Shown here: one piece after another, positions 1 to 64,000 of the stretch | Numbering within the stretch: the first letter of the stretch is position 1 | Layout of the letters: each line of letters opens with the position of its first letter | Sequence record: MZ189262.1 | Reading direction: 5' to 3' (one strand) | From: Escherichia phage W143 | Length of the DNA stretch: 64,000 nt | The notes under the pieces: model-generated | Told to the model about the DNA's origin: nothing | The model's input: only the letters and a program-made list of their open reading frames with translations | The model's database searches: none | Position numbers and translations under genes: made by a program

Positions 1-2178
1 TTAGGCCGCAAGGGCCTTCATAGTTTTAGCGATTTGGGAAACTTCATCATCACTTAAAGAGTTGCGATAACCGATGAAATCGGAAACAATACGGAATTTC
101 TTGGTAAACTCAGCAACCATTTTATCACTGTTTTTTGAAGCATTATTTGATAATACATCAAAAAGATTAGTTACTGTCCAGATGTCATGACCGATGGTAC
201 CTTTTCCACCGTTGAAATATATACCCTGCAATGAACTAACCATATTACCAAGGCGAGTATATTCTTCGGAAACTTCATCTACACTGAAGTACTTCATCAT
301 AAAATCTAACTCAGGATACTTGATAATTTTATCAATATATCGTTTAGCTGAACTTGAATAACCTACATACTTATCATAATCTACATCATCAAAAGCATCT
401 ACATATAAATCACGCAAAGTTTCAAAAATACATTGACACTGACCGAGTTCTTTTACCTTTTTCTGTAAAAGTGGACGAATAACATAAAATTCATTAATGC
501 CAATAAGATTAGCCATACGAATCAAAATATTCGTAGATGGATGACAAAGCGATGTAGTACCATCCATAGAGAAAATATCAGAACGATGCATGTATGCTAC
601 ATAACCAGTAATTTCATCTGCTTCTGATGTGAGCGTAAACAGTTCCTCTTTTTCCCAGCGCCCGTCTTTAATTTCAAACTTAAATGCAGTAGCAGTTTTA
701 GGACGAGGAGCTGTACTTTTTACTACCTTTGGAATATAACTTTTAACTAAAGCTTCGATTTCTGACAAATAATGAATGTTAACTTCATCACTTTCAAACA
801 TTGCCATAATATCAGGAAGCAAATCAATCTGCGATTCTACTTCTGGATTAATAAACAGAAGCCGCTCATTGTGATGAATATTTAAGGTGTTATTAAATTC
901 GCTATCATCTAATGCACGTGCTAATCCACGGACAATATTAACACGATTTTTAGTATTATCAATAACAATATTAATTTTTGTCGTATTAATACCAAACAGA
1001 CGATAACTTGATGCAACGGCTGAAGTTTCATGACTTTGCTTAATGCGTTTTAGTCGAGGGTCAAGATTTACTTCATACACAACCCCTGCATTGCATAACT
1101 TACTGTCAGGTTCAAACATGCTTTGCATCTTCTTATATGACAGATTTTTAGTCGTGAATTTGACCGAATTACTAATCATATAATCTCGAGCAGAATATCC
1201 CATCTTCATCAATTCACGGTATGTATGACGAGGAGATGTAGATTCTTTAAATCGTTTTACATCTTCATTAAATGCCTTCTCACTGAGCTCTTTAACACGC
1301 TCAATAATATTTTTACGAGTACGATCATCTAGTGAAAGAGCCTCACGCGATGGAGCAATATCAAGTGAACCCATTGGAAACTTAATATAATTCACTTCAT
1401 TGCGGATGCTTAACCAGTTACGGTCTCTAATAACACCATCAATAGGATAAACAATACCACCATAGATAGCATACAATCCACCACGATCTGGCCAGTATCT
1501 TTCTGGATTTACGCCGTAATAATCATCAAAATCCGGAAAATAATCAATTTCGCGGTCAAGACCATTAATGATAGCCAAATCTTTGAACGGTCGCATGATA
1601 TAAGAAACTTCATAAGCAAAGTTTCTAAAGTCTTTTTCTTCAACTGGAACTACGATTTCAATACCAGTTTTATCATCTGGACCCATTTCTTTTACGAATG
1701 TAGGTTTAATTTGTGGACCATCGCCATCCATGTAAGCTACATAACCACGAATTTCGCCTTTATGATATGAAGTAATACTAAATGTATCAGTATAACTAAA
1801 CGGAGATTTAGAACCTAAACCAAATCCACCAATGAAATCGTTAGATTCAGCCTTAGATGAACTGAAGTATGAATTATACAACCCAGGAGAATTATCATCA
1901 CCCTGAATATCAAAATCGCTCATACCCGGACCAAAATCTCGACACACAAATCGCGGATCTAATCGTCCTGGAACTTGAATGATAAATTTTTCAGGATTTC
2001 CATTGAGAGCATGGGCATCAATCATGTTGGTAATCAATTCACGAACTACTGCGCGAATCTTGTTTGTATACAAATCAGATGACAGAATTTTGAATACTTT
2101 AGGAGATGCTGTGATGCTAAATGCTTTTGATTTAGAACCATTACCAAGAATTGTTTCTTTTTCAGTGGTGATAATCAT
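1..2178 (-). CDS. rIIA: rIIA protein (rapid-lysis / exclusion-sensitivity locus)
   Basis: 725-aa ORF; length, position at window start and N-terminal ATPase-like motifs fit T-even rIIA; window begins at its stop codon. Confidence 0.9.
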
Positions 2179-2188
2179 AATTTCCTCA

Positions 2189-2392
2189 TTAATTCATATT
2201 GCGTTTAATAACTTCAGCAACTTCTAGTAGTTCATCTTTAGTTGCGGTGTCGGATTGAATTTTATCTCTAATATTCTTAAAGCGGTTTTTAAACTCTTCG
2301 GCTTCTCCCATATCGAAAAAGCGTTGAATGATTCTATATTCTCGATGAACTGCTTTATCAAAAAGTTCTAAATTTACTTTATATGATTTCAT
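2189..2392 (-). CDS. rIIA.1: small protein at the rIIA.1 position
   Basis: 67-aa ORF directly upstream of rIIA and downstream of an early promoter. Confidence 0.55.
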
Positions 2393-2417
2393 TTCAATAT
2401 CCTCATTTGCCCAATTA

Positions 2418-2447
2418 ATTATACCACATCCTTGTGGTAAAGTAAAC
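2418..2447 (-). promoter_or_regulatory. T4-type early promoter (GTTTAC, 18 bp, TATAAT)
   Basis: minus-strand GTTTAC at 2447-2442 and TATAAT at 2423-2418, upstream of rIIA.1/rIIA. Confidence 0.7.
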
Positions 2448-4264
2448 TACTGGCTCATCCATTCTTTACGAAGGTCAGCATTATCTCCCATGAGCATTTC
2501 AAAAAGCTCTTTCCAATTCTCAGGAAGTTTAACAACATCATATACTGGATTTTGAATCATCTCACGATATTCAGATTTTTCCAAAGAGCCAAGTCCCTTA
2601 ATATAACGGATGCTATGTTTAGGTAGAGCATCTTTAGCACTCTCATATTCAGCGACTGTATAAAACCATTCTTGTTTTTTACCGACCTGAGCGATGATTA
2701 CAGGAGTTTTGACAAAGCGAATTCTTCCTTGTTCAAACAGTTCTGGCCAATTACTAAAAAATCCGAGCAGAGAAGGATAAATGCTTCCTAGACCATCGTG
2801 GTCAGCATCGGTCATAATAGCAATATTATGATAATTCAAGTTTTCGGCTTTTTCACCAAGAACTAATCCAGTGATTGCGCAAATATCAAACAGTTCTTTG
2901 TTTTTAAGCATATCAGCATATGACATACCCCAACTGTTGAGAACTTTACCACGCAATGGATAACCGCCATGAAGTTCTTTATCACGAACATCAATAAGAT
3001 ATCCGATAGCAGAATCACCCTCAGTCAAGAAAAGAGTAGTATCAGCATCTTTACCACAAAGATTCGCTTTGATATGTTTATGAACCTTAGCTTTAGAGGC
3101 CTTTTTAGCTGCTTTAGTTTCTGCTGCTTTTTCTGCCGCCAATTTACGAGCCAAGGCAGCTTCAATAATTGGCATTAAAATTGCTTCATTATTTAAAATA
3201 GCACGTGAAATCTTTTTAGCATCAAGCTGAATATGACTACGGATTTCACCAAATGGAGAAGTCAGACGCTCTTTAGTTTGAGAGTCAAATCGCATGTTTT
3301 TCATATCACGAACAAACATAACGATAGTCAAACATTCTTTAACACGTGCTTTAGTTACGTCAATTTTAAATTTACGTTTGATTTGTGGAATAAGGTCTTC
3401 ACAAATATCATCCATAACACAGTCAATGTGATGGCCACCATTCTTAGTATGAATGTTATTGACGTATGTTAATTGACGAAAACCATCCGGTGAACGACCA
3501 ACCGCAATAGAACAGTTTTCTTGTTCTTGAACGATAGCATGCTCATCATATTGGCGTGCGTATTTCTTAAAATTACCCTGAACCTTTTTACCATTAAAGG
3601 TAAATTGAATATCAGGATAAACTACTGCAAGTGTCTGAAGACGATCTAGCGTAATGTCAAGATAAACTTGAGATAGCTCATTAGTTTCAAATGACATAAA
3701 ATCAGGAATGAAAGTAACGCGAGTTCCTTTCCATTTTCCAGGAATATCTTCCCACGATTTATTTTCCATGCCATTTGAACAACGAACTACAATATTATTT
3801 TGACCGTCGCCAGTTTCACCGACAAACATCACAGAAAAAATATTAGTTAAACTAGAACCAACACCGTTCATACCACCGGTGACGCGTTCTTTATCATCAC
3901 CAAAGTTACCACCTGCTTTTGGAATAGTCCAGGCAGCAACTGGACCAGGAATTTCTTCACCAGTAGGTGTTTTAACCATCGCTTGTGGAATACCACGACC
4001 GTTATCTTCAACTGTTACTTGATTGTTTTTAATAGTAACATTAATTTTATTCGCGAATTTAAACTTAGTACGAATACCTTCATCTACTGAGTTATCGATA
4101 ATTTCATCAATAAGCTTAACAAGACCAGGTACATACTGAACACTTTCCCATTTACCAAACAGAAAGCGCTCATGCATTTCATTAGCAGAAGAGCCAATAT
4201 ACATGCCGCTACGCTTTTTGATATGTTCAATATCGCTCAGAATTTTAATTTCATTCTTAATCAT
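2447..4264 (-). CDS. 39: DNA topoisomerase II large subunit, uninterrupted (covers what is split into genes 39 and 60 in T4)
   Basis: 605-aa ORF with GyrB-type ATPase motifs (EDNGRGIP, GGxNGVGSS) and toprim-like C-terminal part; no gene-60-type interruption. Confidence 0.9.
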   Translation of the reverse strand: MIKNEIKILSDIEHIKKRSGMYIGSSANEMHERFLFGKWESVQYVPGLVKLIDEIIDNSVDEGIRTKFKFANKINVTIKNNQVTVEDNGRGIPQAMVKTPTGEEIPGPVAAWTIPKAGGNFGDDKERVTGGMNGVGSSLTNIFSVMFVGETGDGQNNIVVRCSNGMENKSWEDIPGKWKGTRVTFIPDFMSFETNELSQVYLDITLDRLQTLAVVYPDIQFTFNGKKVQGNFKKYARQYDEHAIVQEQENCSIAVGRSPDGFRQLTYVNNIHTKNGGHHIDCVMDDICEDLIPQIKRKFKIDVTKARVKECLTIVMFVRDMKNMRFDSQTKERLTSPFGEIRSHIQLDAKKISRAILNNEAILMPIIEAALARKLAAEKAAETKAAKKASKAKVHKHIKANLCGKDADTTLFLTEGDSAIGYLIDVRDKELHGGYPLRGKVLNSWGMSYADMLKNKELFDICAITGLVLGEKAENLNYHNIAIMTDADHDGLGSIYPSLLGFFSNWPELFEQGRIRFVKTPVIIAQVGKKQEWFYTVAEYESAKDALPKHSIRYIKGLGSLEKSEYREMIQNPVYDVVKLPENWKELFEMLMGDNADLRKEWMSQ

Positions 4265-4291
4265 CACTTATCCTCGTTTGGTTTCGGGAAT

Positions 4292-4316
4292 ATTATACTC
4301 CGGTAATCATAAAGCT
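4292..4316 (-). promoter_or_regulatory. middle-promoter-like element (MotA-box variant AGCTTTA, 12 bp, TATAAT)
   Basis: minus-strand AGCTTTA then TATAAT upstream of gene 39; same module as at 33166-33190. Confidence 0.35.
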
Positions 4317-4334
4317 AAAGGCCCGAAGGCCTTT
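4317..4334 (-). other. RNA hairpin, 7-bp GC stem with UUCG tetraloop on the transcript
   Basis: AAAGGCC-CGAA-GGCCTTT palindrome between upstream ORF stop and gene 39 start. Confidence 0.6.
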
Positions 4335-4606
4335 TATTTAAAACGGATAGTCGAATCCTTGAAGAATAGACCAGAACATACTGTTCCTTCTACTTTCTGC
4401 CCGGTAGGTCCAATAGCACGAAATCCAGTATGCTGGAAATCATTTTCAGAGCAACCGAACCAATTATATCCAGTGATTTCAATATTAGTAAAACCACTTG
4501 AAGACAAAACTTTGGTTGCATTATCAACATCAGTACATCCTACTAAAGATACTGCTAATACTAATGCTGCGATAGAACGATTAACATATTTCATAATTTC
4601 ACTCAA
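4334..4606 (-). CDS. putative lipoprotein
   Basis: 90-aa ORF; N-terminal signal peptide ending in lipobox LVGC. Confidence 0.55.
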   Translation of the reverse strand: MSEIMKYVNRSIAALVLAVSLVGCTDVDNATKVLSSSGFTNIEITGYNWFGCSENDFQHTGFRAIGPTGQKVEGTVCSGLFFKDSTIRFK

Positions 4607-4970
4607 ATTTAATGGCTTGAAGAAGACTAATAATTCTCAAGCGGCTTCTTTCATCTTTAACTGTAAAAGAAAGAGGGTCGCCAGATTTCATAGTGATAGT
4701 GCATTCAAAATCAAAATCTTCAGGAACTTCTTCGAAGAAGTCAAATTCTTCATCATAAATTAGAACATTACTCTGAAAACTATGAAGAATTTTTCCATCA
4801 TTTCCAGATGCTGTACTAATCATTGTAACATTATGGCCTTTCATATCTTCAACGATAAATTCACTTGTAGATATTACGGCATTAATAGAACCATTCCTAT
4901 AAATAGAAGAAAGTAGATATTTCTTTTCTTCACCTTCGCGAACACGATATTTCTTACCAATTTTAAACAT
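4599..4970 (-). CDS. hypothetical protein
   Basis: 123-aa ORF in the 39.x/goF region; no motif recognised. Confidence 0.5.
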   Translation of the reverse strand: MFKIGKKYRVREGEEKKYLLSSIYRNGSINAVISTSEFIVEDMKGHNVTMISTASGNDGKILHSFQSNVLIYDEEFDFFEEVPEDFDFECTITMKSGDPLSFTVKDERSRLRIISLLQAIKFE

Positions 4971-4972
4971 AA

Positions 4973-5149
4973 TTACCCTTTAAGTAAGTCGTAAAATCCA
5001 CCATTCACATGCTTAGGAGCAGAAGGCCGACGAGTAGACAAACGATGACATTTAGGGCAAACATCATTTTCTCGTTCAGAAATCTTTTTAATTTTTTCAT
5101 ATTCATGCCCGCAATCTTCGGATTGGCATTTATAATCATACATTGGCAT
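4973..5149 (-). CDS. small zinc-ribbon protein
   Basis: 58-aa ORF read from reverse complement (MPMYDYKCQSEDCGHEYEK...CPKCHR), two CxxC pairs; below the track length cutoff. Confidence 0.45.
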   Translation of the reverse strand: MPMYDYKCQSEDCGHEYEKIKKISERENDVCPKCHRLSTRRPSAPKHVNGGFYDLLKG

Positions 5150-5151
5150 AA

Positions 5152-5571
5152 TTATTCCTTAAAGTGTGCTTTCAACATCTGATACAAGGACCATGCTTGT
5201 TCATTATTTTCAATAGTAACTTTCATTACCGGGAATTCTGTGAAATCTTCTATTTGTTCTTGCTCTTCCTGCTCTTGTTCTTCAGCTGCCTGGTATGGAT
5301 TTTCAACTTCATCAAAGAACCCAGCTTCACTTTTTGAAAGCCAAATAAAGTCTTCATCCAAAACATCTTTATCAGGAGATAGTACTAAATTTCCAGTAGA
5401 TGACAAAATTTTAATAGGACGCCCAAGAGCGTCCACATCTAAAATTTTAAAAGGATACATACCTAAACGGCGCGCATAAATTCCGTTATTAATATGGTCT
5501 TTAATAAAATTTTCTTGAGCTTGTTTATTTTTAAATTGATACCATTTATTAACTTCAAATCTAATAGCCAT
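5152..5571 (-). CDS. hypothetical acidic protein (goF position)
   Basis: 139-aa ORF with [10 protein letters not shown] tract; size and position resemble T4 goF but not verified. Confidence 0.5.
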
Positions 5572-5786
5572 TAATAAATTTCCTTCCAGTAAGTTGTACC
5601 GTCTTCAGTGATTTCACGGAATACACCATAAATCGGTTGTTTATCACCAACCTTTTCATACACATAAACCGAAGTCAAGTGAGTAAACTTAATGGTGTGT
5701 TCCTTTTGAACCACTACCAAATCTGGATCGAATAATACATCTTCAAATTCGTCATTAGTGCATTTCTGAACAGTTTTACGTTTCAT
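5571..5786 (-). CDS. hypothetical protein (cef position)
   Basis: 71-aa ORF, start overlapping the downstream gene. Confidence 0.5.
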
Positions 5787-5799
5787 TACAATTTCCTCA

Positions 5800-6081
5800 T
5801 TAATTGAACAGTGGAGCGATGCGTTTCAGAAGAGTAGCAGCACCTTTGGCAAATTTTACATCATGAAAAACAGTTTCTTCTTCCGTTACAACACGAACTT
5901 TAATGTTTTCACAATCCCAATTTTTGCGAACAATCTTCAAAAGCTGCAGTAAATCTTTACATTCAGCAATATCGATAACACATCCACGAGAATCTTCCAT
6001 TATCGCACGATAACCATAAGCCATACCATAATCGTTGAAAGATTGTTCGATGATAATTAAGTTTTCCATTTTATTCTCCAA
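5800..6081 (-). CDS. hypothetical protein
   Basis: 93-aa ORF. Confidence 0.5.
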   Translation of the reverse strand: MENKMENLIIIEQSFNDYGMAYGYRAIMEDSRGCVIDIAECKDLLQLLKIVRKNWDCENIKVRVVTEEETVFHDVKFAKGAATLLKRIAPLFN

Positions 6082-6166
6082 GTTGTTTTCTGTATCAGTA
6101 GTTGATATTGATATAGTACCATAATCAACTACTGATGTATATAGTTTTATGAAAAAATTTTAAATT

Positions 6167-6664
6167 TTATGCACAGCGAGCTTTGCTATAGTGTTTAATC
6201 CAACTTTCAGGAATGACTTTGTATGTTCCTAAAAATACCGCGTTGTACAACTTAACGCCATCTTCTACCCATTGATCGGTAATGTATGCACACATAGCAC
6301 GAGTACGATGTTTTTGAACAACCCCTTCCTCATCTTCGGTAAATTCGAATTCATAAGGAGCAATGAACTTAATAGCCTGACCGAGTTTCCACTTAAAGTC
6401 TACACCTACATGTGAAGTATCAATCGTTTCAATTCCTTTAGCAGGAACAGCTTTCAAAAACGCAGATTCAAGAAATTTCGCACGAACATAGCCAAACTGA
6501 GGTTTAGACTTTCCATCTTTAGGAATGATACGCACTTTTACTTCAGAATCTTCGTCTTTAACGCCATGTTTAAGCTGAATGCTTACAATTTCGACCAATT
6601 TTCCTGCTGCTTTAGAACGGGATTTATCAGATACACGAGCAATTTCACCAATATTAATAATCAT
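6167..6664 (-). CDS. motB: MotB-like protein
   Basis: 165-aa ORF at the motB position; C-terminal TDQWxEDGV motif shared with the neighbouring paralog. Confidence 0.55.
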   Translation of the reverse strand: MIINIGEIARVSDKSRSKAAGKLVEIVSIQLKHGVKDEDSEVKVRIIPKDGKSKPQFGYVRAKFLESAFLKAVPAKGIETIDTSHVGVDFKWKLGQAIKFIAPYEFEFTEDEEGVVQKHRTRAMCAYITDQWVEDGVKLYNAVFLGTYKVIPESWIKHYSKARCA

Positions 6665-6708
6665 AGTTATCTCTCACTTGTTAAAAAGATTTTATACTCC
6701 ACAGGACC

Positions 6709-6738
6709 ATTATACTCTGGTCCCAAGAGTTTGTAAAC
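6709..6738 (-). promoter_or_regulatory. T4-type early promoter
   Basis: minus-strand GTTTAC 6738-6733, 18 bp, TATAAT 6714-6709. Confidence 0.7.
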
Positions 6739-6740
6739 TA

Positions 6741-7280
6741 TTAATTCAAAATAGCTACCACTGCACTACGAGGTACTACGCTAAAATCACCTGCATGAAC
6801 AACGTTCAGAAGTTCAACGCCATCTTCAATCCATTGGTCTGTTACCCAACCACAGACCGAAATAAATGGAGTCTTGATAGCTACCGCACGAGTTAGAAGG
6901 TCAGTAGGATCGCATTCTTGAAAGAGGATAAGCTCTGCTTCAAAGACTATAGTTTTAATTACTTCATCATTATCTAAGCGATGTGCTCGAATCACATAAG
7001 CTTTATTCTTATCATGCCAATTACTTTTTGAAAAACTTTTAACCACGAACTCGCCTTCACCAAAAACGCTAGTCAATGCTTTATAACCCAAATCTAGTTC
7101 AGTAGTTTTAATTTCAGGTTCAACTAGTTTGTAGGTTTTGCCGATTTCAATAGCGGTAGTCATAGTAGGTTCCTTAATTTCCAGCGGTTTAACAGGGCAT
7201 ACATAAGTGCTTACAACATCAAAATCAATCAGTTTAGCTACCGGATTTGGTGTGTATTCAGGATTATAATTAAATTTCAT
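6741..7280 (-). CDS. MotB paralog
   Basis: 179-aa ORF; C-terminal block (GWVTDQWIEDGVELLNVV) paralogous to 6167-6664. Confidence 0.55.
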   Translation of the reverse strand: MKFNYNPEYTPNPVAKLIDFDVVSTYVCPVKPLEIKEPTMTTAIEIGKTYKLVEPEIKTTELDLGYKALTSVFGEGEFVVKSFSKSNWHDKNKAYVIRAHRLDNDEVIKTIVFEAELILFQECDPTDLLTRAVAIKTPFISVCGWVTDQWIEDGVELLNVVHAGDFSVVPRSAVVAILN

Positions 7281-7282
7281 AA

Positions 7283-7783
7283 TTATCTCATTTCAATAAA
7301 ATCTACGAGTTCAGCATGGGATTTGCGGAACATTACTTGGTGTCCGCCAATGATAACTTCATCTTCAGGAACTTCGTATACAGCAAGATAAAATCCTTTA
7401 GAAGATAATTCTTCCCGCTCTTCTCGTGTGAACCATCTCATCATATCATATTCACTAGCGAAAGCAAAATGATAAAGAGCTATAAACCATCCTGGAATAT
7501 GATATTCTACTCCAACATAATCTTTCTTGAACTTAGTATTAATTACTATATTAGCGTTTTTAACTAATAGTTTATCTTCATGTGGTAAAGGAATTCTTTT
7601 ATTATTATCGCTATGATGCATAAAATTAGGTCTGTCATAACCTACGTGTAATAGCCACTCTTCACTCCATGAATCTATTATACTCCTGTACGGCGTTATT
7701 TGAACACAAAGATTTCGACGTATTGTTATAGCATCTTCATAATCAAGAATACTAAACGATGATTCAACACGATAAATTTTCAT
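7283..7783 (-). CDS. hypothetical protein
   Basis: track ORF trimmed to the ATG at 7783 (MKIYRVESS) preceded by GAGGATAAT; longer track start lies inside the promoter. Confidence 0.5.
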   Translation of the reverse strand: MKIYRVESSFSILDYEDAITIRRNLCVQITPYRSIIDSWSEEWLLHVGYDRPNFMHHSDNNKRIPLPHEDKLLVKNANIVINTKFKKDYVGVEYHIPGWFIALYHFAFASEYDMMRWFTREEREELSSKGFYLAVYEVPEDEVIIGGHQVMFRKSHAELVDFIEMR

Positions 7784-7810
7784 TTTATTATCCTCAGTAG
7801 CTATGGTGTT

Positions 7811-7840
7811 ATAATACCACAACTAACCGAGGAAGTAAAC
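7811..7840 (-). promoter_or_regulatory. T4-type early promoter
   Basis: GTTTAC 7840-7835, 18 bp, TATTAT 7816-7811. Confidence 0.6.
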
Positions 7841-7846
7841 AACTTT

Positions 7847-8530
7847 TTATCGTTTTGTTGGAAGAGACAGAGGATCGCACTCTTCCTCTGATGGAGCATC
7901 TTCAAGACCCATAGCATATCGCAAAGCATACTTCATCATCAGGATGTCTTTCGCACAGTCATGAATAGAATCATGTGCAACGAATCCATCTAAAGTTCCC
8001 TTTGGAAGAGGACACGTGGTCATATCACGAACAAGGAGAAGTGCTTCAATTCTGGTACGAATATCACGCTGATTCCAGAATTTACATGGTTCTAACTTAA
8101 ATGTGTCAAGTTCATTCTCAGAAACGCCATTAAGACGTTGAATATCACGAATGAGATCGACTAAAATTGGAAAATCAAACGACATTCCACGGCACCAGCC
8201 TTGAGATTTCCAAGGATCGATGTTATGTGCATTGATGTAATCATTAAATTTTACAATACCATCGATAGTGCTTACATCTTCATCTGACGGTGCAATATTT
8301 TTTCGAGCTTCAGGAGACTGATTTTTCCACCATTCGATAGTGCTTTTAGTAAAAAGACGATGTCCTTTTTGGCTTTTTAAATCAAATTTGATTTTAATGC
8401 CGCGTGAAACTAATTCATCAAATGATTCAACTACTTCTGGATTAGGGTCAAAGGCAATAACAGCCAAATCAATAACAGCTGCTTTTTCACCGCTTCCCAT
8501 TGTTTCAAAATCTATAATAAAATCAAACAT
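7847..8530 (-). CDS. dexA: exonuclease A (DEDDh 3'-5' exonuclease)
   Basis: start set at MFDFIIDFETMG (Exo I motif D-x-E); about 227 aa as in T4 DexA. Confidence 0.85.
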   Translation of the reverse strand: MFDFIIDFETMGSGEKAAVIDLAVIAFDPNPEVVESFDELVSRGIKIKFDLKSQKGHRLFTKSTIEWWKNQSPEARKNIAPSDEDVSTIDGIVKFNDYINAHNIDPWKSQGWCRGMSFDFPILVDLIRDIQRLNGVSENELDTFKLEPCKFWNQRDIRTRIEALLLVRDMTTCPLPKGTLDGFVAHDSIHDCAKDILMMKYALRYAMGLEDAPSEEECDPLSLPTKR

Positions 8531-8783
8531 TAATAATCGCCTTATAAAGATGACTAATTTCACCTAAAATATAATCACTGATTGTAACAGTTTTCACTCT
8601 ACCACAAAAGAATTCTAGCGCAGTCAAATCTCGTTCAATTTCTTCCAATTGAAGCATTAACTTACTAGACTCAATTTTCGCAGTTTCATAATTTTTACTA
8701 TAAGATATTTCATAAATTTCGCTTACTTTATCTTGAAGCAGATAAAACTGGTCTTTAGTTATTTCCACGAATAGCTTCCTCAA
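8523..8783 (-). CDS. hypothetical protein
   Basis: 86-aa ORF between dexA and dda. Confidence 0.5.
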   Translation of the reverse strand: MRKLFVEITKDQFYLLQDKVSEIYEISYSKNYETAKIESSKLMLQLEEIERDLTALEFFCGRVKTVTISDYILGEISHLYKAIINV

Positions 8784-8789
8784 ATTTAA

Positions 8790-10109
8790 TCATACATAAA
8801 ACACATCATAACGACCACGTGTTACACCAACATAAAGAAGCTGCTGAGCTAGTTCAGCATCTGCATAATGAATACAAGGCGTATAGATGAAAGCACGGTC
8901 CACAGACATACCCTGAGCTTTATGGAATGTTGATGCAGGAAGTGCTTTCACTTTACTAAATTGTGATTTAGCATCCCAAAAATCACTCCATGGAGCTTTT
9001 CCACCTTTATTCCAATTTTTATAAGTTTCTGCAGTTTTACCTAAAAATAAGTTAAACTTATACAGCTCTTCATCAGATGAAATTATTTTAATCTTTTCGC
9101 GATAATATTCATCATCGCCGTAAGTTTCTACTGTTAAATCCCAATGACGAATTAGATATTCTCCAGAAACACCACGAGCTTTAACAAATGTTGATGTATA
9201 CTCTGCTTCTATAATACGAACTAATTGTCCATTATTGAAAATAATTTCTGACACAGGCTTTCCATCAATTTTATATGTTTTAATTAATGGTTCCTGCATT
9301 ACAATAATTTCACCGACAATAAAATCTTTATCAGTTTCAAAAATCTTTTTGCGAATAATGCTATTTAACTTATCAACAGATTTATTCGTAAATGCCATTA
9401 CACGATTTTCAAACAAATCATCTAGCGATTTGACGATTGAAAAATAATTTACCATAAAATCGCGTAAAGCGGTATCACCAGTAAATCCACGTACTCCATG
9501 CCCGTCAACAACTTTATCATAAATCCACTTACCGTTGCGAACATCAGTAGCTACATCAATAATAGGAGCATTACTGCGTTTAACTTCAGTGAGTTCACAC
9601 TGATAAAAATCTTTGTGTGTAAAGAATGGACTGATATAAGCAGTGTTTTCTCCTGGGTCAACAGGTCTAATTTGCTTATTATCGCCTATTCCAATTATAG
9701 TGCACCATGGCGGGATAGTTGAAAGCAAAATTTTAAATAGCTTTCTATCATACATTGACACTTCGTCGCAGATTAGTACTCTGCATTTAGCTAAATCTGG
9801 TACTTCTTTTTGTTCAAAAAGAACGTTTTCTTCATATGTTACTGGGTTAATTTTGAGAATACTGTGAATAGTACTCGCTTCTTTCCCTGACAGTTTTGAA
9901 AGAATCTTTTTAGCTGCATGTGTAGGAGCTGCTAAAATAATGCCAGTTTCGCCCGTAGATATTAAGGCTTCAATGATGAACTTAGTAAGAGTAGTCTTAC
10001 CAGTACCAGCAGGTCCATTAATAGTTACATGATGTTTCTTTTCTTTAATAGCCCTCATAACGATGTTAAAGGCATTTTTCTGGCCTTCTGTCAAATCATC
10101 AAATGTCAT
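8790..10109 (-). CDS. dda: Dda DNA helicase (SF1B)
   Basis: 439-aa ORF; Walker A GPAGTGKTT, Walker B LICDEVSM. Confidence 0.9.
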   Translation of the reverse strand: MTFDDLTEGQKNAFNIVMRAIKEKKHHVTINGPAGTGKTTLTKFIIEALISTGETGIILAAPTHAAKKILSKLSGKEASTIHSILKINPVTYEENVLFEQKEVPDLAKCRVLICDEVSMYDRKLFKILLSTIPPWCTIIGIGDNKQIRPVDPGENTAYISPFFTHKDFYQCELTEVKRSNAPIIDVATDVRNGKWIYDKVVDGHGVRGFTGDTALRDFMVNYFSIVKSLDDLFENRVMAFTNKSVDKLNSIIRKKIFETDKDFIVGEIIVMQEPLIKTYKIDGKPVSEIIFNNGQLVRIIEAEYTSTFVKARGVSGEYLIRHWDLTVETYGDDEYYREKIKIISSDEELYKFNLFLGKTAETYKNWNKGGKAPWSDFWDAKSQFSKVKALPASTFHKAQGMSVDRAFIYTPCIHYADAELAQQLLYVGVTRGRYDVFYV

Positions 10110-10417
10110 CGTAAATTCCCTGCAATTGGTATACTAACAATACGCCCAGTATCTAAAATTCGCCGATATAATCTTTGCGTGTCTACATCAGGCTTAACAT
10201 GTTTAACTTCTATTTTATTAAACCAAAACTTGCGTGGAGTCTCAACTAATCTCGGAATTCCCATACCTAAAGCTAGTCGATACTGCTCTTTAAGAGTTGT
10301 AAATACTTTATCAGCAATCTCCCTTTCAAAAAATACAGCAGGACGATGTTCATCAAGAGGAACAGGCACCGCAAATCCATCTTTATCTCTATACACTATC
10401 GCATATACATGAAACAT
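10106..10417 (-). CDS. hypothetical protein (dda.1 position)
   Basis: 103-aa ORF, start overlapping dda. Confidence 0.55.
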   Translation of the reverse strand: MFHVYAIVYRDKDGFAVPVPLDEHRPAVFFEREIADKVFTTLKEQYRLALGMGIPRLVETPRKFWFNKIEVKHVKPDVDTQRLYRRILDTGRIVSIPIAGNLR

Positions 10418-10418
10418 A

Positions 10419-11165
10419 TTATCCTCGGATAAGTTTAAAAATTGAACAATTTAGCGGGTATCCTCTTTTCAGTTTAAGTTTATCAATAAAAGACAAGTTT
10501 TGATACCGCTCTACACCTTGAATAATTTTATCACACATATCATATTGCATTTCTGCTTCTGACAACTTTTTCACAGTTTTCCAATCCGAGCCTTTAAGAA
10601 GAACGTTCAATTTAACAACTTCAGCGCCTTCTGCTATACGAGAACCATCAATACGAGCTTTGAGTGCTATAATCGTTAGCTTAACGTCAGAAGTTTGTTT
10701 TGATTTAGAAAGCTGAGAAATGTGTTCAATTCGGTTTTCACGTTTTTTCTGTATAGCTTTAATTTGATTATAAGTCTTTTTGATTTTAGCCCATTTCTTT
10801 TCATCTAAATTTAGTTTATGAACTTTTTTCGCAGATGAACGACCAATTCGTAAAGCAAACAAATCACGCTTTTCAATCAACTCTTCTAAAGTATAATCAG
10901 AACGAAATGTATTATACTTTTTCTTTACTGCAATAACATTCCCTTTAATATATCCAACGTTATTATCAAAACGTTCTAATGATAATTTCTCTCCTTCAAT
11001 ACGATTATCAAAAGGTTCTCCCGAGTAAGCGCAAACTTTCTGATCTAAAATGTTCTTAATGTAATTGAAGTCCAAGTTAAAATCTTTAGAGCGTCTTTTA
11101 GCTGATGCCTGAGTATTCTCTAGACGACGTGTAATTTTACGAATTTGATTTTTAGACAGTTTCAT
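10419..11165 (-). CDS. srd: Srd (sigma-factor-like host takeover protein)
   Basis: 248-aa basic ORF at the srd position upstream of modA. Confidence 0.7.
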   Translation of the reverse strand: MKLSKNQIRKITRRLENTQASAKRRSKDFNLDFNYIKNILDQKVCAYSGEPFDNRIEGEKLSLERFDNNVGYIKGNVIAVKKKYNTFRSDYTLEELIEKRDLFALRIGRSSAKKVHKLNLDEKKWAKIKKTYNQIKAIQKKRENRIEHISQLSKSKQTSDVKLTIIALKARIDGSRIAEGAEVVKLNVLLKGSDWKTVKKLSEAEMQYDMCDKIIQGVERYQNLSFIDKLKLKRGYPLNCSIFKLIRG

Positions 11166-11194
11166 ATTTTTCTCACGGACGGTTAACTACTTAT

Positions 11195-11224
11195 ACTATA
11201 TCATTTTTACTTCAGCTTGTAAAC
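11195..11224 (-). promoter_or_regulatory. T4-type early promoter
   Basis: GTTTAC 11224-11219, 18 bp, TATAGT 11200-11195. Confidence 0.6.
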
Positions 11225-11280
11225 AACTTTATGAAAAATGCTTTAAAACTTTCATGGTATAATGAATCTAAGTCCTTCCA

Positions 11281-11883
11281 TTATAGATTAAATCCTTCAA
11301 AATCAAGAGTATAGATAGTGTATGTTGAATGCTTTTTATACTCATATCTATCTACAATTCTAAATACACTTCCAGCTGGTATCATTACTTCTTGTTCATC
11401 TGAAACTAATTCCATATTACGATAGCGATGGCTATCCGGAAACTTAAAACTCGGACTATATTCTTTACAACGTAGAGCTTTTATAGCATACTCCTGAAAA
11501 TTAAATACCATAGGAGCTTTGAATTCAAAAATAACTTGTGTGTTGTATTCTAATCCAGAAGCAAAATGTAGAGCTATATTTTTATCATATGAAGCTGATA
11601 CTACTTTATCAAATGTAATAATATCAATTCCTTGATTTAACACCTGCTTAGTCTCAACTGGAACACCTCTCCAAAGAGGTTTATCGTTTGGTTCCAAACG
11701 AGATTTGATTATTTCATTTAACCAAGAATGATCGTCTGGCTTATTAGTAATACAATGAATTAAAAGTTCAATTTCAGATAAATTAAATCCTTCAGAAAGT
11801 AATTCTTCACGAATAGAAGCACGCACCGATGCATCCATTGATTTGATTTTAAAATCTTTTAATTGCATTGCTGAATATTTCAT
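11281..11883 (-). CDS. modA: ModA ADP-ribosyltransferase
   Basis: 200-aa ORF; R (LWRGVP), S-x-S (VVSASY), E-x-E (EQEVMIP) triad. Confidence 0.85.
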   Translation of the reverse strand: MKYSAMQLKDFKIKSMDASVRASIREELLSEGFNLSEIELLIHCITNKPDDHSWLNEIIKSRLEPNDKPLWRGVPVETKQVLNQGIDIITFDKVVSASYDKNIALHFASGLEYNTQVIFEFKAPMVFNFQEYAIKALRCKEYSPSFKFPDSHRYRNMELVSDEQEVMIPAGSVFRIVDRYEYKKHSTYTIYTLDFEGFNL

Positions 11884-12515
11884 TCAACTACCTCAATATC
11901 ATACACTTTAAATGTTCCAAACGAATCGTGTAATTTTTCTTTTGAAATAGAAGTTATTTTATACTTTCCAATTGGAATCATCCATTCTTGTTCACGCACA
12001 ATCATCATTAAGTTATCAGTACGTTCTGAATCTAATCCATCAGTATCTTCATATGTATACTTAAACTCAGTATTAGGAGAAGAAAGTATAATATCGCTGA
12101 TATGGTCAGAGTAATTAAAAGCTTTATCAGTTTTTAAGCGAAGTACTATTTCAGTGAAATATTCAGCATAAGAAAAAGAACACGCTGTATGCAAACTAGT
12201 AGTAAATGAATCTACTCTGTTCGTTGAAAACACTTCTCCAACTTGTAAATCTTTAATGAGTTCTTTTGTCGATTTTGATATACCACGATATAACTGATAA
12301 GGTGATTCAGTTAAATGCTTTTTAACGATTTTATTCAACTGCCGATGAAGAGCTTCATTCTTTTTGGCTTCCATACATTGCCAAAGAACTGACTGTTCAA
12401 AGTCAGTAAATTTTTCACAGACCTTTTTATACATATCATATTGAAAATCAACGCTTTCAGCTTTTATAGATAACCGTTCAACATCTGCAAGATTAATAAT
12501 CATGATAGCCTCCAT
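11880..12515 (-). CDS. modB: ModB ADP-ribosyltransferase
   Basis: 211-aa ORF paralogous to modA (LYRGIS, FSTN, EQEWMIP). Confidence 0.85.
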   Translation of the reverse strand: MEAIMIINLADVERLSIKAESVDFQYDMYKKVCEKFTDFEQSVLWQCMEAKKNEALHRQLNKIVKKHLTESPYQLYRGISKSTKELIKDLQVGEVFSTNRVDSFTTSLHTACSFSYAEYFTEIVLRLKTDKAFNYSDHISDIILSSPNTEFKYTYEDTDGLDSERTDNLMMIVREQEWMIPIGKYKITSISKEKLHDSFGTFKVYDIEVVE

Positions 12516-12529
12516 ATACTTCAGAAGCT

Positions 12530-12559
12530 ATCATATCATTGTTAGGAAGGAAAGTAAAC
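12530..12559 (-). promoter_or_regulatory. T4-type early promoter
   Basis: GTTTAC 12559-12554, 18 bp, TATGAT. Confidence 0.55.
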
Positions 12560-12570
12560 AACTTTTTGAA

Positions 12571-12753
12571 TTATTTTGCCCAGGGAGCCCAGGGCGGAGG
12601 GTCAAGATGGTATGAAGCTAGTTCTTCTAAAAGAGCATCTGGGGCTTCAATTCCATAATTCTGTAATACTATACGGTACTCTTTCTTATAATCACTAGAA
12701 TCATTCTGGATATTCGTAGAATGATTATCTTCTAACATCTCAAATAAATCCAT
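12571..12753 (-). CDS. hypothetical protein
   Basis: 60-aa ORF. Confidence 0.45.
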   Translation of the reverse strand: MDLFEMLEDNHSTNIQNDSSDYKKEYRIVLQNYGIEAPDALLEELASYHLDPPPWAPWAK

Positions 12754-12761
12754 ATTAATTC

Positions 12762-13232
12762 CTAGCGATAAAAACCAAAATAACGATTAGTTTCAATAAT
12801 CTTTCTTTCTTCTTCGGACATTCTCCAGCGTAGTCCAACATCAAAATGAGCCCAGACCATCTTAACAAATGCATTTATATCTTTAATATCTTCAATAATG
12901 AATGTTTTACTTTTAGAAGGTTGACTAACTAATTTAACTTTATCGTCTTCAAACAGGTCAAAAAGACCATATTCATGAGCTCTTTTATAGCCTTTGATAG
13001 TTAAAGCCTCAGAAGAAGAAAATGGTGAATCAGTATTCTGCAAAATATCTTCAGTATGCTTTATAATTAGAATAACATTTTCTGGATATTTTCTTTCTTT
13101 TATATCTTTAATTAAAATATCCGGATTTTCTGCTAAAGGAATAATTAATGAGCACTTTTTATCAAGTGTATTTACTGATTTACCTTCTTTAGACATAAAT
13201 TCTATTGAATAATGTTTTGCTACTTCAATCAT
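12762..13232 (-). CDS. hypothetical protein (mrh region)
   Basis: 156-aa ORF. Confidence 0.5.
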
Positions 13233-13389
13233 GTGATTTCCTCTTGCCTACTAACGGGCCGTCAGGAATTTTGTTTTCCTGGATATATTTCTCATTTTCT
13301 TCCATCATTTTACTGCCAATTTTAAGAAGCAAATCCAATGCTTCATTTGCTTTAGCCTTGGCCTCTTCTAGCGTCATATCTCTGTTCAT
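13228..13389 (-). CDS. small hypothetical protein
   Basis: 53-aa ORF read from reverse complement ([21 protein letters not shown]...); fills the gap between track ORFs. Confidence 0.3.
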
Positions 13390-13589
13390 GATTTATCCCC
13401 ATAGATGTCTCTCATCAATTTAAGCGCTGAGCGTTCTAATTTCTTTTCTTTCTCGGCACTAATCATTGATTTCATCCATTCTTCTGATTCGTTCTGCATT
13501 TCTTTATTTGCCTGTTCAACCCAACCATCATCAATGTACATTGAGTTTGGTCTATTGAACCATTCAAGAATCTTCTTCAGAACTTTCAT
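13386..13589 (-). CDS. hypothetical protein
   Basis: 67-aa ORF. Confidence 0.45.
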
Positions 13590-14049
13590 TTGTTTTACCT
13601 AAAACAATAGTAGGAGCATCGTCAAATTCATGAATTTTTAGCAAATTTGGATGTAAACTATTCCATACAGAAGAAATAAAGTATGATAAAGCATCTTCAC
13701 TTGCAATTATAAATTTATTTCCTTTATCTATTTTCCAACTATATAGTGAATCGTACGAATAAAAAGATAAAGGCTTATCATTATATTGTTCTGCGCTAAC
13801 ATTAATGTATTCGGATTTAGTAAATGCTTCAATTGCTCTAAACGGAATATTTGGTACAGTTTCAATGATACCAATCTTTTTAAGCTTTATTTCAGCATCT
13901 TCTGGAACTGGCATTGAAACGAAATTTTCTACGAGATACATTGGGTCACAATAACCCTTATCAATCATTACTGCTACTGTAATTGGAACATCTTTAGCAA
14001 ACGACATACTATTACTGCTAATATACATTTCAAACAAAATCGCTTCCAT
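13564..14049 (-). CDS. hypothetical protein
   Basis: track ORF trimmed to the ATG at 14049 (MEAILFEMY) with GAGGAAAAT Shine-Dalgarno. Confidence 0.5.
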
Positions 14050-14057
14050 AATTTTCC

Positions 14058-14399
14058 TCAATCGCAAGATGTAGATGAACAACTAGAATCACAAGAACTT
14101 CCACACGAATCGCCTGTCCATACATGAACAGGAACATTAGTGTCATATGAATCAGAACTAGACTGTGTATTCTGTGCATTAGATGATGCAGTAGGTGTTG
14201 ACCAGCGCCAAGGATTTTTATAATATTCTTGGGCTTCTTCATAAGTCATAGTAACTGCTTCTACTGTTCCATCTCCCATATAAACATATTCAACTACAGT
14301 TAAAGGAAGGTAGTCGTTTGAAATAGGAACTACACCTTCTCCGGGAGTTGTAGAGAAAAAATCCGTAAAGAAACTTTTAAACCAATTGAAGATAAACAT
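14058..14399 (-). CDS. hypothetical protein with Cys/Ser-rich C-terminal tail
   Basis: 113-aa ORF ending [15 protein letters not shown]. Confidence 0.5.
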
Positions 14400-14611
14400 T
14401 ACAAAAAGCCTCTTTGAAATTCGACTCTTTGAAATCCACCCCAGTCAGTGTATCGCATTTCAGCATTGAACTCGACTGAACCATCTGCATGCATCATGAA
14501 TGAATGCGTGACGATATCACAATCCCAGCTTTTCATACCCCATTTATCAGAGATAGCTTTATCAAGAACCTTCTGAAGGTCTTCATTTGGTTTAATCCAG
14601 CGATTTAACAT
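14399..14611 (-). CDS. hypothetical protein
   Basis: 70-aa ORF downstream of an early promoter. Confidence 0.5.
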   Translation of the reverse strand: MLNRWIKPNEDLQKVLDKAISDKWGMKSWDCDIVTHSFMMHADGSVEFNAEMRYTDWGGFQRVEFQRGFL

Positions 14612-14637
14612 AGTGATCTCCTCTATAAGATAGTTTT

Positions 14638-14667
14638 ATTATACCATACTCATTTTGGAAAGTAAAC
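14638..14667 (-). promoter_or_regulatory. T4-type early promoter
   Basis: GTTTAC 14667-14662, 18 bp, TATAAT 14643-14638. Confidence 0.7.
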
Positions 14668-14670
14668 TGG

Positions 14671-14703
14671 CAAAATGAAAAAAGGACCCCCGAAGGAGTC
14701 CTT
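14671..14703 (-). terminator. intrinsic terminator downstream of soc
   Basis: GC hairpin AAGGAC...GTCCTT with CGAA-type loop, followed on the minus strand by UUUUUCAUUUU. Confidence 0.6.
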
Positions 14704-14709
14704 GAATTA

Positions 14710-14955
14710 TTAACCACCAGTTACTTTCCACAGATCTTCGTTTGCAGCAATCCATGCATCACGTTGATTTTCTTCGTATACAGTAGTATATGCTGCTTTT
14801 TCTGAAGGGAATATCTGGTAATGAGCACCAGAAATTTTGTGAACGTCAGAATAAAGAGGGAAAGCTACAGAAATTTCTTTTCCTTCAATTTTCTTATTTC
14901 CATCTAATTTCTGCTCAAATGTTTTAATATTAACATAACCGCGAGTACTAGCCAT
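14710..14955 (-). CDS. soc: small outer capsid protein Soc
   Basis: 81-aa ORF MASTRGYVNIKTFEQKLDG..., recognisable as Soc; exact late promoter immediately upstream. Confidence 0.9.
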   Translation of the reverse strand: MASTRGYVNIKTFEQKLDGNKKIEGKEISVAFPLYSDVHKISGAHYQIFPSEKAAYTTVYEENQRDAWIAANEDLWKVTGG

Positions 14956-14985
14956 GTAATTCTCCTTTTATTTAAATTACATGAC

Positions 14986-14993
14986 TATTTATA
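14986..14993 (-). promoter_or_regulatory. late promoter TATAAATA
   Basis: exact TATAAATA on the minus strand about 30 nt upstream of the soc ATG. Confidence 0.7.
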
Positions 14994-15027
14994 ATAAATT
15001 CTCACAGCTTTTAAGCCGTCATTTATA

Positions 15028-15546
15028 TTAATAACCTCGGTCTTGACGAGCGAAGTTTTCAGCATTTTTCAGATAATAAAGTTTAAAGATTTCTTCAGCC
15101 GTAAGACCAAGACCTTGGAACATGTTCAGAACGAAATGAAGAATATCAATCATTTCGAATTTAATTTCCAACTGGTCTTGTGGAGACAAATCAGTAATTA
15201 GAGTTTCACGGCGTTCACCATGTTGAGCTTTCCAAGGCTTCCATACTGCAGATGCATCTTTTTCGCCATTGCTCATACCGCCAAGAGAAGTCAGAAGTTC
15301 ACGGAATTCATCGTCAATATAATCTTTCTGATTACGCAGCCAATCAACAACTTCACCAGCAGTAGCCAAATCATCAGGATGACGGTTATATTCAGGTTTA
15401 TCTTTAGCTAAACGAACCTGCAAAGATTTCTGCATATCAAGCATAACCTGCAGCGGGTCTTTTTCATCACCGAGAATATCCCAGTATTCATTTTGAGCTT
15501 TATCAGCGCCTTCGATCAGATGACTACATTCGTTGAAATGTGGCAT
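15028..15546 (-). CDS. 56: dCTP pyrophosphatase gp56
   Basis: 172-aa ORF, MazG-like, at the gene 56 position between soc and gene 61. Confidence 0.85.
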   Translation of the reverse strand: MPHFNECSHLIEGADKAQNEYWDILGDEKDPLQVMLDMQKSLQVRLAKDKPEYNRHPDDLATAGEVVDWLRNQKDYIDDEFRELLTSLGGMSNGEKDASAVWKPWKAQHGERRETLITDLSPQDQLEIKFEMIDILHFVLNMFQGLGLTAEEIFKLYYLKNAENFARQDRGY

Positions 15547-15582
15547 GTTATTTTTCCTTTCAATTCATGGGTTAGTAGATTA

Positions 15583-15607
15583 ATTATACAATAAATATAT
15601 AAAGCAA
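15583..15607 (-). promoter_or_regulatory. MotA-dependent middle promoter (TTGCTTTA, 11 bp, TATAAT)
   Basis: minus-strand MotA box at 15607-15600 and TATAAT at 15588-15583, upstream of gene 56. Confidence 0.55.
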
Positions 15608-15619
15608 TAAGGAGGACAT

Positions 15620-15820
15620 ATGGTACAAAAATTAATGGCACTTGTTAATGCCATCAAAGGTAATAAAAAACGTATAGCTTTTACTATTTCTGCTATGATA
15701 GGAATTTTACTTTGGAATTTTGTTTTATCGCCAGTTGCTATTGCTCATGGCGTTAATATTCCGGTAATTACTCTTGATACATTCGTAGATTTAGCATTTG
15801 CTTTGGTTGGGTTAATTTAA
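15620..15820 (+). CDS. small hydrophobic protein, plus strand
   Basis: 66-aa ORF with two predicted TM segments; strong AAGGAGG Shine-Dalgarno 4 nt before the ATG; convergent with gene 61. Confidence 0.4.
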   Translation: MVQKLMALVNAIKGNKKRIAFTISAMIGILLWNFVLSPVAIAHGVNIPVITLDTFVDLAFALVGLI

Positions 15821-16845
15821 ATCTTAGCATATTTAGATAGCCGCATTTTAGCCATCAACCCTTGGGCAATATTATTTTTCATATATTCCATAATTTGTTC
15901 AGGGGTTGCACCTTCCTTTCTAATCATATCATTAACATCTTTTGATTTCCAGGGAGATTTGTCCCAAAACATAACCCTTTCTCCTGCATCAACTAATTTA
16001 GTCATTCGTTTAATAGTGTCAGGGTGACGAGGTTCATTATCTAAAACCCATACACGTCTATCTTTAAATGGAACAATTTCTAGGTCTAATTGACCACCCG
16101 TAATAGCTATACCATTTTCAATAAAAAGTGAATCTATAGGTCCTTCTAGAACATATACATCACCATCTTTAACTCGTTCAACACCATAGATTTTTGTTGC
16201 CTCAGGATAAGCTTTGATAGTGATATATTTTTGAGGAGCATCTTTCTTTAATGCACGTCCTTGAAAAGACTCAGCTTTTCCATTAGCATTATAAATTGGA
16301 ATAACAAGACGAGGCTCAGGTATTTCCTTTTTATATGTTCCTGGTGCTATACTATTAACTAATTTAGGCCATTCAGTTGTAAACCAAAGATATTTCCATT
16401 TGTCCTTTGGAATACAGCGAGCTTTTACGTATTTTATAATTGGATGGTCTTCCGCCAGTTTATCCAATCTAATGCATGACGGAAGAGATTTAATTATTTT
16501 CTTCTCAGGTTGTTTAGGAAGTTCTTTAGGTTTTTCTACTGGACGACTTTTACCTTTTTCTTTTCTTATTTCAAAGATATACTCACGATATAAATCGGGT
16601 TCAAACTCCTTTAAATATATTCCGATTGGTGCATGATAGTTACAGTTATAACAATGAATATTCCCTTCATTATTATCGCCATAATACCATCCACGGGCTT
16701 TATTTTGGTCGGTTTTTGAATCTCCACAAACCGGGCATCTAAACCGTAATTTAAAAGTTGAACTATTATTTACTTGTGTGAATTTAGGTAAATGAGCTAG
16801 CGCACGATATGCAAACTCATTATCAATCCAAGGTATTGATGACAT
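15817..16845 (-). CDS. 61: DNA primase gp61
   Basis: 342-aa ORF; N-terminal zinc ribbon (CPVCGDS...HCYNC) and toprim motifs (EGPID, LDNEP). Confidence 0.9.
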   Translation of the reverse strand: MSSIPWIDNEFAYRALAHLPKFTQVNNSSTFKLRFRCPVCGDSKTDQNKARGWYYGDNNEGNIHCYNCNYHAPIGIYLKEFEPDLYREYIFEIRKEKGKSRPVEKPKELPKQPEKKIIKSLPSCIRLDKLAEDHPIIKYVKARCIPKDKWKYLWFTTEWPKLVNSIAPGTYKKEIPEPRLVIPIYNANGKAESFQGRALKKDAPQKYITIKAYPEATKIYGVERVKDGDVYVLEGPIDSLFIENGIAITGGQLDLEIVPFKDRRVWVLDNEPRHPDTIKRMTKLVDAGERVMFWDKSPWKSKDVNDMIRKEGATPEQIMEYMKNNIAQGLMAKMRLSKYAKI

Positions 16846-16848
16846 TTT

Positions 16849-17013
16849 TTACTCTTCTTTTTCTTTAGATTCCTCTTTTTTCTTTTTAGGAATCTGTTCA
16901 GGACCTTTATTTACTACAGCGCCTGACGTTGTTCCAGTAGAGATATTTTCAGGATTACCACCTGAATCTCCAGCTACCATATCTTCTTTAATAAATTCTT
17001 TAAACGTTTTCAT
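16849..17013 (-). CDS. small protein with CTS-like N-terminus
   Basis: 54-aa ORF read from reverse complement (MKTFKEFIKEDMVAGDSGG...); stop abuts the gene 61 start. Confidence 0.4.
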   Translation of the reverse strand: MKTFKEFIKEDMVAGDSGGNPENISTGTTSGAVVNKGPEQIPKKKKEESKEKEE

Positions 17014-17025
17014 ATTAGCCTCTAA

Positions 17026-17319
17026 TTATTCACCTACCACTTCAGCGATGATATTTTTATTATTGAAGTTTTTATCACAATACAGAACGTAATTATACTG
17101 CATTACACCACCAGACTTAAGCTGTTTTTGTACTTCAGCTTTCATTTCAGGGCGATCACGCTCAACGATATTCATAATATCTGCTTCAATCTGAGTTTCA
17201 ACCTCAGTCTGATCTGCAGTCATAGACCATTCGCACAAATCTTTATCATAACCCGCCATAGCAGGCTGAGCAGCACAAGAAGCCAAAGCAAAAATTGCAG
17301 CAAAAACAAATTTTTTCAT
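17026..17319 (-). CDS. sp: Sp (spackle) periplasmic superinfection-exclusion protein
   Basis: 97-aa ORF with cleavable signal peptide (MKKFVFAAIFALASCAAQPAMA); size and position fit T4 sp. Confidence 0.7.
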   Translation of the reverse strand: MKKFVFAAIFALASCAAQPAMAGYDKDLCEWSMTADQTEVETQIEADIMNIVERDRPEMKAEVQKQLKSGGVMQYNYVLYCDKNFNNKNIIAEVVGE

Positions 17320-17347
17320 GATAATCTCCTCAGTAGTTTATGTTTAT

Positions 17348-17377
17348 ATAGTATCTCAATTTCCAACAAAAGTAAAC
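17348..17377 (-). promoter_or_regulatory. T4-type early promoter
   Basis: GTTTAC 17377-17372, 18 bp, TACTAT. Confidence 0.6.
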
Positions 17378-17631
17378 TATTTTATTTCCTCAAGTTCGTT
17401 AATCAATAAAAGTTCTCTGACGCTAAAAACAAAGAAAAATGTGTTCCCATCAACCATAGCATGACCGCTAATAGAACACCCTCTGCGGAATTTAGAAACT
17501 TCACAATCTAGAACTGTAAAGGGTTTTAATCCTATGACTTTAGCTGTGCGTCTATTCAGTTCACAACCACTTGCGAATTTTTCCAAATCTTCTTCTGATT
17601 TAAACTGATATTCTCTATTAACTAGCATCAT
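17377..17631 (-). CDS. hypothetical protein
   Basis: 84-aa ORF. Confidence 0.5.
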   Translation of the reverse strand: MMLVNREYQFKSEEDLEKFASGCELNRRTAKVIGLKPFTVLDCEVSKFRRGCSISGHAMVDGNTFFFVFSVRELLLINELEEIK

Positions 17632-17662
17632 TTTCTTTTCTCCGCGATTAGCTGATAGAATT

Positions 17663-17692
17663 ACTATAACACAACTCTATCAGCTTGTAAAC
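17663..17692 (-). promoter_or_regulatory. T4-type early promoter
   Basis: GTTTAC 17692-17687, 18 bp, TATAGT. Confidence 0.6.
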
Positions 17693-17694
17693 TA

Positions 17695-17949
17695 CTATTT
17701 TACTAGCATCAATAACTGTTTCTCTAACTTGACTATTTTACGAAAGTATCTTTTGCATTGGCGAATCTGTCGCTTCGTAGGACGTACAACAAACTCAATA
17801 AATTCCACTCGACCGAATGGAGGGCTTTCTTCTGCTGGAATATCTAATACCAATTCCCATGCGGATGAAATAGGTAATTTAAATTTTGTATTTTTCCTAA
17901 CACAGTATGATTCACTGTATGGAGTAGGTTTAAATAAAACAATGTGCAT
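17695..17949 (-). CDS. hypothetical protein
   Basis: track ORF trimmed to the ATG at 17949 (MHIVLFK) with GAGGATAAT Shine-Dalgarno. Confidence 0.45.
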   Translation of the reverse strand: MHIVLFKPTPYSESYCVRKNTKFKLPISSAWELVLDIPAEESPPFGRVEFIEFVVRPTKRQIRQCKRYFRKIVKLEKQLLMLVK

Positions 17950-17950
17950 A

Positions 17951-18133
17951 TTATCCTCTGCAATCCACTTCACACACTTTCTTGTCATCAATGAAAGCTT
18001 TAACTAATGCTTTATTAACTTCAGCATATTGAGTAGTAGCCCATTGAACGTCATCTTTCATCATTGTGATTTCTTTAGTAAACATGCTTTCATTCTTAAA
18101 CCACCCCATAAAAACTACCTTTACCAATTCCAT
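17951..18133 (-). CDS. dmd: Dmd-like small protein (candidate RnlA/LsoA antitoxin mimic)
   Basis: 60-aa ORF directly downstream of gene 41; size and position fit T4 dmd (61.5); identity recalled, not searched. Confidence 0.45.
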   Translation of the reverse strand: MELVKVVFMGWFKNESMFTKEITMMKDDVQWATTQYAEVNKALVKAFIDDKKVCEVDCRG

Positions 18134-18162
18134 AACAATCTCCTCATTTAACCAACAAGACT

Positions 18163-18192
18163 ACTATACCATAGTCTTGTCAGCTTGTAAAC
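18163..18192 (-). promoter_or_regulatory. T4-type early promoter
   Basis: GTTTAC 18192-18187, 18 bp, TATAGT; overlaps the gene 41 stop. Confidence 0.6.
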
Positions 18193-19619
18193 TAAAATTT
18201 TAATTCGTTTGCTAAAGCATCTAACTGGGCTCGAGTAGATTCGTTTCTTTGATAGCGGTTCTGTTCAGCCTGAATCTGCTGTGAACCTGCTACTTCGTTC
18301 ACTTCAGTTGGAGTAGAATCTTGTTCAATTTCTACCCATTTCTGATTTCCTTTTTGAACACCCATCAAAAACTTATTCCATTTATTCTTATCACCATATC
18401 GTGATTTGATTTGCTTAATGAGTTGTTGTTCAGCAGCTGCTAACTCCTCGGTTTCAATGACCGCAAGCATAAAATCGGCTGTTGCTGGAAGACCGGCGGA
18501 TTCTGCAATATCGCTCATGTTAACATCGGAAGAATCCCAAGCTTGTTTACCAACCTGCGCTGCAGTCCAAAGAACAGTTTCTGTTTCAACAGCCAGAGCA
18601 CGCAATTCCTCTGCGATAGCTTTAACAGTTGTGTAACTATTTTCTGAGTAAACTCTGATGCGGCAAGATTTACAAATACCTAGATAGTCGACAATAATGA
18701 TTGTTGGAACAAAATTCTTCTTGAGCTTTAATTCGTTTAAAAGCGATCTAAATGTATTAGCGTCTGCTCCGCCAGTAGGATACTGTTTAACGATTAAACG
18801 GCCGAGAGTAGATTTCTCACGCCATTTTTCCATTTTTCCTTTATATTCAGCGTAAGAAATATGCCCATCATCAATGTCATCAAGAGAAACATCGAGCATA
18901 TTAGCGTCAATACGCTTAGCACAGACTTCTTCTGCCATTTCCATTGAAATGTAAAGAACATTATGACCGAGCTGCAAATAATCTGCTGCCAATGAACACA
19001 GACCTAATGACTTGCCAACGTTAACACCAGCCATTAAAACGTTCAGTGTTCCAGTTTCAGCTCCGCCTTTAGTAATTTTATTTAGAATTTTGAGTTTAAA
19101 TGGAACCTTACGAGCTTTATTCATATAAGATAGCCAACGTGCTTCATAGTCATCCATCCAATCATGACCAACGTAACTATCAAATGAAATTGATAATGCT
19201 TGGCGCATGATGTCAGGAATAGCACCAACATCTGGCATTTTCTTATTTCGTTTTTCTGGAGGAAGCTCAGCATTAGTTTGAATTTCAATTATTTTAGACG
19301 TAGCATTAAACATCGCCCTTTGCTGAACATATTTTTCTGTTTCTTTTACTAACCAGCTGTGGTCTTCCGGAGAATCGGTTAGTTTTGAAATAAGTGTTTT
19401 TACACCAGAATATTCTGTTTCAGTAAATGAACTATTTTCTAACGCAACATTTAACGCATTAATAGATGGAACGCTATGATACTCATTGACATGAGATTTA
19501 ATTAATTTGAATGTATTTTTAGCTGGACCACTTTCAAAATATTCTGAATCCATATATGGCCAAACTTTTGAAAAATAAGCTTGATCAAATATGAGATGAG
19601 AAAGAATAATTTCTACCAC
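18192..19619 (-). CDS. 41: replicative DNA helicase gp41 (DnaB-like)
   Basis: 475-aa ORF; Walker A GVNVGKS, DnaB-family architecture. Confidence 0.9.
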   Translation of the reverse strand: MVEIILSHLIFDQAYFSKVWPYMDSEYFESGPAKNTFKLIKSHVNEYHSVPSINALNVALENSSFTETEYSGVKTLISKLTDSPEDHSWLVKETEKYVQQRAMFNATSKIIEIQTNAELPPEKRNKKMPDVGAIPDIMRQALSISFDSYVGHDWMDDYEARWLSYMNKARKVPFKLKILNKITKGGAETGTLNVLMAGVNVGKSLGLCSLAADYLQLGHNVLYISMEMAEEVCAKRIDANMLDVSLDDIDDGHISYAEYKGKMEKWREKSTLGRLIVKQYPTGGADANTFRSLLNELKLKKNFVPTIIIVDYLGICKSCRIRVYSENSYTTVKAIAEELRALAVETETVLWTAAQVGKQAWDSSDVNMSDIAESAGLPATADFMLAVIETEELAAAEQQLIKQIKSRYGDKNKWNKFLMGVQKGNQKWVEIEQDSTPTEVNEVAGSQQIQAEQNRYQRNESTRAQLDALANELKF

Positions 19620-19628
19620 ACTTACTCC

Positions 19629-19973
19629 TTAAAAGAATTTAAATTTTTTCTTTGACCTTTTATTAAATGCATCTTGTAGTTGCATTGTAATACATTTTTC
19701 TACATGAGGAGCTAACTCAGCTTTTCTTTCTTGGTCAAGAACAGCAAAGTCCATTACGACTTTTCCATCAACCCAATCTAATTTTGTCACATACACAATG
19801 TGTGTAGAACCATCTTCTAGTTTAATGACAATCTCCTGGATAACATTTTCCATGGCAGATTTAATTATCTTAAGAGATTCATTAAAAAGACGTTCTTTTC
19901 TTTCTTCTTCCCCCTCCGAAGAGGGGGATTCATCGATAATTTCTAGATCTAAATCCAAATCATCTTTATTCAT
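19629..19973 (-). CDS. 40: gp40 head vertex assembly chaperone
   Basis: ORF between uvsX and 41; start set at MNKDDLDLDL; acidic N-terminus. Confidence 0.65.
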   Translation of the reverse strand: MNKDDLDLDLEIIDESPSSEGEEERKERLFNESLKIIKSAMENVIQEIVIKLEDGSTHIVYVTKLDWVDGKVVMDFAVLDQERKAELAPHVEKCITMQLQDAFNKRSKKKFKFF

Positions 19974-21147
19974 TAAATTCTTCCATATCACTTAACTGAT
20001 CTAGGTCAGTTTCTAAATCAGCTGCTGATTTACTTTTACTTTCTGGAGATTTAAATTTTTCAACCTTTGAGTTAATCAATTCATCAACTTCAGCTTCAAC
20101 AATTTCATTACTATCAATAGCACCTAACTGATAAGCGCGTTTAATAGCATCTCGGAATGGTTGATGCTTAAATAAAGGACCCCAGAATGTAGTGCAATTG
20201 GTATCTTTTGCACGCCAAGATTTTTCTTCGCGAATCATCTCACCGGTTTCTTCGTCAAGAAATTCACGAGCATACCAACCGTTTTTAGGTTTTACTACAA
20301 ATCCTAATTCAAGAGCCATATCTAACAATCCAGAATAAGGATCGATGCCACCGTCAAATTTAACATCAATAAAGAATTTACTTTTTTCTTTGACGGTACG
20401 AGATTTTTCTACATTTAGAACAAATTGATACCCCTGGAGATCAGAACCATCTTTAATCTGGCGCTTACCGATAATGAATACAGTATCAGCCGAATACATT
20501 ACGCCTGTACCACCTGTCATCACGGTTTTACTAAACATTTCAATTGTTTCAATTGTATGGTTAACCGCAACACATGGAATGTTTTTAATACTAAAATAAG
20601 GAGTAACAATACGGAATAATGACTTCAGTGATTTAGCACGAGTCATATCTGCCACAGATTTTTCATTCAAGGCATCTTCCGTTTCTTTCTTAGAAGCCAT
20701 ATTACCGATTGAGTCGATGAATACAATAACTTTTTCACCGCGCTCGATAGCTTCAAGCTGATTCACCATATCAATTTTCAGTTGTTCAACTGACTGAATT
20801 GGCGTATGAATTACTCGTTCCGGGTCAACTCCCATGGATCGCAAATAAGCTGGAGTAATACCAAATTCGCTATCATAAAATAGACATACCGCGTCAGGAT
20901 ATTTGTTCAAATACGCCGCAACCATAGTCAAAGACATATTTGATTTAAAGTGTTTAGAAGGACCTGCAAAAATGGTTAAACCAGACTGCATTCCACCATC
21001 AATCGCACCTGAAATAGCGATATTAAGCATTGGAATTTTTGTACGGATTACATCCTTTTCATTAAAGAATTTAGATGTAGTCAGTTCAGCAGTCATTTTA
21101 GAAGTGGAAGCTTTAATCAAACGGGATTTTAAATCTGCAATAGACAT
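19966..21147 (-). CDS. uvsX: UvsX recombinase (RecA-like)
   Basis: 393-aa ORF; Walker A GPSKHFKS, RecA fold; N-terminus differs slightly from T4. Confidence 0.9.
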   Translation of the reverse strand: MSIADLKSRLIKASTSKMTAELTTSKFFNEKDVIRTKIPMLNIAISGAIDGGMQSGLTIFAGPSKHFKSNMSLTMVAAYLNKYPDAVCLFYDSEFGITPAYLRSMGVDPERVIHTPIQSVEQLKIDMVNQLEAIERGEKVIVFIDSIGNMASKKETEDALNEKSVADMTRAKSLKSLFRIVTPYFSIKNIPCVAVNHTIETIEMFSKTVMTGGTGVMYSADTVFIIGKRQIKDGSDLQGYQFVLNVEKSRTVKEKSKFFIDVKFDGGIDPYSGLLDMALELGFVVKPKNGWYAREFLDEETGEMIREEKSWRAKDTNCTTFWGPLFKHQPFRDAIKRAYQLGAIDSNEIVEAEVDELINSKVEKFKSPESKSKSAADLETDLDQLSDMEEFNE

Positions 21148-21200
21148 TCATTTTTTCCATAGGCATCATTATATTTTCCTCACTGGTTAAAGATAGAGTA

Positions 21201-21224
21201 ATTATAACACAATAAATTTAGGCA
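21201..21224 (-). promoter_or_regulatory. middle-promoter-like element (TGCCTAA box, 11 bp, TATAAT)
   Basis: minus-strand MotA-box variant then TATAAT upstream of uvsX. Confidence 0.3.
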
Positions 21225-22073
21225 TTAATCAACCGCTATTGGATGAATAGCATTAAACTTATGAAACGCTTCTGATTTTTCTTTGCGTGAAACACACATG
21301 CGAAGAACCTTTAATGGCTCGTCTTCTTCACCTAATGATTTTCGTTTTTCAATATTAGAAGTTTTCCAACGAGCTTGCTCTGGAAACTCTCTATTGATTT
21401 GCTCAAGAGCTCTATTATGTTTTGAATTACTACGAATTGAACTACATCCACCGGGGGCTTGTGCTTTTCCAGATACAACTAGATATTTGAACAAGGCCAA
21501 ATGCGGATAACCTTGATTAATTAAATTGAGAAATGCATACATATCTTCGCATAAATCAATTTTTCCATACCCAATTTGTTCTGTTGTAAGTTTTCCGAGG
21601 TCATACCAGGTATTCGTGAATCCATATGAATTTTCACGATAATTACCCCAAGATGAAGTAATTTTAAAAATAGGTAGACGAGCATGACCGTGATAATACC
21701 CACAATCCATTGCATCTTCCACGTATTGAATCAATTCATAGAACTGTTCACGGGTTAACTGATTAATTTTATCTACGCAGCGACGATCATCTTTCTTTCG
21801 CATTGAACTCATACGAATAGTAGTATCATCGTCAATCATCCAAATTCGTTGACCTGCATACATATCAGTAATTGCTTTACGAGTACCAGCAATTCCATTG
21901 ACATCATCAGGAATAGTTATAATTTTAGCTCTAGACCCATAAGCGTCATAATAAGCTTTTTCTTCGTGTTTACGTACTACAATATGAGGTTCATAATCAG
22001 TCGGAAACATATCAAGGGCAGAAACTGCCCCTACGCGTTGATAGCTTGGAATTACGAATTGAATCATTTCCAC
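21225..22073 (-). CDS. DNA glycosyltransferase, GT-A/DXD type (candidate beta-glucosyl-HMC alpha-glucosyltransferase)
   Basis: 282-aa ORF at the beta-gt position but unlike T4 beta-gt; DXD motif IWMIDDDTTI. Confidence 0.5.
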   Translation of the reverse strand: MEMIQFVIPSYQRVGAVSALDMFPTDYEPHIVVRKHEEKAYYDAYGSRAKIITIPDDVNGIAGTRKAITDMYAGQRIWMIDDDTTIRMSSMRKKDDRRCVDKINQLTREQFYELIQYVEDAMDCGYYHGHARLPIFKITSSWGNYRENSYGFTNTWYDLGKLTTEQIGYGKIDLCEDMYAFLNLINQGYPHLALFKYLVVSGKAQAPGGCSSIRSNSKHNRALEQINREFPEQARWKTSNIEKRKSLGEEDEPLKVLRMCVSRKEKSEAFHKFNAIHPIAVD

Positions 22074-22804
22074 TCACCATTATAATCTTTTTTCGCAATA
22101 TGAGTTTCGCCAGTTTTCCACCAATGGTCAACCAAATAAAAATGACGGGAATACACATGAAGGCTTCCGACATTCCATATAATGGAACCTGCTTTATACT
22201 GACGAGTTGAATCGCCTGCATTCAAATCAGATACTAATTCATTTAGTACGTATTTTTGCCATGCATAATCATTACGGAATCCGAAGACCACGTCATTTGA
22301 ACGCATGCTTACTACTGCATTGACTTTCTTATCACGAATCAGGTACTGTACTGTATTCGTACACATGAAATCTGACATACCATCTTTGTTGTAGTCAAAC
22401 TGCATGGATGGACGAGTATAAATCATGATACCACGCCGAGAATCAGGATTTTGACCAAGTTCAGCTAAACACATATCATACTGAGCATAGTTATCTTCTG
22501 ACCAAATAGCCCAACCATAATTCGAGTTAATTTCGCCTTTAGAAGATGCTACCTGCTGCCAAATCTTTGGTGTTTCACCTGGAATATCTTTAACAAACAA
22601 ACTTTGAGACTTATACCATTCAAGTTCACGTTGAATGTATTCATCATTAAGAGCGCCAAAAATAAAAGGTTCATCTGCTACAAATGATGCACCAATAATT
22701 TCAATAGTTTTAACACCAGTTTTATCAACTACGAAATCTTTTTCTTTTAATGCAAGCCCCAAATGAAGACGGATTTCTTCAACTGTCATAGAGTCATTAA
22801 TCAT
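22064..22804 (-). CDS. 42: dCMP hydroxymethylase gp42
   Basis: 246-aa ORF, thymidylate-synthase-like. Confidence 0.9.
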   Translation of the reverse strand: MINDSMTVEEIRLHLGLALKEKDFVVDKTGVKTIEIIGASFVADEPFIFGALNDEYIQRELEWYKSQSLFVKDIPGETPKIWQQVASSKGEINSNYGWAIWSEDNYAQYDMCLAELGQNPDSRRGIMIYTRPSMQFDYNKDGMSDFMCTNTVQYLIRDKKVNAVVSMRSNDVVFGFRNDYAWQKYVLNELVSDLNAGDSTRQYKAGSIIWNVGSLHVYSRHFYLVDHWWKTGETHIAKKDYNGEWK

Positions 22805-22811
22805 TTAAACC

Positions 22812-22961
22812 TCAATTGATACATTCATATTTAACTTGTAACAGTAATAAACCCCAACCTATAATAAGTGGCGGAATCATAAGAGGAACTGTTACGCTAT
22901 AGTATATACTTATTATAATCATCAAGATTAAAAGCAATACTGCTAAAATTTTGCTTTTCAT
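22812..22961 (-). CDS. small membrane peptide
   Basis: 49-aa hydrophobic ORF (MKSKILAVLLLILMIIISIYY...); ATG overlaps the imm stop (ATGA). Confidence 0.35.
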   Translation of the reverse strand: MKSKILAVLLLILMIIISIYYSVTVPLMIPPLIIGWGLLLLQVKYECIN

Positions 22962-23209
22962 TCCTTCTCTCTGATGATAATTACTTGATTTTGCTGTGCA
23001 GATTTTTTAGTTTCACCCGCAATTGACCAAATAAATGTAATAAACCAACCAATAATTGACCAATTAAACAGTAAAGATGTGAAAAAGATTCCTACTGTCG
23101 ATTTTGACCCACGCATCAAGGCAATGAACCAAGGAAGCATGTATATAATAATAGCCAACATGCCTGAAACTAAAACCATAAAAATTGAACCTGCTACTAA
23201 AGTTTCCAT
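22958..23209 (-). CDS. imm: Imm superinfection immunity protein
   Basis: 83-aa ORF with two TM helices; size and position between 42 and 43. Confidence 0.8.
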   Translation of the reverse strand: METLVAGSIFMVLVSGMLAIIIYMLPWFIALMRGSKSTVGIFFTSLLFNWSIIGWFITFIWSIAGETKKSAQQNQVIIIREKE

Positions 23210-23216
23210 GTTTTCC

Positions 23217-23609
23217 TCACTTAGTCAAATTTTTTACACATGAATTATAAGAATTCACTACATACTCCATCGGAGCATTTTTACCAGTACGCCATTGATA
23301 ATTATTAGCCCAATTAGCCCAAAGTTCAGCACAGTAGTTTTCAATTTTTTCTTCACGCGTAATCACATCTGAATTACGATATGCTTGTGCAGATTCATCT
23401 GGACGAATAGCTTCATCAAAATTCGCCTGCATTTGTTCTACTGTCTGTTTTGGAGCTTCTTTATAACACTTAACATTAGGATTATAAAATTTGCTTGAAC
23501 AGTTTACAATTTTTCCTACATCAGATTGATTTACTACCGGTCCTTGAGCTACACAACCAGTAAGACCCAATGCAATAGCCAAAATAGCGATTTTCATTTC
23601 ATTCTCCAA
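23217..23609 (-). CDS. putative lipoprotein (imm.1 position)
   Basis: 130-aa ORF; signal peptide with lipobox LTGC. Confidence 0.55.
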   Translation of the reverse strand: MENEMKIAILAIALGLTGCVAQGPVVNQSDVGKIVNCSSKFYNPNVKCYKEAPKQTVEQMQANFDEAIRPDESAQAYRNSDVITREEKIENYCAELWANWANNYQWRTGKNAPMEYVVNSYNSCVKNLTK

Positions 23610-23631
23610 ATCCGTATCAGTTGATAGTTGT

Positions 23632-23661
23632 ATAGTACCATGGAAGAACAGTCTTGTAAAC
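23632..23661 (-). promoter_or_regulatory. T4-type early promoter
   Basis: GTTTAC 23661-23656, 18 bp, TACTAT. Confidence 0.65.
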
Positions 23662-23740
23662 AGTTTTGTGAAAAATTTTTTAGGGAATTCTAAAGGTCCA
23701 GAATCATCTGTTTTTCATAAGTATAGATTTATATTACTTG

Positions 23741-23765
23741 TATGAAAAAGGGACCCGGAGGTCCC
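23741..23765 (-). terminator. intrinsic terminator downstream of gene 43
   Basis: GGGACC-CGGA-GGTCCC hairpin followed on the minus strand by UUUUUCAUA. Confidence 0.7.
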
Positions 23766-23778
23766 TAGATTTATTCTA

Positions 23779-26475
23779 TCAGCCAAACAGGAAGTCTAAC
23801 GAAGCTTTTTCTTCATAGTCCATGCCAGCCGATTCACACATACCCGCAAGCGGTTTAACAAACGATTTTTGGAACAAAGTTGAGTGGTCAATCCAAGATA
23901 GCACATCAGAACGAATTTCTTTTGGAAGTTCTGTACCCGATGGCCAAGCAATGCACTTGTCACCAAATGGATTTCCTTCACGTAATGGAAGAACCATTAC
24001 TTTATTTCCATCCAAAATTGGAGCTACACCCAGACCACTAACAGCTCGACGATAAGTTAGCACACCACGAATATGGAACGGACATTTAAATCCTGGCCAA
24101 CCTTTATCATCATATTTCGCTATATCGTTCGCAGTTTTTACTTCAGCAATAACTTTATAGTCAAGTTGACGATATTCTTTCTCAAAGTTCTTATAGTATT
24201 CTTGGACAGACTCTTCGCCTTCCTGAAGAATGCGACGAATACTTTCTTCGAGAGCTTCTTGTACTGCTTTTGGTGTTGAACTCTGTTGAGTTTCCATACC
24301 CATGATTTTTAGATGCGGTTCAGCAAATCGCTTATCTTCCATATCATAAACGTTTAGAGCATAACGTTTTTTCGCTTTCCAAAATCCACCAACACCCTTT
24401 GAACCAAGCGGAGGGCAAGAAATAGCTTCACGGTCCATATGCATCAGATGCTCGCGGTTATTCATATAATCACATAACTCACGATATGCAACATCAATCA
24501 TAGGTTCCATCTTTTTCTTACCAAACTGATTCATGAATTCAACTAAATCATTTTGTTCTTTAAAGCGGTCAAGACCTACTTTTTCAATTACTTTATCTAC
24601 ACAAACATATACAGAATCAGTGTCACCCGCTGCAATGAAATCTTCACCATCAGTTCCACACACTTTATTCAGGTATTCATTAATTTTACGAGCAATCCAC
24701 TGAATACCGACTTGACCAAAAATTGTGATAGCAGTAGCATTTCGCAAATCATAATAACGGAAATGAATATTACCAAGAGCACCATAAAGACTGTTAATAA
24801 GAATTTTACGGTTTAGCTGATTTGTGTTAGCAAGTGTAGCTGCTTTTTCACATTCTTCGATCAGACTATTAAGAACAGATTCAGTGTAATTCGATAATTC
24901 ATTTAAGAAATCATCGTTGAACTTAACATATCGTTCAACTTCTGGTTTAGTTGAACAAGACCCTGCACCTTTCATAATAATCTTTTTAATAGCTTCGGCA
25001 TTCATTTCCTCGGCGAACATTTTCTTTTTCCAATCTTTACGCTGGAAAAATACTTTAGCGATTTCCTTTGGAATGATACCTTCTTGATGCTTATCATACA
25101 TCCATCCATTCGGAGAACAAGAATATTCATCACTCGGTTTAGGAGCTGTTCCTGCGATATATTCATGAATTGGATGAACTTTAAACTGACCACGAATAGT
25201 TTCAGGACTAATGTTAACCTGACGAATAATGCTAGGATACAGAGACGTCAAGTCAAAACTCATAATGTATCGACGGGCAATCGCTTTAGGTTCAAACACA
25301 AATGCACCTGGAAAACTTTGTTTAACGTGCGAACCTTGTTGAGGAATAACCTTGTGTTCACCTTTCAATGAGTTAAAAATAATAGCATCCCAAGTTTTAA
25401 TAGGACTCATTACACCAGAAAAAGGCATTTTAGCATAATAAGACATACTTAAAACTAGATCGATAAACCCACGAATTTTATCAATTGCTTGAACTGATTC
25501 TACGTCAATGATGTTATAACTAATGTATCGTTGATGATTAGTCTCACGAAGTTTATTAATAGGACCATCGTACGGCAATTTACCTTTTTTGGTTTCATGT
25601 TGAGCAACTGATTCCAAAGAGAACGATGGCAAATTAGTAAATGCGAACTTCTTGTATAAATCTAAATAATCAAGAATAGATACGCCATCAATAGAATAAA
25701 TTTCTTTGCTACCGTACATATTTTGAATTAGTTTAGATTTTACTCGACCGATTGGAGAGAAACGTTTCATACTACGTTCGCCGAGAACCATTTTAACACG
25801 ATTCATGATATACGGAACGTCAAATCCCTCAATATTCCAACCAGTAAAAATAGCAGGTCGTTTCTGTTCCCAGAGATTAATATATTCCATGAGCATATCA
25901 TGCTCATTATCAAATGGCATATAAATTACTCGGTCAAGAATTTCTTGAGGAACTTCATCACCACCTTCACAGTCAAGTTTAGCAGCTAACTTTGCATCCC
26001 ATTTTGATACTGAACCGTACATTGAATTCAACAAATCAAAGACGTAAAAACGGTCGTCAATTGAATCATAATGAGTGATAGCATCAATTTCATATTCTGC
26101 TTTCATTGGGTCAGGAAATTTATCGCCAGTAACCTCAATGTCACAGTTAGCTACACGAACAAATTTTCGGTCATAAACAATTTCTGAACCATATGTATCA
26201 CTGATATAAGCGAGTTTAAAATCGTTCATACCAAGAGCTTCGAGACCGATGTCTTCCATTCGTTTCATCCAATCTCGGGCATCTTTCATTGATGGAAATT
26301 TTTGAGGAGCACAGTTTTTACCGTAAATGTCTTTGTATTTTGACTCTTCCTTACAATGCCTAAACATAGTTGGAAGATATTCTACTTCACGAGTACGTTC
26401 CTTTCCATTTTCATCAATATAACGTTCAACAATATTATTTCCGACTGTTTCGATAGAGATATAAAATTCTTTCAT
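23779..26475 (-). CDS. 43: DNA polymerase gp43 (family B)
   Basis: 898-aa ORF with exonuclease and polymerase motifs (YGDTDS-type). Confidence 0.95.
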   Translation of the reverse strand: MKEFYISIETVGNNIVERYIDENGKERTREVEYLPTMFRHCKEESKYKDIYGKNCAPQKFPSMKDARDWMKRMEDIGLEALGMNDFKLAYISDTYGSEIVYDRKFVRVANCDIEVTGDKFPDPMKAEYEIDAITHYDSIDDRFYVFDLLNSMYGSVSKWDAKLAAKLDCEGGDEVPQEILDRVIYMPFDNEHDMLMEYINLWEQKRPAIFTGWNIEGFDVPYIMNRVKMVLGERSMKRFSPIGRVKSKLIQNMYGSKEIYSIDGVSILDYLDLYKKFAFTNLPSFSLESVAQHETKKGKLPYDGPINKLRETNHQRYISYNIIDVESVQAIDKIRGFIDLVLSMSYYAKMPFSGVMSPIKTWDAIIFNSLKGEHKVIPQQGSHVKQSFPGAFVFEPKAIARRYIMSFDLTSLYPSIIRQVNISPETIRGQFKVHPIHEYIAGTAPKPSDEYSCSPNGWMYDKHQEGIIPKEIAKVFFQRKDWKKKMFAEEMNAEAIKKIIMKGAGSCSTKPEVERYVKFNDDFLNELSNYTESVLNSLIEECEKAATLANTNQLNRKILINSLYGALGNIHFRYYDLRNATAITIFGQVGIQWIARKINEYLNKVCGTDGEDFIAAGDTDSVYVCVDKVIEKVGLDRFKEQNDLVEFMNQFGKKKMEPMIDVAYRELCDYMNNREHLMHMDREAISCPPLGSKGVGGFWKAKKRYALNVYDMEDKRFAEPHLKIMGMETQQSSTPKAVQEALEESIRRILQEGEESVQEYYKNFEKEYRQLDYKVIAEVKTANDIAKYDDKGWPGFKCPFHIRGVLTYRRAVSGLGVAPILDGNKVMVLPLREGNPFGDKCIAWPSGTELPKEIRSDVLSWIDHSTLFQKSFVKPLAGMCESAGMDYEEKASLDFLFG

Positions 26476-26525
26476 AGATATTCCTTAGTTTATAGCCCGA
26501 GTTATTAGGCTCTTGATATATTATA

Positions 26526-26549
26526 CTCCAAATAAGGGGCCGAAGCCCC
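26526..26549 (-). other. UUCG-tetraloop hairpin between regA and gene 43
   Basis: GGGGC-CGAA-GCCCC followed by UUAUUUGG and a TATAAT element. Confidence 0.5.
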
Positions 26550-26553
26550 TTGC

Positions 26554-26922
26554 TTAATTTCCAATCGTATATTTAGGAACGAGTTTCCATTCATGTTTTT
26601 GTTTAAAAGAAATAACTCGGAAGTTATTAGTTAAATCTTTCATAAAAGTTCTTTGACCGGGAGCGATTTCAATCAGTCCCCAATCTTCTAACAGCCATGC
26701 GATTGAATCACGACGAACTTCATCTTCTTCTGTCATTTCAACCTGGCGACCATCCATACGAAGCATTTCTTTAAAATGAACGATATAGTATAGTCCTTTT
26801 TTCTGGAGAATATGACAGGATTGATACAGAACTTTATCTTTATTATTAGCAATTCCCATACGAGTCAAAGTTTCTTTAACTTTCAGAAAATCTTCAGGTT
26901 TTTTAAGAGTAATTTCAATCAT
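26554..26922 (-). CDS. regA: RegA translational repressor
   Basis: 122-aa ORF directly downstream of gene 62. Confidence 0.85.
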   Translation of the reverse strand: MIEITLKKPEDFLKVKETLTRMGIANNKDKVLYQSCHILQKKGLYYIVHFKEMLRMDGRQVEMTEEDEVRRDSIAWLLEDWGLIEIAPGQRTFMKDLTNNFRVISFKQKHEWKLVPKYTIGN

Positions 26923-26923
26923 T

Positions 26924-27487
26924 TTACCATTCCAATGCTAGTTTTTTGAGTTGTTTCTGTTCTTTTACATTCTTAGTCACTTCTTTCAAAAAATCATCCG
27001 TGACTAAACCTTTTAGTTCTTTTAATACTAAAGGAAGTTTTCCATTTTTAGTAAGAATTGATTTATAGTTAATTGCATCATTTGTATTAACTTGATACCG
27101 CTTAGCAAGTAACTTAATAATCAATACTTCAGTAGAATCTTCAACCAGTTTTGCCCATTTACCATATCTTTTACCCCGAGGAACAGCAGCCATCAGATAA
27201 TTAAAATGGGCTTCATCGCTTAAACCTGATCCAATTAAATTCATAGCATATACAGCTGGCATGCACTCCGGAAATTGTGATAATGCATTCTCAACCATGT
27301 ATTTTGAATAATCTTTTTGAGCAATAGAGCATTTAGTTTTATTATTAATAGCTCCAATTATTTCAAAAAACTCATTTTCAGCTTTTTCTTTAAAAGAATC
27401 AGCAGCAGATTGGACCGCTGTCCAATCTTTTGAATACCAAGCAACTTGATGCTCGTTTAATTGAATATCATCTTCAAATAAGCTCAT
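26924..27487 (-). CDS. 62: clamp loader small subunit gp62
   Basis: start set at [10 protein letters not shown] (187 aa); track ORF has a 7-codon N-terminal extension. Confidence 0.85.
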
Positions 27488-27488
27488 A

Positions 27489-28448
27489 TCACTTCCACTG
27501 CATTTCACATGCCAATTGAATGAAAAGATATGCTAAATGTAATTCAGTATTAGCCGCAATTCCATGATACTGGTTATTTTCACCAACAATTTCATACATA
27601 CGAATAATACTTTGCGGAGTTACGCGTGTATAAATTTCTTCGGCAAGTTTACCTACGAACCACGAATAATCAGCTGCATATTTTGGTGCTAAAGCTCTGA
27701 GCTGTTTAACATCTTTATTTTTGAGAGATTCAAGAACATCATCAATAGCACCACGATCGTTAGTAACCAGTGATAAAATACCAGCATCCAAAACACCTTT
27801 AGATGAATAACTATCGAGCTCGCCAATAGTTTTACGAAAATCAGGAAAATTCTTTTTAACCAAAGCTGCTACAACTTTCATATCAGCTATAGCAATTCCT
27901 TCATGCTTACAGATTTCAGTCAATCGACGAATCATCTGCTTCATCATTTCAATTTTATCTTCATCGGTCGGTTGACCGAATGTAATAACTCGACAGCGTG
28001 ACTGAAGCGGTTTAATAATACCATCAATATTGTTAGCAGTAATAATAATACTACAGTTTGAACTATAAGCTTCCATAAAGGAACGAAGATGTCGCTGAGA
28101 CTCTGCTAACCCTGAACGGTCAAATTCATCAATAACGATTACTTTTTGACGACCATCAAATGAAGCTGCGCTAGCAAAATTAGTCAAAGGACCGCGAACG
28201 AAATCAATTTTACAATCTGACCCATTCACAAACATCATATCAGCATTTACGTCATGACACAATGCTTTTGCTACGGTTGTTTTACCTGTTCCTGGAGAAG
28301 GAGAATGAAGAATAATATGTGGAATCTTACCTTTACTTGTAATAGATTTAAAGGTTTCTTTATCAAAGGCGGGAAGAATACATTCATCGATAGTAGATGG
28401 ACGATATTTCTGTTCAAGAATGTGTTCTTTTTCATTTACAGTAATCAT
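27489..28448 (-). CDS. 44: clamp loader large subunit gp44 (AAA+)
   Basis: start set at MITVNEKEH (319 aa); Walker [14 protein letters not shown] motif. Confidence 0.9.
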
Positions 28449-28482
28449 AATTTCCTCATTCAAGTTTTAGTGTAAATTATAA

Positions 28483-28496
28483 AGGGCCGAAGCCCT
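28483..28496 (-). other. UUCG-tetraloop hairpin between genes 45 and 44
   Basis: AGGGC-CGAA-GCCCT palindrome. Confidence 0.5.
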
Positions 28497-28499
28497 CTA

Positions 28500-29186
28500 T
28501 TAAAAATCGTGGGTAGAATCAGCTTCAAGAGCTACTACATAATTCGCATGTTCACCTTCAAATTTAGCAGCGCCTTGTTTACCTTTTGCCCAGAGCAGAA
28601 GTTTATAATTTCCTGGTTGCATTTTCATATTTGCCATATTGATAATGAAATTAAATGTATTTTCACCATCATAATCACCAAGAGTCAAAGAATATTTAAC
28701 ACGGGTCAAAGCAGAATCTTCTACTTTATTAAAACCGTTAATTACGATTTTACCTTCTTTTACTGTGATAGCAATTGTATCAATCTGCAGACCACGAGAT
28801 ACACGCAACAGCTGTTGAAGGTCTTCAGCTTTAATTTCAGTAACAACAGATGCTACTGGGAATGGAATTGGTTTATTAGGAGCAACTACTGTACTCGGAT
28901 CGGCTGCTGGCCAAAAAATTGTTGAACGGGCATCAGCAATTTTAATATTTCCATCTTCTGACTGGGAAATTTCTGCATCATCATTAACCAGAGACAGAAT
29001 ACCGAGAAAACCGTTCAAATCGTAAATTGCTACATCAAAATCAATAGTGTCAGAAATATTTGCTTCCGCATAAGTGGTACCATTAACCGCGCGAGTCATA
29101 ATAAATTGACCGGATTTAAGCATAATACCAGAGTTAATAGTAGCGAAATTTTTGAGCAGAGCAGTAGTATCTTTAGACAGTTTCAT
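28500..29186 (-). CDS. 45: sliding clamp gp45
   Basis: 228-aa ORF upstream of 44/62. Confidence 0.9.
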   Translation of the reverse strand: MKLSKDTTALLKNFATINSGIMLKSGQFIMTRAVNGTTYAEANISDTIDFDVAIYDLNGFLGILSLVNDDAEISQSEDGNIKIADARSTIFWPAADPSTVVAPNKPIPFPVASVVTEIKAEDLQQLLRVSRGLQIDTIAITVKEGKIVINGFNKVEDSALTRVKYSLTLGDYDGENTFNFIINMANMKMQPGNYKLLLWAKGKQGAAKFEGEHANYVVALEADSTHDF

Positions 29187-29216
29187 GTAATTTCCTTCAA
29201 TTCAAATGAGATTTAA

Positions 29217-29241
29217 TTTTATAACTAATTTAATAAAGCAA
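29217..29241 (-). promoter_or_regulatory. MotA-dependent middle promoter (TTGCTTTA box) for gene 45
   Basis: minus-strand TTGCTTTA at 29241-29234 followed about 10-11 bp later by a TATAAA-type -10. Confidence 0.45.
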
Positions 29242-29631
29242 TTAACGATTAAAATCAGCAGCAATTGTTTCCGCAACAATTTGAGCAGCAACAATTAGAC
29301 GTTCATCTGCATTACCGCAATAATCATCTTCAAGGCGTTCACCGCATGAAGTCATAATAAATTTGGCACCAGCGTTTAGAGATTCTGCCGTATGTTTGCG
29401 CATCAGTTCAATCCATTTATCACTCACTTCACGATCGATAGCTTCATAATACGCATGACGAGCAGGTGCAGATTTAATTTTGCTCTGAATAACTTCCATT
29501 GCGTTATCAGAAAGAGACAAAACCCACGCTCGACGAATTTTATTTTGGTTTTGTGGATTTGATTCAGAACGCACGTGTTTTGGCTGAATATCTTTTACAT
29601 CAACAGTATAATTCACAGTAATTTTAGTCAT
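29242..29631 (-). CDS. rpbA: RpbA RNA polymerase-binding protein
   Basis: 129-aa ORF immediately upstream of gene 45. Confidence 0.8.
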
Positions 29632-29640
29632 AATACACCT

Positions 29641-29829
29641 TTAGTCATAATAATCAATAACAGTCCAAGCTTCATTTCTGTTGGACATTATTTTCGTATA
29701 TTCTGATTTAAATGCATTCTTAAGCATAGATTCAGTAACTATATGCTCTTCATTAGAAAAATTATTTCTCAGAATATATCGTTTTATTTCAGGAATAGTT
29801 AATAGATGCTGTCCAGTTGAATATTCCAT
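29641..29829 (-). CDS. hypothetical protein (45.2 position)
   Basis: 62-aa ORF. Confidence 0.5.
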   Translation of the reverse strand: MEYSTGQHLLTIPEIKRYILRNNFSNEEHIVTESMLKNAFKSEYTKIMSNRNEAWTVIDYYD

Positions 29830-29846
29830 GTTTTTCCTCCATAGAG

Positions 29847-29870
29847 ATTATACTCTAATAAATTAAAGCA
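29847..29870 (-). promoter_or_regulatory. MotA-dependent middle promoter (TGCTTTA, 11 bp, TATAAT)
   Basis: minus-strand MotA box 29870-29864 and TATAAT 29852-29847, within a palindromic intergenic region. Confidence 0.55.
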
Positions 29871-29884
29871 TAATCTCTTATAAA

Positions 29885-31567
29885 TTAAACCATTACAGTA
29901 AACCGACCAACTTTCTTCATTTGAAGATGCTGACCATATGCTTGTGGGTCGTGGTCTCTATGCGAAATAACAAAAACGTTAGTATTTTTTAAGCTATCTA
30001 AAATAGTTGAAATAGCTTTTACACCTTCAACATCAGTTGCTGAATCAAAAACTTCATCGAGAATTAGTGTGTTTATTTTAACACCTGAAACTTTTTCAGC
30101 AATATCGCGCCAAGTAAATAAAAGAGCAATATCAATTCGTGCTTTTTCACCTTGACTAAATGAAGCATAACTAAAATCTTCACGACCACGGGATTTAATT
30201 GTCTCATTAAATTCTTCATCTAATGTAAACACATAATCCGCTTCCATTATTTTAAGATAATGGTTAATCTGCTTATTAAATAATGGAATGTACTTTTTAA
30301 TAATAGCACCTTTAATACCAGAATCTTTGAGCATGTCAGTCAAAATTCCTCTGTGGTATTTTTCCATTACTAAATTAGTTTTTGTCTTAACAATTTTATC
30401 AAGTTCTTCTTGAAGCAGTGCTATTTCATCAGCATGGTCAATAAACTCAGATGATGCTTTTTCTATAGCCGCTTTAACCTTTTTAGCTTTATCTACCGTC
30501 GTGATTAGAGATTGCTTTTTATTGCGAATATCATTCGCCAACGTCTGCTGGGTTTTAATATTATCTCGGTATTCGTCAACAAGAACTTTTAAATTATCAC
30601 GATGTGTTGAAAGCTGTTCAAATGAATGCGTGCATTCAGAAACTTTATCTTTAATTTTAGAAACAACTTTATCACCGGAACTTAATTGTGACAAACAAGT
30701 TGGACATAATCCACCTTCGTGATACATATTAATGACTTTATTATACGAGTCAATTTTTGATTTAATTAAAAATGCTTCTTGACCGATTTTATTAAATGCA
30801 TCAGTCGGGTCTTCATCCAAAACAATATTAACTAATCTTTCATTAGCTTCTTCTATTTCCGATTTTAACGTTCTAGCTTCTTTTGCCAAATCATCATACA
30901 TATTCTGTAGACGAGTAAGGTTATCACCAGTTAATTTTTTCTGGCGTTCAACGTTATCATTATATATTTTAATTTGCTGGATAATACTATCTTTTTTAAC
31001 ATCAAGCACTTGGTTTTGTGAATTTAATTCACGTATTAGTGCTTTATTAAGCTTATCCATTTCAGCTAATGTTCCTACCTCGAGCAGGTCTTCCACAAGC
31101 TTTCTTCGCGCAGGGGTCGACAAACCCATGAAAGGGGTATACCCTGCTGTACCAAGGACAACAATCTGCTTGAAACTGGCATATGACATTCCGATAAGCT
31201 GTTCAAATTCTGCTTGGAAATCTTTACTGCTGGCAGATTCATTAAGACGTGTACCGTTAACGGTGATTTCGAAAACGTTCGGTTTTTGTCCTCTTTTGAT
31301 ATAGTACTTTTTCTCATCATATTCCATCCACAGTTCAACTAAAAGTTCTTTCTTATTTGTGCTGTTTATTAATTGACCTTTCTTTACATCACGAAATGGC
31401 TTGCCAAAAAGCCCAAATGTGATGGCTTCTAACATAGTAGACTTACCACCACCATTTCGTCCAGTAATAAGAGTTTTTTGAACCTTATCTAATTGAATGT
31501 CAATGGGATTTCCACCTACTGACATTATATTTTGATACCTAACTCGGTTTAGTTTAAAATTCTTCAC
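29885..31567 (-). CDS. 46: recombination nuclease subunit gp46 (Rad50/SbcC-like)
   Basis: 560-aa ORF; Walker A GRNGGGKST, central coiled coil with CPTC zinc hook, ABC signature. Confidence 0.9.
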   Translation of the reverse strand: MKNFKLNRVRYQNIMSVGGNPIDIQLDKVQKTLITGRNGGGKSTMLEAITFGLFGKPFRDVKKGQLINSTNKKELLVELWMEYDEKKYYIKRGQKPNVFEITVNGTRLNESASSKDFQAEFEQLIGMSYASFKQIVVLGTAGYTPFMGLSTPARRKLVEDLLEVGTLAEMDKLNKALIRELNSQNQVLDVKKDSIIQQIKIYNDNVERQKKLTGDNLTRLQNMYDDLAKEARTLKSEIEEANERLVNIVLDEDPTDAFNKIGQEAFLIKSKIDSYNKVINMYHEGGLCPTCLSQLSSGDKVVSKIKDKVSECTHSFEQLSTHRDNLKVLVDEYRDNIKTQQTLANDIRNKKQSLITTVDKAKKVKAAIEKASSEFIDHADEIALLQEELDKIVKTKTNLVMEKYHRGILTDMLKDSGIKGAIIKKYIPLFNKQINHYLKIMEADYVFTLDEEFNETIKSRGREDFSYASFSQGEKARIDIALLFTWRDIAEKVSGVKINTLILDEVFDSATDVEGVKAISTILDSLKNTNVFVISHRDHDPQAYGQHLQMKKVGRFTVMV

Positions 31568-31779
31568 AAAAGATTCCTTTTAATGTATCTTTTAGACCAT
31601 TCTATCATATCATCATAATCTAAAAAGTATTCATCAAATTCAGCCATACAAACAACACCTTGTGCTGCTTTTGATGTGATATAAATTATTCCAACATATC
31701 TAGAATCTTCTTCAGTGTAATCAATATTTGCTATGAATTCATCATTAATGTCAAATGTCGAAAACTTCACAGTATGCAT
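31564..31779 (-). CDS. hypothetical protein
   Basis: track ORF trimmed to the ATG at 31779 (MHTVKFSTFD) with AAGGA Shine-Dalgarno. Confidence 0.4.
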   Translation of the reverse strand: MHTVKFSTFDINDEFIANIDYTEEDSRYVGIIYITSKAAQGVVCMAEFDEYFLDYDDMIEWSKRYIKRNLL

Positions 31780-32014
31780 CCTTAATACAAGATACAGCCA
31801 TATCTTGTACTGATTTAGGTGTGTCATTATCTAAAATGTTGAAGTTAAAAGATACAGCCCAGTCAGTGCAGACCGTAACCTTTTTAATACAATTATCTTC
31901 AACTTCTAGCGGTTCAAACCAATATTCAATAATTTCTTTATGCCCAATATCATCTTTTACTTCGCATTCAAAATGCTGACACATCATAACATTTTTAAAT
32001 TCATCAAAAGTCAT
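31751..32014 (-). CDS. hypothetical protein
   Basis: 87-aa ORF between 47 and 46. Confidence 0.5.
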   Translation of the reverse strand: MTFDEFKNVMMCQHFECEVKDDIGHKEIIEYWFEPLEVEDNCIKKVTVCTDWAVSFNFNILDNDTPKSVQDMAVSCIKDAYCEVFDI

Positions 32015-33030
32015 TGTGTTGCCTCTACATATAACTGATTTGCATATTGAATAAGTGCTTCACGGTCAGAATCAGTGATGTCTGGAATTGCATTAATGTA
32101 TTCTTCCATCAATGTCTGAAGAGATTGAACTTCAACTTCTTCACTATCATCTGACTCGACAGAGTTATCAATCTTTGACACAACTCGCAATGAATGCACA
32201 ACTTTTTCTAGTTCAGATTCGAACTTCGTCAGATTTTTATCTACCTCAGTTACTATAACACGTACTGATAGATTTGTAAAATCTTTATAGTCAATTTTTC
32301 CCTTAAATGGGTATTGAATTCGACGATGCCAGGTAGTGTTGTTTGGAATAAATTCCATTCGTTCTGTTTCTGTATCAAACACCCAGAACCCACGAGGGTC
32401 ATTCTCGTCACCTGCAGTTAGTGTCCATGGTGTCCCAATATATTTGACGTTAGCAGCCTCAGAGATAGTATGGAAGTGACCAGACCACACTTCTTTATAA
32501 GTCTTAAGGAAATCAGGTTCAAGACCGTGAGATTTCATTCCTTTATAAAAATAAAATCCATTCAGTTCCCAGTGACCAACACAAAAAGAAGCAGATGAAG
32601 TTTTGATGTGTTCAAGAATTTCACCAGTATTTTCTTCACACATCCAAGGAATTAAATCAATTAAGCACCCGTCAAAATCTACTGTAGTAGGCTTATCATA
32701 TACTTTAACATTAGGGTATTTAGCCAAAAGCTCAGTAGAAGCATTTGGATGCATTACATTTTTATAGTGGAGATCGTGATTTCCTACAATAGTATGTAAT
32801 GTGATTCCAGCGTCATCAAGCATTTGAACTATTTCACGGGCGAACTCCATAGTTTTATGTGTGATTGCTTTTCGTACATCAAAAATATCACCGTATTGAA
32901 TCCATGTAGTAATTCCGTTTTTCTTAGAATATTCTATCGCTTGCTTAATTCCGTCAAGTTGAATACCGCGAATCCATTCATCGTCAGCTTTAACGCCTAA
33001 ATGCCAATCACCTAAATTTAAAATTTTCAT
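32011..33030 (-). CDS. 47: recombination nuclease subunit gp47 (Mre11/SbcD-like)
   Basis: 339-aa ORF; calcineurin-like phosphoesterase motifs (GDWH, GNHD, GHWE). Confidence 0.9.
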   Translation of the reverse strand: MKILNLGDWHLGVKADDEWIRGIQLDGIKQAIEYSKKNGITTWIQYGDIFDVRKAITHKTMEFAREIVQMLDDAGITLHTIVGNHDLHYKNVMHPNASTELLAKYPNVKVYDKPTTVDFDGCLIDLIPWMCEENTGEILEHIKTSSASFCVGHWELNGFYFYKGMKSHGLEPDFLKTYKEVWSGHFHTISEAANVKYIGTPWTLTAGDENDPRGFWVFDTETERMEFIPNNTTWHRRIQYPFKGKIDYKDFTNLSVRVIVTEVDKNLTKFESELEKVVHSLRVVSKIDNSVESDDSEEVEVQSLQTLMEEYINAIPDITDSDREALIQYANQLYVEATQ

Positions 33031-33167
33031 ATATCAAGAACCGTCATTGAAATGCAAAATAAAATTATTGAAATAAATCCATCTGGAGTACTAAAGAACC
33101 CAATCCAACATGCTCTAGTGAATAGATAAAATGCAAGAAAAAGTATCACATATCCAAGAAATATCAT
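33027..33167 (-). CDS. small hydrophobic peptide
   Basis: 46-aa ORF with stop overlapping the gene 47 ATG (ATGA); its ATG lies in the predicted -10, so it is doubtful. Confidence 0.25.
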   Translation of the reverse strand: MIFLGYVILFLAFYLFTRACWIGFFSTPDGFISIILFCISMTVLDI

Positions 33168-33190
33168 TATATCAAACTCCGTATAAAGCT
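33166..33190 (-). promoter_or_regulatory. middle-promoter-like element (AGCTTTA, 12 bp, TATAAT)
   Basis: same hairpin + AGCTTTA + TATAAT arrangement as upstream of gene 39. Confidence 0.4.
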
Positions 33191-33208
33191 AAAGGGCCGA
33201 AGCCCTTT
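33191..33208 (-). other. UUCG-tetraloop hairpin at the alpha-gt 3' end
   Basis: AAAGGGC-CGAA-GCCCTTT palindrome overlapping the alpha-gt stop. Confidence 0.55.
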
Positions 33209-34409
33209 ATTTTGTAATAATGTCAAACTGTTCTTTAAAGCAGAAGCTTGAATCTTGATGCTGATACAGAAATTCATAAGCTTTTTCACGTTCACGGTCA
33301 TAAAGAGCTCGATCAGATGACAGTTCTTTAATACGTTCAAATGTTGATTCCATGTCATTTTCATCAAACCAAACGATACCGCTATCGTGTGAAATTAATG
33401 GAGTATTATCAACACGGAATTTTAAATTTTCGCCAGTAGATTTCCAAAATACTGGAATTGTTCCACATGCACCAAGCTCGAGATGAGTGTATTCTAAAGA
33501 ACGCTGTAGATATTTTTTGTCCAACTTACTCAGCTGATAACCAAATCCGGATTTACTCATGCGTTCAAGCATTTCGCTATTTACATAACGGTCGAGAATT
33601 TGCGTTGGCAAATTAGGAGCAATTTTAATTTGGTCTACTTGATGAAGACGATAATACTCATATGGAATTCCTTTTTCTTTAATAGGAATGAATGCTGGAG
33701 AACGTTCCAGACCTTCCATAATAGTACTTAGTCCTGCAGGTTTAAGATGTTTTTCGTGAAAATCAAACATCTGGTAAAAACCTTTCCATGTAGTCGTACG
33801 ACCAATCCAACGGTTGATATTCATGTTAATTTCAGAAACATCTTTCCAGTAGGTTGATCGAACCTTCGCAATATCCATAGGAGGCTGAAAGTTGTATACG
33901 GTCGGCGCTTCTTCAATATCATCAAACAAAGAAACAGTTTCCGGATACCATTCTTTCATTAAAACTTTATTAAAATCACCATTATCAGAATGGCTAAAAA
34001 TAACATCAGCTCGACGAACAGTTTCTTCTAATCCCAAATTTCGGCGTAAAGAAAGAGAAGAATGGTCATGCTGATAAACTACAACACGAACCGAAGGTTT
34101 AATGTTATCAATAATTTTTTTATAGTTATTAATGGTGTCTTCTTCTACTGAAGTAGCAGGAACTGAATTGATAATTAGAATATCACAATCATTTACCAGC
34201 TTAAGTGTTTTATCGTATTCTTTTGCCAATAAAACTGGAATTGAAAATGATTTATAATCATGCGCGCAATTACGAGTAAATGATTTATCTTTAGCATAAA
34301 CCAAAGTTACTTCATGACCATTTTTAATAAACCAATCACGTTGCTCAAGAGAAAATTTAGTTACACCGCAACCTTCAAGACCTCGAGCCATAAAAATACA
34401 TACTTTCAT
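33207..34409 (-). CDS. a-gt: DNA alpha-glucosyltransferase
   Basis: 400-aa ORF (MKVCIFMARGLEGCGVTKFSLEQ...), GT-B-like; recognisable as T-even alpha-gt. Confidence 0.85.
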   Translation of the reverse strand: MKVCIFMARGLEGCGVTKFSLEQRDWFIKNGHEVTLVYAKDKSFTRNCAHDYKSFSIPVLLAKEYDKTLKLVNDCDILIINSVPATSVEEDTINNYKKIIDNIKPSVRVVVYQHDHSSLSLRRNLGLEETVRRADVIFSHSDNGDFNKVLMKEWYPETVSLFDDIEEAPTVYNFQPPMDIAKVRSTYWKDVSEINMNINRWIGRTTTWKGFYQMFDFHEKHLKPAGLSTIMEGLERSPAFIPIKEKGIPYEYYRLHQVDQIKIAPNLPTQILDRYVNSEMLERMSKSGFGYQLSKLDKKYLQRSLEYTHLELGACGTIPVFWKSTGENLKFRVDNTPLISHDSGIVWFDENDMESTFERIKELSSDRALYDREREKAYEFLYQHQDSSFCFKEQFDIITK

Positions 34410-34433
34410 TTAATATCCTCATTGTTTTGGTTT

Positions 34434-34458
34434 ATTTTACCAAAAATTTATAAAGCAA
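34434..34458 (-). promoter_or_regulatory. MotA-dependent middle promoter (TTGCTTTA, 11 bp, TAAAAT)
   Basis: minus-strand MotA box 34458-34451 and -10 at 34439-34434, upstream of alpha-gt. Confidence 0.5.
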
Positions 34459-34462
34459 TATA

Positions 34463-34477
34463 GGAGCCTCGGCTCCT
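34463..34477 (-). other. GC hairpin (GGAGCC...GGCTCC)
   Basis: palindrome immediately upstream of the MotA box on the transcript. Confidence 0.45.
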
Positions 34478-34649
34478 ATCCACATAATACACCATACAGA
34501 GGCTCATTAGAGCTTCTAAATTTTATGCGCTTATACGTTATAGTTCCTTCTGCTTTAGCTTTATCGTGAGCCTCTTTAAAGCGTCTCATCATTTCTACTT
34601 TAGAGGAACGAATTTTATTATAATCTATTTCAGAAGTCTGGGTGTTCAT
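34476..34649 (-). CDS. small hypothetical protein
   Basis: 57-aa ORF read from reverse complement (MNTQTSEIDYNKIRSSKVEMMRRFKEAHDKAKAEG...). Confidence 0.35.
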   Translation of the reverse strand: MNTQTSEIDYNKIRSSKVEMMRRFKEAHDKAKAEGTITYKRIKFRSSNEPLYGVLCG

Positions 34650-34652
34650 CTT

Positions 34653-34859
34653 TCACAGTTGCCACCATTTTTTGACTTGATAGGAATCAACCCACACTTT
34701 CATATTAGGGTCTGCTCTTACAATAGGAGGATTAACTTCTTTAATTGAACTATCATGGTATTCTTTTTCAGAAATTTTCACACAAAGATGGCCGTTCAAA
34801 GATTCAGTAAATCCTGCATTAATTTTAAGACGCTTGAATTTTACGTGTGTAAGCATCAA
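34653..34859 (-). CDS. hypothetical protein
   Basis: 68-aa ORF. Confidence 0.45.
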   Translation of the reverse strand: MMLTHVKFKRLKINAGFTESLNGHLCVKISEKEYHDSSIKEVNPPIVRADPNMKVWVDSYQVKKWWQL

Positions 34860-35142
34860 TCATATCCTCAATCTGTGATCTAGTAGTCTTCCAAAGAATA
34901 CTAATGAGTTCATCGTTATATGGCTGTTTTAGAATATCCCGACTTTTCTTGATAGCATATTCGTATTGAGCAAAATTATTGTTTTCAGCTGCAATTTGAG
35001 CGTGTTTATAAAGACGGTTCAGTTCGCGTTTATTTTTAGACAATAACTTATTTGCTTTTCTTTCTGCTTCAAGACGGTTCTTTTCTTCAATAGAAGAAAT
35101 AAGCTTTTCCACTTCATCATTAATTTCGGGTTTATCAGTCAT
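34825..35142 (-). CDS. hypothetical protein
   Basis: 105-aa ORF, coiled-coil-like. Confidence 0.5.
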   Translation of the reverse strand: MTDKPEINDEVEKLISSIEEKNRLEAERKANKLLSKNKRELNRLYKHAQIAAENNNFAQYEYAIKKSRDILKQPYNDELISILWKTTRSQIEDMIDAYTRKIQAS

Positions 35143-35143
35143 A

Positions 35144-35362
35144 TTATTTCTCTAATATAAAATAAAAATCATCATCTGTTAAATGATACCGATAGTTTAA
35201 TTCTACACCATTAGATTTAAAAGCGGTATCATACGGATTTTCTGGATCAATATCAATGTCAAGAGCTAAAACTTCCCTGAGATACATTTTAAGTAAATAG
35301 GGAATAGCTTCAACTTCAGGTATTTCTTCCAAGAATCCGGAGAGGTTAATCGTTAGCCTCAT
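35144..35362 (-). CDS. hypothetical protein
   Basis: 72-aa ORF. Confidence 0.5.
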
Positions 35363-35903
35363 ATAAAAAATCCAAACTAGGAGAATCGTCTACAACACTT
35401 TTCTTTTCAGCCCCTGGTGTTCTATAGGTTGATTCTTCGTAATGCGTCATTTTATCGTAGATGTCTTGAATAAAAGTTTCATCTACTAACGCAACCATAT
35501 CGTCGTCACGACTGTCATAGACATTGTGAACGAAGTAACTATATTTCTTTGCAACTTCCTTACGTTCTTTTTTAATACGTTGGACGAATGCATTAAAACA
35601 AGCTTGAGTTATATATGCATGTGGGTTTTTATATTTCGTTTCATCAAAATTATGAAGCCCCTTAATAGAAGCTTCTATACCATCTGCAATCATTTCTTGT
35701 TTCCAGGATTGGGTGTATCCTGAAAAGTTGAAACGTTTAGATAAGCCTTCTGCAATAAGCATAATGGCTAATCCGATAGTATCATTCTGACGAACTACTT
35801 TATTTGGGTCTTTATTATTTGCTAATTCTGTTTTCCAATCAATAATAGCTTGTAAAAGCTCTTTATTGTTTACGTAATTATATTTAGGCTTAGTTTCTGA
35901 CAT
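35346..35903 (-). CDS. 55: late-transcription sigma factor gp55
   Basis: start set at [20 protein letters not shown] (185 aa); recognisable as T4 gp55. Confidence 0.9.
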
Positions 35904-35933
35904 TTTCACCTCTTAGCTCAATTCATAGATCTA

Positions 35934-35942
35934 TTATATCAT
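35934..35942 (-). promoter_or_regulatory. extended -10 element TGATATAAT upstream of gene 55
   Basis: minus-strand TGnTATAAT; a TGCTTTA box lies further upstream at 35968-35962 but the spacing is too long for a canonical middle promoter. Confidence 0.3.
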
Positions 35943-35983
35943 AATATTTGAAGATCTATCTTAAAGCATAGAGGATAAATCAG

Positions 35984-36253
35984 CTATCTAAGTAAACAGT
36001 ATGCTTGGAATACTTTCTCCATCATCTTTTTAAATTCATGAATATCTATATAATGACTAGTTAAATCAGCATGATATAAAAAGTCTAAAAACTTTTCATG
36101 TGTGCTAACATATTCGCTTTCATTTAATTCAGAAACATGGCTTTCCCAATATCCAACACCAGTCTTATTTGGGAAAAATGAAATTTTCATATATTGGTCA
36201 ACATAGAAAATTCCATAATTTTCAATAGTAATAGAAATATTAATAAATTTCAT
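35984..36253 (-). CDS. hypothetical protein
   Basis: 89-aa ORF. Confidence 0.5.
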   Translation of the reverse strand: MKFINISITIENYGIFYVDQYMKISFFPNKTGVGYWESHVSELNESEYVSTHEKFLDFLYHADLTSHYIDIHEFKKMMEKVFQAYCLLR

Positions 36254-36465
36254 GCATTCATCAACTTAGCCGCTTCAAGAGCTGCATCTAGTGAATCAAA
36301 TTGATCGGCATATTCAATCAATTCGCCGTAATTAGCATATAACCACCATTGGCTAAATTCATACTCAAGGATAAATCCATTTCCTTCAATTTGAGTTAAA
36401 CCAATGCCATTTGTATTTACTTCATATCCGGCAAGACGCAAATCATTGATAAGAGATTCATTCAT
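36250..36465 (-). CDS. hypothetical protein
   Basis: 71-aa ORF. Confidence 0.5.
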   Translation of the reverse strand: MNESLINDLRLAGYEVNTNGIGLTQIEGNGFILEYEFSQWWLYANYGELIEYADQFDSLDAALEAAKLMNA

Positions 36466-36467
36466 AA

Positions 36468-36794
36468 TTATACCTTAGTAATTTTCAGATCAGCAAATTT
36501 TTTCTTGCGTTGATTTTTCATACGACGAATAGTTTTATCAGAAATTTCATGCTTTTGATAAGCTTTAGATTCTACACCAAAAGCTTTAACATCAAATTCT
36601 GACAAGATATATTGAACCAACAATTCACGAATAGTATTTCGTCCAATTTTCTGATCATTCTGTTTCATCATCTGATGAAGCTCTTTTTCCCATTTATCCA
36701 AAATTTGAGGAGTTACAATATCGCCTTTTTCTAGCAGAGAAACTACTTTATCATATGCATAAGAATTGATGGCGTTTTTAATTTGAATAGTCAT
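36468..36794 (-). CDS. hypothetical protein
   Basis: 108-aa basic ORF. Confidence 0.5.
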   Translation of the reverse strand: MTIQIKNAINSYAYDKVVSLLEKGDIVTPQILDKWEKELHQMMKQNDQKIGRNTIRELLVQYILSEFDVKAFGVESKAYQKHEISDKTIRRMKNQRKKKFADLKITKV

Positions 36795-36819
36795 ACATTA
36801 TCCTCAATTGCGTTAAAAT

Positions 36820-36848
36820 TTTATTATCCAAAAAGGGCCGAAGCCCTT
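36820..36848 (-). terminator. intrinsic terminator (UUCG hairpin + U tract)
   Basis: AAGGGC-CGAA-GCCCTT followed on the minus strand by UUUUGGAUAAUAA. Confidence 0.55.
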
Positions 36849-37047
36849 AGCTAAACTGTTTGGCACCCTTCCAGCCTTCATACATCATTGCGGCTGATAT
36901 TAATATTGCCCCTGAACAGCTTGAATATTTGTGATTCCAAAACCAGTTCAGAAAAACTTCGTCATCAATACCTTGGGCTATCATATTTTCAAAGAACTGA
37001 CGACGAGCTTCGGCAATTCGTTGTGATAATTTAGATTCAGGATTCAT
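36847..37047 (-). CDS. hypothetical protein
   Basis: 66-aa ORF. Confidence 0.45.
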   Translation of the reverse strand: MNPESKLSQRIAEARRQFFENMIAQGIDDEVFLNWFWNHKYSSCSGAILISAAMMYEGWKGAKQFS

Positions 37048-37179
37048 TTAAATTTTCCAATTGCCATTTTCATCAATGAATTTAATCCAGTCATTTACTG
37101 ACCACTTGGTCGTATCGCCTTTTGGAGCAACATTTAAAGTGTATAATCCTTGTTTAAAAAGCATACGTTTGATATTCAT
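37048..37179 (-). CDS. small hypothetical protein
   Basis: track ORF trimmed to the ATG at 37179 (MNIKRMLFKQG) with GAGGAAAAT Shine-Dalgarno. Confidence 0.35.
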   Translation of the reverse strand: MNIKRMLFKQGLYTLNVAPKGDTTKWSVNDWIKFIDENGNWKI

Positions 37180-37186
37180 ATTTTCC

Positions 37187-37480
37187 TCAGCTGTAACGAT
37201 AGCACTCGTTTGATTTACGTTTAGCAACTCGTTGAGAAGTATTATAATCAAAATCGTCATCAATGTAAACTGATTTTTTCAACTTTCTTACTTCACTACG
37301 TAATTGACGATTTAGCTCATCTTTAACTTCTGAATCAATGCCTTTCATTCTACGCCATTTATCAGAGCGAAAAATGTTTTCAACCATATCTTTATGACTT
37401 ACACCATCAGGAGCTTTACGCTTTCCGAAATAGTCATAATCACGTACTTTTAAATCTTTACGACGATACGTTTTACCCAT
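37187..37480 (-). CDS. hypothetical protein
   Basis: track ORF trimmed to MGKTYRRKDLK; ATG overlaps the upstream stop. Confidence 0.45.
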   Translation of the reverse strand: MGKTYRRKDLKVRDYDYFGKRKAPDGVSHKDMVENIFRSDKWRRMKGIDSEVKDELNRQLRSEVRKLKKSVYIDDDFDYNTSQRVAKRKSNECYRYS

Positions 37481-37649
37481 GGAGTTTAATTTCCTTAGCA
37501 ACTGAACTAAATACAGCACGGTCACAAATCATGTGTTTGTTCCATTTAAGTACAGTATAATGAACATCTAGATCATCTACTGCTGTAACAATAACAATAT
37601 GTCCGTTAACACGATAATACTGATCCCTTTTAATCTCTTTATCAACCAT
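37473..37649 (-). CDS. small hypothetical protein
   Basis: 58-aa ORF read from reverse complement (MVDKEIKRDQYYRVNGHIVIV...). Confidence 0.35.
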   Translation of the reverse strand: MVDKEIKRDQYYRVNGHIVIVTAVDDLDVHYTVLKWNKHMICDRAVFSSVAKEIKLHG

Positions 37650-37679
37650 ATCAAATCCTCAAAGGCAATTCATATGTTA

Positions 37680-37709
37680 ATAATACCACAGTTTGAACTT
37701 CTTGTAAAC
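37680..37709 (-). promoter_or_regulatory. T4-type early promoter
   Basis: GTTTAC 37709-37704, 18 bp, TATTAT. Confidence 0.55.
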
Positions 37710-37777
37710 AACTTTGTGAAAATTATTTTAGGGAATGATAAGAAGGGAACGATAGCTTAGAATGGTAATATACAGAA

Positions 37778-37803
37778 TGCGAGAAAGAAAGGCCCAGAGG
37801 GCC
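37778..37803 (-). terminator. terminator-like GC hairpin downstream of nrdH
   Basis: GGCCC-AGA-GGGCC followed on the minus strand by UUUCUUUCUC. Confidence 0.45.
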
Positions 37804-37807
37804 CGTC

Positions 37808-38131
37808 TTAATCTTCTATGATATCTCTATCATATCCAAGTGAAATGAGAGTTTCTTTGAAGTGTTTAATGTTCTTTTGTCTAGAATCATTGATGAAAAT
37901 GACTGGATAACGAATGTTAAGAGATGTGAATCCAGCACGTTTAGCAAGAGATACAATCAGTGGGCGATCATACTCGATCTTACCATTATTTGTAAGAACT
38001 TTATAGAAAGTAAAAGGAGCATTGAGCTCCTTTAGAAGTTTTGTAACTGATTGACATCCAGGACAACGACCTACTTCATCTGGAATTCCATAGACTTCAA
38101 TCTTATTCTTTAAGTTCGAGTTTTGTTCCAC
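37808..38131 (-). CDS. nrdH: NrdH-like glutaredoxin
   Basis: thioredoxin-fold CPGC active site (VYGIPDEVGRCPGCQSV); start uncertain, candidate GTG at 38131 after AAGGAA; track ORF extends to 38260 across the upstream gene. Confidence 0.6.
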   Translation of the reverse strand: MEQNSNLKNKIEVYGIPDEVGRCPGCQSVTKLLKELNAPFTFYKVLTNNGKIEYDRPLIVSLAKRAGFTSLNIRYPVIFINDSRQKNIKHFKETLISLGYDRDIIED

Positions 38132-38420
38132 GAGAAATAATTCCTTGATAAGCCCAGTATGGCGGGTTAACAGAATCATCGCCAGAATTTTCTTCAGGAA
38201 AATAAACCTGGATAACAAATCCAGATGCATCAAAGGTAAAATAAACCGTAGGTAATTCACCTAACAATTCAGCGCGGTTATTAATTTCTTCAAGTTCTCG
38301 TTCTCGTTCTCGTCCAGCCCAAAAACTAGGATTTAGACTACATTCATAGAAATAATAGTCATTACCGAACATATCAAAACCCTTCCAACTCTCTACCACA
38401 TACCGCTCAAAACTAATCAT
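38103..38420 (-). CDS. hypothetical protein
   Basis: 105-aa ORF with ERERELEE tract, between nrdG-proximal membrane ORF and nrdH. Confidence 0.5.
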   Translation of the reverse strand: MISFERYVVESWKGFDMFGNDYYFYECSLNPSFWAGRERERELEEINNRAELLGELPTVYFTFDASGFVIQVYFPEENSGDDSVNPPYWAYQGIISRGTKLELKE

Positions 38421-38422
38421 AA

Positions 38423-38662
38423 TTAAGCCTTTTTATCAAGAACAGCATTCAGTTTGTTAGTAATTTTATCCAGACGCTCATTGAACTCGCTAGAAGATAG
38501 TCCTTTTTCTGGAGAAATTAAGCTAATCACGAAAAATATAGCAATAAAAGGAATAAGAAAAATAGCACCAACTGCCATAAACAAAAAGAATGTTACAGTT
38601 GTAAGAAAATCAGCTAAACCTTTACGAAATTTATACATATTTACCCTTAATTGATTAACCAA
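38423..38662 (-). CDS. small membrane protein
   Basis: 79-aa ORF with one long TM segment. Confidence 0.5.
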   Translation of the reverse strand: MVNQLRVNMYKFRKGLADFLTTVTFFLFMAVGAIFLIPFIAIFFVISLISPEKGLSSSEFNERLDKITNKLNAVLDKKA

Positions 38663-38752
38663 GCATTGATAAGTACTAAACTATACTGCGAATAAAATTC
38701 TGGACCAAAATGAAAAATCATATCATTTATAGTATCAATAATATAATTCAGT

Positions 38753-39223
38753 TTAATCATGTTTCCACACCCCATCGGTATTTGACCAAAGTCGCTGATT
38801 ATCTGAACCTCGCCACAGCTTTTTGGTCGGAAGATTTTTCTCATACTTCCCATCAATAATAACATCAACATATTTAAGCATTTCTAGTTGTTTAATATCT
38901 TCAAACTTGTACCCTGTCCACAACCAAATGCTTTTATTCGGATAAAGATTTTTTACCGTTTGAACAATGCAATGAACAGCATCTCGGTTATCAGGATAAA
39001 GAGGGTCTCCTCCAGTTATAGTTAATCCTTCTATATAATCATTATTCAAACATTCAATTAATTGTTCTAGTGTTTCACCAGTGAATGGAACGCCATTTCT
39101 AGCATTCCATGTTGATTTATTATAACACCCTTCACATTTATGCAAACACCCCGTAACGAAAAGAACGACCCTGCATCCAGGGCCATTCACAAAATCGCAG
39201 GGATAAAATCTATCGTAATTCAT
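38753..39223 (-). CDS. nrdG: anaerobic ribonucleotide reductase activating protein NrdG (radical SAM)
   Basis: 156-aa ORF; Cys cluster CLHKCEGCYN; directly downstream of nrdD. Confidence 0.85.
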   Translation of the reverse strand: MNYDRFYPCDFVNGPGCRVVLFVTGCLHKCEGCYNKSTWNARNGVPFTGETLEQLIECLNNDYIEGLTITGGDPLYPDNRDAVHCIVQTVKNLYPNKSIWLWTGYKFEDIKQLEMLKYVDVIIDGKYEKNLPTKKLWRGSDNQRLWSNTDGVWKHD

Positions 39224-41037
39224 TGGTGTTTAATCCTATGCATGATTTCTTTATTTTTGCCAAGATTAAATCCGCGCTCGTTCGGATTTCCCAAATAGCC
39301 ACATGTTCTTCTTATTGTGTTCATCTTTTTAGGATCAGTTTCTCCACAAATAGAACAAACAAATCCGTTTTCAGTAGGAGTCATTTCATGGGTACTTCCA
39401 CATGTAAAACATTTATCTACTGGCATATTAACACCAAAATAATCTAAATGTTGTGCAGCATAATCCCATACAGCCTCAAGACCTTTTAGGTTATTTTTCA
39501 TATCAGGAAGTTCAACATAAGAAATGTGACCACCTGTCGCAATGAAATGATACGGAGCTTCGCGAGAAATCTTTTCAAACGGAGTAATATTTTCTTCTAC
39601 TGAAACGTGGAAACTATTAGTGTACCATCCTTTATCAGTAACATCTTTTACACTTCCATATTTTTCTGTATCAAGTTTACAGAAGCGATAACAAAGGTTT
39701 TCAGCAGGAGTAGAATACAAGCTAAAAGCAAAACCGGTTCTTTCAGTCCACTGCTTAAGACGAGCATTCATTTTAGTCAAAATTTCCTGTCCAATATCAC
39801 GTCCGACAAGAATATTCAATTCGTGAATACCAATGTATCCTAAAGACACCGAACTTCTACCGTTTTTAAATAACTCAATTATATCATCATCAGGTTTAAG
39901 ACGAACCCCAAATGCACCTTCTTGGTAAAGAATAGGAGCAACAGTAGCTTTAACTCCTTTTAAGGAACTAATTCTACACATCAAAGCTTCAAAACACAAA
40001 TCCATTCGCTCATTGAATAATTCAGTAAATTTCTGTTCATTGAACTGTGTTCCAATATAAGAATCTAGCGCAATACGAGGAAGATTCAGTGTTACAACGC
40101 CAAGATTATTACGTCCATCAAGAATTTCATTACCAGTCGAATCTTTCCATACACTTAAGAAACTGCGGCAACCCATTGGAGAAACAGGAATAGATGAACC
40201 TGTGATAGCTTTATTATTCTTAACTGAAATAATATCAGGATACATTCTTTTACTTGCACACTCTAGGGCAAGTTGCTTAATATCATAGTTCGGATCGTCT
40301 TTATAAAGATTGACACCCTCTTCAACGAACATAACAAGTTTAGGGAAAATAGGAGTTATCCCGTCACGACCGAGACCTTTAATGCGATTTTTCAGAATTG
40401 CTTTCTGAATCATTCGTTCAGTCCAGTCAGTTCCCGTACCAAATGTAATTGTTACAAAAGGCGTTTGTCCGTTTGAGCTAAAGAGAGTATTTACTTCGTA
40501 TTCATAAGCTTGGAATGCATCGTATACGTCTTTTTCTGTTTTAGATTGGGCATAATTCAATGCATCAGCGATTTGCCATTTTTCTGCGTCCTCAATATGT
40601 TTTGCGTAGGTGCGTTTAACATAAGGAGAAAGGACTTTATCTACATTCGCAAAAGTCGTTCCGCCATATTGATGGGAAGCAACCTGCGCAGTAATTTGTG
40701 CCATAATTGCAGTAGCAACGCCGATTGATTTAGGAGTTTCAATCTGCGCATTACCGAGCTTAAATCCGTTCTCAAGCATTCCTTTTAAATCTACTAAACA
40801 GCAATTAGTAAATGGAAGAGCGGGGGAATAATCAATATCATGGAAATGGATAATTCCGCTTTCATGCGCTTTCATAATAAAAGACGGGACCATATTTTTG
40901 GCAATGTGTTTAGACACAATACCAGCCATAAGGTCCCGTTGAGTTGGAAAAACACGAGAATCTTTATTAGCATTCTCGTTTAAAAGGTCTTTATTAGTTT
41001 TATGAATCAATCCTTCAATTTCTTTTTCAATTGTCAT
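39220..41037 (-). CDS. nrdD: anaerobic ribonucleoside-triphosphate reductase NrdD (glycyl radical enzyme), no intron
   Basis: 605-aa continuous ORF; C-terminal Zn ribbon (CFTCGSTHEM...CSICGE) and glycine-radical region (RRTCGYLG). Confidence 0.9.
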   Translation of the reverse strand: MTIEKEIEGLIHKTNKDLLNENANKDSRVFPTQRDLMAGIVSKHIAKNMVPSFIMKAHESGIIHFHDIDYSPALPFTNCCLVDLKGMLENGFKLGNAQIETPKSIGVATAIMAQITAQVASHQYGGTTFANVDKVLSPYVKRTYAKHIEDAEKWQIADALNYAQSKTEKDVYDAFQAYEYEVNTLFSSNGQTPFVTITFGTGTDWTERMIQKAILKNRIKGLGRDGITPIFPKLVMFVEEGVNLYKDDPNYDIKQLALECASKRMYPDIISVKNNKAITGSSIPVSPMGCRSFLSVWKDSTGNEILDGRNNLGVVTLNLPRIALDSYIGTQFNEQKFTELFNERMDLCFEALMCRISSLKGVKATVAPILYQEGAFGVRLKPDDDIIELFKNGRSSVSLGYIGIHELNILVGRDIGQEILTKMNARLKQWTERTGFAFSLYSTPAENLCYRFCKLDTEKYGSVKDVTDKGWYTNSFHVSVEENITPFEKISREAPYHFIATGGHISYVELPDMKNNLKGLEAVWDYAAQHLDYFGVNMPVDKCFTCGSTHEMTPTENGFVCSICGETDPKKMNTIRRTCGYLGNPNERGFNLGKNKEIMHRIKHQ

Positions 41038-41507
41038 TTTAAACTCTTTCTAAGCTGCTTCTTAAATGAAGCTATTAATTGTGTTTTAGTGTCAGATTCA
41101 TTATATTCAAATCCTCTTTGAAGCATCTCAGCCATCATTTCCTCTTTTCCTAAACGAGAAAATTCCTTTGATTTATCTCCAACGAAGTTAGGGTGAATAT
41201 TATTTTGGGTGTAATCGGATTTTAAATAAGTAAGTAAATTTTCTAACCATTCAAGATAATCAACACCTTGTCCCTTTAAGCCAGAACGATTAAATTTATG
41301 CTTCATTTGACCTTCCGCAGCATTGCAAAGATTACAGAGCAATCCACGCACCTTTCCAGCTTTCGGTCCATTTAATTCATGGTCATGGTCAAGGTGATTA
41401 GCTTGAACATCAGGATTTAGTTCTCGTTGGCAAATTAAGCATTTACCGTTTTGTGCATCATAAAATTTTTGTTTTTCTTCTTTGTACAATTTGCCAGTCA
41501 ATAACAT
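41034..41507 (-). CDS. 49: endonuclease VII gp49 (Holliday junction resolvase)
   Basis: 157-aa ORF; zinc-binding CLICQ...HLDHDHELNG...CNLCN. Confidence 0.85.
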   Translation of the reverse strand: MLLTGKLYKEEKQKFYDAQNGKCLICQRELNPDVQANHLDHDHELNGPKAGKVRGLLCNLCNAAEGQMKHKFNRSGLKGQGVDYLEWLENLLTYLKSDYTQNNIHPNFVGDKSKEFSRLGKEEMMAEMLQRGFEYNESDTKTQLIASFKKQLRKSLK

Positions 41508-41556
41508 AATAAAACCCTTACCTTGAATAGATAAGGGTATTTATTATTTTCAAGTA

Positions 41557-42003
41557 TTAAAACGCTCGGTCAGAAAAAGAAATTTGAGTTTCAAGCCATT
41601 CAATATATTCTGCCGCAGCTTGCATCAAATTTCCTTCATAACCATCGTTATTTTCTTGTGCAGCTAATTTAGCTAATGCATATGAAATACGTTCACCTTG
41701 AAAAGCGGCTTTAGGTTTATGAATAGCTTGATCAACTCGTTCTACGATTTCTTCAATTTCGCCATTTTCTACTGATTCAGTATTCCACAAGCACCAATAC
41801 GTAATTGGCTTATCGTAAATGTTAATAACCTTTCCGCCAGAAAGTTCAATTTCAATAATTCCAGTATCAGGTTCTATATCATCTTCACGTTCTTTTGCAA
41901 GTTCACGAACTTTAAAGACAGTACCTGCACTAAGTTCCGGCCAGTAATTACACAGCCCTTTATCAGCACGATTAATTCTAAACCACTTATCTACTGTAAT
42001 CAT
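41557..42003 (-). CDS. hypothetical protein (pin position)
   Basis: track ORF begins at a TTG; trimmed to ATG at 42003 (MITVDKWFRI). Confidence 0.5.
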   Translation of the reverse strand: MITVDKWFRINRADKGLCNYWPELSAGTVFKVRELAKEREDDIEPDTGIIEIELSGGKVINIYDKPITYWCLWNTESVENGEIEEIVERVDQAIHKPKAAFQGERISYALAKLAAQENNDGYEGNLMQAAAEYIEWLETQISFSDRAF

Positions 42004-42126
42004 GTCCCATCTCCATATCAATTAAGTCATTTATTGTTGGTTCATTATATACTGTTTCTTCATCAGTGTAAACCGGTTCTTCCGGCTCTGGCTCTACAGT
42101 TTCCCATCTAGCCGCTCACCAAGGTT

Positions 42127-42474
42127 TTATAGCGTAATCCATTCTCGTATTGTCTGAGTTACTACACGTTCACGAGGTTCGACTAATTCAACAGTCGGAA
42201 CTGCATAATACCAATCAGAATGGTAAGAACCTGAGCGAGATTCATTTACGGAAACATGCACATTATGTTTTGGACTAAAATAAACACACTGACGATATTG
42301 GCATTTGCCGTCTTGCACCCAGTCTTCTATTTCGGCAGGTTTAAGATAATCCGAAAAATCGAAATCATAGTTTTCTGAAAATGCATCATGGTCTTCGATG
42401 ATTTCACTCAGAACTGCATCAACATCGTAAATCATATTTACCCCAATTTGACCATACAATCGCCGTATTTCCAT
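42127..42474 (-). CDS. hypothetical protein
   Basis: 115-aa ORF. Confidence 0.5.
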   Translation of the reverse strand: MEIRRLYGQIGVNMIYDVDAVLSEIIEDHDAFSENYDFDFSDYLKPAEIEDWVQDGKCQYRQCVYFSPKHNVHVSVNESRSGSYHSDWYYAVPTVELVEPRERVVTQTIREWITL

Positions 42475-42653
42475 TTAGAAATAGACTTTTCACCATTAGA
42501 ATAATAAACTTCGAGTTTAGCGCGGCCATTTTTAATTTGAATAACCTTTGCTGTCATCAAAGTTCCATACCCATAATAAACTGCAACCTCATCACCCACA
42601 TATACCGCGCTTCCGCGGTAGTCATGGATATAATCAGTTCCTTCGAGCATCAT
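42438..42653 (-). CDS. hypothetical protein
   Basis: 71-aa ORF. Confidence 0.45.
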   Translation of the reverse strand: MMLEGTDYIHDYRGSAVYVGDEVAVYYGYGTLMTAKVIQIKNGRAKLEVYYSNGEKSISKWKYGDCMVKLG

Positions 42654-42913
42654 TTAAAGTATTCCCGCAATTGGTCAAATCCACCAATATGACTTCCATC
42701 AGGAGCAAATACTTGTGGCATCGTCAGTCCAATTTGAGTATCACGACCTAGTTTCGTCAGAAGCTCAGCGATTTTCTCATCATCAAAAACACCTTTTTCC
42801 GGCATAATGTTGATAAATTCAAACGGCTGTTTCTTAACAGTCAGCAATCGTTTCACATTATCGCAATACACGCATTTATGGATGTTGCTATCATAACCAT
42901 ATACTTTAAACAT
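42650..42913 (-). CDS. nrdC: thioredoxin NrdC
   Basis: 87-aa ORF MFKVYGYDSNIHKCVYCDN..., CxxC active site; recognisable as T4 NrdC. Confidence 0.85.
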   Translation of the reverse strand: MFKVYGYDSNIHKCVYCDNVKRLLTVKKQPFEFINIMPEKGVFDDEKIAELLTKLGRDTQIGLTMPQVFAPDGSHIGGFDQLREYFK

Positions 42914-42914
42914 A

Positions 42915-43157
42915 TTATTCCTTAATTCCTAGTACTTGTTTAAAAGTCTCGTCATAATCAAGACTTTGGCCCGTTTGTTCTTTATGTTTGTATATAATAT
43001 CACTTACTTCTGATAGCATATTTTTATATGAACGTGTTAAAGCAGATTTAAGCACGCTGTATCTATCAGGAAATTTACCATGTTCATTATAATACGCTAT
43101 TGCTAATTCACGGACTGCTTTTTCAGCAATCTCCATATATTCTTTACGCTTGGGCAT
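42915..43157 (-). CDS. hypothetical protein
   Basis: 80-aa ORF. Confidence 0.5.
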
Positions 43158-43461
43158 TTTCTTCTCGGTTAAATCTGTGTTTGCAATGACGGCATTTATA
43201 ACGAAGAATATTAGTCTGCCAATGAACTAATTGCACCTGTTCAGTACCACACTTTGGGCAGTTTGGAACATTCTTAGAAGCCCTTTCGCGACGTTCAACC
43301 ATAACCATAATGGCATCCCAGGCTGGAGGTTTAAAGTCTAAATCATCGCAACCATGAATCTTTCCACGCATTTCTAAATCGTCTTCTTCACCAGCCATAA
43401 TAATTTTAATTAGACTGGAATTACTTGAAGCTGCAATATCTTCTAATAGACGCTTTTTCAT
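43144..43461 (-). CDS. zinc-ribbon protein
   Basis: 105-aa ORF with CPKCG...CRHCKH. Confidence 0.5.
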
Positions 43462-44387
43462 TTCAGTACCTCAATAGCATTACGTAAACCATTTGCTTTT
43501 GCATTAAGAGCTTTTAACAATTTGGTGTGTTCAGCAATCTGGGCTTCAACTTCAACTAGTCGAGATTTGAGATATTCACGTTCTTCGCTCAGGTTATCAA
43601 CCTTTTCTACTTTAGGTTCTTTTACATTTGGCTTATATGTATTAGGGTTCTTCAGTTTAATTAGAATGCGTGAACTGCATAACATTGAACCATTATCTTC
43701 GGTTTCGTCATACATTTCCACTACGTCCATAATTTTTAACATCATGCGGAGTTTATAAGACAACGAACGAATAGTTTTGTTGTGCTTATTAATTTCTTTA
43801 GCTGTCATGGTGCCGAGATTACGTGAGTAATAATAAGGAACCTGGATATTAATTAATACTGATGAACCACCTGGCTTGTGTGTTACTTCATCAGCAATAA
43901 CCCAGTCCTTAACATGAACTGTATTTGTACGGTCATCACCCGCGGTAAATAGTTTACGAGCATGCTTAAAAAGCATATTCACTTGGTCATTGAATTGACA
44001 AGCAAATTTATCAGCAAATTTAGTTTCAGGAATGGTAGATAACCAATCAGCCAAATGGGTCTTTTTAACATCGTTAACAATAGTAAATTCAACCAAATCA
44101 GTTATAGATGTCTCAGATTTAATAAAGCTCGGCTTCATAAAGTTTTTAATGTTATCGCGAGCTACAGTAGAAGATAACATACGAGAACGTTTAAACCATT
44201 GAAGCAAATTGCCCAACGAATGAGAATAAGCGTTCTGTGTATCTTTACAGATATGATTTTCCTGGCCAACATATTGAAGGAAATCACGAAGAATATTATT
44301 GATTACTGCTCTGTGTCCGATCTGATAATTACGGTGTTTAGTAATAAGACTATCAAAATAATCAATATAATGTTTACGAGTTTTCAT
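43458..44387 (-). CDS. hypothetical protein with C-terminal coiled coil (array member 1)
   Basis: 309-aa ORF; last ~45 aa heptad-like ([42 protein letters not shown]). Confidence 0.55.
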   Translation of the reverse strand: MKTRKHYIDYFDSLITKHRNYQIGHRAVINNILRDFLQYVGQENHICKDTQNAYSHSLGNLLQWFKRSRMLSSTVARDNIKNFMKPSFIKSETSITDLVEFTIVNDVKKTHLADWLSTIPETKFADKFACQFNDQVNMLFKHARKLFTAGDDRTNTVHVKDWVIADEVTHKPGGSSVLINIQVPYYYSRNLGTMTAKEINKHNKTIRSLSYKLRMMLKIMDVVEMYDETEDNGSMLCSSRILIKLKNPNTYKPNVKEPKVEKVDNLSEEREYLKSRLVEVEAQIAEHTKLLKALNAKANGLRNAIEVLK

Positions 44388-44439
44388 GTTCTTCTCACTT
44401 GATTAATGATTTATACTCCGAGCCATCCTTGGCTTTAAA

Positions 44440-45441
44440 TTACTTAATTAACTGTAAAGCTTGTTCCAGACGATCAAGACGATTAACAGATTCTTCCCAA
44501 ATCCTTTTAGCCTGCTCATATTCTTTCTGCGCTTTATTAGAAATTTCTAGAGCTTCTTTATAAGCTTTTTCTAATGCAATAACTTCTGGACGAATTTCGA
44601 CAGGTTTAGGCGAATCATCAAGATTATCCATTAGTTCCTCAAGTGTAGTTTCTTCTTTAGGAGTATTCACAATTTCATCACATTTTTGTTGGTAAATTTC
44701 TTTATCAGTCGGTGAATAAGCACATTTCACTTCACGAAGACTAACTACAATTTTATATCCTTCCCAACCGCATATATTCTTAAAAGGATAAGTATGAATA
44801 TTTTCTACCGTTTCCATACAAAGTAATGCGGTTTCTAATTGACGAGTTATAGTGCTAGCAATTGAGAAAAATTTATTAATATTCTTTTGGTTAGTTTCTG
44901 GTGTAAAAAATCCATAATTCACAAAAATAGCTACTTTATTTTTATCAAGCTCATATTCTTTTACGATAATCATATCAGAAGCCAAAGGATGAATTTGACG
45001 ATAATCGCCATAACATAATTTAGAAGCTGATTTTAGAATCTGTCCTTTGAAAAGTCTGAAATTACTAATCCAACGACGAGTAAAAATATTCTCAGGGTCT
45101 TCTTTATTATTAAGATGATAAGAATTAACATCACCGAACCAATTATATCCTACTACATCTTTGGTTCGTTTAATTTCTTTCCCAAAATTACCAAGAATAT
45201 CCCGATTAACCAAATATGAAAGAAGACGAGACTCTTTAAAGGTTTTCTTGATAACATCTTTATCTACACGACTAGAAATTTTACGAATTTCATGAATAAA
45301 TTTAGTAGAAGAAACAATACTCGCGTCAACGCTATTGAGCCATTGATTGATAATAGAAATAACGCTATTTTGGCCAAACACCGGTATAGCTTTATCATCA
45401 ATAACACTATTGAATGATTTGATATATTCGTTACGAGTCAT
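44440..45441 (-). CDS. hypothetical protein with C-terminal coiled coil (array member 2)
   Basis: trimmed to MTRNEYIKSF (333 aa) because the track start lies in the promoter; coiled-coil C-terminus. Confidence 0.55.
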   Translation of the reverse strand: MTRNEYIKSFNSVIDDKAIPVFGQNSVISIINQWLNSVDASIVSSTKFIHEIRKISSRVDKDVIKKTFKESRLLSYLVNRDILGNFGKEIKRTKDVVGYNWFGDVNSYHLNNKEDPENIFTRRWISNFRLFKGQILKSASKLCYGDYRQIHPLASDMIIVKEYELDKNKVAIFVNYGFFTPETNQKNINKFFSIASTITRQLETALLCMETVENIHTYPFKNICGWEGYKIVVSLREVKCAYSPTDKEIYQQKCDEIVNTPKEETTLEELMDNLDDSPKPVEIRPEVIALEKAYKEALEISNKAQKEYEQAKRIWEESVNRLDRLEQALQLIK

Positions 45442-45469
45442 ATTAATCTCCTCAGTAGAAAGTAAGAAC

Positions 45470-45499
45470 ATTATACCACATCCTTGTGGCAAAGTAAAC
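45470..45499 (-). promoter_or_regulatory. T4-type early promoter
   Basis: GTTTAC 45499-45494, 18 bp, TATAAT 45475-45470; near-identical to the promoter at 2418-2447. Confidence 0.7.
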
Positions 45500-46515
45500 T
45501 AGTTCAGTGCATTTAGTGCATTGTTCAGTTTAGAACGTTGCTTCGTGAGATTTTTGACTTTTTCTTGAGCTTTTTCTAGCATCTTTTCAGCTTCTAGCAC
45601 TTCATTGGTCGCTTTAACGAGTTCATCATCTACTGCCTTAAGAGACTTCTCAATCGCGTCAGCGTGCCATTTTTCTACAGGTTTAAAATTTGAATTTTCA
45701 GTAGGAAGAAAACTCACTTTATTAAGTTTACATGCATCTATATTGCTTGAGCTATACATCCAAAATTTAGGATTGTTTGATAAGTAATTGGATAAATTTA
45801 AATTTAAGTTATCTTGCACTTCCTGCTTTTTCTCTTGCGTGACTTCGTCCTTTCTCAAAAAATCGTATTTAAATGAAACGATCATATCAAGTTCATATAT
45901 TGTTGTGTCTAATAAACGAGGTAAAATCTTAGACTGAACAGCGGCAACAACATCCATATACTTAAATGCTTCTGTCAACTGTGATTTAAGGCATTCGCAA
46001 ATTGAAAGAGAATTTTTTGTATTAGGTTTAAAGCTAATTCGTGCAGTTCTGTTATTTTCTTTTAATGGTCTTACTTCCATCTGAAGAGTATAACCATCAA
46101 ATTTCAGATTCTTTAAGTTAATATCAGAACCTTTTAATCGACTCGCAGTTGATAAAATTTGCTTTAATTGTCTACGGAACAGAGCAATAAATCTCCATTC
46201 AATACGATAATGATTTGGATTGAAAAATCCAGATGATAAATCGACCTTACTTTGACCAACGCCTTGAACAAATAAAGGATTTTTATAATCAATAGTTTTA
46301 CAGAAATCGGTGAGCTGCTCACGAGCCGTCATTTGTGTAATATATCCCGCTTTACTAAAATTACGCACCCATTCACTGCTATTCGTATACTTAAAGTGAT
46401 GAATAACACGATTAACTTTATCAGGGTCTAAATTATTTTCACACAAAAATGTCATAACATCACGAGTATAACTGGCATTACGAACCATATCTTCAATTTG
46501 AGAACGAGTTTTCAT
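45499..46515 (-). CDS. hypothetical protein with C-terminal coiled coil (array member 3)
   Basis: 338-aa ORF; C-terminal heptad-like region. Confidence 0.55.
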   Translation of the reverse strand: MKTRSQIEDMVRNASYTRDVMTFLCENNLDPDKVNRVIHHFKYTNSSEWVRNFSKAGYITQMTAREQLTDFCKTIDYKNPLFVQGVGQSKVDLSSGFFNPNHYRIEWRFIALFRRQLKQILSTASRLKGSDINLKNLKFDGYTLQMEVRPLKENNRTARISFKPNTKNSLSICECLKSQLTEAFKYMDVVAAVQSKILPRLLDTTIYELDMIVSFKYDFLRKDEVTQEKKQEVQDNLNLNLSNYLSNNPKFWMYSSSNIDACKLNKVSFLPTENSNFKPVEKWHADAIEKSLKAVDDELVKATNEVLEAEKMLEKAQEKVKNLTKQRSKLNNALNALN

Positions 46516-46523
46516 GGTATTCC

Positions 46524-47414
46524 TTAAGATTTAAGTAAATCAACAATTTTAATTAACTTTTCACGCTCAGATTTAGCTTTACTACTCAATCCAGATAGTC
46601 TGAAAATTTCATCGTCATATTGTTGAATAGAAATATTCAGCTCTTCAATCTGCTTATTAAAATAATCAATTTGTTCAGAATGTTTTTCATTACTACGAAC
46701 TGGTACAGGTTTTGCAGGCAATGTAGTTGAACTGGATTCATCCGGGCGATAAATTAAAATACAACTTGAACCAATAGGGCATTTTGCACCAGATGAATAT
46801 TCTAATGTTCCAGCTTCTTTTAAAACTTCAAAAGCTAAACAGAGATGATGTCCCATATTAACATAATCTGTAGAGCGAGCTCTGATGTAATAATCATCTC
46901 CGCGAATACTAAATTTAAAGCATTTAAGGTCTTCTGTATTATTGGTCTTAAAAATCATTTGTTTATCTAGACCTTTAGCTAATCGAGCGCCTAATGCTAA
47001 TAATCGTCGTTGATTTTCCCACAAATCCGCAATCATTTGGTCAAATGATAATTTCGGCATTAGTCGACCATAAAGGTCATATCCTTTATTATAATTACGA
47101 AGGATTTCACTCGCATTAATACGAGACAACGCTCCAATTTTATTAAGGGCTTTCATAATGCGATTAGATAAACTCATTCCAGACCCGTTTGTTCGCTGTA
47201 GATGTTTTTCTAATCCAAATCCAATATCAACTTTAAACTTATCTAAAATTTCGGCATGAACATCTCTGTCAATAACATTCAAATCCAAAGTTGGGTTAAA
47301 TCTATGAAAAAATTTATCTGGCTCTCCACGACGAAATACAGTCCATTCATTCATCATTTTTTTATTAACTAAAGATTTAATTACTGCATTGACATTATTA
47401 ATTACTACTGACAT
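46524..47414 (-). CDS. hypothetical protein with C-terminal coiled coil (array member 4)
   Basis: trimmed to MSVVINNVNAV with GAGGAAAAT Shine-Dalgarno; C-terminal heptad-like region. Confidence 0.55.
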   Translation of the reverse strand: MSVVINNVNAVIKSLVNKKMMNEWTVFRRGEPDKFFHRFNPTLDLNVIDRDVHAEILDKFKVDIGFGLEKHLQRTNGSGMSLSNRIMKALNKIGALSRINASEILRNYNKGYDLYGRLMPKLSFDQMIADLWENQRRLLALGARLAKGLDKQMIFKTNNTEDLKCFKFSIRGDDYYIRARSTDYVNMGHHLCLAFEVLKEAGTLEYSSGAKCPIGSSCILIYRPDESSSTTLPAKPVPVRSNEKHSEQIDYFNKQIEELNISIQQYDDEIFRLSGLSSKAKSEREKLIKIVDLLKS

Positions 47415-47421
47415 ATTTTCC

Positions 47422-47829
47422 TCACTCAATTTCAATTTTACTAAATACACAGAATATGATTGAACAGACTACATAAGCGCCACACACGGATTGAACTAAT
47501 ACCATCCCAAAGAACCAAACAATATTATCAAACAGTGTCTGTTTTACGTCGAAAGGACGTAAACTTACAGTAATATTATCACCTTTTTCTATTGAAGAAT
47601 ACATCTCTGGTGAAATATATTCACTAAATCTATAACCGTCTTTAAGTTCATATACGGCAATAAACGATAAACTAGACCCTTTTCCTTGTGTTCCTGTAAT
47701 GGTATTAACTACAGTAACATCATAATCTTTATAATGCATATAATCATTAATTGCGTAATAACCGTATGCAACTACTACACATAAACAACATATCAATAAA
47801 TTCAATCTTTTAATTATCAACTGTTTCAT
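47422..47829 (-). CDS. membrane protein
   Basis: 135-aa ORF with N- and C-terminal TM segments. Confidence 0.5.
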   Translation of the reverse strand: MKQLIIKRLNLLICCLCVVVAYGYYAINDYMHYKDYDVTVVNTITGTQGKGSSLSFIAVYELKDGYRFSEYISPEMYSSIEKGDNITVSLRPFDVKQTLFDNIVWFFGMVLVQSVCGAYVVCSIIFCVFSKIEIE

Positions 47830-47884
47830 AATAATCTCAATTAAAAGGGCTTAGAACCATTATACCATCCTTGGTATAAAGCGG

Positions 47885-48412
47885 TTATGCGAGTACCGTC
47901 TTTAACCGTTCTTCAAACTTCCGAAGAGTATTTTGGCGTTCAGCTCTTTGCTTTTTGTAAGTTTCAATACGCTCTGAAATGAGAGAGTATCGTTCATTTA
48001 CTGATTCTTTCATAAAATCAGGAATTTCACGAGAAGCTTTAATCTCATCAAATTTATCAATAACAGCTTGTTCTTCAGCAATTAAGTTATCATACATTAA
48101 AATATCTTTCTTGATAAACTCAATATCTTCTTGAGTTACACGAGATAATTTAGATGCTTTATCCTTTTTGTACTGTTCGTTAGTATCACGAGACCAGTGT
48201 AATGTACGATTTTTATTCGTATTCTTGTAAATTTCTACAATACCAATCTCATCGATAATAACGATCCAATTCCAACGGGATTTGTAAATTTGTCCTCCAT
48301 CAACAGTGATTTCACCTCCGATTGAGATGTCGTTAAAGAACTTACTTTGTGCTTCAGATTTAAATTTACCATCGTTGTAATTTACCAGGTTGAAAATATC
48401 TTTAGCGTTCAT
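47885..48412 (-). CDS. hypothetical protein with C-terminal coiled coil (array member 5)
   Basis: 175-aa ORF ending ...YKKQRAERQNTLRKFEERLKTVLA. Confidence 0.55.
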   Translation of the reverse strand: MNAKDIFNLVNYNDGKFKSEAQSKFFNDISIGGEITVDGGQIYKSRWNWIVIIDEIGIVEIYKNTNKNRTLHWSRDTNEQYKKDKASKLSRVTQEDIEFIKKDILMYDNLIAEEQAVIDKFDEIKASREIPDFMKESVNERYSLISERIETYKKQRAERQNTLRKFEERLKTVLA

Positions 48413-48440
48413 TTTGTGTTCCTCCGTAGTTGATAGTTGT

Positions 48441-48470
48441 ATAGTACCACAGAGGAGCAGTCTTGTAAAC
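48441..48470 (-). promoter_or_regulatory. T4-type early promoter
   Basis: GTTTAC 48470-48465, 18 bp, TACTAT. Confidence 0.65.
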
Positions 48471-48472
48471 CA

Positions 48473-48787
48473 CTAAAAGAAACTTCTTTCACAATTTTTT
48501 CCACTGAACCATGCGCTCACTGCTTTCTTAGTCTCAGGAGCAGTGTTATCCATAAACCATTCAAAGGCAGCCTTTTTATGATTCTGGAGGGCTTCTCGGG
48601 CTTTAATCTGCTCACGGTCTATTAACACTAACATATGAGCCTTTCTTGTCACCATGGGCTTCTTATGATTTTTTGAATACTCCCAGTCATTTGTCCATCG
48701 CATTGTTGTTGCGAACTGAAATACTGCTTCTTTAATCTTAGTTTCGTAAATTTCACGAGCCTTTGAGTATAACATCATTACCTCCAT
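48473..48787 (-). CDS. hypothetical protein
   Basis: 104-aa ORF. Confidence 0.5.
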   Translation of the reverse strand: MEVMMLYSKAREIYETKIKEAVFQFATTMRWTNDWEYSKNHKKPMVTRKAHMLVLIDREQIKAREALQNHKKAAFEWFMDNTAPETKKAVSAWFSGKNCERSFF

Positions 48788-48857
48788 TTACCAGTTTAAT
48801 TCTAGTCATCTTTTTGATGGCAGTCCATATAATCTATTTCTGAACTGCCTTTTTGTC

Positions 48858-49577
48858 TTAGGATTCTTTTAAATGTCTTTTCTGAAAAGTTGATACCATA
48901 CTACGATACGGTTCATTTGGATACCCGTGTTTTATAGCTTCCTTTGTAAATTTTCTCCATCCATATTTAGTTTCTTTCCAAAGCTCGAATAATTCATCTT
49001 CATACTGCCATATAGTTAAATGAGAACGCTTTGCAGCTTTAATTCCATTAATATGCTTTTCTTTTACTACAGGATTGCTTAGTTTCTTTTTAATAATATT
49101 ACTAACTTTTCTAACAAAAACTGGGTCCTTATATCGTTGCGAAGTTTTTATTGAAGTGTTTAATTTAGCTTCCGGTGTAGATGTGACCTCTTTCATCTTT
49201 TTCTTCATATGCTGTATATGATTAGGATTTTTCCATAAATTTATAGAATGCTTTTTGCATTTTATCCTAGTTTCATCTGCAACCTTTCCTCCTTCACCTC
49301 CGTATGACAGGTTAACACAGTTTTTTCCATATTTCAATTTACCTGCCATGATATATAATATTTCAGCTTGTACCATTTTATCATAATTATCAAAAACTTC
49401 TAAAACCGTTTTTGATAATATGTGGTCATTTGACACTTTTACACGTTCTATATAATTTCCACTACCAACATACGAATCATTGATGTTATTAGTTATATGT
49501 CGACCATAATAGTATTTCTTAATACCTGTCTTTAAATTTAATATTTCAGTTTTATAGATAGTAAAATATTTTTTCAT
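48858..49577 (-). CDS. putative degenerate GIY-YIG (Seg-like) endonuclease
   Basis: 239-aa ORF; N-terminal TIY...(12 aa)...YYG-R resembling GIY-YIG, lysine-rich C-terminal half; weak. Confidence 0.35.
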   Translation of the reverse strand: MKKYFTIYKTEILNLKTGIKKYYYGRHITNNINDSYVGSGNYIERVKVSNDHILSKTVLEVFDNYDKMVQAEILYIMAGKLKYGKNCVNLSYGGEGGKVADETRIKCKKHSINLWKNPNHIQHMKKKMKEVTSTPEAKLNTSIKTSQRYKDPVFVRKVSNIIKKKLSNPVVKEKHINGIKAAKRSHLTIWQYEDELFELWKETKYGWRKFTKEAIKHGYPNEPYRSMVSTFQKRHLKES

Positions 49578-50542
49578 TTTAATAATACCGTTTCAGCGAT
49601 TTCTTCCCAATGATTTTTGTCGGTCATAATAAAGTCAGCAAGATAAAGAGCAGTACGCAGTGAAACATTGCGTAAACGATTAACATTAACTTTCATCCAT
49701 GATAATGCTTTATAAGTTTCTTCATCAGAAAGACCGCGCTTTTGCATCATGTCAGTTGAAAGAATAACATCTTCAACCCTGACCATAATTTCTTCATTAG
49801 TGTGAACACCCAAATCTAAATAAACTGAGCGGGACACTAATGCTTGTAAATGTGGAGCAAGTTTAGTACCACGGTCTAATTCGCGGTCAATGTCAACGTT
49901 TGTGATAAAAACAATCGTTCCTTTAAATTCAAACTCACGGTCAATGCCTTTTTCTTCTAAGTAAGAAGATGCAGTGCTCCAGCAGACTTTACGGGTCTCT
50001 CCAGTGTCCAGAGCAGCTTTTAGAAGATTAAGAATGTCCATATCAGAGAAAACATCCACATCATCAATCAAAAGGACAGAATTCTCTTCACGATTATTCC
50101 AAAGCTGTTCATAAAGACCAATACCAGAGATTTTACCATTAATGCTTTTATATTCAATGTATCCATTATCATTTGCTTTATTTAAAGCTTTATCTAAAGA
50201 ATACGTTTTACCAATACCTGCTGCGCCAGAGATAATTAATGAACGAATATTTCCGTTAATAATACCATTCGTCATCATTCCCATAACATTAAATCTTTTA
50301 TTAATGCGGGTTTTCATATCTTCATATGATTCTTTAACTTCTTCAACTTTTACACCATCATATGAAATATCTGATTTGTAAACCCAAACACCGCGACGTT
50401 TACCGTCAATTTCAACAAAAACTTTACCATCTCCTTGTGCATCTACCGGAGCATTATCAGGGAACCACTCACCTAAGAGCTCAAAAGTTCCAGAGATTTC
50501 TTTACCGAAGTAGATACCCTTATTGATAGTTACAGTTTTCAT
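49574..50542 (-). CDS. P-loop NTPase
   Basis: track ORF trimmed to MKTVTINKG; Walker A GAAGIGKT and Walker B VLLIDDVD. Confidence 0.6.
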   Translation of the reverse strand: MKTVTINKGIYFGKEISGTFELLGEWFPDNAPVDAQGDGKVFVEIDGKRRGVWVYKSDISYDGVKVEEVKESYEDMKTRINKRFNVMGMMTNGIINGNIRSLIISGAAGIGKTYSLDKALNKANDNGYIEYKSINGKISGIGLYEQLWNNREENSVLLIDDVDVFSDMDILNLLKAALDTGETRKVCWSTASSYLEEKGIDREFEFKGTIVFITNVDIDRELDRGTKLAPHLQALVSRSVYLDLGVHTNEEIMVRVEDVILSTDMMQKRGLSDEETYKALSWMKVNVNRLRNVSLRTALYLADFIMTDKNHWEEIAETVLLK

Positions 50543-50579
50543 TTTATTCTCCAAATCTGTATCAGTAGTTGATAGTTGT

Positions 50580-50609
50580 ATAGTACCATAAAGCTTTATG
50601 CTTGTAAAC
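50580..50609 (-). promoter_or_regulatory. T4-type early promoter
   Basis: GTTTAC 50609-50604, 18 bp, TACTAT. Confidence 0.65.
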
Positions 50610-50620
50610 CGTTTTGTGAA

Positions 50621-50660
50621 AAAATTTTTGAAATAAAAAAGGGGGACCTCTAGGGCCCCC
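50621..50660 (-). terminator. intrinsic terminator
   Basis: GGGGGACC-TCTA-GGGCCCCC hairpin (one mismatch) followed on the minus strand by UUUUUUAUUU. Confidence 0.6.
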
Positions 50661-50671
50661 TTTGTGTTGAT

Positions 50672-51157
50672 TTATTCCATTTCTACTATATGCATGTTCT
50701 TTTTGCTATCAAAATATATGTTTTTAACTATTAACTCAGAATTAATTGGCAGTAAAAACTCTCTTTCATAATCTACCATACAAAGATTATCATAAAGCTT
50801 GTTAAGCTTATCATCGTCAGTTTGGCCAGATTCTTCAATTGCGATTAAATTTTCTAAAATGTCAATCATAGCAGTCGAATAGTCGAAAACGTTTGCATTT
50901 TTTAACACTACTAAAACATTAGTCATATAGCGTTCTGCCGCAAACGTTTCAGCTATATGAGACTCACTGCTAAAGGAAGTTATTCTTTTAAATTTGATTC
51001 TCCTATTAACTTCAAACTTATAAGATAACACTTCCTCTATTGTAAGTCCTCTAAAAAGTGTGTCTTTAATCTCAAGTTTGTCTTTAATGTAATCATTAAC
51101 ACGCTTATGATTAAAATCATTAATTTTGTTGCCAAGGCATTGCATTAAAATATGCAT
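50672..51157 (-). CDS. putative mini ADP-ribosyltransferase-like protein
   Basis: 161-aa ORF; R (LFRGLT), S-x-S (SFSSES) and E-x-E (YEREF) with spacing like ModA/ModB; inference only. Confidence 0.4.
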   Translation of the reverse strand: MHILMQCLGNKINDFNHKRVNDYIKDKLEIKDTLFRGLTIEEVLSYKFEVNRRIKFKRITSFSSESHIAETFAAERYMTNVLVVLKNANVFDYSTAMIDILENLIAIEESGQTDDDKLNKLYDNLCMVDYEREFLLPINSELIVKNIYFDSKKNMHIVEME

Positions 51158-51203
51158 TGTATTCTCCTCAATTTTTAAAGAGCAATTAATTAACTACACA
51201 TAT

Positions 51204-51233
51204 ATTATAATATGCTTTGCGATAGAAGTAAAC
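51204..51233 (-). promoter_or_regulatory. T4-type early promoter
   Basis: GTTTAC 51233-51228, 18 bp, TATAAT 51209-51204. Confidence 0.7.
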
Positions 51234-51250
51234 AACTTTGTGACGTCATT

Positions 51251-51279
51251 TTAAACAAAAAAAGGAGCCCGAAGGCTCC
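51251..51279 (-). terminator. intrinsic terminator
   Basis: GGAGCC-CGAA-GGCTCC hairpin followed on the minus strand by UUUUUUUGUUU. Confidence 0.7.
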
Positions 51280-51282
51280 CTA

Positions 51283-52296
51283 TCATTTATAATAACTTCG
51301 GTGGTTTTCAAGATAAACCCTCTCAAGGAAGTCATCCCAGAAACCCATGTCTACTTTTTGCTGCATACCGTTCTTAGAAGCTTCAATGGATGCTGCTTCT
51401 ACTTGATCGACCACATCTTCCAAAAACTCTTGAACAGTTTTAAATGGATGCTTACCCAACTTCACGTCGAGAATAAATGGAGCATCTTGGAGTGGATAAA
51501 CCAAGTCACCAGTTTTGTAAATTTCCAATAGTTGGAGTCCACCACGACAAGCATGACTCAGAGCTTTCCAGTCAATACCCTCATTAGCTTCAGCCTTACG
51601 AGCGCGTTCACCGTATTCGGCATCAAGTTTATTCAAAGACTGCTTAAGCTCAATAAGAGAAAGCGTTGTCTGATATTTACGACCCAACACAGTATAGAAC
51701 GTTTGCGGGCCTGTTTTCTCATGATTATGGAATACCCATTCACAGAACTCGTTTTCTGGAAGACGATGCTTAATATCTTCAACTTTAGTTCGACGCTGCT
51801 TAATGGAACCGTCTTCTTGGTAATCAACCCATTGCTCAGGGATTTGATTAACTACTTTCAATACATCACGTAATGCGGCCAAACGAGAACCCTTAACACC
51901 ATATTTAGAAGCTTGCTTGCGAACATATCCTAAATAGGATTTCATGTTAGTCGTATAAAAACGAGAACGATTGTCTTGGATAAATTTCCATACATCAGGC
52001 AAATCTGATTTAACCACTAGCTCAGGTGGAGTGTGAAGCATATCCAATGCTACAGTTTCACCATCTGCTGCTAATTTAAAGAAATACTTAAGACTGTATA
52101 GTTCATGGTCAATATCATCTTTAGTGTTTTTAGATGATGTGTTGTTAGTGTTTTTACTCATATGCTCTTTAACATTTCCGATAAGAATATCACGAGCAGG
52201 AGGAACAAAGATTTCTTTAAAATCTACATCAGATTCTGGAGTAGAAGTTCCATAAAGATGACTACCAAAATAGCTTTTCATTACTGTTTTCATCAT
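51283..52296 (-). CDS. nucleotidyltransferase-fold protein (Pol-beta superfamily)
   Basis: 337-aa ORF; N-terminal GS-x3-G-x5-SDVD signature (YFGSHLYGTSTPESDVDF). Confidence 0.5.
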   Translation of the reverse strand: MMKTVMKSYFGSHLYGTSTPESDVDFKEIFVPPARDILIGNVKEHMSKNTNNTSSKNTKDDIDHELYSLKYFFKLAADGETVALDMLHTPPELVVKSDLPDVWKFIQDNRSRFYTTNMKSYLGYVRKQASKYGVKGSRLAALRDVLKVVNQIPEQWVDYQEDGSIKQRRTKVEDIKHRLPENEFCEWVFHNHEKTGPQTFYTVLGRKYQTTLSLIELKQSLNKLDAEYGERARKAEANEGIDWKALSHACRGGLQLLEIYKTGDLVYPLQDAPFILDVKLGKHPFKTVQEFLEDVVDQVEAASIEASKNGMQQKVDMGFWDDFLERVYLENHRSYYK

Positions 52297-52754
52297 TCAG
52301 CCTTATATTCAATAACAGGACATACTTTAGCTTTACGGGCTTTTAAAAATTCGACGATAATAGATTTCTTGGGTTGAATAGGAGGTAAACCTTTATACGC
52401 CCTATCAATATTTTCTACATGTAAAGCATAATCCTTTTTCCATTTATAATCTTTATATTTTTCATGCAGTTGTGCAGGAATAACAAATGAACCGATAATA
52501 AGTAAAACAAGCAAAATGGCAAGTATAAATGCTGATGGAATAAGAGTCCATAAACTACCAAAAATAAGCCATTTCTGTATGATTTCTGCGCAGATAATAG
52601 TTAGACCTGCGAGTATAGTACATCCGAAAAAAGAAACGAAAAATGTAGGGATAACAATAGACCAAAAGTATGCACACAGTGTCTTAGGTCGTTTCCATTC
52701 ATCATTAAACATTTTGAATAATTTATAGTGCCAAGAGCTTTCATTAATAATCAT
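52293..52754 (-). CDS. membrane protein
   Basis: 153-aa ORF with about three TM helices. Confidence 0.5.
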   Translation of the reverse strand: MIINESSWHYKLFKMFNDEWKRPKTLCAYFWSIVIPTFFVSFFGCTILAGLTIICAEIIQKWLIFGSLWTLIPSAFILAILLVLLIIGSFVIPAQLHEKYKDYKWKKDYALHVENIDRAYKGLPPIQPKKSIIVEFLKARKAKVCPVIEYKAE

Positions 52755-52756
52755 AA

Positions 52757-53278
52757 TTATCCTTTCATTGAAGGTGTAACAGTTGTTAAATACTTAATCA
52801 TAGCTTCAGCTTCTGATTTTGATAATGAAATTTCTCCATTGTTTTGACGAATAGAAATAAAATCCGGATGACGGTCACCACCAGCTTTTAAAACACACAT
52901 ATAAGTATCAGTTTCATCTTCAATATTTGAAATGATTGAAGCAGTTCCACATGAATGCGGTTTTTGATAAATTAATACAGCTTTTCTTCCACCGTTTGAC
53001 TGTTCATAAACTTTTAACACATCAAACAAATCACTTCTTTTATCAATAGCTAAGATGTTGTTTTCATCTTCAATGTTAAATCCTTCGGATACTTCATAAA
53101 GTGTCACCCATAAATCACCTATATCGATAGTAGCATTTACTTTTCCACGGATTTCAAGAGCATGACAAATTTTCTTGATTTCGTCATAACTCATTTTAAT
53201 AATATCATCTCCTTGAATAAGGAAGATGTCATTTTTAAATTCAACACGAATTAAACCGCTTTCACTTGAAATAAACAT
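52757..53278 (-). CDS. hypothetical protein (tandem paralog A)
   Basis: 173-aa ORF; GFNIE and C-terminal ...MIKYLTTVTPSM shared with the adjacent gene. Confidence 0.5.
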   Translation of the reverse strand: MFISSESGLIRVEFKNDIFLIQGDDIIKMSYDEIKKICHALEIRGKVNATIDIGDLWVTLYEVSEGFNIEDENNILAIDKRSDLFDVLKVYEQSNGGRKAVLIYQKPHSCGTASIISNIEDETDTYMCVLKAGGDRHPDFISIRQNNGEISLSKSEAEAMIKYLTTVTPSMKG

Positions 53279-53284
53279 ATTTCC

Positions 53285-53827
53285 TCACTTTGAAATCATA
53301 GTTGGAATGACAGAATCAAGATAAGTCTTTAGCGCAATAGCTTCGTCTTTGGTAAATGTGACAATATGTGATCGAAAATCATCAATTTGACGAATAGTTA
53401 AGACATCTCCCTCTTCATAACATTTTGATACATTTAAAAGAGTTTCATCATTCTGATCGCACTGATCACAAGCGTTAGTAATAATAGCATTGCAATTTTT
53501 AAGCCATTTTAAACTATGTTTTCTTTCATTAGAATAATAAAAATATTTAACGTAAGTTATAAAATTATCCCAATTATTAATTGATAAGCATATTGACTCG
53601 CTTTCAATATTAAATCCTGGGCATAAAGAATAAAAATGAATTTTATGCTCATCATTAATGCTTACAATTTTATCAGTGTAAGGATTTTCAATTTGGGTTA
53701 AATGAATGATTTCACTGGGCGTAAAATACAGCATATCGTCTTCTTGCGTCAAACGATACATATTATTTACTTTTTCTATAGCCAATTCACCAAAAAGTGA
53801 ACTAACTTCTAGTACTAATCGTTTCAT
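53285..53827 (-). CDS. hypothetical protein (tandem paralog B)
   Basis: track ORF begins at GTG; trimmed to ATG (MKRLVLEV); C-terminal ...LKTYLDSVIPTM. Confidence 0.5.
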   Translation of the reverse strand: MKRLVLEVSSLFGELAIEKVNNMYRLTQEDDMLYFTPSEIIHLTQIENPYTDKIVSINDEHKIHFYSLCPGFNIESESICLSINNWDNFITYVKYFYYSNERKHSLKWLKNCNAIITNACDQCDQNDETLLNVSKCYEEGDVLTIRQIDDFRSHIVTFTKDEAIALKTYLDSVIPTMISK

Positions 53828-53986
53828 ATTGATTCTCTTCGACTCACTCACAATTACATACTCCTTTGAATAATATCAATAATGTTGTTCACAAGATTAT
53901 AAGTAAACATTGGGTAATTATATTGAATCATCACATACACAACAAACAAAACTTTCATTCTCTTCTCCTTGGCAGTTGACAAGATT

Positions 53987-54016
53987 ACTATACCATAACC
54001 TTGCCAACTTGTAAAC
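53987..54016 (-). promoter_or_regulatory. T4-type early promoter
   Basis: GTTTAC 54016-54011, 18 bp, TATAGT. Confidence 0.6.
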
Positions 54017-54181
54017 TGTTAAATGACGTTTTCAATAAAATTCTGGAGTTTTGTGTGAGCATCAACCATGATTTTCATTTCTTCCTTTGCGAAAGCTGTA
54101 CCTCTTTCCCGAGAAGAACACTCATAGTCAGAAACTGCATTAGCATATTCTTCAATTAGCTTCATTAAAAACATCTGCTTT

Positions 54182-54376
54182 TCAGTTTTCATTATTCCAC
54201 CTAATCATTTCAAGATATTGAACTAACTTAGCTTTGGATTTATCCAAATCCTTTTTAGCTGCTGCTATACCTTCGTATGAATATCCTTCACAGTGCTCAA
54301 CTGCTAATTGATATGAATCTATTTCAACATCACGTGCTAATTTAATGATTTTTTCAAACTGTTCGTGTGTCAGCAT
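54182..54376 (-). CDS. hypothetical protein
   Basis: 64-aa ORF. Confidence 0.45.
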   Translation of the reverse strand: MLTHEQFEKIIKLARDVEIDSYQLAVEHCEGYSYEGIAAAKKDLDKSKAKLVQYLEMIRWNNEN

Positions 54377-54378
54377 AC

Positions 54379-54618
54379 TTAAACTCTCGTATTGTGATCG
54401 ATAATTTCATCAAGAAACATATCTAAAGCTTCTACAGCATTATCAACTTTAGCTTCAAATTCTTCAATACCTTTATTTGCAATGCCTGACGAAAACCAAG
54501 CAAAGTCACTAAGTTCCTCATCTGCTTTGCGAATTAAAGCTACCAATTCTTTAATTTTATCTGCTTGTTCGATACTAATCATTATTCCACCACATATGAA
54601 AGAGAGAATATTGCACAC
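54379..54618 (-). CDS. hypothetical protein
   Basis: 79-aa ORF, start uncertain. Confidence 0.45.
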
Positions 54619-54770
54619 GCCATATGAGTTGCAGCTTCATCACACATATCATAACGTTTCTTAAGAAGTTCTACAAGTTCTTCACTAGTAACTTCATCCA
54701 TGTCGACGAAAAAATCACCATTAATGATGACGTAGATATTTCCTTCTTGATTAAGTGCTTCAATTTTCAT
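54582..54770 (-). CDS. hypothetical acidic protein
   Basis: track ORF trimmed to [10 protein letters not shown] because the longer start lies in the promoter. Confidence 0.45.
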
Positions 54771-54798
54771 GATGTTCTCCTCTTTATCCGATGGTTGT

Positions 54799-54828
54799 AT
54801 AGTATCACAGCTCAAATGGAAAGTAAAC
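54799..54828 (-). promoter_or_regulatory. T4-type early promoter
   Basis: GTTTAC 54828-54823, 18 bp, TACTAT. Confidence 0.6.
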
Positions 54829-54830
54829 CG

Positions 54831-54860
54831 GTAAAATGAAAAAAGTCTCCCGAAGGAGAC
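54831..54860 (-). terminator. intrinsic terminator
   Basis: GTCTCC-CGAA-GGAGAC hairpin followed on the minus strand by UUUUUUCAUUUU. Confidence 0.65.
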
Positions 54861-54865
54861 TAATG

Positions 54866-55252
54866 TTATTCGAGGGAAAGAAGATACTTACTCTGGTAAA
54901 ACATTCCAGTAATATCATCTATCGTGCTTTGAATGGCTGGAGGCATTTCTTTGTAAATGCTGTTAGATTGGTCTAGTATACGATCAATCATTTTAATTGT
55001 GTCGGTAGGAAGTTTACTAGCATCTGGAATTGAAGGTGTGTATTTTCTACCAGAATACCCCAAATACTGCTCACCAAATTTATCAATCAAATCTGGCAAC
55101 TCAGAGAAAATAAAATCGTATGCTTTGTGTCTAGCATAACTTTTAGTTTCAAAATGCGCAGAATGAAAATAAGCTTGCGCAGCCATTAATAAACCTAAGT
55201 ATTCATCTGCCTTTGAAGGTTTTCCACTTTGTGAAAAGTCGCTGAATTTCAT
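54866..55252 (-). CDS. hypothetical protein (rI.-1 position)
   Basis: 128-aa ORF immediately downstream of rI. Confidence 0.55.
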
Positions 55253-55542
55253 TCAGTCTCCAATTTAATGTTCATAATTCTAGCGTATGATTGTGCCATC
55301 TCCGCGCCTCGTTCTATACATTCAAAATCGGAAGAGCACGGGTCATTTTTATAGGTTGTTCGCATGAAACTATAGAACTGTTCAGATGATTCTACGCTTT
55401 TATTTTCAAAAAGCATATAAACATGTCTAATACCAGATTCCATAAATTTATCAAAATGAGGATCGACATTCGCTTCAATCGGCGGAGATAAAACAAACGC
55501 TAATCCTAGCATGGCGAATAATGCCGCTGCTTTTAAGGCCAT
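55249..55542 (-). CDS. rI: RI lysis-inhibition protein
   Basis: 97-aa ORF with N-terminal signal-anchor (MALKAAALFAMLGLAFVLS); size and position next to tk. Confidence 0.8.
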   Translation of the reverse strand: MALKAAALFAMLGLAFVLSPPIEANVDPHFDKFMESGIRHVYMLFENKSVESSEQFYSFMRTTYKNDPCSSDFECIERGAEMAQSYARIMNIKLETE

Positions 55543-55554
55543 AAAGGCCTCCTA

Positions 55555-55767
55555 TCATTTTTGTCCTGTATTTACTTTATGCCGATGCACGGCCTTAACT
55601 TTATCAAGGTATTTTTCAAAATTTCGCAATCTAGTATAGTCTGCCGGAGATTGGTTGAGTGATACTTCTCGACGCAAAGCTGAAATGATATTTCCAACTT
55701 CCCTACGAATTTCATCTAATTGAAGAACAGTAAGATTGCGAAGTTGCTTTTCAGTTAATTGTAGCAT
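55555..55767 (-). CDS. hypothetical protein (rI.1 position)
   Basis: 70-aa ORF. Confidence 0.5.
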
Positions 55768-55809
55768 ATATACCCCTTTAGTTAGATAAACCTATTTATA
55801 ACTTTTGCA

Positions 55810-56391
55810 CTAACCGAGCTTTTTAGTTAATTCATTCCAATGTTTTCTACACAAAGAAACATAAATTTCATCACCAATACAAATTTGATTACCTTCTTTA
55901 ACTGGTGTTCCATCTTCCATTAATCGAGCTGTCATAATCGCTTTTTTACCACAATGACAAACTGCCTTCAGTTCAATAAGTTTATCTGCAATCGCCAAAA
56001 GTTCTTTAGAACCTTCAAATAATTTTCCAGCGAAATCAGTCCTTAGTCCATAAGCCATAACAGGAACATTATATGTATCGACAATTCGGCTTAATTGATG
56101 TACCTGTTCAGTTTTTAAAAACTGAGCTTCATCTACAAATACACAATGAATATCTTTTTGCGCTTCAGCCCATTTATAGAACTCAAAAATATCCATATCA
56201 TCCGTAATAATATTCGCTTCCTGTTTAATTCCAATGCGAGAAACGACTTCGCAGACAGAATCGCGAGTATCAATAGCAGGCTTAAGAACTAATACACTCA
56301 TTCCACGTTCTTTATAATTATGTGCAGCAGTCAAAAGAGAAGCAGATTTTCCAGCATTCATTGCTGCATAAGTAAAAATTAAACTCGCCAT
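55810..56391 (-). CDS. tk: thymidine kinase
   Basis: 193-aa ORF; P-loop AAMNAGKS and C-terminal zinc-binding Cys pairs. Confidence 0.9.
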   Translation of the reverse strand: MASLIFTYAAMNAGKSASLLTAAHNYKERGMSVLVLKPAIDTRDSVCEVVSRIGIKQEANIITDDMDIFEFYKWAEAQKDIHCVFVDEAQFLKTEQVHQLSRIVDTYNVPVMAYGLRTDFAGKLFEGSKELLAIADKLIELKAVCHCGKKAIMTARLMEDGTPVKEGNQICIGDEIYVSLCRKHWNELTKKLG

Positions 56392-56392
56392 C

Positions 56393-56581
56393 TTAGTCCT
56401 TAGTTAAATTTTCTAAATATGTTTCTAAATCATTTTCAGCTTTATCGATAGATTTTACTAATTCGTAATATGTTTCGGCATCTCCATATTCAGAAGATAT
56501 TTCAAAAGACAAATCCTTTTCTAAACTAACAATTTCACTAACTAAAAATAATATTTCGTTCTTTTGTTCGCGAGTAATCAT
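56393..56581 (-). CDS. small acidic protein (tandem duplicate 1)
   Basis: 62-aa ORF paralogous to the next ORF. Confidence 0.5.
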   Translation of the reverse strand: MITREQKNEILFLVSEIVSLEKDLSFEISSEYGDAETYYELVKSIDKAENDLETYLENLTKD

Positions 56582-56763
56582 AATGAATTTATATAATCAA
56601 TGAGTTCTTGTTCTTTATTATCGAATTCTTTAGAAAGTTCTTCGTACTCGTTTGCACTAAAAGGACCGCATTCATTACAAACTTTTTCCAATTCGCTATT
56701 TTTATCCATAACTTCGTGGATAAGAGAAAAGAGTTTGTCTTTTTGTTCTTTACTCAGACTCAT
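56578..56763 (-). CDS. small acidic protein (tandem duplicate 2)
   Basis: 61-aa ORF (MSLSKEQKDKLFSLIHEV...) paralogous to 56393-56581. Confidence 0.5.
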   Translation of the reverse strand: MSLSKEQKDKLFSLIHEVMDKNSELEKVCNECGPFSANEYEELSKEFDNKEQELIDYINSL

Positions 56764-56929
56764 ATATTAAATCCCAGAAGTTTTAAGATAATTCGCTTTT
56801 GCTTAAATATTTCCATCGTTAAATGATCAATATCTTTTTGACCAATTCCAATAGCAAAACCCTTATTTACGGCAAGTTCAATTAAATTATCAATATTGCG
56901 TAAAACTTCATAACGTAACTCAAAATTAT

Positions 56930-57136
56930 TCATTTTGGTTCACCTTCTTTAACGAAATCCGGATAAGGATTAAATCCAGAATAAAATCCTTCACCTTTAT
57001 GATTGCTACAACCCTTGTTCGAGCAATAGCACCAATAATCAAAATCACAAGCCATTTCGTCATTGCATAAAGCAAAAACTACAGGCCATTCGCATTTTTC
57101 ACATTTAGCGCCTAGAAGAATTTTTGTTTGACTCAT
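56930..57136 (-). CDS. Cys-rich zinc-binding protein
   Basis: trimmed to MSQTKILLG; CEKCEW...CYCSNKGC. Confidence 0.45.
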   Translation of the reverse strand: MSQTKILLGAKCEKCEWPVVFALCNDEMACDFDYWCYCSNKGCSNHKGEGFYSGFNPYPDFVKEGEPK

Positions 57137-57360
57137 AACCACGTTACCTGCATACAATATTCTTCAACATGCTTTTTACGACCTTTCTTATCGATAAAGG
57201 TGTATTCCATAAAGCGACCAAGATATCGTCTTTCAACGTTATGAGGAGTATTAATAGGACACTTAGTCTGGCGAATTTCTTCCCATTCACGAATAATGAC
57301 TGCTTTATTCTTTGGGTCATACGGATGTGGATAATGTATATTCATAATAACGGTTCCCAA
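57133..57360 (-). CDS. hypothetical protein
   Basis: 75-aa ORF. Confidence 0.45.
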   Translation of the reverse strand: MGTVIMNIHYPHPYDPKNKAVIIREWEEIRQTKCPINTPHNVERRYLGRFMEYTFIDKKGRKKHVEEYCMQVTWL

Positions 57361-57809
57361 TTAACAATCACAATTTCTAATTTAGAGGAATATGTATCTA
57401 AAATCCCCTCAATAATATCCCAGTTCCCTTTACCTATGCCTGCACCAATCCTAGGCATATAGATTGTAGGTTTAATCAGTTTATTTTCACCAAACTCATT
57501 TAATTCTAACATACAATTCATTAAAGCGGAATACTCAAAATTTGGCCCTGGTTGAAATTGAGTATAAAGATTGAAGCAGTAAGCTTTATGAGTCCTAAAG
57601 TATTTTTCATAGACTGAGTAAAAACCGAGTTTAGTTACATCGCCCCATTCTGTCTGTAATTTATCAGCTTCCAAAATTTTAGGGAAAGCTTTGGTTAATT
57701 GACCCGCTACGCCTGAACCCATAGTATGAAAACAATTGCATCCATGCGCAATATTTTTACCTTCAGCGAAAAGGGCGACAATATCGCCCTTGATATATTT
57801 TACAATCAT
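57342..57809 (-). CDS. macro-domain-like protein (candidate ADP-ribose binding/hydrolase)
   Basis: 155-aa ORF; IKGDIV...HGCNCFHTMGSGVAGQL...PRIGAGIGKG resembles macro-domain motifs. Confidence 0.5.
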   Translation of the reverse strand: MIVKYIKGDIVALFAEGKNIAHGCNCFHTMGSGVAGQLTKAFPKILEADKLQTEWGDVTKLGFYSVYEKYFRTHKAYCFNLYTQFQPGPNFEYSALMNCMLELNEFGENKLIKPTIYMPRIGAGIGKGNWDIIEGILDTYSSKLEIVIVNWEPLL

Positions 57810-58147
57810 CTAGTACTCAATCCTCGATTATAAGAATCTACCAAACGGTCAACCATTGAATGACAAGCGGCTTTATCTTTCTCCTCCGCAACTGAACATT
57901 CTAAGGTATTCCACTTTTTAGCATATCGTTTTAACAATGTATCATTTTTATATCTGCTTGATTTATCTCTTTCTCCGTCTTTATATGCATATATTAATTT
58001 CTGCGCAAATTCAGCTTGGCATGCTTTATTTTTCCCGCAATAATCCGCGGCAGTACGGTTTACATACTCTCTAATTTCAGTATATGATGTATTTGCTAAC
58101 GCAGAAAATGAAATTAATCCTACACATAAAACCAAAATTTTAGTCAT
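57806..58147 (-). CDS. secreted Cys-containing protein (vs position)
   Basis: 113-aa ORF with signal peptide and four Cys. Confidence 0.5.
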   Translation of the reverse strand: MTKILVLCVGLISFSALANTSYTEIREYVNRTAADYCGKNKACQAEFAQKLIYAYKDGERDKSSRYKNDTLLKRYAKKWNTLECSVAEEKDKAACHSMVDRLVDSYNRGLSTR

Positions 58148-58685
58148 TTACTATTTCCAACAGTTTATTATTTTTAAGGTAGTTAGCCTTTTCTAGGACT
58201 TCAGAAGCATATTTAGAACCTGCTTTAACATTCCATCCCGAATTATAAGAGGATATTGCCTTTCTTATATCGCCCTTATGTATATTTAACCAATAAGAAA
58301 GTTCAATGTACGCCCAGGAAGCTGAATTGGACCGTTTATTCAACATTCTTTTTATTTCGGCATCGGTCATATTATAACCAAGTTCCTTAACTCTTGCTCG
58401 CATTGTCGGCAAATAATTTTGGAACATTCCATAGGCATGATGCTTTGGTTTAGATTTTAAATTAACTCCGGCAGAGCTTTCTTGCCATAAAATAGCAGCC
58501 ATTATATGACCTAATCCGCTCTTGTGGATATTTTTGTGTGTTTTATATTTTCCATCCTTAGAAAATTGTTCCCCGAATTGATACGCGTAACGCATGTTAT
58601 CGAGTTGGACATTACTGAAAGTATGCTCGGAGCTATGTGCCATCATAGAAATGGCCAATAGACCAGCGAGTAGTGCTTTTCTCAT
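58140..58685 (-). CDS. periplasmic lytic-transglycosylase-like protein
   Basis: 181-aa ORF with signal peptide; ES...AYGMFQ resembling Slt-family motifs. Confidence 0.5.
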   Translation of the reverse strand: MRKALLAGLLAISMMAHSSEHTFSNVQLDNMRYAYQFGEQFSKDGKYKTHKNIHKSGLGHIMAAILWQESSAGVNLKSKPKHHAYGMFQNYLPTMRARVKELGYNMTDAEIKRMLNKRSNSASWAYIELSYWLNIHKGDIRKAISSYNSGWNVKAGSKYASEVLEKANYLKNNKLLEIVND

Positions 58686-58692
58686 GCTTACC

Positions 58693-59154
58693 TCATTGAG
58701 TTTTAATTACTGCTTTAGAAGCCTTTCCTGGTAAACGACGACTGTTGATAATTGCCATCCTGCACTGAAGTGACGGGTCTTTGAACTTCGCATTAGGTTT
58801 ACAAACTGTAAATCCAAGCCAAAGATTTCCATCTGTGATTTCTAAACGTCCAGGACGATATTCAACCCCATCAATAAAATCCTCATCAATGTCAGGACGT
58901 GGAGGCATACTCAGGAATTCATTAACTTCTAAAACGTGGTCTTTTATTTTATGGAATAATTCAAAAACATATGTCTCATCAATCTCCCGTTGAATTGCAC
59001 GATCAAGAAGATGCTGAGAATATTTTAGATGAAACGATGAGACCCCTGCTGCTTTTGATGCCTCACGAATCTCATTGTTAATTTGGCGAAACTCCGACTC
59101 AAAGTGACGACGGAGCTTATTTCGACGGATAAAAACTTCTGTGTTGATAGTCAT
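58693..59154 (-). CDS. regB: RegB endoribonuclease
   Basis: 153-aa ORF MTINTEVFIRRNKLRRHFESEF...; recognisable as T4 RegB. Confidence 0.85.
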   Translation of the reverse strand: MTINTEVFIRRNKLRRHFESEFRQINNEIREASKAAGVSSFHLKYSQHLLDRAIQREIDETYVFELFHKIKDHVLEVNEFLSMPPRPDIDEDFIDGVEYRPGRLEITDGNLWLGFTVCKPNAKFKDPSLQCRMAIINSRRLPGKASKAVIKTQ

Positions 59155-59181
59155 GTTATTCTCCTCTTAACTGATAGAAAA

Positions 59182-59211
59182 ATTATACCATAGTCAAGAG
59201 GAAAAGTAAAC
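59182..59211 (-). promoter_or_regulatory. T4-type early promoter
   Basis: GTTTAC 59211-59206, 18 bp, TATAAT 59187-59182. Confidence 0.7.
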
Positions 59212-59213
59212 AG

Positions 59214-59534
59214 TTATTCTTTAAATCTAATCAATTTATTCATAGACTTTGTAACTTCTGCACGAACCTCATGTAGGTTTTTGAGCTGTTCAAGACGCTG
59301 CTCATAGTAAGCAATTTCATCTTCTTCGAGACAGTCCTGTGAATCTTCTTTAAGATAACGTGCGTAGTCCTGGAAAGCTTTACGGACTACTTCTTGGAAG
59401 TCATCAAGGCTTTGAATTTTCTTAGGAGCGACAGATACACGACGAGGGGCAGTATAATACTCATAACCAAACCCTGCGCTTAATTGGGCCATTAATATTT
59501 TTCCTCTGGTTGGAACACAGCACGACAAGCCCAC
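59214..59534 (-). CDS. hypothetical protein
   Basis: 106-aa ORF. Confidence 0.5.
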
Positions 59535-59758
59535 ATACTGGCTTCTTTGAGTTTCGTTTTAGCAATAGTTAACTGATCAAGACTTTCAGCATAATTCTTC
59601 GCGAATTCACAGTCTTCACAATTATCTAGTGCTTCCCAGAATTCATCATATAAAGCATCAAAGATAAGTCCTAAACGAACTTCAGCATCTTTGATAGCAT
59701 TCACTTTACCGATTTTCTCTTCAGTATGTGGCTTATAACCCTTAATATCTTCAATCAT
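59492..59758 (-). CDS. hypothetical protein
   Basis: 88-aa ORF. Confidence 0.5.
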
Positions 59759-59972
59759 ATTTTACTTCCTCACCAGTACCTAAATCATATTCAACTAAAC
59801 GAATAGGTTCATGAATGCCATATCCCTGAACAGAAATTTCTGTCGTAGGATAAATTCCATCAATATCACCCATATTCCATGCTTCATTAAATTGCTGTTC
59901 GCCTGAATTACTAAACCATTCGGCGAAAGCATTTAGCACATCTTCAGAACCTTCAATAATTATCTTTGCCAT
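59751..59972 (-). CDS. hypothetical protein
   Basis: 73-aa ORF. Confidence 0.5.
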   Translation of the reverse strand: MAKIIIEGSEDVLNAFAEWFSNSGEQQFNEAWNMGDIDGIYPTTEISVQGYGIHEPIRLVEYDLGTGEEVKYD

Positions 59973-60334
59973 TACAGACTCTCGGTAAAGGTACGAGCGA
60001 TAACGTCGCGCTGCTGTTCCGGAGTCAGAGAGTTAAAGCGAACTGCATAACCGGATACACGGATGGTCAGCTGCGGATATTTTTCCGGATGCTTAACTGC
60101 ATCTTCCAGAGTTTCACGACGCAGAACGTTTACGTTCAGGTGTTGACCACCTTCAATTTTAACTGTAGGTTGTGTTTCAATTTCAATTTCACGGGCATGT
60201 AAACCGTAGAAAATTTCTGGGTCTACAAAAGAGTCCTCTTTAAAGGTTTTAGAGACAATAATTCGTGCTTGAATACCGTCTTCAAAATAAATAGTACCTT
60301 TATGTGTGCCTTCAAGAATTTGATATGCTTTCAT
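59972..60334 (-). CDS. autonomous glycyl radical cofactor GrcA/YfiD-like protein
   Basis: trimmed to MKAYQILEG; C-terminal half carries the RVSGYAVRF glycine-radical motif and is, from memory, near-identical to enterobacterial GrcA; locally GC-richer DNA. Confidence 0.7.
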
Positions 60335-60342
60335 ATAACCTC

Positions 60343-60672
60343 TCAATTAGAAAATAAATTTATCCAAGATTGCTCTTTAATTAAAAATGGCTCAGAATCA
60401 TATGCCATTAAACTTTGGGTAATTAGTCCTTTAAAAGGCCCATCAATAAATTCCATGGTAAAATATGGAATTTTATTCATTAATCTTGCATTAGGAGCAG
60501 TGCACAAAACTCTGCATCCTTTGAATACGCCTTTTTGTAATTTGTATTGCTTAGGATAAAATTCGCTCAAGACGTTGTTATTTGCCAAAATTTCAAAATG
60601 ATTCACCAATTTATTTTTAATAGTTTTTGGCGAAAAATAAAGATATTCGAAAAGTTGCGTGTCTGTCATCAT
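60343..60672 (-). CDS. hypothetical protein
   Basis: track ORF trimmed to [10 protein letters not shown], abutting the upstream stop. Confidence 0.45.
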
Positions 60673-61208
60673 TGCATTCCGATTACGAAAAACTGCGGAC
60701 GAGTAATACCACCAATGCAACAATTACTATTGCAGCAGTGTTGTACAGTGTCAATATGGACGCTATAAATCTTATCCATATCAGGAGATTTAACAGGCTC
60801 ATCGATTATATACAAAATCCGCGAAAGCGATAAACCTCTGAACTTGCTTCCTTTATTACCGATAAAACTACGGACAGAATCGGTAAATAAACGAAAACGT
60901 ATATCATCATTAGAATAACGCGAAAATTCCTTTTTAATGTTATTTGCAGAAATTTTAGCGTAAGCTGAAGTATTAGAAAGAACAATAACTGTTCCACCGT
61001 CATACAACCAATTAGCGGCAAAATTAGTTACTGCAGTTGATTTACCGGATTGACGTCCACCATCTAGTCGAAGTGTGCAATACTGCTTAAGTAAGTCTTC
61101 AAATGGCGGGATATATTCGTTTTTACAAATTTCTTCTACTCTAGCATCAGAATGGTGTGTAAAAGCATTCATCAGGGATAGATAAGGACCAGTTAAAAAT
61201 GTTCTCAT
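60669..61208 (-). CDS. P-loop NTPase
   Basis: trimmed to MRTFLTGPY; Walker A GGRQSGKST, Walker B ILYIIDEP; track N-terminal extension lies in the repeat element. Confidence 0.5.
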   Translation of the reverse strand: MRTFLTGPYLSLMNAFTHHSDARVEEICKNEYIPPFEDLLKQYCTLRLDGGRQSGKSTAVTNFAANWLYDGGTVIVLSNTSAYAKISANNIKKEFSRYSNDDIRFRLFTDSVRSFIGNKGSKFRGLSLSRILYIIDEPVKSPDMDKIYSVHIDTVQHCCNSNCCIGGITRPQFFVIGMQ

Positions 61209-61224
61209 TTTATTCTCTCTAAAT

Positions 61225-61300
61225 TTGGGCCATTCCATGGCGCATGAATTGTCCATTTCTGTATTTACCCATTACCGCACTTGGGCTCGACCTTATTACA
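61225..61300 (-). repeat. about 75-bp intergenic repeat element, copy A
   Basis: about 80% identical to 61820-61895, including GGACAATTCATGCG and CGGTAAT blocks. Confidence 0.6.
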
Positions 61301-61448
61301 GGTTGGCGGGAATCCCTCACAGAATCATGAGGTCCAGCTTGTTCCCATGTTATTTGAATGTAAATATTTTTGCCTTAATACTTATACCAGTGTGGCTTCA
61401 TTAAAATTTTTTCATCGAGTCATTTTACCTCTCCAAGTAATTATGAAT

Positions 61449-61478
61449 ATACTATCACAATTTTAGGAGAAAGTAAAC
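61449..61478 (-). promoter_or_regulatory. T4-type early promoter
   Basis: GTTTAC 61478-61473, 18 bp, TAGTAT. Confidence 0.6.
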
Positions 61479-61480
61479 TA

Positions 61481-61783
61481 TTATTTACCTTTAATTACTT
61501 TAGCTGCTTCGATAGCCGCTTGCTGAAGGTCATCCATAGACATACCGAATTTAGAAGCAAAGTTATCAATTTTCTTTTCGACAGCATTCAAAGGCTTGGC
61601 CTGTTTACCTTCATTAGCGCCAGGAAGAGCGAGAATACGTTCTTTGTCAATATAAAGGCTTACAAGTTTCTTACGGTCTTTATCGGACAAATCATGAAAT
61701 GAATGGGCCTTTTTATTTATAGCGGCTTCTAATTTACCTGCACTCACTCGCGCTTCAGTAATAAATTCTTGATATGTTTTCAT
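61481..61783 (-). CDS. internal protein with capsid targeting sequence (IPII-like size)
   Basis: 100-aa ORF with N-terminal MKTYQEFITEA. Confidence 0.65.
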   Translation of the reverse strand: MKTYQEFITEARVSAGKLEAAINKKAHSFHDLSDKDRKKLVSLYIDKERILALPGANEGKQAKPLNAVEKKIDNFASKFGMSMDDLQQAAIEAAKVIKGK

Positions 61784-61819
61784 ATGTTTCCTTTAAATGT
61801 AAATAGTTTTATTCTTTAA

Positions 61820-61895
61820 GTTTGGGACAATTCGCACGCATGAATTGTCCGTTTCTATATTTATCTATTACCGGGTTCGAACTCGGCTTTATTAA
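61820..61895 (-). repeat. about 75-bp intergenic repeat element, copy B, with 9-bp perfect palindrome
   Basis: GGACAATTC-gcacgcat-GAATTGTCC hairpin; homologous to copy A. Confidence 0.6.
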
Positions 61896-62473
61896 GAATT
61901 ACCACGGGCTGCATTAGCAACGGCGTAAGCGTACTGAACATTAGCGTCTTTAAACGTACCTTTAGAGGTATCTAGTTCTGCCTTAAAGCCGCCTTTAGCC
62001 ATAACATCGGCAAATTCTTTACGGAAAGCCATTGCATCAAGACCTTTCCATGATGATTTGTGCTTAGCGAATTCAAGACCAGCGTAGTTGACAGCTTTAG
62101 CCAATTTATTATCAATGACCCATTTACCGGCTTTAGGCACAAACTTCGGGCCTTTTTGTTTAGAGAACAGTTTTAAATTCCAGCGACGAAGATCACTGTC
62201 GGCTTTAACAAAAGCTGCGTCTAAGTTACTAGCAACAACATCTTCAATATGAGCAAATTTAAGTCCGTCAACTTCAATATTTAAATCGGTACGCCAGCGA
62301 AGTCCTTCCCAAGCGAAAGCTTTAAAATCGGAAGCTTTTGTAGCTAAGTATCGTTCAATAGGGGCTGTTTTAGGGTCAAAGCCGTTTCCACCACGATAGT
62401 TCCACTCGTCCTTATTAATGCCTTTGGCCTTTACTACAGAAGCTTCAGCAATAAATTCTTGATACGTTTTCAT
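61892..62473 (-). CDS. internal protein with capsid targeting sequence (IPIII-like size)
   Basis: 193-aa ORF with N-terminal MKTYQEFIAEA. Confidence 0.65.
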   Translation of the reverse strand: MKTYQEFIAEASVVKAKGINKDEWNYRGGNGFDPKTAPIERYLATKASDFKAFAWEGLRWRTDLNIEVDGLKFAHIEDVVASNLDAAFVKADSDLRRWNLKLFSKQKGPKFVPKAGKWVIDNKLAKAVNYAGLEFAKHKSSWKGLDAMAFRKEFADVMAKGGFKAELDTSKGTFKDANVQYAYAVANAARGNS

Positions 62474-62499
62474 TTTTGTTCCTATTGTTTTAATTCATG

Positions 62500-62814
62500 T
62501 TATTCTTTAGGGAAGTTTTTAGAGTATGCGTCATAAAGTTTATTACCGATGCGTCGGAAAACTCTAGCTGCAAAACGGTTTTCAGGGTTTTTAATCATGA
62601 TTTGCATCATGTAAGTTCCTGCATCCGAAAGAGCTTCTTCATAGTACCCATTAATTTCTTTAAGAGTCCTACGTTTACCACCAGGACCATCAACAGTAAT
62701 TTTCCATTTACCTGTAGAAGTGCGGCTCGGTGGCTCAACTTGTTCAATCCAAATATAACCACCTTCAACGCGTTGGTTGGCGGATTCTGCAATAAATTCT
62801 TTATACGTTTTCAT
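62500..62814 (-). CDS. internal-protein-like gene with CTS
   Basis: 104-aa ORF with N-terminal MKTYKEFIAES. Confidence 0.6.
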   Translation of the reverse strand: MKTYKEFIAESANQRVEGGYIWIEQVEPPSRTSTGKWKITVDGPGGKRRTLKEINGYYEEALSDAGTYMMQIMIKNPENRFAARVFRRIGNKLYDAYSKNFPKE

Positions 62815-62844
62815 TTTTGTTTCCTTGTTTGTTTTGATAGAGTA

Positions 62845-62874
62845 ATTATACCATATTAATACTTAAGCGTAAAC
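62845..62874 (-). promoter_or_regulatory. T4-type early promoter
   Basis: GTTTAC 62874-62869, 18 bp, TATAAT 62850-62845. Confidence 0.7.
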
Positions 62875-62877
62875 CGT

Positions 62878-63138
62878 TTAAGCTTCACCGCCAGAAATAA
62901 TTCCGAAGTTGTTAAAATCGTATCCAATATCGTCAACATCTACTTTAGGACTTGCAGCAACATAAGCAATTTCACTACGTTTTGCATAGGTGTTGATTTC
63001 TTTACCATCACCACCTAAGAAAAAATACCCATTACGTTTTAATGAGCCAAAGTCTTCCGCATCACCAATGAAAGCTTTAACTTTAAATTTAGGACCTTTG
63101 GCATCTGCTTCAGCGATAAATTCTTGATACATTTTCAT
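62878..63138 (-). CDS. internal-protein-like gene with CTS
   Basis: 86-aa ORF with N-terminal MKMYQEFIAEA; directly downstream of denV. Confidence 0.6.
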   Translation of the reverse strand: MKMYQEFIAEADAKGPKFKVKAFIGDAEDFGSLKRNGYFFLGGDGKEINTYAKRSEIAYVAASPKVDVDDIGYDFNNFGIISGGEA

Positions 63139-63144
63139 TTTTCC

Positions 63145-63558
63145 TTAGTAAATTGATTTACCATAGTATTTGTACCAAGTAGGGCGTTGAGCAATTTTTT
63201 CATCTAAGCGAGCTTGACTTATCGCAATGGACGCTTCGGACGGGACATAATTATTACGAAATTCGACAGGGATGTCGGAAATATCCTGGACAGTCGTGTC
63301 CTTGATTTTGAAACCACGTTTCAAGCATTCAGCGATTAGCTCGATTTGACGTAAACGTAAAAATTCTAGTTTGTCGTAAAAGAATGTTACGTGACCTGTG
63401 CCTAAGATAAATGTTGGAGAGATTTTAAAATCCTTTACACGTTTACCGTTTTGAACATGTTTACGGACTGCACCAAATACGCGTGGTAATTCACGATACT
63501 CAGCCATAAGATGTTGGTCGGTCAGTTCAGAAACAAGTGTTAAATTGATACGAGTCAT
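63145..63558 (-). CDS. denV: endonuclease V (pyrimidine-dimer DNA glycosylase)
   Basis: start set at [12 protein letters not shown] (137 aa); recognisable as T4 DenV. Confidence 0.9.
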
Positions 63559-63585
63559 AATTTCCTCCAAGTAGTCGATGAATGT

Positions 63586-63615
63586 ATAGTATCAAAACCC
63601 TTGGAGGAAGTAAAC
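63586..63615 (-). promoter_or_regulatory. T4-type early promoter
   Basis: GTTTAC 63615-63610, 18 bp, TACTAT. Confidence 0.6.
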
Positions 63616-63617
63616 AA

Positions 63618-63899
63618 CTATTTTTCTGAAGCGCCTGAAATATATTTTTCAAGACGTTGTTTCATCAGCGAGCCGTTCTTAGCGATTTCTTCCGGTTTAT
63701 CGCACATACGCAACAAGGCTTCAAGCTTAACGATATCGCTGGTACGTTCAAATTTGCGAGTATCTATCTTACTAGCAAGTTCAGAAATACGTGCTAATAG
63801 ACTTTCGGCTTCAACCAAAGCTGCACCTAGCTTAGTTGCAAATGTGTCAGTAGCTTCGTTAAGAATAGATTCTGATAAAAATTCACTATATGTTTTCAT
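63618..63899 (-). CDS. internal protein with CTS (at the position ipII occupies after denV in T4)
   Basis: start set at [11 protein letters not shown] (93 aa). Confidence 0.6.
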
Positions 63900-64000
63900 A
63901 TATACGCTTTCCAAGTTCCTGTTTTAAATGTTGAGATTACGCGTTTCGCGCGATTAGGTGTCTGACGATACCATTTAGATTGGGCTAGATTTACTGCTGC

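Follow-up and report, generated by a model that had tools for sequence, protein, structure and literature searches.

Does a short ORF that faces the other way in an otherwise minus-strand early region constitute a gene and, if so, when would it be read and what would its product do? The question arises from the interval between genes 56 and 61 in a window of 64,000 nucleotides, the whole stretch of DNA analysed here, which corresponds to approximately the first 64 kb of a Tequatrovirus (T4-like) genome. The original prediction described a 66-aa ORF on the plus strand, and the ORF list places it at 15620-15820 (+), opened by an ATG, closed by a TAA stop and encoding the protein MVQKLMALVNAIKGNKKRIAFTISAMIGILLWNFVLSPVAIAHGVNIPVITLDTFVDLAFALVGLI. 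Its position between a divergent gene 56 and a convergent gene 61 is likewise borne out by the ORF list and Pfam. To the left, gene 56 (dCTPase/dUTPase; 15028-15546, minus strand), identified from the ORF list, a Pfam dUTPase_2 match and the annotation in relatives, lies 73 nt away (15547-15619); to the right, gene 61 (DNA primase; 15817-16845, minus strand), identified from the ORF list and the annotation in relatives, shares its last nucleotides with the ORF, the two stop codons overlapping in TTAA at 15817-15820. The consensus Shine-Dalgarno AAGGAGG that had been pointed out is read from the sequence at 15609-15615 (+), 4 nt 5' of the ATG. Note that AGGAGG followed after 3-8 nt by ATG occurs at only two sites on both strands of the window, one of them being this one. 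In a survey of ORFs of at least 40 aa lying mostly outside minus-strand ORFs, this was the sole plus-strand ORF with both an ATG and a Shine-Dalgarno, so that in this survey the 64 kb hold no other convincing plus-strand gene, as had been claimed.

We compared the ORF and its surroundings with public records. The 1.9-kb stretch around it has matches in 761 phage records, of which the best is 98% identical. The protein is 100% identical to YP_010071073.1, a hypothetical protein of phage vB_EcoM_IME537 (IME537), and matches phrog_2024 with E=8.5e-31, residues 2-66 aligning on profile positions 1-65 of 65. A plus-strand CDS is annotated at this place in close relatives, as RB32ORF030w in RB51, as VR7ORF033w in VR7 and as 'dam.1' in the T4T record HM137666. 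T4 Dam.1 (HM137666), RB32ORF030w, VR7ORF033w and phrog_2024 are orthologs of the window protein; T4 Dam.1 is 94% identical to it, with the same length and the same position and orientation against gene 61, and nothing substantive differs between the two apart from the context described below. By these comparisons, the ORF is orthologous to T4 dam.1 (RB32ORF030w, PHROG 2024) and represents a functional phage gene. It is already catalogued as a hypothetical, uncharacterised gene family: public phage records annotate it hundreds of times, and the names in the cluster of YP_010071073.1 are all but one 'hypothetical' or 'uncharacterized', more than 150 of them 'hypothetical'. The reference T4 records NC_000866.4 and AF158101.6 contain the ORF and leave it unannotated. 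In the literature, including T4 ribosome profiling and transcription start site work, we found no mention of dam.1 or RB32ORF030w, and a search there for transcript, ribosome-occupancy or proteomic data on the ORF returned none.

The T4 copy (NC_000866 17738..17938, plus strand) lies between dam and gene 61 and coexists with dam. The suggestion that the ORF stands in the place of T4 dam is consequently wrong: T4 has dam together with this ORF, and the window has the ORF alone, dam being absent anywhere in its 64 kb. Judging from the two sequences, dam.1 abuts gene 56 in the window since this phage is without dam. The gene 56-gene 61 interval is an insertion hotspot, compare dam and segF in T4. 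Several close relatives, for example phage JE01 (L002 2049-2699), carry a homing endonuclease gene of ~650 bp between gene 56 and dam.1, and such inserts appear as two-piece matches among the records matching the dam.1 region. Karamvirus EnA02 has at the dam.1 position a 94-aa ORF on the primase strand, devoid of the dam.1 motif (L022 2523-2807), and Kanagawavirus and Moonvirus have both dam.1 and an ORF of 93-97 aa resembling that of EnA02, which in Kanagawavirus records is annotated as MazG or NTP pyrophosphohydrolase.

The length of the ORF alone is not significant in AT-rich DNA, and it is conservation together with codon-position statistics that takes it far beyond chance. In Nei-Gojobori comparisons over 16 distinct dam.1 alleles, the window and T4 genes differ at 4, 0 and 11 first, second and third codon positions, respectively, with a dN/dS of 0.095, and two Mosigvirus alleles at 6, 0 and 13 positions with a dN/dS of 0.13. 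Within Tequatrovirus and within Mosigvirus the ratio ranges from 0.09 to 0.15; between genera, dS is saturated and dN amounts to 0.4-0.5. The pattern of substitutions points to purifying selection on dam.1 in the plus frame with a dN/dS of about 0.1. By tblastn, dam.1 is found in 692 phage records, and 686 of these cover at least 80% of the protein and are intact.

Could this conservation instead be the by-product of minus-strand signals, namely the terminator of gene 61 and the promoters of gene 56 or dam, packed into the spacer between genes 61 and 56, the ORF not being a gene? Such signals are found. A pattern scan detected a terminator-like hairpin with a T-run at 15622-15657 on the minus strand, within dam.1 codons 2-13, its 11-pair stem (15657..15632) being followed by TTTTTGT; it is also present in T4, is annotated in SA20RB, and probably ends the gene 61 transcripts. 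On the same strand, a middle-promoter-like site for gene 56, composed of TTGCTTTA (MotA box), 11 nt and TATAAT, is read from the sequence at 15583-15607 and overlaps the dam.1 leader; SA20RB, a close relative, has the same element annotated as a T4-type middle promoter, and it would serve as the middle promoter of gene 56. The lack of annotation in the reference T4 records also agrees with a non-coding spacer. However, substitutions that fall mostly at third positions of the plus frame, with the low dN/dS, are the signature of a translated frame, unlike the product of minus-strand signals, and largely refute this explanation. In Mosigvirus and Dhakavirus, which have the ORF, the hairpin was not found, and it is thus not the cause of ORF conservation. 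In VR7 the ORF lies ~200 nt away from gene 61, and the motif W-N-x4-P-x5-G-x3-P persists among proteins of 18-27% identity. We therefore regard a non-coding origin of the conservation as highly improbable.

The conservation extends to the layout of the locus. The original prediction had proposed a comparison with the 56-61 interval of related phages, and there dam.1 lies on the strand opposite to gene 61, convergent with it, across nine genera: Tequatro-, Mosig-, Gapriver-, Dhaka-, Gelderland-, Jiaoda-, Marfa-, Moon- and Kanagawavirus. The small ORFs located on the opposite strand 3' of the primase gene in Dhakavirus MX01 (66 aa), Gelderlandvirus CGG4-1 (74 aa) and Jiaodavirus 311F (63 aa) encode the proteins with 18-27% identity to the window protein. 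Across three subtypes (alignment A3, 9 sequences), W32, N33, P38, G44 and P48 are invariant, and the window protein has all five, with the core motif following a basic N-terminal patch. Each of the nine aligned members matches phrog_2024. A profile search returned 117 clusters of 41-74 aa, in which all named or long contigs are T4-like phages, and with the two other subtypes as queries, tblastn contributed a further 122 and 168 records, with Marfavirus, Moonvirus and Kanagawavirus among them; the matches of these subtypes that we inspected adjoin the primase stop. Gene 61 itself has tblastn matches in 2374 records. At the gene 61 site of Karamvirus EnA02 and Krischvirus KFS-EC dam.1 is absent, and an exhaustive profile search of 1.84 billion representatives found no distant homologs, returning 6 proteins, all of the same family.

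Besides the single-copy arrangement, Gaprivervirus VR7 carries two family subtypes in tandem (L005 1995-2470), of which the second is unannotated and has a frame overlapping the 3' end of gene 61 by ~70 nt, and ESCO47 has two subtypes under consecutive locus tags (proteins P0098 and P0117). In the T6 record AP018814, an ATT stands where all others have the dam.1 ATG (L007, about 2001), which could be a sequencing error, a natural knock-down or a start at Met6. Truncated alleles are also found in a few cases, for example P0027, P0029 and P0031, and dam.1 is therefore dispensable at least sometimes. Some product names given to homologs are misleading. We rejected 'putative head morphogenesis protein' in T6 AP018814, a region full of wrong product names where the dCTPase, for instance, is called 'ferredoxin', and we consider 'dCTP pyrophosphatase', carried by the 74-aa homolog of CGG4-1, and 'DNA packaging ATPase' to be annotation errors.

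How would a gene so oriented be transcribed? The original prediction reported no clear plus-strand promoter. This stands for the sigma-70 type, of which a pattern scan upstream of dam.1 on the plus strand found no site, and fails for the late type. A candidate gp55-dependent late promoter, AATAAATA, the A(-13) variant of TATAAATA, is located at 15590-15597 (+), 11 nt before the Shine-Dalgarno, with a predicted transcript start near 15603; it was recognized from the box match, the depletion of such boxes in the window and its conservation. A promoter of the gp55 type is the most likely one here, and it would be invisible to a search for sigma-70 promoters. T4 late promoters consist of a bare TATAAATA box at -13 to -6 (PMC2988020, PMC1524935). 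Among 50 listed T4 late promoters, 32 have the perfect box and 9 an A at -13 (PMC2988020), AATAAATA being the commonest variant, and relatives conserve the T at -13 poorly (PMC1524935). The predicted dam.1 promoter has what characterizes a late gene, namely a TATAAATA-type box that precedes the predicted transcript start by about one helical turn, and no -35 element. Its box is nevertheless imperfect both in the window and in T4, which is a point against a late promoter.

The heptamer ATAAATA occurs 8 times on both strands of the 64-kb window, as opposed to 40 +/- 6.4 copies expected in shuffles; this roughly five-fold depletion agrees with selection acting against stray late promoters within the early region. 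Half of the copies (4/8) lie just upstream of an ORF start, those of soc, gene 49, a 70-aa ORF and dam.1. In all 12 lineages tabulated, a late-type box precedes the dam.1 Shine-Dalgarno by 2-14 nt, and the Shine-Dalgarno itself is kept as AGGAGG, AAGGAG or GGAGG. The box is TATAAATA in four lineages (MX01, Marfa, CIP9 and IME523), NATAAATA in six and ATTAAATA in two. It is also kept amid unrelated upstream sequence, beside dam in T4, beside gene 56 in the window and in another context in L012. The homology between the window and T4 breaks at 15589-15608, and T4 still has GATAAATA at the equivalent distance within its dam-proximal sequence. The depletion of ATAAATA, the conservation in 12 lineages and the persistence in unrelated contexts, taken together, lift the box beyond a chance match.

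In the window, the 73 nt between gene 56 and dam.1 (15547-15619) hold the minus-strand middle-promoter-like site and the plus-strand late box interleaved, AATAAATA falling inside the spacer of the former; this arrangement, along with the absence of dam, is what distinguishes the window locus from that of T4. The spacer that holds the late box is unconstrained by the minus-strand promoter itself.

Two known late transcription units of the window offer a comparison. Like dam.1, soc and the late start of gene 49 have a TATAAATA-type box shortly before a Shine-Dalgarno and an ATG, the box being TATAAATA for soc and AATAAATA for gene 49. They differ in orientation: soc and gene 49 share the minus strand with the genes around them, whereas dam.1 occupies the plus strand and converges with gene 61. 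Both soc and gene 49 are established as expressed late; from its box and leader sequence, we infer that dam.1 is a late gene too, with a transcript starting near 15603. Other late-type boxes were noted. On the plus strand, TATAAATA at 4898-4905, near the goF region, and AATAAATA at 60286-60293 are followed by no ORF with a ribosome-binding site, and may drive late antisense transcripts. On the minus strand, a perfect TATAAATA at 55793-55800 stands 25 nt before the 70-aa ORF, which has a GGGG-type ribosome site and is probably another isolated late gene.

The same layout raises the question of whether the locus is mainly regulatory, the late promoter firing into the 3' end of gene 61 to produce an antisense RNA that helps shut off primase late, with the protein secondary. 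The convergent, stop-overlapping arrangement is kept in most genera, as this explanation would have it, and no plus-strand terminator-like site was found over 2.7 kb downstream of dam.1; a plus-strand terminator annotated at the ORF end in SA20RB was unsupported in our hands (fold z-score -1.09). Purifying selection and invariant residues show, however, that the peptide itself matters, a strong Shine-Dalgarno would be needless for an antisense promoter, and in VR7 another ORF separates dam.1 from gene 61. We consider a mainly regulatory locus unlikely and retain a protein-coding late gene. Given the lack of a plus-strand terminator, its late transcript may still run antisense into primase gene 61 as a side effect.

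The original prediction took the product for a small membrane protein on the grounds of hydrophobicity, and both the composition and the predicted structure agree. The protein has a GRAVY of 1.25, and its best 19-residue Kyte-Doolittle window reaches 2.01 at residues 23-41. An AlphaFold2 model built on a shallow alignment (mean pLDDT 74.7) contains helices at residues 2-12, 16-42 and 52-63, the second of which is predicted to be a transmembrane helix of 27 residues (approximately residues 16-42). The N-terminal part comprises a predicted short amphipathic helix and the basic patch KGNKKR; all five K/R precede the main hydrophobic stretch and both D follow it. By the positive-inside rule, Dam.1 is predicted to be a single-pass inner-membrane protein with a cytoplasmic N-terminus and a periplasmic C-terminus. 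The invariant W32-N33 and P38 lie in the outer half of the predicted helix, and the predicted periplasmic tail of ~24 residues contains the invariant G44 and P48, a short helix and, in 8/9 aligned sequences, an acidic residue at position 53. Conservation is thus strongest in the outer helix half and in the juxtamembrane loop (WNF...P.A...G...P), whereas hydrophobicity is all that the inner half requires. When a polar Asn lies in a transmembrane helix, it usually serves contacts between helices. Together with the selection on the frame, its intactness and its annotation in relatives, the predicted helix upholds the core of the original prediction, a plus-strand membrane-protein gene in an otherwise minus-strand early region.

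The N-terminal two-thirds could also be read as a cleavable Sec signal peptide (residues 1-42), in which case the product would be a secreted or outer-leaflet peptide of ~24 residues, HGVNIPVITLDTFVDLAFALVGLI. Read by eye, a basic region and a hydrophobic region are followed by P38-x-A40-x-A42 and then H43-G44, so that a helix breaker stands at -5 and both -3 and -1 are small residues. Small residues at these two places are found, again by eye, in most subtypes (AIA, ALA, AAS, AAT, AST), Mosigvirus having L at -3. On the other side, the hydrophobic stretch of ~19-24 residues (about 19-42) has the length of a signal anchor rather than of a short core of 7-15 residues, the region preceding it is helical and 18 residues long instead of short, the AlphaFold2 model gives one continuous helix from 16 to 42, and the invariant W32-N33 falls within the hydrophobic stretch, which is unusual for a disposable signal peptide. 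The hydrophobic length and the invariant residues inside it favour an uncleaved anchor, and cleavage appears improbable to us.

A small, apparently late protein with a transmembrane helix also evokes a holin, pinholin or antiholin directly controlling membrane permeabilisation. UniRef indeed names the OE5505 homolog 'Holin', and in the Tequatrovirus alleles Lys4 separates Met1 from Met6, recalling a dual-start motif. That name is however one label among more than 150 'hypothetical' and is unsupported, and the Met6 feature is absent in other genera. There is no match to a holin family in Pfam or PHROGs, the sole PHROG match being of unknown function; no endolysin gene adjoins dam.1; and the C-terminus is hydrophobic (...DLAFALVGLI) where a holin would have a hydrophilic, charged tail. 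T4 lysis, moreover, depends on holin T. Lambda S105/S107, phage 21 S68 and T4 holin T are small, membrane-inserted and late, as presumed for dam.1, but in comparison with holins and pinholins Dam.1 has one clear transmembrane helix instead of two or three, no sequence match and no linkage to lysis genes. There is little chance, in our estimation, that Dam.1 is itself a holin, and we keep to a single-pass protein anchored in the inner membrane.

Closer in architecture are the T4 RI antiholin and the signal-anchor or SAR-type regulators, in which an N-terminal membrane segment is followed by a periplasmic part, as in the predicted Dam.1, and with which a role at the envelope of T-even phages may be shared. 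RI has 97 aa with a globular periplasmic domain, whereas Dam.1 has only ~24 predicted periplasmic residues and no detectable similarity to it. The locus also resembles those of type I toxin peptides (Hok, TisB), where a gene for a small hydrophobic peptide lies opposite another transcript: the 3' untranslated region of gene 61 appears to reach the hairpin at 15657-15632, opposite dam.1. It differs from them as a presumed phage late gene with its own candidate promoter, and is not known to be toxic or to have a dedicated antitoxin RNA.

Searches for a functional homolog in Pfam, NCBIfam, PADLOC, PDB and BFVD returned none. Pfam gave no match at E<=10 for any of the nine family members, and NCBIfam and PADLOC none to the Dam.1 protein, even at E<=10. 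A PDB profile match to NqrE, a polytopic membrane subunit (E=0.023), was taken as noise from hydrophobic composition. The BFVD fold search found the protein's own family and two weak matches of ~63 aa, of which the named one, CIP9, is a family member. Rfam had nothing at gathering score in the window, and one microRNA match within 15400-16000 (E=0.53) was attributed to chance.

Overall, dam.1 is a real gene under constraint; its synteny extends across genera, and a conserved late-type box and a ribosome site precede it. From these features we propose that its transcription would take place in the late phase, running clockwise and counter to the early genes around it, from its own gp55/gp33/gp45-dependent promoter AATAAATA at 15590-15597, the transcript starting near 15603 with a leader of ~17 nt carrying the strong Shine-Dalgarno; the 66-aa product would then insert in the inner membrane as a single-pass protein. 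Both the late timing and the membrane topology are what we infer from the promoter box and the composition of the protein. Since conservation is concentrated at the outer-leaflet and periplasmic end, Dam.1 may bind, late in infection, some other protein of the envelope, for instance one that takes part in lysis timing, lysis inhibition or exclusion. This last step is a guess, as is any late role at the cell envelope or in lysis: nothing links dam.1 to lysis, and its neighbours are genes of replication and nucleotide metabolism. We give a probability of roughly 0.7 to this reading as a whole, a real, constrained, late membrane gene with a guessed role at the envelope.

A bolder version can be formulated, which we hold to be unlikely. 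Dam.1 would be an overlooked late envelope effector of T-even phages, either a fourth partner in lysis timing or lysis inhibition acting through its Asn-containing helix or the source of a processed periplasmic peptide of 24 residues, and its transcript might silence primase in antisense. Classical genetics would have missed such a gene, since the T4 reference records do not annotate it and the classical deletions do not reach its place between genes 56 and 61.

T4 is the reference organism of this phage group, and its standard records, NC_000866 and AF158101, omit a gene that is conserved in nine genera. Consequently, dam.1 will be missing from whatever is derived from this annotation, be it a proteomics database, a knock-down library or an expression table. 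Its absence from the T4 reference together with its conservation in nine genera make dam.1 worth a knockout, and its function could reveal a new late membrane role in phages where lysis control and exclusion were thought to be well mapped.

Follow-up and report, generated by a model that had tools for sequence, protein, structure and literature searches.

The ba-gt gene (ggt), which was described in phages T2 and T6 decades ago, encodes an enzyme classified as EC 2.4.1.28, and the b-gt of T4, which lies in the same genomic slot, is assigned to family GT63. The T2 and T6 enzyme extends alpha-glucosyl-hmC by another glucose, joined through a beta-1,6 linkage, to yield gentiobiosyl-hmC, and this product was found at 72% of the cytosines in T6 and at 5% in T2 (PMC6024577, PMC13390438). 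The gene was re-examined in papers of 2024–2026 (PMC11078745, PMC13216743, PMC13390438). Deletion of ba-gt in T6 left only alpha-glucosyl-hmC and raised the sensitivity to the Brig1 glycosylase (PMC11078745); Brig1 excises alpha-glucosyl-hmC and not gentiobiosyl-hmC, and GmrSD-type enzymes cut both (PMC11078745, PMC13216743). According to PMC13216743, most phages pair an a-GT or a b-GT with a TAGT protein and both a-GT and b-GT are present in only 6 of 753 genomes. The same paper gives the fold of T4 b-gt as GT-B and places alpha-GT in GT63 and beta-GT in GT72, which is at odds with the GT63 given above for b-gt (PMC13216743).

The window analysed here is a stretch of 64,000 nucleotides of Escherichia phage W143. 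A gene on its minus strand, at 21225..22067 (280 aa from ATG), is very likely a beta-glucosyl-HMC-alpha-glucosyltransferase of the T2/T6 type (ba-gt, ggt or TAGT), an enzyme which, by analogy, would add a second glucose to alpha-glucosyl-hmC. The six-frame list of open reading frames gave an uninterrupted minus-strand frame at 21225..22073, which has 282 aa if read from GTG and is flanked by uvsX (19966..21147), encoding a 393-aa RecA-like protein, and gene 42 (22064..22804). The frame and its position between uvsX and gene 42 are those given in an earlier, sequence-only reading and both hold, but the length of 282 aa given there is likely to be 280 aa. At the junction of gene 42 and ba-gt the minus strand reads ...AATGGTGAGTGGAAATGATTCAA...; here, an ATG at 22067 overlaps the stop codon TGA of gene 42 as ATGA, a common layout for adjacent genes that are read one after another, and a Shine-Dalgarno-like stretch, GGTGAG, is located just 5' of this ATG. 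The orthologous coding sequences are annotated with 843 nt in PP01 and T2 and with 840 nt in T6, all of them from the corresponding ATG. Because of the ATGA overlap with the gene 42 stop and the annotation of the homologues, the ATG at 22067 is most likely the start codon, and the GTG at 22073 was dropped as a candidate. The GC content was 0.34–0.37 across the frame and no different from that of the surroundings. A scan for promoters and terminators gave counts at the level of shuffled controls. At 22013-22033 on the minus strand there is a GC-rich hairpin of 9 bp (GGGGCAG...CTGCCC) with T-rich sequence after it, within the first 60 nt of the coding sequence; one hairpin-type site was found where about 1.2 were expected by chance, and it probably carries no meaning.

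Over all of its 280 aa, the protein shares 98% identity with the proteins encoded at the uvsX-42 locus of T2 (AP018813) and T6 (AP018814); its identity is 99% with the protein at the ba-gt locus of PP01 and 100% with a protein of Salmonella phage Lv5cm. PHROG 842, annotated as 'beta-glucosyl-HMC-alpha-glucosyltransferase', matched the whole protein (E=3.9e-89). Pfam family PF20691 (TAGT, for TET-associated glycosyltransferase) matched with 38.3 bits at a cut-off of 27.5 and over profile positions 2-205 of 205, and it was also present in 8 of the 9 full-length database relatives; NCBIfam had no model for ba-gt or a-gt. T4-like phages of Enterobacter and Klebsiella (63–66%) and of Serratia (47%) have more distant relatives in the same slot, adjoining the dCMP hydroxymethylase. 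The protein homologue search gave only 11 clusters, a limit of its word-index sensitivity, which was enough for a shallow AlphaFold2 alignment and not for a wider survey of TAGT proteins. The ba-gt genes of T2 and T6 share with that of the window the position between uvsX and gene 42, the ATGA overlap with gene 42 and the partner a-gt, and the DDD motif of T2 and of T6 MH550421 is identical to that of the window. The proteins differ by a handful of substitutions, among them K33 versus E, K92 versus R and I101 versus V.

The beta-glucosyl-HMC alpha-glucosyltransferase preferred in the sequence-only reading is thus borne out by the 98% identity to the T2 and T6 enzymes, PHROG 842 and Pfam TAGT, and the alternative given there, another sugar-modification enzyme using, for example, arabinose, is not supported. 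An arabinosyl-hmC transferase like that of RB69 appears unlikely on indirect grounds: the window has an a-gt like that of T2, and the enzymes to which the protein is 98% identical come from phages whose DNA carries glucose as its only sugar. Few residues, K33 for instance, differ from T2 and T6, and in PMC13216743 TAGT homologues occur together with a-GT, together with b-GT or alone, with specificities that are not all defined; this could leave room for a TAGT-family enzyme of another specificity, for arabinose or a different sugar as donor or for bare hmC as acceptor, which would produce a DNA modification unseen in T2 and T6. Such a specificity is highly improbable: a protein that is 98–100% identical to the T2/T6 clade is unlikely to have switched donor or acceptor, every position invariant in the family is kept in an alignment of 9 homologues, the T2-like a-gt supplies the normal acceptor, and T6-like phages with the same pair of genes contain gentiobiosyl-dC (PMC13390438).

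In T4 the place between uvsX and gene 42 is taken by b-gt, which, like ba-gt, uses UDP-glucose and has phage hmC DNA as its target; however, b-gt acts on bare hmC whereas ba-gt acts on alpha-glucosyl-hmC, and next to b-gt T4 has the homing endonuclease gene segA, which the slot in the window lacks. This shared position, and the fact that some records name the TAGT-type gene 'b-gt', could suggest that the gene of the window is a diverged orthologue of T4 b-gt, which would place a single beta-glucose directly on hmC, but there is hardly any chance of that. BLASTP of the protein against T4 b-gt (NP_049658 region) gave only matches at chance level (best E=3.3). T4 b-gt matches PF09198 at 9.4e-98 whereas the protein of the window matches PF20691 and had no PF09198 match in Pfam, the lengths are 351 and 280 aa, and the fold of T4 b-gt is GT-B (PMC13216743) whereas the model of the window protein is GT-A-like. 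Orthology to T4 b-gt was therefore rejected on BLASTP, Pfam families and model fold. The sequence-only reading had seen no resemblance to T4 beta-gt and had named clear orthology to it as the finding that would speak against its proposal; such orthology was looked for and, as these data show, is not there. Nor was a T4-type b-gt found elsewhere in the window by tblastn with T4 b-gt (best E=1.5).

The DNA of the window is 92–95% identical to that of T4 as far as 21135 and from 22082 onwards. The alignment breaks only at 21135-22082, and the cassette between uvsX and gene 42 alone is exchanged, with segA and b-gt (about 1.9 kb) in T4 and a gene of 0.85 kb in the window. With T2 and T6 the window is collinear through the ba-gt locus. 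A megablast search of 50,697 phage records gave 474 records that match the frame of the window with at least 80% query coverage and 90–98% DNA identity; where the names in these records are specific, they are usually 'beta-glucosyl-HMC-alpha-glucosyltransferase' or 'glucosyl transferase'. T4-type b-gt DNA was present in just 29 phage records, most of them T4 and its derivatives. Since 474 records stand against 29, ba-gt is the common state at the uvsX-42 locus in Tequatrovirus and T4-like coliphages, and the b-gt of T4 the rare exception, in agreement with PMC13216743; the sequence-only reading had not recognised this. Labels of b-gt are confused in the records: the T4-type b-gt of RB55 (KM607002) and RB59 (KM607003) is named 'beta-glucosyl-HMC-alpha-glucosyl-transferase', and the TAGT-type gene of PP01 (LC348379) bears the gene name 'b-gt'. 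The T2 record AP018813 contains many plainly wrong product names, with the gene 41 helicase as 'major capsid protein' and a-gt as 'N-acetylmuramoyl-L-alanine amidase'.

In the alignment of 9 homologues (32–100% identity), the invariant residues include P7, S8, Y9, R11 and D79-D80-D81. The DDD at residues 79-81, encoded by GAC GAT GAT at 21825..21833 on the minus strand, is the DXD-type motif that the sequence-only reading had pointed out, and it is invariant down to the homologue with 32% identity. The AlphaFold2 model built on the 9-sequence alignment was moderately confident (pLDDT 71.4, pTM 0.74), with residues 128-150 and 196-211 below a pLDDT of 50; these two regions are candidates for the surface that binds DNA or the acceptor. 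It predicts a single Rossmann-like nucleotide-sugar-binding domain that is structurally like GT-A enzymes, with D79-D80-D81 directly after a predicted beta-strand of residues 74-79; ba-gt of the window is accordingly modelled as a GT-A-fold glycosyltransferase with a DXD motif. The cellular GT-A enzymes of the GT2 family, such as TarP (6h1j) and the cellulose synthase BcsA, have only 6–15% sequence identity to the protein and use carbohydrate or lipid acceptors whereas ba-gt acts on DNA; furthermore, the C-terminal ~80 residues of the protein have no counterpart in these GT2-family matches. In a sequence search of the PDB no family member with a solved structure was detectable, the best match (E=0.76) being an unrelated RNA-binding protein. 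GT2 enzymes are inverting, and an inverting mechanism would be expected from the GT2-like GT-A fold of ba-gt, which would fit a beta-linked product made from UDP-alpha-glucose. What is shown for ba-gt of the window is its orthology, synteny, family membership and predicted fold class, that its motif is intact and that its partner enzyme is encoded in the window too.

The other enzymes of the modification pathway are encoded in the window as well. Gene 56, a dCTPase/dUTPase gene at 15028..15546 on the minus strand, matches PF08761 at 1.1e-6, and its place, upstream of the block that was aligned, is roughly that of the dCTP pyrophosphatase of T2; the gene is named after T4 gp56. Its product would act at the upstream step and bar unmodified dCTP from the phage DNA. 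Gene 42, also on the minus strand, encodes a dCMP hydroxymethylase of 246 aa (PF00303, thymidylate-synthase family, 8.2e-16), and PP01 and T4 have an annotated gp42 at the corresponding place. It would make the hydroxymethyl-dCMP that is built into DNA by the phage polymerase, and all later additions of sugars would depend on it. The DNA alpha-glucosyltransferase gene a-gt is located at 33207..34409 on the minus strand; it is intact, matches PF11440 at 2.4e-236 and is 99% identical to a-gt of T2 and 91–92% identical to those of T4 and T6. Its product would transfer glucose in alpha linkage onto hmC in DNA, and the alpha-glucosyl-hmC formed would be the acceptor of ba-gt. We infer the catalytic activity of ba-gt itself from the published work on T2 and T6: by analogy, it would use UDP-glucose to attach the second glucose to alpha-glucosyl-hmC through a beta-1,6 linkage, giving gentiobiosyl-hmC. 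The DNA of W143 would then be of the T2/T6 type, with alpha-glucosyl-hmC, gentiobiosyl-hmC and some bare hmC and with no beta-glucosyl-hmC.

The fraction of diglucosylated cytosines in W143 is not predictable from the sequence, because the enzyme of the window resembles those of T2 and T6 to about the same degree, and yet the gentiobiosyl contents of these two phages are more than tenfold apart; the T2-like a-gt does not settle whether diglucosylation in W143 is T2- or T6-like. It is possible, though rather unlikely, that ba-gt contributes little or nothing in W143, either with a low activity as in T2, where about 5% is diglucosylated, or as an inactive allele. The T2 enzyme is equally similar to that of the window and yet yields only about 5% gentiobiosyl-hmC (PMC6024577, PMC13390438), the a-gt of the window is 99% T2-like, and lesions in the ba-gt of two deposited T6 stocks suggest that the gene is dispensable in the laboratory. 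However, the frame is intact and identical or nearly so in hundreds of independent isolates, which implies purifying selection, and a low extent of modification is not equal to absence of function. As to the T6 lesions, ba-gt of T6 MH550421 (L005, 2138-2980) carries an amber codon at codon 10 (CAG to TAG) and its coding sequence is annotated from a later Met, with 261 aa; in T6 AP018814 (L003, 7135-7974), one GAT of (GAT)3 is lost, by which the otherwise invariant DDD becomes DD. T6 is the phage reported with the most gentiobiosyl-hmC, so the lesions may have arisen in laboratory stocks or be errors of sequencing. The protein of the window stands about as far from T2 as from T6 and is paired with a T2-like a-gt. 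An allele unlike both was considered, which might diglucosylate to an unusual extent or in an unusual sequence context, or use bare hmC as acceptor; it would give an undescribed DNA-sugar pattern and defence-evasion profile, and we regard it as most improbable.

With the T2/T6-type enzyme as the preferred assignment, the feature is already known: it is a textbook gene with hundreds of sequenced relatives, one of them with an identical protein, and every question testable at the W143 locus is already testable with T2, T6 or these relatives. The value lies in annotation only, in that the pair of a-gt and ba-gt predicts the type of DNA modification of W143. The sugar pattern bears on the sensitivity to defences against modified DNA; the changed restriction-evasion profile expected in the sequence-only reading agrees with the T6 deletion, in which gentiobiosyl-hmC was removed and Brig1 sensitivity raised (PMC11078745).

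Some other features of the window were observed. Between uvsX and ba-gt there is a spacer of 77 nt (21148-21224), where T4 has segA between uvsX and b-gt. The minus strand of the spacer contains TGTTATAAT, with TATAAT at 21206-21201. We read TGTTATAAT as an extended -10 element, and ATGCCTAAA, upstream of it, resembles a T4 MotA box; together they may be a putative middle promoter for uvsX. In tblastn, T4 SegA weakly matched the stretch 48882-49517 on the minus strand (E=1e-6; 218 aa with 22% identity), which is probably another homing endonuclease gene of the seg type with a GIY-YIG domain. Two stretches, 17377-17714 and 35982-36239, gave no alignment with T2, T6 or T4 at the blastn level, with flanks that are 92–97% identical, and are small variable cassettes. 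The first contains a frame of 84 aa at 17377-17631, which has a counterpart of equal size in PP01.

Follow-up and report, generated by a model that had tools for sequence, protein, structure and literature searches.

The genes nrdC.3, nrdC.4, nrdC.5 and nrdC.6 of Escherichia phage W143 are diverged tandem paralogs over their whole length, and they form an array whose copy number varies among T4-like phages. In each paralog, a globular alpha/beta domain (about 230-260 aa) is connected through a flexible linker, rich in Pro/Glu/Lys and variable in length, to a terminal helix of 7-8 heptads. Together with nrdC.7 and the unrelated nrdC.8, this fast-evolving array is probably best explained as a group of non-essential early accessory genes located in an anti-defence island. 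Two of the five genes encoding helix-terminated proteins are already published as inhibitors of bacterial anti-phage defence, and the description "no known function" is thus outdated.

The window analysed here is a 64,000-nucleotide stretch of this phage, a Tequatrovirus. All of the array genes lie on the minus strand, and the coordinates and lengths reported for the five proteins by the first-pass annotation agreed exactly with the window ORF list. The nrdC.3 ortholog (43458..44387, 309 aa), a paralog family member with a mosaic, hypervariable central domain, is 60% identical to T4 nrdC.3 and 95% identical to that of phage Manna. A weak isolated match to the tyrosine recombinase N-terminal SAM-like domain was observed at residues 30-86 of this protein (Pfam E = 0.07, NCBIfam E = 0.0013). 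The nrdC.4 ortholog (44440..45441), 96% identical to T4, has 333 aa when counted from its ATG, additional upstream TTG/ATG openings of the ORF yielding 350/343 aa. In a PHROG profile search, PHROG 1435 spanned both proteins end to end (E = 3.6e-116 for nrdC.3 and 1.2e-168 for nrdC.4). Both belong to the family of Pfam PF26897 ("Phage_T4_Y04OP"), an assignment given by the precomputed annotation of all nrdC.4 homologs, the model being absent from the Pfam set run on the window. The nrdC.5 ortholog (45499..46515, 338 aa) is a member of PF23882, DUF7235 (E = 5e-116, 387.8 bits versus a cut-off of 30), its residues 1-338 covering profile positions 1-307 of 307. The nrdC.6 ortholog (46524..47414, 296 aa from ATG) is the most diverged member of the family; PHROG 2257 matched its residues 1-296 (E = 6.6e-152), and PF26899 is precomputed on homologs 98-99% identical to it. 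Interleaved in the array, nrdC.7 (47422..47829) encodes a predicted membrane protein of 135 aa that has no coil and lies outside the paralog family. Finally, the nrdC.8 ortholog (47885..48412) encodes a small unrelated protein of 175 aa, helical in its C-terminal half, that belongs to PHROG 2274. No catalytic motif was found in the five helix-terminated proteins, and their earlier description as early-region accessory genes devoid of such motifs stands. Sigma-70-like sites, which are consensus matches only, were found on the minus strand upstream of nrdC.4 (45470..45498, TTTACT-17-TATAAT with TG) and of nrdC.8 (48441..48469, TTTACA-17-TACTAT with TG); with 45 promoter-like sites against 38.5 +/- 7.1 expected, the region shows no enrichment.

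It has been reported that T4 nrdC.5 rescues the infection of cells carrying Dsr1 (PMC9391042; Srikant et al., eLife 2022) and that Bas37_0203 inhibits Druantia III (2025 preprint 10.1101/2025.11.20.689424). The nrdC.8 protein of the window is identical to bas37_0203 of MZ501089 at 173 of 175 residues (99%). Bas37_0203 is equated here with nrdC.8, a name that the preprint does not use, and the protein of the window is its ortholog. Furthermore, the neighbouring nrdC.1 inhibits Septu, the nearby gp49.2 inhibits OLD, and the array genes are all non-essential on a laboratory host. The nrdC.3, nrdC.4 and nrdC.6 proteins may also have anti-defence roles; in the literature searched, no published tie of any of these three to a defence system was found. 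It should be noted that the effects of NrdC.5 on Dsr1 and of NrdC.8 on Druantia III could be indirect. The paralogs might be real but serve as host-takeover or regulatory adaptors that bind, for instance, a nucleic-acid or protein machine of the host or the phage. The Dsr1 phenotype of nrdC.5 would then be an indirect effect, arising for example from a changed timing or amount of the Dsr1 trigger or from a change in NAD+ metabolism. We consider this rather unlikely. It would agree with a NrdC.5 case resting on a complementation assay (PMC9391042), with nrdC.3, nrdC.4 and nrdC.6 showing no conditional phenotype in the parts of the HIDEN-SEQ tables examined (10.1101/2025.11.20.689424), and with the recombinase-like match of nrdC.3. 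However, that match was seen in only 1 of 20 family members, and the surrounding genes encode direct or bona fide inhibitors of four distinct defence systems. Moreover, rapid divergence, a mosaic make-up, changing copy number and dispensability on laboratory hosts fit the profile of counter-defence genes described in PMC9391042.

The heptad-patterned C-terminal helix that the first-pass annotation proposed for each of the five proteins was confirmed. The last 45 residues of the 71 minus-strand window ORFs of at least 100 aa were scored with a crude, home-made heptad scorer, distinct from COILS and Marcoil. The five proteins ranked 1, 2, 3, 4 and 6 of 71, the first three ranks being those of nrdC.5, nrdC.3 and nrdC.8, respectively; nrdC.7, which has no heptad tail, ranked 65 of 71. 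Register analysis of the five proteins revealed a single unbroken register running through 7-8 heptads up to the C-terminus. The a/d positions were hydrophobic at 12 of 14 sites in each of nrdC.3, nrdC.4 and nrdC.6, at 15 of 16 in nrdC.5 and at 9 of 14 in nrdC.8, the weakest of the five. When only the tail composition was shuffled, the significance was weak (p = 0.005 to 0.14), this composition being coil-like by itself. The helices, all encoded on the minus strand, correspond to aa 261-309 of nrdC.3 (43461..43607, register analysis), aa 285-333 of nrdC.4 (44443..44589, AlphaFold2 helix and heptad register), aa 283-338 of nrdC.5 (45502..45669, register and heptad rank), aa 242-296 of nrdC.6 (46527..46691, AlphaFold2 helices and heptad register) and about aa 133-175 of nrdC.8 (47888..48016, heptad-like, from rank and register).

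The AlphaFold2 models of nrdC.4 (pLDDT 82.7, pTM 0.68) and nrdC.6 (pLDDT 76.8) agree with this pattern and show an identical order of helices and hairpins. In nrdC.4, a low-confidence or disordered linker (259-284) precedes a single helix (285-332); in nrdC.6, a linker (223-241) is followed by two helices (242-272 and 278-295) separated by a Gly-containing break at 273-277. In both monomer models, the terminal helix is free and projects on a flexible linker, an arrangement that fits self-association as well as the following alternatives. Instead of associating with itself, the helix could bind a partner, which may come from the host or be a common phage protein, or it could fold back on the globular domain. 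The break in nrdC.6 could allow a helical hairpin, and the C-terminal end pattern L-x-x-A-[LI]-x-x-[LI]-K, which recurs in all four families, would suit a common partner. We nevertheless judge this improbable, as the uninterrupted a/d pattern over 7-8 heptads, with 12-15 hydrophobic core positions, is the classical signature of a coiled coil. In addition, the tail belongs to the best-conserved segments inside each family and, between families, has diverged as much as the globular parts; such family-specific tails are more readily reconciled with homotypic pairing than with a common partner.

The relationship between the paralogs emerged from profile and structure comparisons. Whereas nrdC.3 and nrdC.4 matched each other by BLASTP (E = 5e-8) and by hhalign (97.8%), no pairwise BLASTP match was obtained among nrdC.4, nrdC.5 and nrdC.6, and the identity of nrdC.3, nrdC.4 and nrdC.6 to T4 NrdC.5 is 10-25%. 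The earlier remark that the N-termini lack obvious similarity thus holds for most pairs on visual inspection and in BLASTP, but it does not hold between nrdC.3 and nrdC.4, nor for nrdC.3-6 at the level of profiles and structures. The nrdC.3/4 and nrdC.5 profiles aligned over 250 columns, almost their whole length (hhalign 96.8%, P = 2.1e-10), and the globular parts remained homologous when the coil was removed (96.3%, P = 1.6e-9), compared to P of at least 0.037 for reversed-sequence controls. Their joint alignment shares the N-terminal M-x-TR-x-E-Y-I, motif 1 (SRxLSxxxARxxLxxFG), motif 2 (ILKxAxKLxxGD) and the C-terminal end. In the metagenomic protein P0234, an N-terminus of nrdC.4 type is combined with a tail of nrdC.5 type, and the tail of nrdC.5 is homologous to those of P0234 and of the nrdC.5-like MN01_122. 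Regarding nrdC.6, two motifs are shared with nrdC.3/4/5, with an hhalign score of 31.3 versus 14.1 +/- 2.3 for a permuted-column null (reached in 0 of 160 permutations) and a moderate probability of 21-38% under strict column choice. In a BFVD structure search, the nrdC.4 model matched nrdC.6 of JS10 (E = 3.6e-5), and the nrdC.4 and nrdC.6 models matched the same six proteins (E <= 1.1e-4); the Foldseek link of nrdC.6 is moderate (TM 0.35-0.49). The evidence placing nrdC.6 in the superfamily is therefore moderate but consistent. Structure comparison extends the nrdC.3-6 family to T4-like phages of Enterobacter, Klebsiella, Serratia, Erwinia, Pectobacterium, Yersinia, Acinetobacter and Aeromonas. 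As nrdC.3-6 are paralogs over their whole length, the helix was inherited along with the rest of the protein. A C-terminal helix borne on a linker, as predicted in the two models, would fit the oligomerisation or docking role initially suggested for it, but the notion of a shared module does not survive.

By contrast, comparison of nrdC.8 with the other four proteins by hhalign, using full-length, N-terminal or C-terminal parts, gave P = 0.035-0.6, no better than the reversed controls, and the protein is half the length of the others, which places it outside the superfamily. From its sequence, nrdC.8 appears to be a distinct protein that has a helix of its own, and "five genes, one design" would be an inaccurate description. 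The model of the first-pass annotation, in which five unrelated N-terminal modules each acquired the same C-terminal oligomerisation or docking helix independently to give a modular, cassette-like family, is highly improbable and largely refuted for nrdC.3-6: it can invoke the blank BLASTP comparisons, the separate Pfam/PHROGs families of nrdC.5, nrdC.6 and nrdC.8, the heptad helix of the truly unrelated nrdC.8 and the swapped tails of natural chimeras, but coil-free profiles still join nrdC.3/4 to nrdC.5, nrdC.6 and nrdC.4 share motifs, element order and structural neighbours, tails are family-specific whereas a shared docking helix is expected to be conserved across families, and the chimeras have another origin (see below). 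That all five genes are ordinary orthologs of conserved T4 nrdC.x genes, two of them with published functions, also contradicts this model.

Between genera, identity falls to 20-30% for nrdC.5 and to about 45-50% for nrdC.4 and nrdC.6, and the identity profile of nrdC.3 is mosaic. Mosigvirus, Dhakavirus and Gaprivervirus carry two or three copies, and one divergent T4-like phage has a single copy. Natural fusions or deletions of paralogs were found in phages Manna, which carries an nrdC.6::nrdC.4 chimera, and CE1, and in the proteins P0057 and P0122 (Sf25). The variability anticipated for this locus across T4-like genomes is thus real for copy number and mosaicism, but the chimeras arose by deletion at short stretches of homology shared by neighbouring paralogs and not by exchange of modules.

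Returning to the anti-defence explanation, the C-terminal helix would assemble each paralog into a homo-oligomer, and the fast-diverging globular domain would bind a host defence protein directly, blocking it ahead of the late phage proteins. Through duplication and later divergence, each copy would have acquired a different target. A more specific version, which we regard as quite doubtful, is that the nrdC.3-6 proteins are dedicated oligomeric decoys. With a coiled-coil stalk displaying several copies of a tail-terminator-like alpha/beta domain, these early products would occupy the sensor domains through which defence proteins detect conserved virion proteins, each paralog being tuned to a different sensor. 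For the Dsr1 sensor, major capsid proteins have been reported as the recognised virion proteins (PMC12803255).

The closest known system is T4 NrdC.5, whose activity was demonstrated with the T4 allele alone, against ECOR17 Dsr1 (PMC9391042); the 338-aa protein of the window is its ortholog at the same locus, with 93% identity and the same DUF7235 domain, and the paralogs nrdC.3, nrdC.4 and nrdC.6 share its architecture. Bas37_0203 occupies the same locus position as nrdC.8 of the window and is unrelated in sequence to nrdC.3-6. The DSR2 inhibitor DSAD1 resembles these proteins by analogy only, as a phage-encoded neutraliser of a SIR2-type NADase defence. PMC10981675 and PMC11087589 describe a phage structural protein as the activator of DSR2 and DSAD1 as its repressor; this inhibitor, compared here by description only, originates from Bacillus phages and acts on DSR2 rather than on Dsr1. 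Tail terminator (gpU-like) and tail completion proteins (lambda gpU 3fz2, GTA 6tba_4A, 2gjv, SaPI1 9mu2_D and others) are also among the closest known systems, as candidate fold matches.

Many Tequatrovirus (T4-like) genomes share 95-97% identity with the 6-kb stretch around the array, with Shigella phage TB004 matching best (96.7%), and the minus-strand ORFs of the window correspond one-to-one to the T4 annotation. All on the minus strand, they are nrdC.3 (43458-44387, 309 aa), nrdC.4 (44440-45441, 333 aa), nrdC.5 (45499-46515, 338 aa), nrdC.6 (46524-47414, 296 aa), nrdC.7 (47422-47829, 135 aa, a predicted membrane protein) and nrdC.8 (47885-48412, 175 aa). The coordinates and lengths that the first-pass annotation gave for five proteins were exact, and the interval does contain these five genes but also nrdC.7, which had been omitted. 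The genes themselves are not new: the nrdC.x genes have been annotated in T4 for a long time and are covered by Pfam and PHROG families. The T4 reference differs at nrdC.6, annotated there as 275 aa: a 1-bp deletion (L001, T4 NC_000866, 11975-12200; counterpart 46524-46700, the 3' end of nrdC.6) turns GAGCTGAATATT into GAGCTG-ATATT and shifts the frame just ahead of the C-terminal helix, which is still encoded in the DNA downstream. Since the T4D annotation in the HIDEN-SEQ supplement has a full-length gene of 891 bp, this frameshift is either strain-specific or a sequencing error.

The proteins had been proposed to share a C-terminal heptad-like helix. A simple heptad scorer of our own, rather than a standard predictor, was used to rank the window's 71 minus-strand ORFs with 100 aa or more by their C-terminal 45 residues, and nrdC.5, nrdC.3, nrdC.8, nrdC.4 and nrdC.6 occupied ranks 1, 2, 3, 4 and 6, respectively, with nrdC.7 at rank 65. 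In these five proteins the heptad register is unbroken across 7-8 heptads and reaches the final residue, with hydrophobic residues at 12 of 14 a/d positions in each of nrdC.3, nrdC.4 and nrdC.6, 15 of 16 in nrdC.5 and 9 of 14 in nrdC.8. Relative to the terminal L-K, the register is identical in nrdC.3, nrdC.4, nrdC.5 and nrdC.6. AlphaFold2 models, which cover nrdC.4 and nrdC.6, agree with this layout. The nrdC.4 model (pLDDT 82.7, pTM 0.68) is globular to residue 258, followed by a low-confidence linker (259-284) and a single helix (285-332), and in that of nrdC.6 (pLDDT 76.8, pTM 0.65) the linker spans residues 223-241 and precedes two helices (242-272 and 278-295). The helix is thus borne out in all five proteins.

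By contrast, the proposal that the N-terminal regions are unrelated does not hold for four of the five proteins, as judged by profile and structure comparisons. nrdC.3 and nrdC.4 both match PHROG 1435 end to end, now share one Pfam entry (PF26897, 'Phage_T4_Y04OP') and show similarity both in BLASTP, where 230 N-terminal residues align (E = 5e-8), and in hhalign (97.8%). Database homologs were combined with sequences from Dhakavirus, Gaprivervirus and Mosigvirus loci to build family alignments. In hhalign, the alignment of the nrdC.3/4 family with that of nrdC.5 (Pfam DUF7235) spanned 250 columns (68-333 versus 53-338) at a probability of 96.8% (P = 2.1e-10), and the globular parts alone, with the coil cut off, still gave 96.3% (P = 1.6e-9), compared to P values of 0.037 or worse for reversed-sequence controls. 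The joint alignment of nrdC.3, nrdC.4 and nrdC.5 has in common the start M-x-TR-x-E-Y-I, the motifs SRxLSxxxARxxLxxFG (motif 1) and ILKxAxKLxxGD (motif 2), the sequence P-E-V-x-A-L-E ahead of the coil and the C-terminal end L-x-x-A-[LI]-x-x-[LI]-K. The two families are bridged by P0234, a metagenomic protein that has an nrdC.4-like N-terminus (PF26897) and whose final 60 residues resemble nrdC.5-type tails (BLASTP E = 2e-8 with the nrdC.5-like MN01_122 of phage MN01). Within each family the tail belongs to the best-conserved segments, and between families it has diverged like the remainder of the protein. An exhaustive HMMER search of 1.84 billion representatives with the nrdC.3/4 profile returned only 10 clusters and reached neither nrdC.5 nor nrdC.6; therefore, plain profile-sequence searching does not reveal this kinship.

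The most distant paralog is nrdC.6, for which the family-versus-family comparison gave P ~0.01 with a colinear alignment. Using trimmed sequences, the joint nrdC.3/4/5 profile scored 31.3 across motifs 1 and 2 of nrdC.6, compared to 14.1 +/- 2.3 (maximum 21.3) for 160 block-permuted versions. This trimmed run and its permutation null replace an earlier untrimmed joint-profile value (P = 1.7e-6), set aside because it was partly due to columns of the N-terminal extension. Structural elements follow one another identically in the nrdC.4 and nrdC.6 models: the N-terminal part is helical, and after it come two helices, a beta-hairpin, a further helix and a second beta-hairpin, before the linker and terminal helix. 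The aligned motifs sit on equivalent helices. In BFVD, the nrdC.4 model matched nrdC.6 of phage JS10 (E = 3.6e-5), and both models matched proteins of IME523, PM2, fHyAci03, Acj61, Acj9 and Mineola (E 3e-9 to 1e-4). These profile scores and models indicate that nrdC.6 is probably a member of the nrdC.3/4/5 family. nrdC.8, half their size, gave no similarity signal with nrdC.3 to nrdC.6 in hhalign, and its similarity to a 144-aa protein at the locus of a divergent T4-like phage (L005) was not significant. The array thus contains tandem paralogs of one architecture, a globular domain, a linker and a C-terminal helix; that the anti-Dsr1 gene nrdC.5 belongs with nrdC.3/4 and nrdC.6 to one whole-length family, whose relatives are spread across Straboviridae, is a modest new point.

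Searches of PDB sequences with nrdC.5, nrdC.8 and the nrdC.4 and nrdC.6 profiles gave no match below E = 0.09, NCBIfam and Pfam scans gave nothing other than sub-threshold matches, and none recurred among nrdC.6 family members. Phage_int_SAM/tyrosine-recombinase and PHL matches of nrdC.3 were dropped, as they were seen in 1 of 20 family members.

The family is very narrow by sequence, and every nrdC.5 homolog found at database scale is at least 76% identical. By structure, it extends to T4-like phages of Enterobacter, Yersinia, Pectobacterium, Acinetobacter, Klebsiella, Erwinia and Serratia, and weakly Aeromonas. Comparison of the locus across T4-like genomes, which the first-pass annotation had suggested, revealed variability in both copy number and gene fusions. 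Tequatrovirus has four copies, Mosigvirus JK36 three (nrdC.3-, nrdC.5- and nrdC.6-like), Mosigvirus AV118 two, Dhakavirus and Gaprivervirus nrdC.4, an nrdC.5-like gene and nrdC.6, and a divergent 168-kb T4-like phage a single one, adjoining the nrdC.2 zinc-ribbon gene. Phage Manna carries a fusion of nrdC.6 (1-262) to nrdC.4 (251-333) with its junction at the common QQxxDEI (L002 5215-6252), the start of nrdC.4 is fused to nrdC.3 in CE1 (L009 601-1557), a further protein (P0057) is an nrdC.5::nrdC.3 fusion, and Sf25 (P0122) has an internal tandem duplication within nrdC.6. Neighbouring paralogs recombine, and the array is a hotspot for duplication, fusion and loss, again a modest new point. 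Between genera, nrdC.5 proteins share 20-30% identity and those of nrdC.4 and nrdC.6 about 45-50%, and nrdC.3 is mosaic even inside the genus. Compared to T4, the identity of nrdC.3 (43458-44387) reaches 80-95% in aa 1-60 and drops to 30-55% in aa 81-200 and 221-260, with 75% for the intervening block 201-220; over the last 9 residues it is 100%. Comparison with Mosigvirus AV118 gives the opposite pattern (45-55% identity over aa 1-40 and mostly 75-100% beyond, apart from a single block, 161-180, at 35%), which suggests recombination across genera inside the gene.

Several features flank or interrupt the array. nrdC.2 (43144-43461) encodes 105 aa with a C-terminal CxxC...CxxC zinc ribbon, and its sub-threshold Pfam matches include Cas12f TNB as well as several families of Zn ribbons. 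It adjoins the paralogs even in the divergent single-copy phage (L005, L013). Small predicted membrane proteins lie between paralogs in several lineages, at differing positions and with no obvious mutual similarity (nrdC.7 at 47422-47829; L003 4855-5043; L004 4826-5041; L013 5042-5275 and 5718-5990). Between nrdC.9 and nrdC.10 lies a 239-aa ORF (48858-49577, minus strand) that the records of near-identical phages call a homing endonuclease and that had no Pfam match at E <= 1e-3. Since T4 has only ~100 bp at this site, the ORF is likely a mobile insertion in this phage lineage. A promoter scan of the array region gave no enrichment over shuffles. Just upstream of nrdC.10, a strong terminator-like hairpin (50642-50660, minus strand; 7 pairs, 6 of them G-C, with a run of T after it) precedes a promoter-like site (50580-50608, minus strand), suggesting a transcription unit boundary.

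The statement that nothing is known of function is out of date, as activities have been published for two of the five proteins. An evolved T4 clone with genome deletions fails on Dsr1-carrying cells, and expression of T4 nrdC.5 restores infection (Srikant et al., PMC9391042). According to the preprint annotation table and GenBank MZ501089, bas37_0203, which encodes a published Druantia III inhibitor, is a 175-aa gene at the nrdC.8 position, and its product is identical to the nrdC.8 protein at 173 of 175 residues. By this sequence match, the published Bas37_0203 is nrdC.8, an equation made in the present analysis and a modest new point. Our literature search for an anti-Dsr1 or anti-Druantia mechanism found nothing beyond PMC9391042 and 10.1101/2025.11.20.689424. 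In both T4 and Bas37, every gene of the array is dispensable on laboratory hosts. A few genes away, gp49.2 is an OLD inhibitor (PMC13096335) known from related phages (gp49.x region, 42127-42474), and nrdC.1 (42915-43157) is a published Septu inhibitor in related phages. Because nrdC.5, nrdC.8 orthologs and the nearby gp49.2 inhibit defences, the array lies in an anti-defence island, and nrdC.1 together with gp49.2 implies that the whole 49.x-nrdC.x stretch behaves as one.

Taken together, these results retain the helix and its likely role in oligomerisation or docking, but not the picture of unrelated modules without known function. A family-specific sequence and a long heptad pattern of the classical kind suggest that the tail forms a homotypic coiled coil. 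Specificity would then lie in the globular domain, multivalent display would help to block oligomeric or large defence proteins, and early expression would neutralise sensors ahead of late proteins. Such an outcome is unsurprising for a T4 accessory region with genes long known. The anti-Dsr1 nrdC.5 becomes one of four tandem paralogs of common design with structural relatives in the T4-like phages of many genera, nrdC.3, nrdC.4 and nrdC.6 become three concrete candidates for defence-library screening, and the dissection of NrdC.5 gains a domain map (a proposed globular specificity domain, linker and coil). The array also exemplifies how phages may widen their host range, an inhibitor being duplicated and then diverged. 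A 2026 preprint (PMC12803255) reports recognition of major capsid proteins by the Dsr1 sensor, which makes it plausible that NrdC.5 would occupy this sensor pre-emptively, by analogy only with the DSAD1/DSR2 pair.

Follow-up and report, generated by a model that had tools for sequence, protein, structure and literature searches.

Two adjacent open reading frames on the minus strand of Escherichia phage W143 (MZ189262.1) raise the question of what enzymes they encode and whether their proximity has a functional meaning. The DNA analysed was a stretch of 64,000 nucleotides (hereafter the window), the source of which is a T2-like Tequatrovirus. The two are very likely unrelated early genes of the variable nrdC-mobD region that became neighbours through insertion, one encoding a compact third Mod mono-ADP-ribosyltransferase of the R-S-E type and the other the RlaP-family protein NrdC.11. 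An earlier note, made from the letters of this DNA, had described both reading frames (161 and 337 amino acids) with their motifs, and these were confirmed on the minus strand at the coordinates in Table 1. Neither gene is a new discovery, as both identities are already available by homology in RefSeq, UniProt and Pfam; the exact proteins are named 'RNA polymerase ADP-ribosylase' (161 aa) and 'nucleotidyltransferase' (337 aa), and the Pfam families covering them are Mod_ADP_RT and RlaP, respectively.

Table 1. Coordinates of the genes and expression signals at the locus (positions in the window)
Feature	Position	Strand	Remarks
nrdC.10 early promoter, T4-type, GTTTACA-N17-TACTAT	50580..50609	-	Conserved with T4; downstream cassette edge
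Intrinsic terminator 3' of the 161-aa gene	50642..50660	-	7-bp stem with 6 G-C pairs, then T-run; stem-loop half of the downstream PeSL-like element
Gene for the predicted 161-aa compact Mod-family (R-S-E) ADP-ribosyltransferase	50672..51157	-	Third paralog beside ModA and ModB
Shine-Dalgarno sequence GAGGAG	51164..51169	-	Read from the sequence; 6 nt 5' of the ATG of the 161-aa gene
T4-type early promoter of the 161-aa gene, GTTTACT-N17-TATAAT	51204..51233	-	Consensus; promoter half of the upstream PeSL-like element
Intrinsic terminator directly 3' of the nrdC.11 stop	51262..51281	-	8-bp stem and T7; common to T4; upstream cassette edge
nrdC.11, predicted 337-aa RlaP-family Pol-beta nucleotidyltransferase	51283..52296	-	Conserved G11-S12, D23-x-D25, D63, Q128/R231/K244/R251
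Nearest strict T4-type early promoter 5' of nrdC.11	53987..54016	-	Three genes away

The 161-aa protein contains the motifs F35-R36-G37, S61-F-S63 and E131-R-E133, with R to S and S to E spacings of 25 and 70 residues. The corresponding spacings are 24 and 67 in ModA (R72/S96/E163) and 26 and 72 in ModB (R77/S103/E175, window numbering), in good agreement with the ModA- and ModB-like arrangement noticed earlier. The loose R-S-E motif is by itself weak evidence, because it was also found in about 6% of shuffles of the protein; it is more than chance because of the homology to ModA, ModB and phrog_832. BLASTP aligned the protein with the window's ModA (3e-12, 29% identity) and ModB (3e-15, 30% identity), and phrog_832, annotated as 'RNA polymerase ADP-ribosylase', matched it at 7e-24. 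The Pfam family Mod_ADP_RT (PF26816) is carried by its homologs as well as by ModA and ModB. Judged by these matches, the protein is a true paralog of the window's ModA and ModB. Scans with Pfam and NCBIfam gave no match for the 161-aa protein, ModA or ModB, which is no argument against an ADP-ribosyltransferase (ART) identity since the Mod_ADP_RT model postdates the Pfam release used, and a PDB sequence search with the 161-aa protein returned nothing useful. Conservation of the motif among homologs was high: in 82 family representatives R36-G37 was kept throughout, S61 in 80, S or T at position 63 in 81, and E131 and E133 in 80 each. All catalytic motif residues were also intact in homologs with 93%, 61% and 52% identity to the 161-aa protein.

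Structure prediction pointed in the same direction. The AlphaFold model of the 161-aa protein had a pLDDT of 95.6, and a Foldseek search of the PDB with this model placed Tre1, C3bot, ExoS, Vip2 and iota-Ia at the top with a probability of 1.0, while a search of BFVD gave TMq values of 0.79–0.89 to predicted ModB and ModA structures. An ART fold is thus predicted with confidence and, together with the BLASTP matches to ModA and ModB and the motif conservation across 82 members, supports the additional compact ADP-ribosyltransferase that the earlier note had suspected. Tre1 (6drh), the C3 exoenzymes, ExoS and Vip2/iota-Ia share the ART core fold and the arrangement of the catalytic triad with the model, but these R-S-E toxins are only 10–17% identical to the 161-aa protein, at TMq values of about 0.45–0.55. 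Unlike the bacterial toxins, the phage protein is not accompanied by secretion, translocation or immunity partners, and it is much smaller than the binary toxins.

Compared with ModA and ModB of T4, the 161-aa protein is 29–30% identical over about 140 residues and has the same [YFW]-R-G, S-x-S/T and E-x-E motifs with like spacing, a similar predicted fold (TM 0.8–0.9) and similar early-gene expression signals. It differs from them in length, with 161 residues against 200–211, as it lacks the N-terminal segment of about 40 residues; the alignment begins at around residue 38 of ModA, and an upstream in-frame stop blocks any N-terminal extension of the reading frame. This segment is not general to Pfam Mod_ADP_RT, which has other compact members. 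BLAST and NJ analysis placed the 161-aa protein outside the ModA+ModB clade, among compact Mod proteins, with the compact Mod clusters P0139 and P0141 as its nearest outgroup. In stretches of about 8 kb retrieved from the region of the canonical mod locus in other T4-like phages, members of these two clusters were the sole Mod gene called. Such distant compact Mods (P0139, P0141 and others) are likewise short (175–189 aa) and belong to the same Pfam family, but are only about 28–32% identical to the 161-aa protein; they lie between Y01E/soc and dda at the canonical locus, whereas the gene in the window is an extra copy elsewhere. It occupies a cassette of its own in the nrdC-mobD variable region, in contrast to modA and modB of T4 at the srd-modA-modB locus, and, unlike them, occurs in a minority of T-even phages only. 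A gene with at least 90% identity was found in 43 phage records; T2 and some 40 sequenced relatives have it, but T4 does not. A tblastn match in Gaprivervirus (H34, about 30–33%) was considered as another third Mod and rejected, being an ordinary tandem modA/modB-type locus. No described third Mod paralog was found in the literature.

E-x-E is the classical arginine-specific signature of R-S-E protein ARTs; the target of ModA is the alpha subunit of RNA polymerase (R265), and those of ModB are S1, EF-Tu and trigger factor. The compact Mod would be made in the first minutes of infection, would bind NAD+ through R36, the arginine expected at the phosphate, and S61-x-S63, and would use it to ADP-ribosylate arginines on at least one host protein, with E131-x-E133 as the putative catalytic, arginine-directing ARTT motif. 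Its target set probably differs from those of ModA and ModB given the unlike N-terminus. The RefSeq name may be wrong about the target, since the protein lacks the ModA/ModB N-terminal segment and the name was transferred by homology only.

It is conceivable, if on the whole improbable, that the compact Mod has another substrate or purpose than ModA's RNA polymerase, namely attachment of NAD-capped RNA (RNAylation), ADP-ribosylation of nucleic acid, or an anti-defence activity. There are precedents in that ModB performs RNAylation (PMC10468400) and phage ARTs can serve as anti-CRISPRs (PMC12421852). The position outside the ModA+ModB clade and the missing N-terminal segment would fit such a departure, as would the accessory nature of the gene, with about 43 records only, as is usual for counter-defence cargo of hyperplastic regions. 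However, the sequence does not discriminate among these substrate options, the E-x-E motif argues for arginines of proteins, and the finding of P0139 and P0141 as sole Mod genes at the canonical locus suggests a general role in host takeover rather than a specialised one. A related and similarly improbable reading would be that the compact Mod represents a distinct third class of T-even ART with a target of its own (not RNA polymerase but a factor of host defence or translation, or else NAD-capped RNA or nucleic acid), spread as a PeSL cassette that alters the hosts infected or the defences overcome.

The 337-aa protein, NrdC.11, is 98.8% identical to NrdC.11 of T4T, and its gene was found in 1564 phage records. 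The Pol-beta signature GS-x3-G-x5-SDVD described earlier lies at residues 11–25, and Pfam RlaP (PF10127) matched well above its cut-off (43.8 bits against 23; E 3.3e-11) over residues 7–135 only. RlaP was also matched by 14 out of 15 diverse NrdC.11 members, the best with an E value of 5.8e-15. Across homologs down to about 23% identity, the residues G11, S12, G16, D23, D25, D63, Q128, R231, K244 and R251 were kept in 43–45 of 45 sequences, so that profile search and conservation of the G-S, D-x-D and D positions both support the nucleotidyltransferase assignment. An hhalign comparison with canonical RlaP (E 1.8e-4, probability 49%) brought the GS, DxD and D63 positions into register, D63 aligning to the invariant Asp of canonical RlaP. 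With both Pfam and hhalign the alignment covered the N-terminal half, leaving the C-terminal half unaligned. PDB sequence searches with the protein and with its profile yielded nothing useful. An AlphaFold model of NrdC.11, built from a shallow alignment (at least 78% identity), had a pLDDT of 58, with residues 1–98 below 50; the best Foldseek hit with this poor model had an E value of 0.6, and both model and search were discarded. On the profile and residue evidence NrdC.11 is predicted to be a nucleotidyltransferase of the Pol-beta superfamily and the RlaP family.

T4-type phages encode a Pnk/Rnl1 repair pathway. Of 38 NrdC.11-like genes in bacterial genomes or MAGs, at least 10 have a gene for RNA repair or a related function as their immediate neighbour. 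The neighbours include a Pnkp gene upstream and RlaP and RNA ligase genes downstream (order Pnkp, NrdC.11-like, RlaP, RNA ligase; L032), a kinase-phosphatase-Rnl1 fusion (L025), ATP-dependent ligases (L028, L036), HD_4 (L021, L036), a CCA-adding enzyme (L056, L058) and canonical RlaP (L026, L037, L042). RlaP enzymes of Pseudomonas add one or two NMPs to RNA 3'-OH ends, the characterised RlaPs use RNA 3'-OH substrates only, and T4 NrdC.11 has been placed in the RlaP family as 'cluster 5', listed as of unknown function (bioRxiv 10.64898/2025.12.29.696909). In line with this, NrdC.11 shares with RlaP (PF10127; PfRlaP/PaRlaP) the Pfam match above cut-off and the G-S...D-x-D...D set, and bacterial members of its clade sit in RNA-repair gene clusters. 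It is longer, at about 330 aa against about 265 aa for canonical RlaP, and its C-terminal half does not align to canonical RlaP. In the crystal structure of PfRlaP the NTase fold is joined to a C-terminal helical domain. The NrdC.11 type often occurs in tandem with canonical RlaP, a co-occurrence that implies a distinct role for it. We infer that NrdC.11 is an RNA 3'-end nucleotidyltransferase for RNA repair, which would extend RNA 3'-OH ends by one or a few nucleotides and so help the phage to mend tRNA, or other RNA, that host nucleases have damaged.

It seems unlikely that NrdC.11 is instead a Pol-beta nucleotidyltransferase with a non-repair substrate, such as a protein, which it would AMPylate, a small molecule or nucleotide signal, or the acceptor ends of tRNA, whose modification would block host translation (MenT/AbiEii-like). 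The Pol-beta superfamily is functionally very diverse, the RlaP match is limited to the N-terminal catalytic half, there is a weak N-terminal likeness to the MntA adenylyltransferase (E 0.059, far below cut-off), and no RNA ligase or kinase gene, nor other repair gene, adjoins nrdC.11 in the phage window. Against these points stand the direct flanking of bacterial clade members by Pnkp, RNA ligase, HD, CCA-adding enzyme and canonical RlaP genes, the restriction of characterised RlaPs to RNA 3'-OH ends (bioRxiv 10.64898/2025.12.29.696909) and the Pnk/Rnl1 pathway of T4-type phages, which such an enzyme could feed. The earlier note had thought host-takeover or anti-defence enzymes plausible; in the case of NrdC.11, the bacterial neighbours and the preprint speak more for RNA repair than for such a generic role.

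The two genes are expressed from different signals. The start of nrdC.11 is an ATGA overlap with the upstream reading frame, although translation may in fact begin at the second ATG (52293); the gene is translationally coupled to its upstream neighbour and lacks a promoter of its own. The strict early promoter closest to it on the upstream side probably starts an operon, inferred to comprise genes for two y05I-like proteins (188 and 173 aa) and a membrane protein of 153 aa, followed by nrdC.11. A promoter-like match at 52522..52495 was rejected as nrdC.11's own promoter, because it falls inside the coding sequence of the preceding gene and does not show GTTTAC, the signature of early promoters. 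Of the two early promoters claimed earlier, one for each gene, only that of the 161-aa gene therefore stands, whereas both strong terminators proved to be genuine consensus matches (Table 1).

The gap between nrdC.11 and nrdC.10 is 114 nt in T4T and 740 nt in the window. The difference is a 626-bp cassette, absent from T4, that consists of an early promoter, the 161-aa gene and a terminator; compared with T4, the insert runs from 3' of the shared terminator's T-run to the T-run of the second terminator. On both sides of the 161-aa gene a terminator is followed by a promoter, the latter agreeing with the early consensus TTTACW-N17-TAYWAT (PMC4122927). The unit is an insertion between nrdC.11 and nrdC.10, bounded by terminator-plus-early-promoter elements of the PeSL type (PMC2839356, PMC4122927). 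As in PeSL cassettes of T4-type phages, the indel gene lies in a hyperplastic region and has on either side a stem-loop terminator and then TTTACW-N17-TAYWAT; the two stem-loops here differ in sequence. A homolog with 61% identity to the 161-aa gene is found between regA and gene 43, where it too is equipped with a promoter-like site and a terminator, and this related gene elsewhere with similar signals gives indirect support for mobility of the cassette.

These features bear on two further explanations. It is highly improbable that the 161-aa reading frame is a decaying, N-terminally truncated and catalytically dead copy of ModA or ModB. It is about 40 residues shorter than both, and T-even phages do carry broken mod genes, modB of T2 being annotated as fragments of 142 and 42 aa; yet all catalytic motif residues are intact, also in the 93%, 61% and 52% identical homologs, the predicted fold is complete and confident, the gene has a promoter, strong RBS and terminator of its own, and compact Mods of 175–189 aa are the sole Mod called at the canonical locus in the stretches from other T4-like phages. 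The chance is equally slight that the ART and nucleotidyltransferase genes work together as a module, with one enzyme modifying, for example, a substrate processed by the other: the genes are adjacent on a common strand and the homolog P0003 is also downstream of an RlaP gene, but a terminator and a separate promoter intervene, nrdC.11 occurs in 1564 phage records against 43 for the ART gene, T4 has nrdC.10 directly after nrdC.11, the 61%-identical homolog lies at another locus, and the recurring neighbour families of bacterial NrdC.11-like genes are of RNA repair and include no ART. Such a module is largely refuted by distribution, and functional coupling was rejected on this ground together with the intervening signals and the other loci of ART relatives. 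The adjacency pointed out in the earlier note carries no functional meaning, because only a minority of phages have the 626-bp insertion that holds the ART gene, and relatives of this gene are found elsewhere.

Neither gene identification overturns present understanding, and the public names given by homology were already correct. Since T4 tolerates deletions of nrdC.11 through mobD.3 and of modA-B (PMC9825161), any role of the two genes would be conditional. More than 1500 Straboviridae genomes have a conserved NrdC.11, and the links of its clade to Pnkp, ligases and CCA-adding enzymes suggest a concrete, testable role beside the tRNA repair by Pnk/Rnl1 in T4. Reprogramming of the host by a virus is classically illustrated by the ARTs of T4, and protein RNAylation came to light recently through ModB. 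With the compact third Mod, nature provides a comparison from which to learn what determines target choice among Mod enzymes and whether accessory ARTs may tune host range.

The two adjacent genes are independent: one encodes a compact, cassette-borne Mod ADP-ribosyltransferase (ART) of 161 amino acids that is rare among phages, the other the near-universal NrdC.11, an RlaP-type nucleotidyltransferase. Both open reading frames lie exactly where the earlier note had placed them (Table), and its observation was confirmed for both; its fold assignments were judged right, for NrdC.11 on sequence evidence. A nucleotide search with a 2.1-kb query around the two genes matched 603 phage records, the best matches being Escherichia and Salmonella Tequatrovirus genomes (96–98% identical; T2 94%). 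All genes of the nrdC.11 region are on the minus strand. RefSeq T2 lists the counterparts as T2_097 ('RNA polymerase ADP-ribosylase') and nrdC.11 ('nucleotidyltransferase'), with nrdC.10 on one side and the mobD region on the other; in SV76 the 161-aa gene is called 'ModA', and ANH50234.1 is an example of a prior entry with the identical sequence. RefSeq, UniProt and Pfam thus already give both genes these names on the basis of homology, and a literature search for a third Mod paralog found no paper describing one.

Table. Coordinates of genes and transcription signals in the window
Feature	Coordinates	Strand	Details
ModA	11281-11883		200 aa
ModB	11880-12515		211 aa, intact
239-aa ORF	48858-49577	-	phrog_314
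NrdC.10	49574-50554	-	true start probably ATG at 50542
Strict early-promoter match	50609..50580	-	
G+C-rich hairpin and T-run	50660..50642	-	3' of 161-aa gene
161-aa gene	50672..51157	-	compact Mod ART
GAGGAG	six nt 5' of ATG	-	161-aa gene
Early promoter, strict T4-type match	51233..51204	-	161-aa gene; GTTTACT-N17-TATAAT
nrdC.11 terminator	51281..51262		
nrdC.11	51283..52296	-	337 aa
Membrane protein and two y05I-like genes	52293-53851	-	153, 173 and 188 aa
Strict early-promoter match	54016..53987	-	

Upstream of nrdC.11 are a membrane protein gene (phrog_944) and two tandem paralogs resembling the putative T4 transcription factor y05I (Pfam T4_y05I_N, T4_y05I_C); T4 instead has the HNH endonuclease gene mobD. 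NrdC.10 is a P-loop AAA/STAND-like ATPase of phrog_1250, a family of unknown function, with sub-threshold Pfam matches only (nSTAND3, AAA_16, AAA_22). The 239-aa ORF between nrdC.9 and nrdC.10, overlapping the nrdC.10 stop, matched a homing-endonuclease family (1e-29) and had no Pfam match; in T2 and T4 the corresponding stretch is only ~100 nt long, so that the ORF resembles an inserted free-standing Seg-like endonuclease gene.

BLASTP aligned ~140 residues of the 161-aa protein with ModA (29% identity, E 3e-12) and ModB (30% identity, E 3e-15), and phrog_832 was also matched (7e-24). The local Pfam copy had no model for any of these three proteins; in precomputed Pfam, PF26816 (Mod_ADP_RT) spans homologs of the 161-aa protein together with the ModA and ModB clusters. 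A profile searched against 1.84 billion representatives identified 98 family clusters, 82 of which were aligned. R36-G37 was kept in 82/82, S61 in 80, S/T63 in 81, and E131 and E133 in 80 each, bearing out the ART motif proposed earlier. The R-S and S-E spacings are 25 and 70 residues, compared with 24/67 in ModA and 26/72 in ModB. About 6% of shuffles of the protein carried the loose R-S-E motif, and the case for a predicted ART rests on homology, not on the motif. The AlphaFold model, built from a 78-sequence alignment (pLDDT 95.6, pTM 0.88), agrees with an ART fold: the top Foldseek matches in the PDB were R-S-E ARTs only, all at probability 1.0 (Tre1 (6drh), C3 exoenzymes, XopAI, ExoS, Vip2, iota-Ia, CDTa and Vis), and among predicted viral structures it matched the ModB and ModA models from several T4-like phages (TMq 0.79–0.89). 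With the fold predicted and the motifs conserved, neither of the two objections anticipated in the earlier note, lack of the fold and lack of conservation, applies, which favours an ART.

Unlike ModA and ModB, the 161-aa protein is without their N-terminal segment, since the alignment starts at about their residue 38 and an in-frame stop bars a longer ORF. BLAST scores and a neighbour-joining tree placed it in its own clade with three homolog clusters (93%, 61% and 52% identical), nested in a nine-member clade of compact 175–189-aa Mod proteins outside the clade containing ModA and ModB. Two compact outgroup proteins are the sole Mod gene called in the fetched ~8-kb canonical-locus stretches of other T4-like contigs, between Y01E/soc and dda. 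The compact form would therefore be an ordinary variant of the enzyme, presumably a functional one, and not a truncation remnant. In RefSeq T2 (NC_054931; locus L065, 2152-2773), modB is annotated as two pieces (142 aa and a 42-aa ORF) and is apparently disrupted, yet T2 has the compact third Mod gene. A 40-member protein cluster (P0128) comprises 157-aa Mod proteins truncated C-terminally.

The nrdC.11-nrdC.10 gap is 114 nt in T4T and 740 nt in the window. T4 sequence aligns through the nrdC.11 terminator and picks up again at the T-run of the second terminator, past which the window and T4 are near-identical across nrdC.10 and its promoter. The extra 626 bp consist of the early promoter, GAGGAG, the 161-aa gene and the hairpin, in that order. 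Each flank is a terminator followed by TTTACW-N17-TAYWAT, the composite promoter-early stem-loop (PeSL) motif to which modular shuffling in T4-type phages has been attributed (PMC2839356, PMC4122927). By tblastn, the 161-aa gene was ≥90% identical in only 43 phage records, against 1564 for nrdC.11. The 61% relative is located between regA and gene 43, with a promoter-like site within its over-called N-terminus and a terminator 3' of the gene; the 52% relative has an RlaP gene upstream of it. Judged from sequence, the 161-aa gene is a rare, insertable unit. Some close relatives (phage matches H14, H23-H25, among them ACG-C40, NC_019399 51109-53685) carry an additional ~475–730-bp insertion in the same interval, annotated in ACG-C40 as a DUF4031 protein; these extra insertions mark the gap as a cassette-insertion hotspot.

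The earlier note gave each gene an early promoter of its own; this held for the ART gene and not for nrdC.11, whose start overlaps the membrane-protein ORF (ATGA) and whose nearest strict upstream match is at 54016..53987. Most likely, nrdC.11 closes an operon that runs from the 54016 promoter to the nrdC.11 terminator. The whole window contains 23 strict GTTTAC-N16-18-TAnnnT matches on the minus strand, and many early-promoter matches have the form GTTTAC(A/T)...TGGTA(T/C)(A/T)AT, a dense array as expected for an early-gene region.

NrdC.11 is 98.8% identical to its T4T counterpart and has 2897 detected homologs. It matched Pfam RlaP (PF10127; 43.8 bits, cut-off 23) over residues 7-135 and phrog_388 'nucleotidyltransferase' (7e-137). 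The GS-x3-G-x5-SDVD signature noted earlier is present at residues 11-25. G11, S12, G16, D23, D25, D63 (the third carboxylate), Q128, R231, K244 and R251 were kept in 43–45 of 45 phage and bacterial/MAG homologs, down to ~23% identity. The Pfam match and conserved catalytic residues uphold its prediction as a nucleotidyltransferase. In an hhalign comparison with four canonical RlaPs (E 1.8e-4, probability 49%), the GS, DxD and D63 positions lined up, the match being limited to the N-terminal domain. AlphaFold from a shallow alignment gave a poor model (pLDDT 58), on which Foldseek was uninformative.

A December 2025 preprint showed that RlaPs from Pseudomonas extend RNA 3'-OH ends by one or two NMPs, with a preference for damaged RNA (bioRxiv 10.64898/2025.12.29.696909). 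It proposed that, ahead of ligation, these enzymes replace nucleotides taken off by 'smart' ribotoxins, RloC being an example, and it put T4 NrdC.11 in SSN cluster 5, function unknown. In bacterial/MAG contigs, repair or RNA 3'-end genes directly abut the NrdC.11-like gene in at least 10 of 38 cases. They include a kinase-phosphatase-Rnl1 fusion whose end lies 4 nt upstream (L025), ATP-dependent ligases (L028, L036), HD_4 phosphohydrolases (L021, L036) and CCA-adding/poly(A) polymerase-type enzymes (L056, L058). These neighbours support a candidate role for the NrdC.11 clade as RNA 3'-end nucleotidyltransferases in end-healing and sealing. Pnk and Rnl1 are encoded elsewhere in T-even phages and would be the repair partners of NrdC.11 there. 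A NrdC.11-like gene (~325 aa) has a canonical RlaP gene (~268 aa) immediately downstream of it in L026 (5004-6777), L037, L042 and L032 (2384-7836), in the last of which Pnkp precedes and RNA ligase follows the pair; two different RlaP-type enzymes per repair operon suggest a division of labour not addressed by the RlaP preprint. As T4 is viable without nrdC.11 through mobD.3, and without modA-B (PMC9825161), the functions of NrdC.11 and the Mod enzymes would be conditional.
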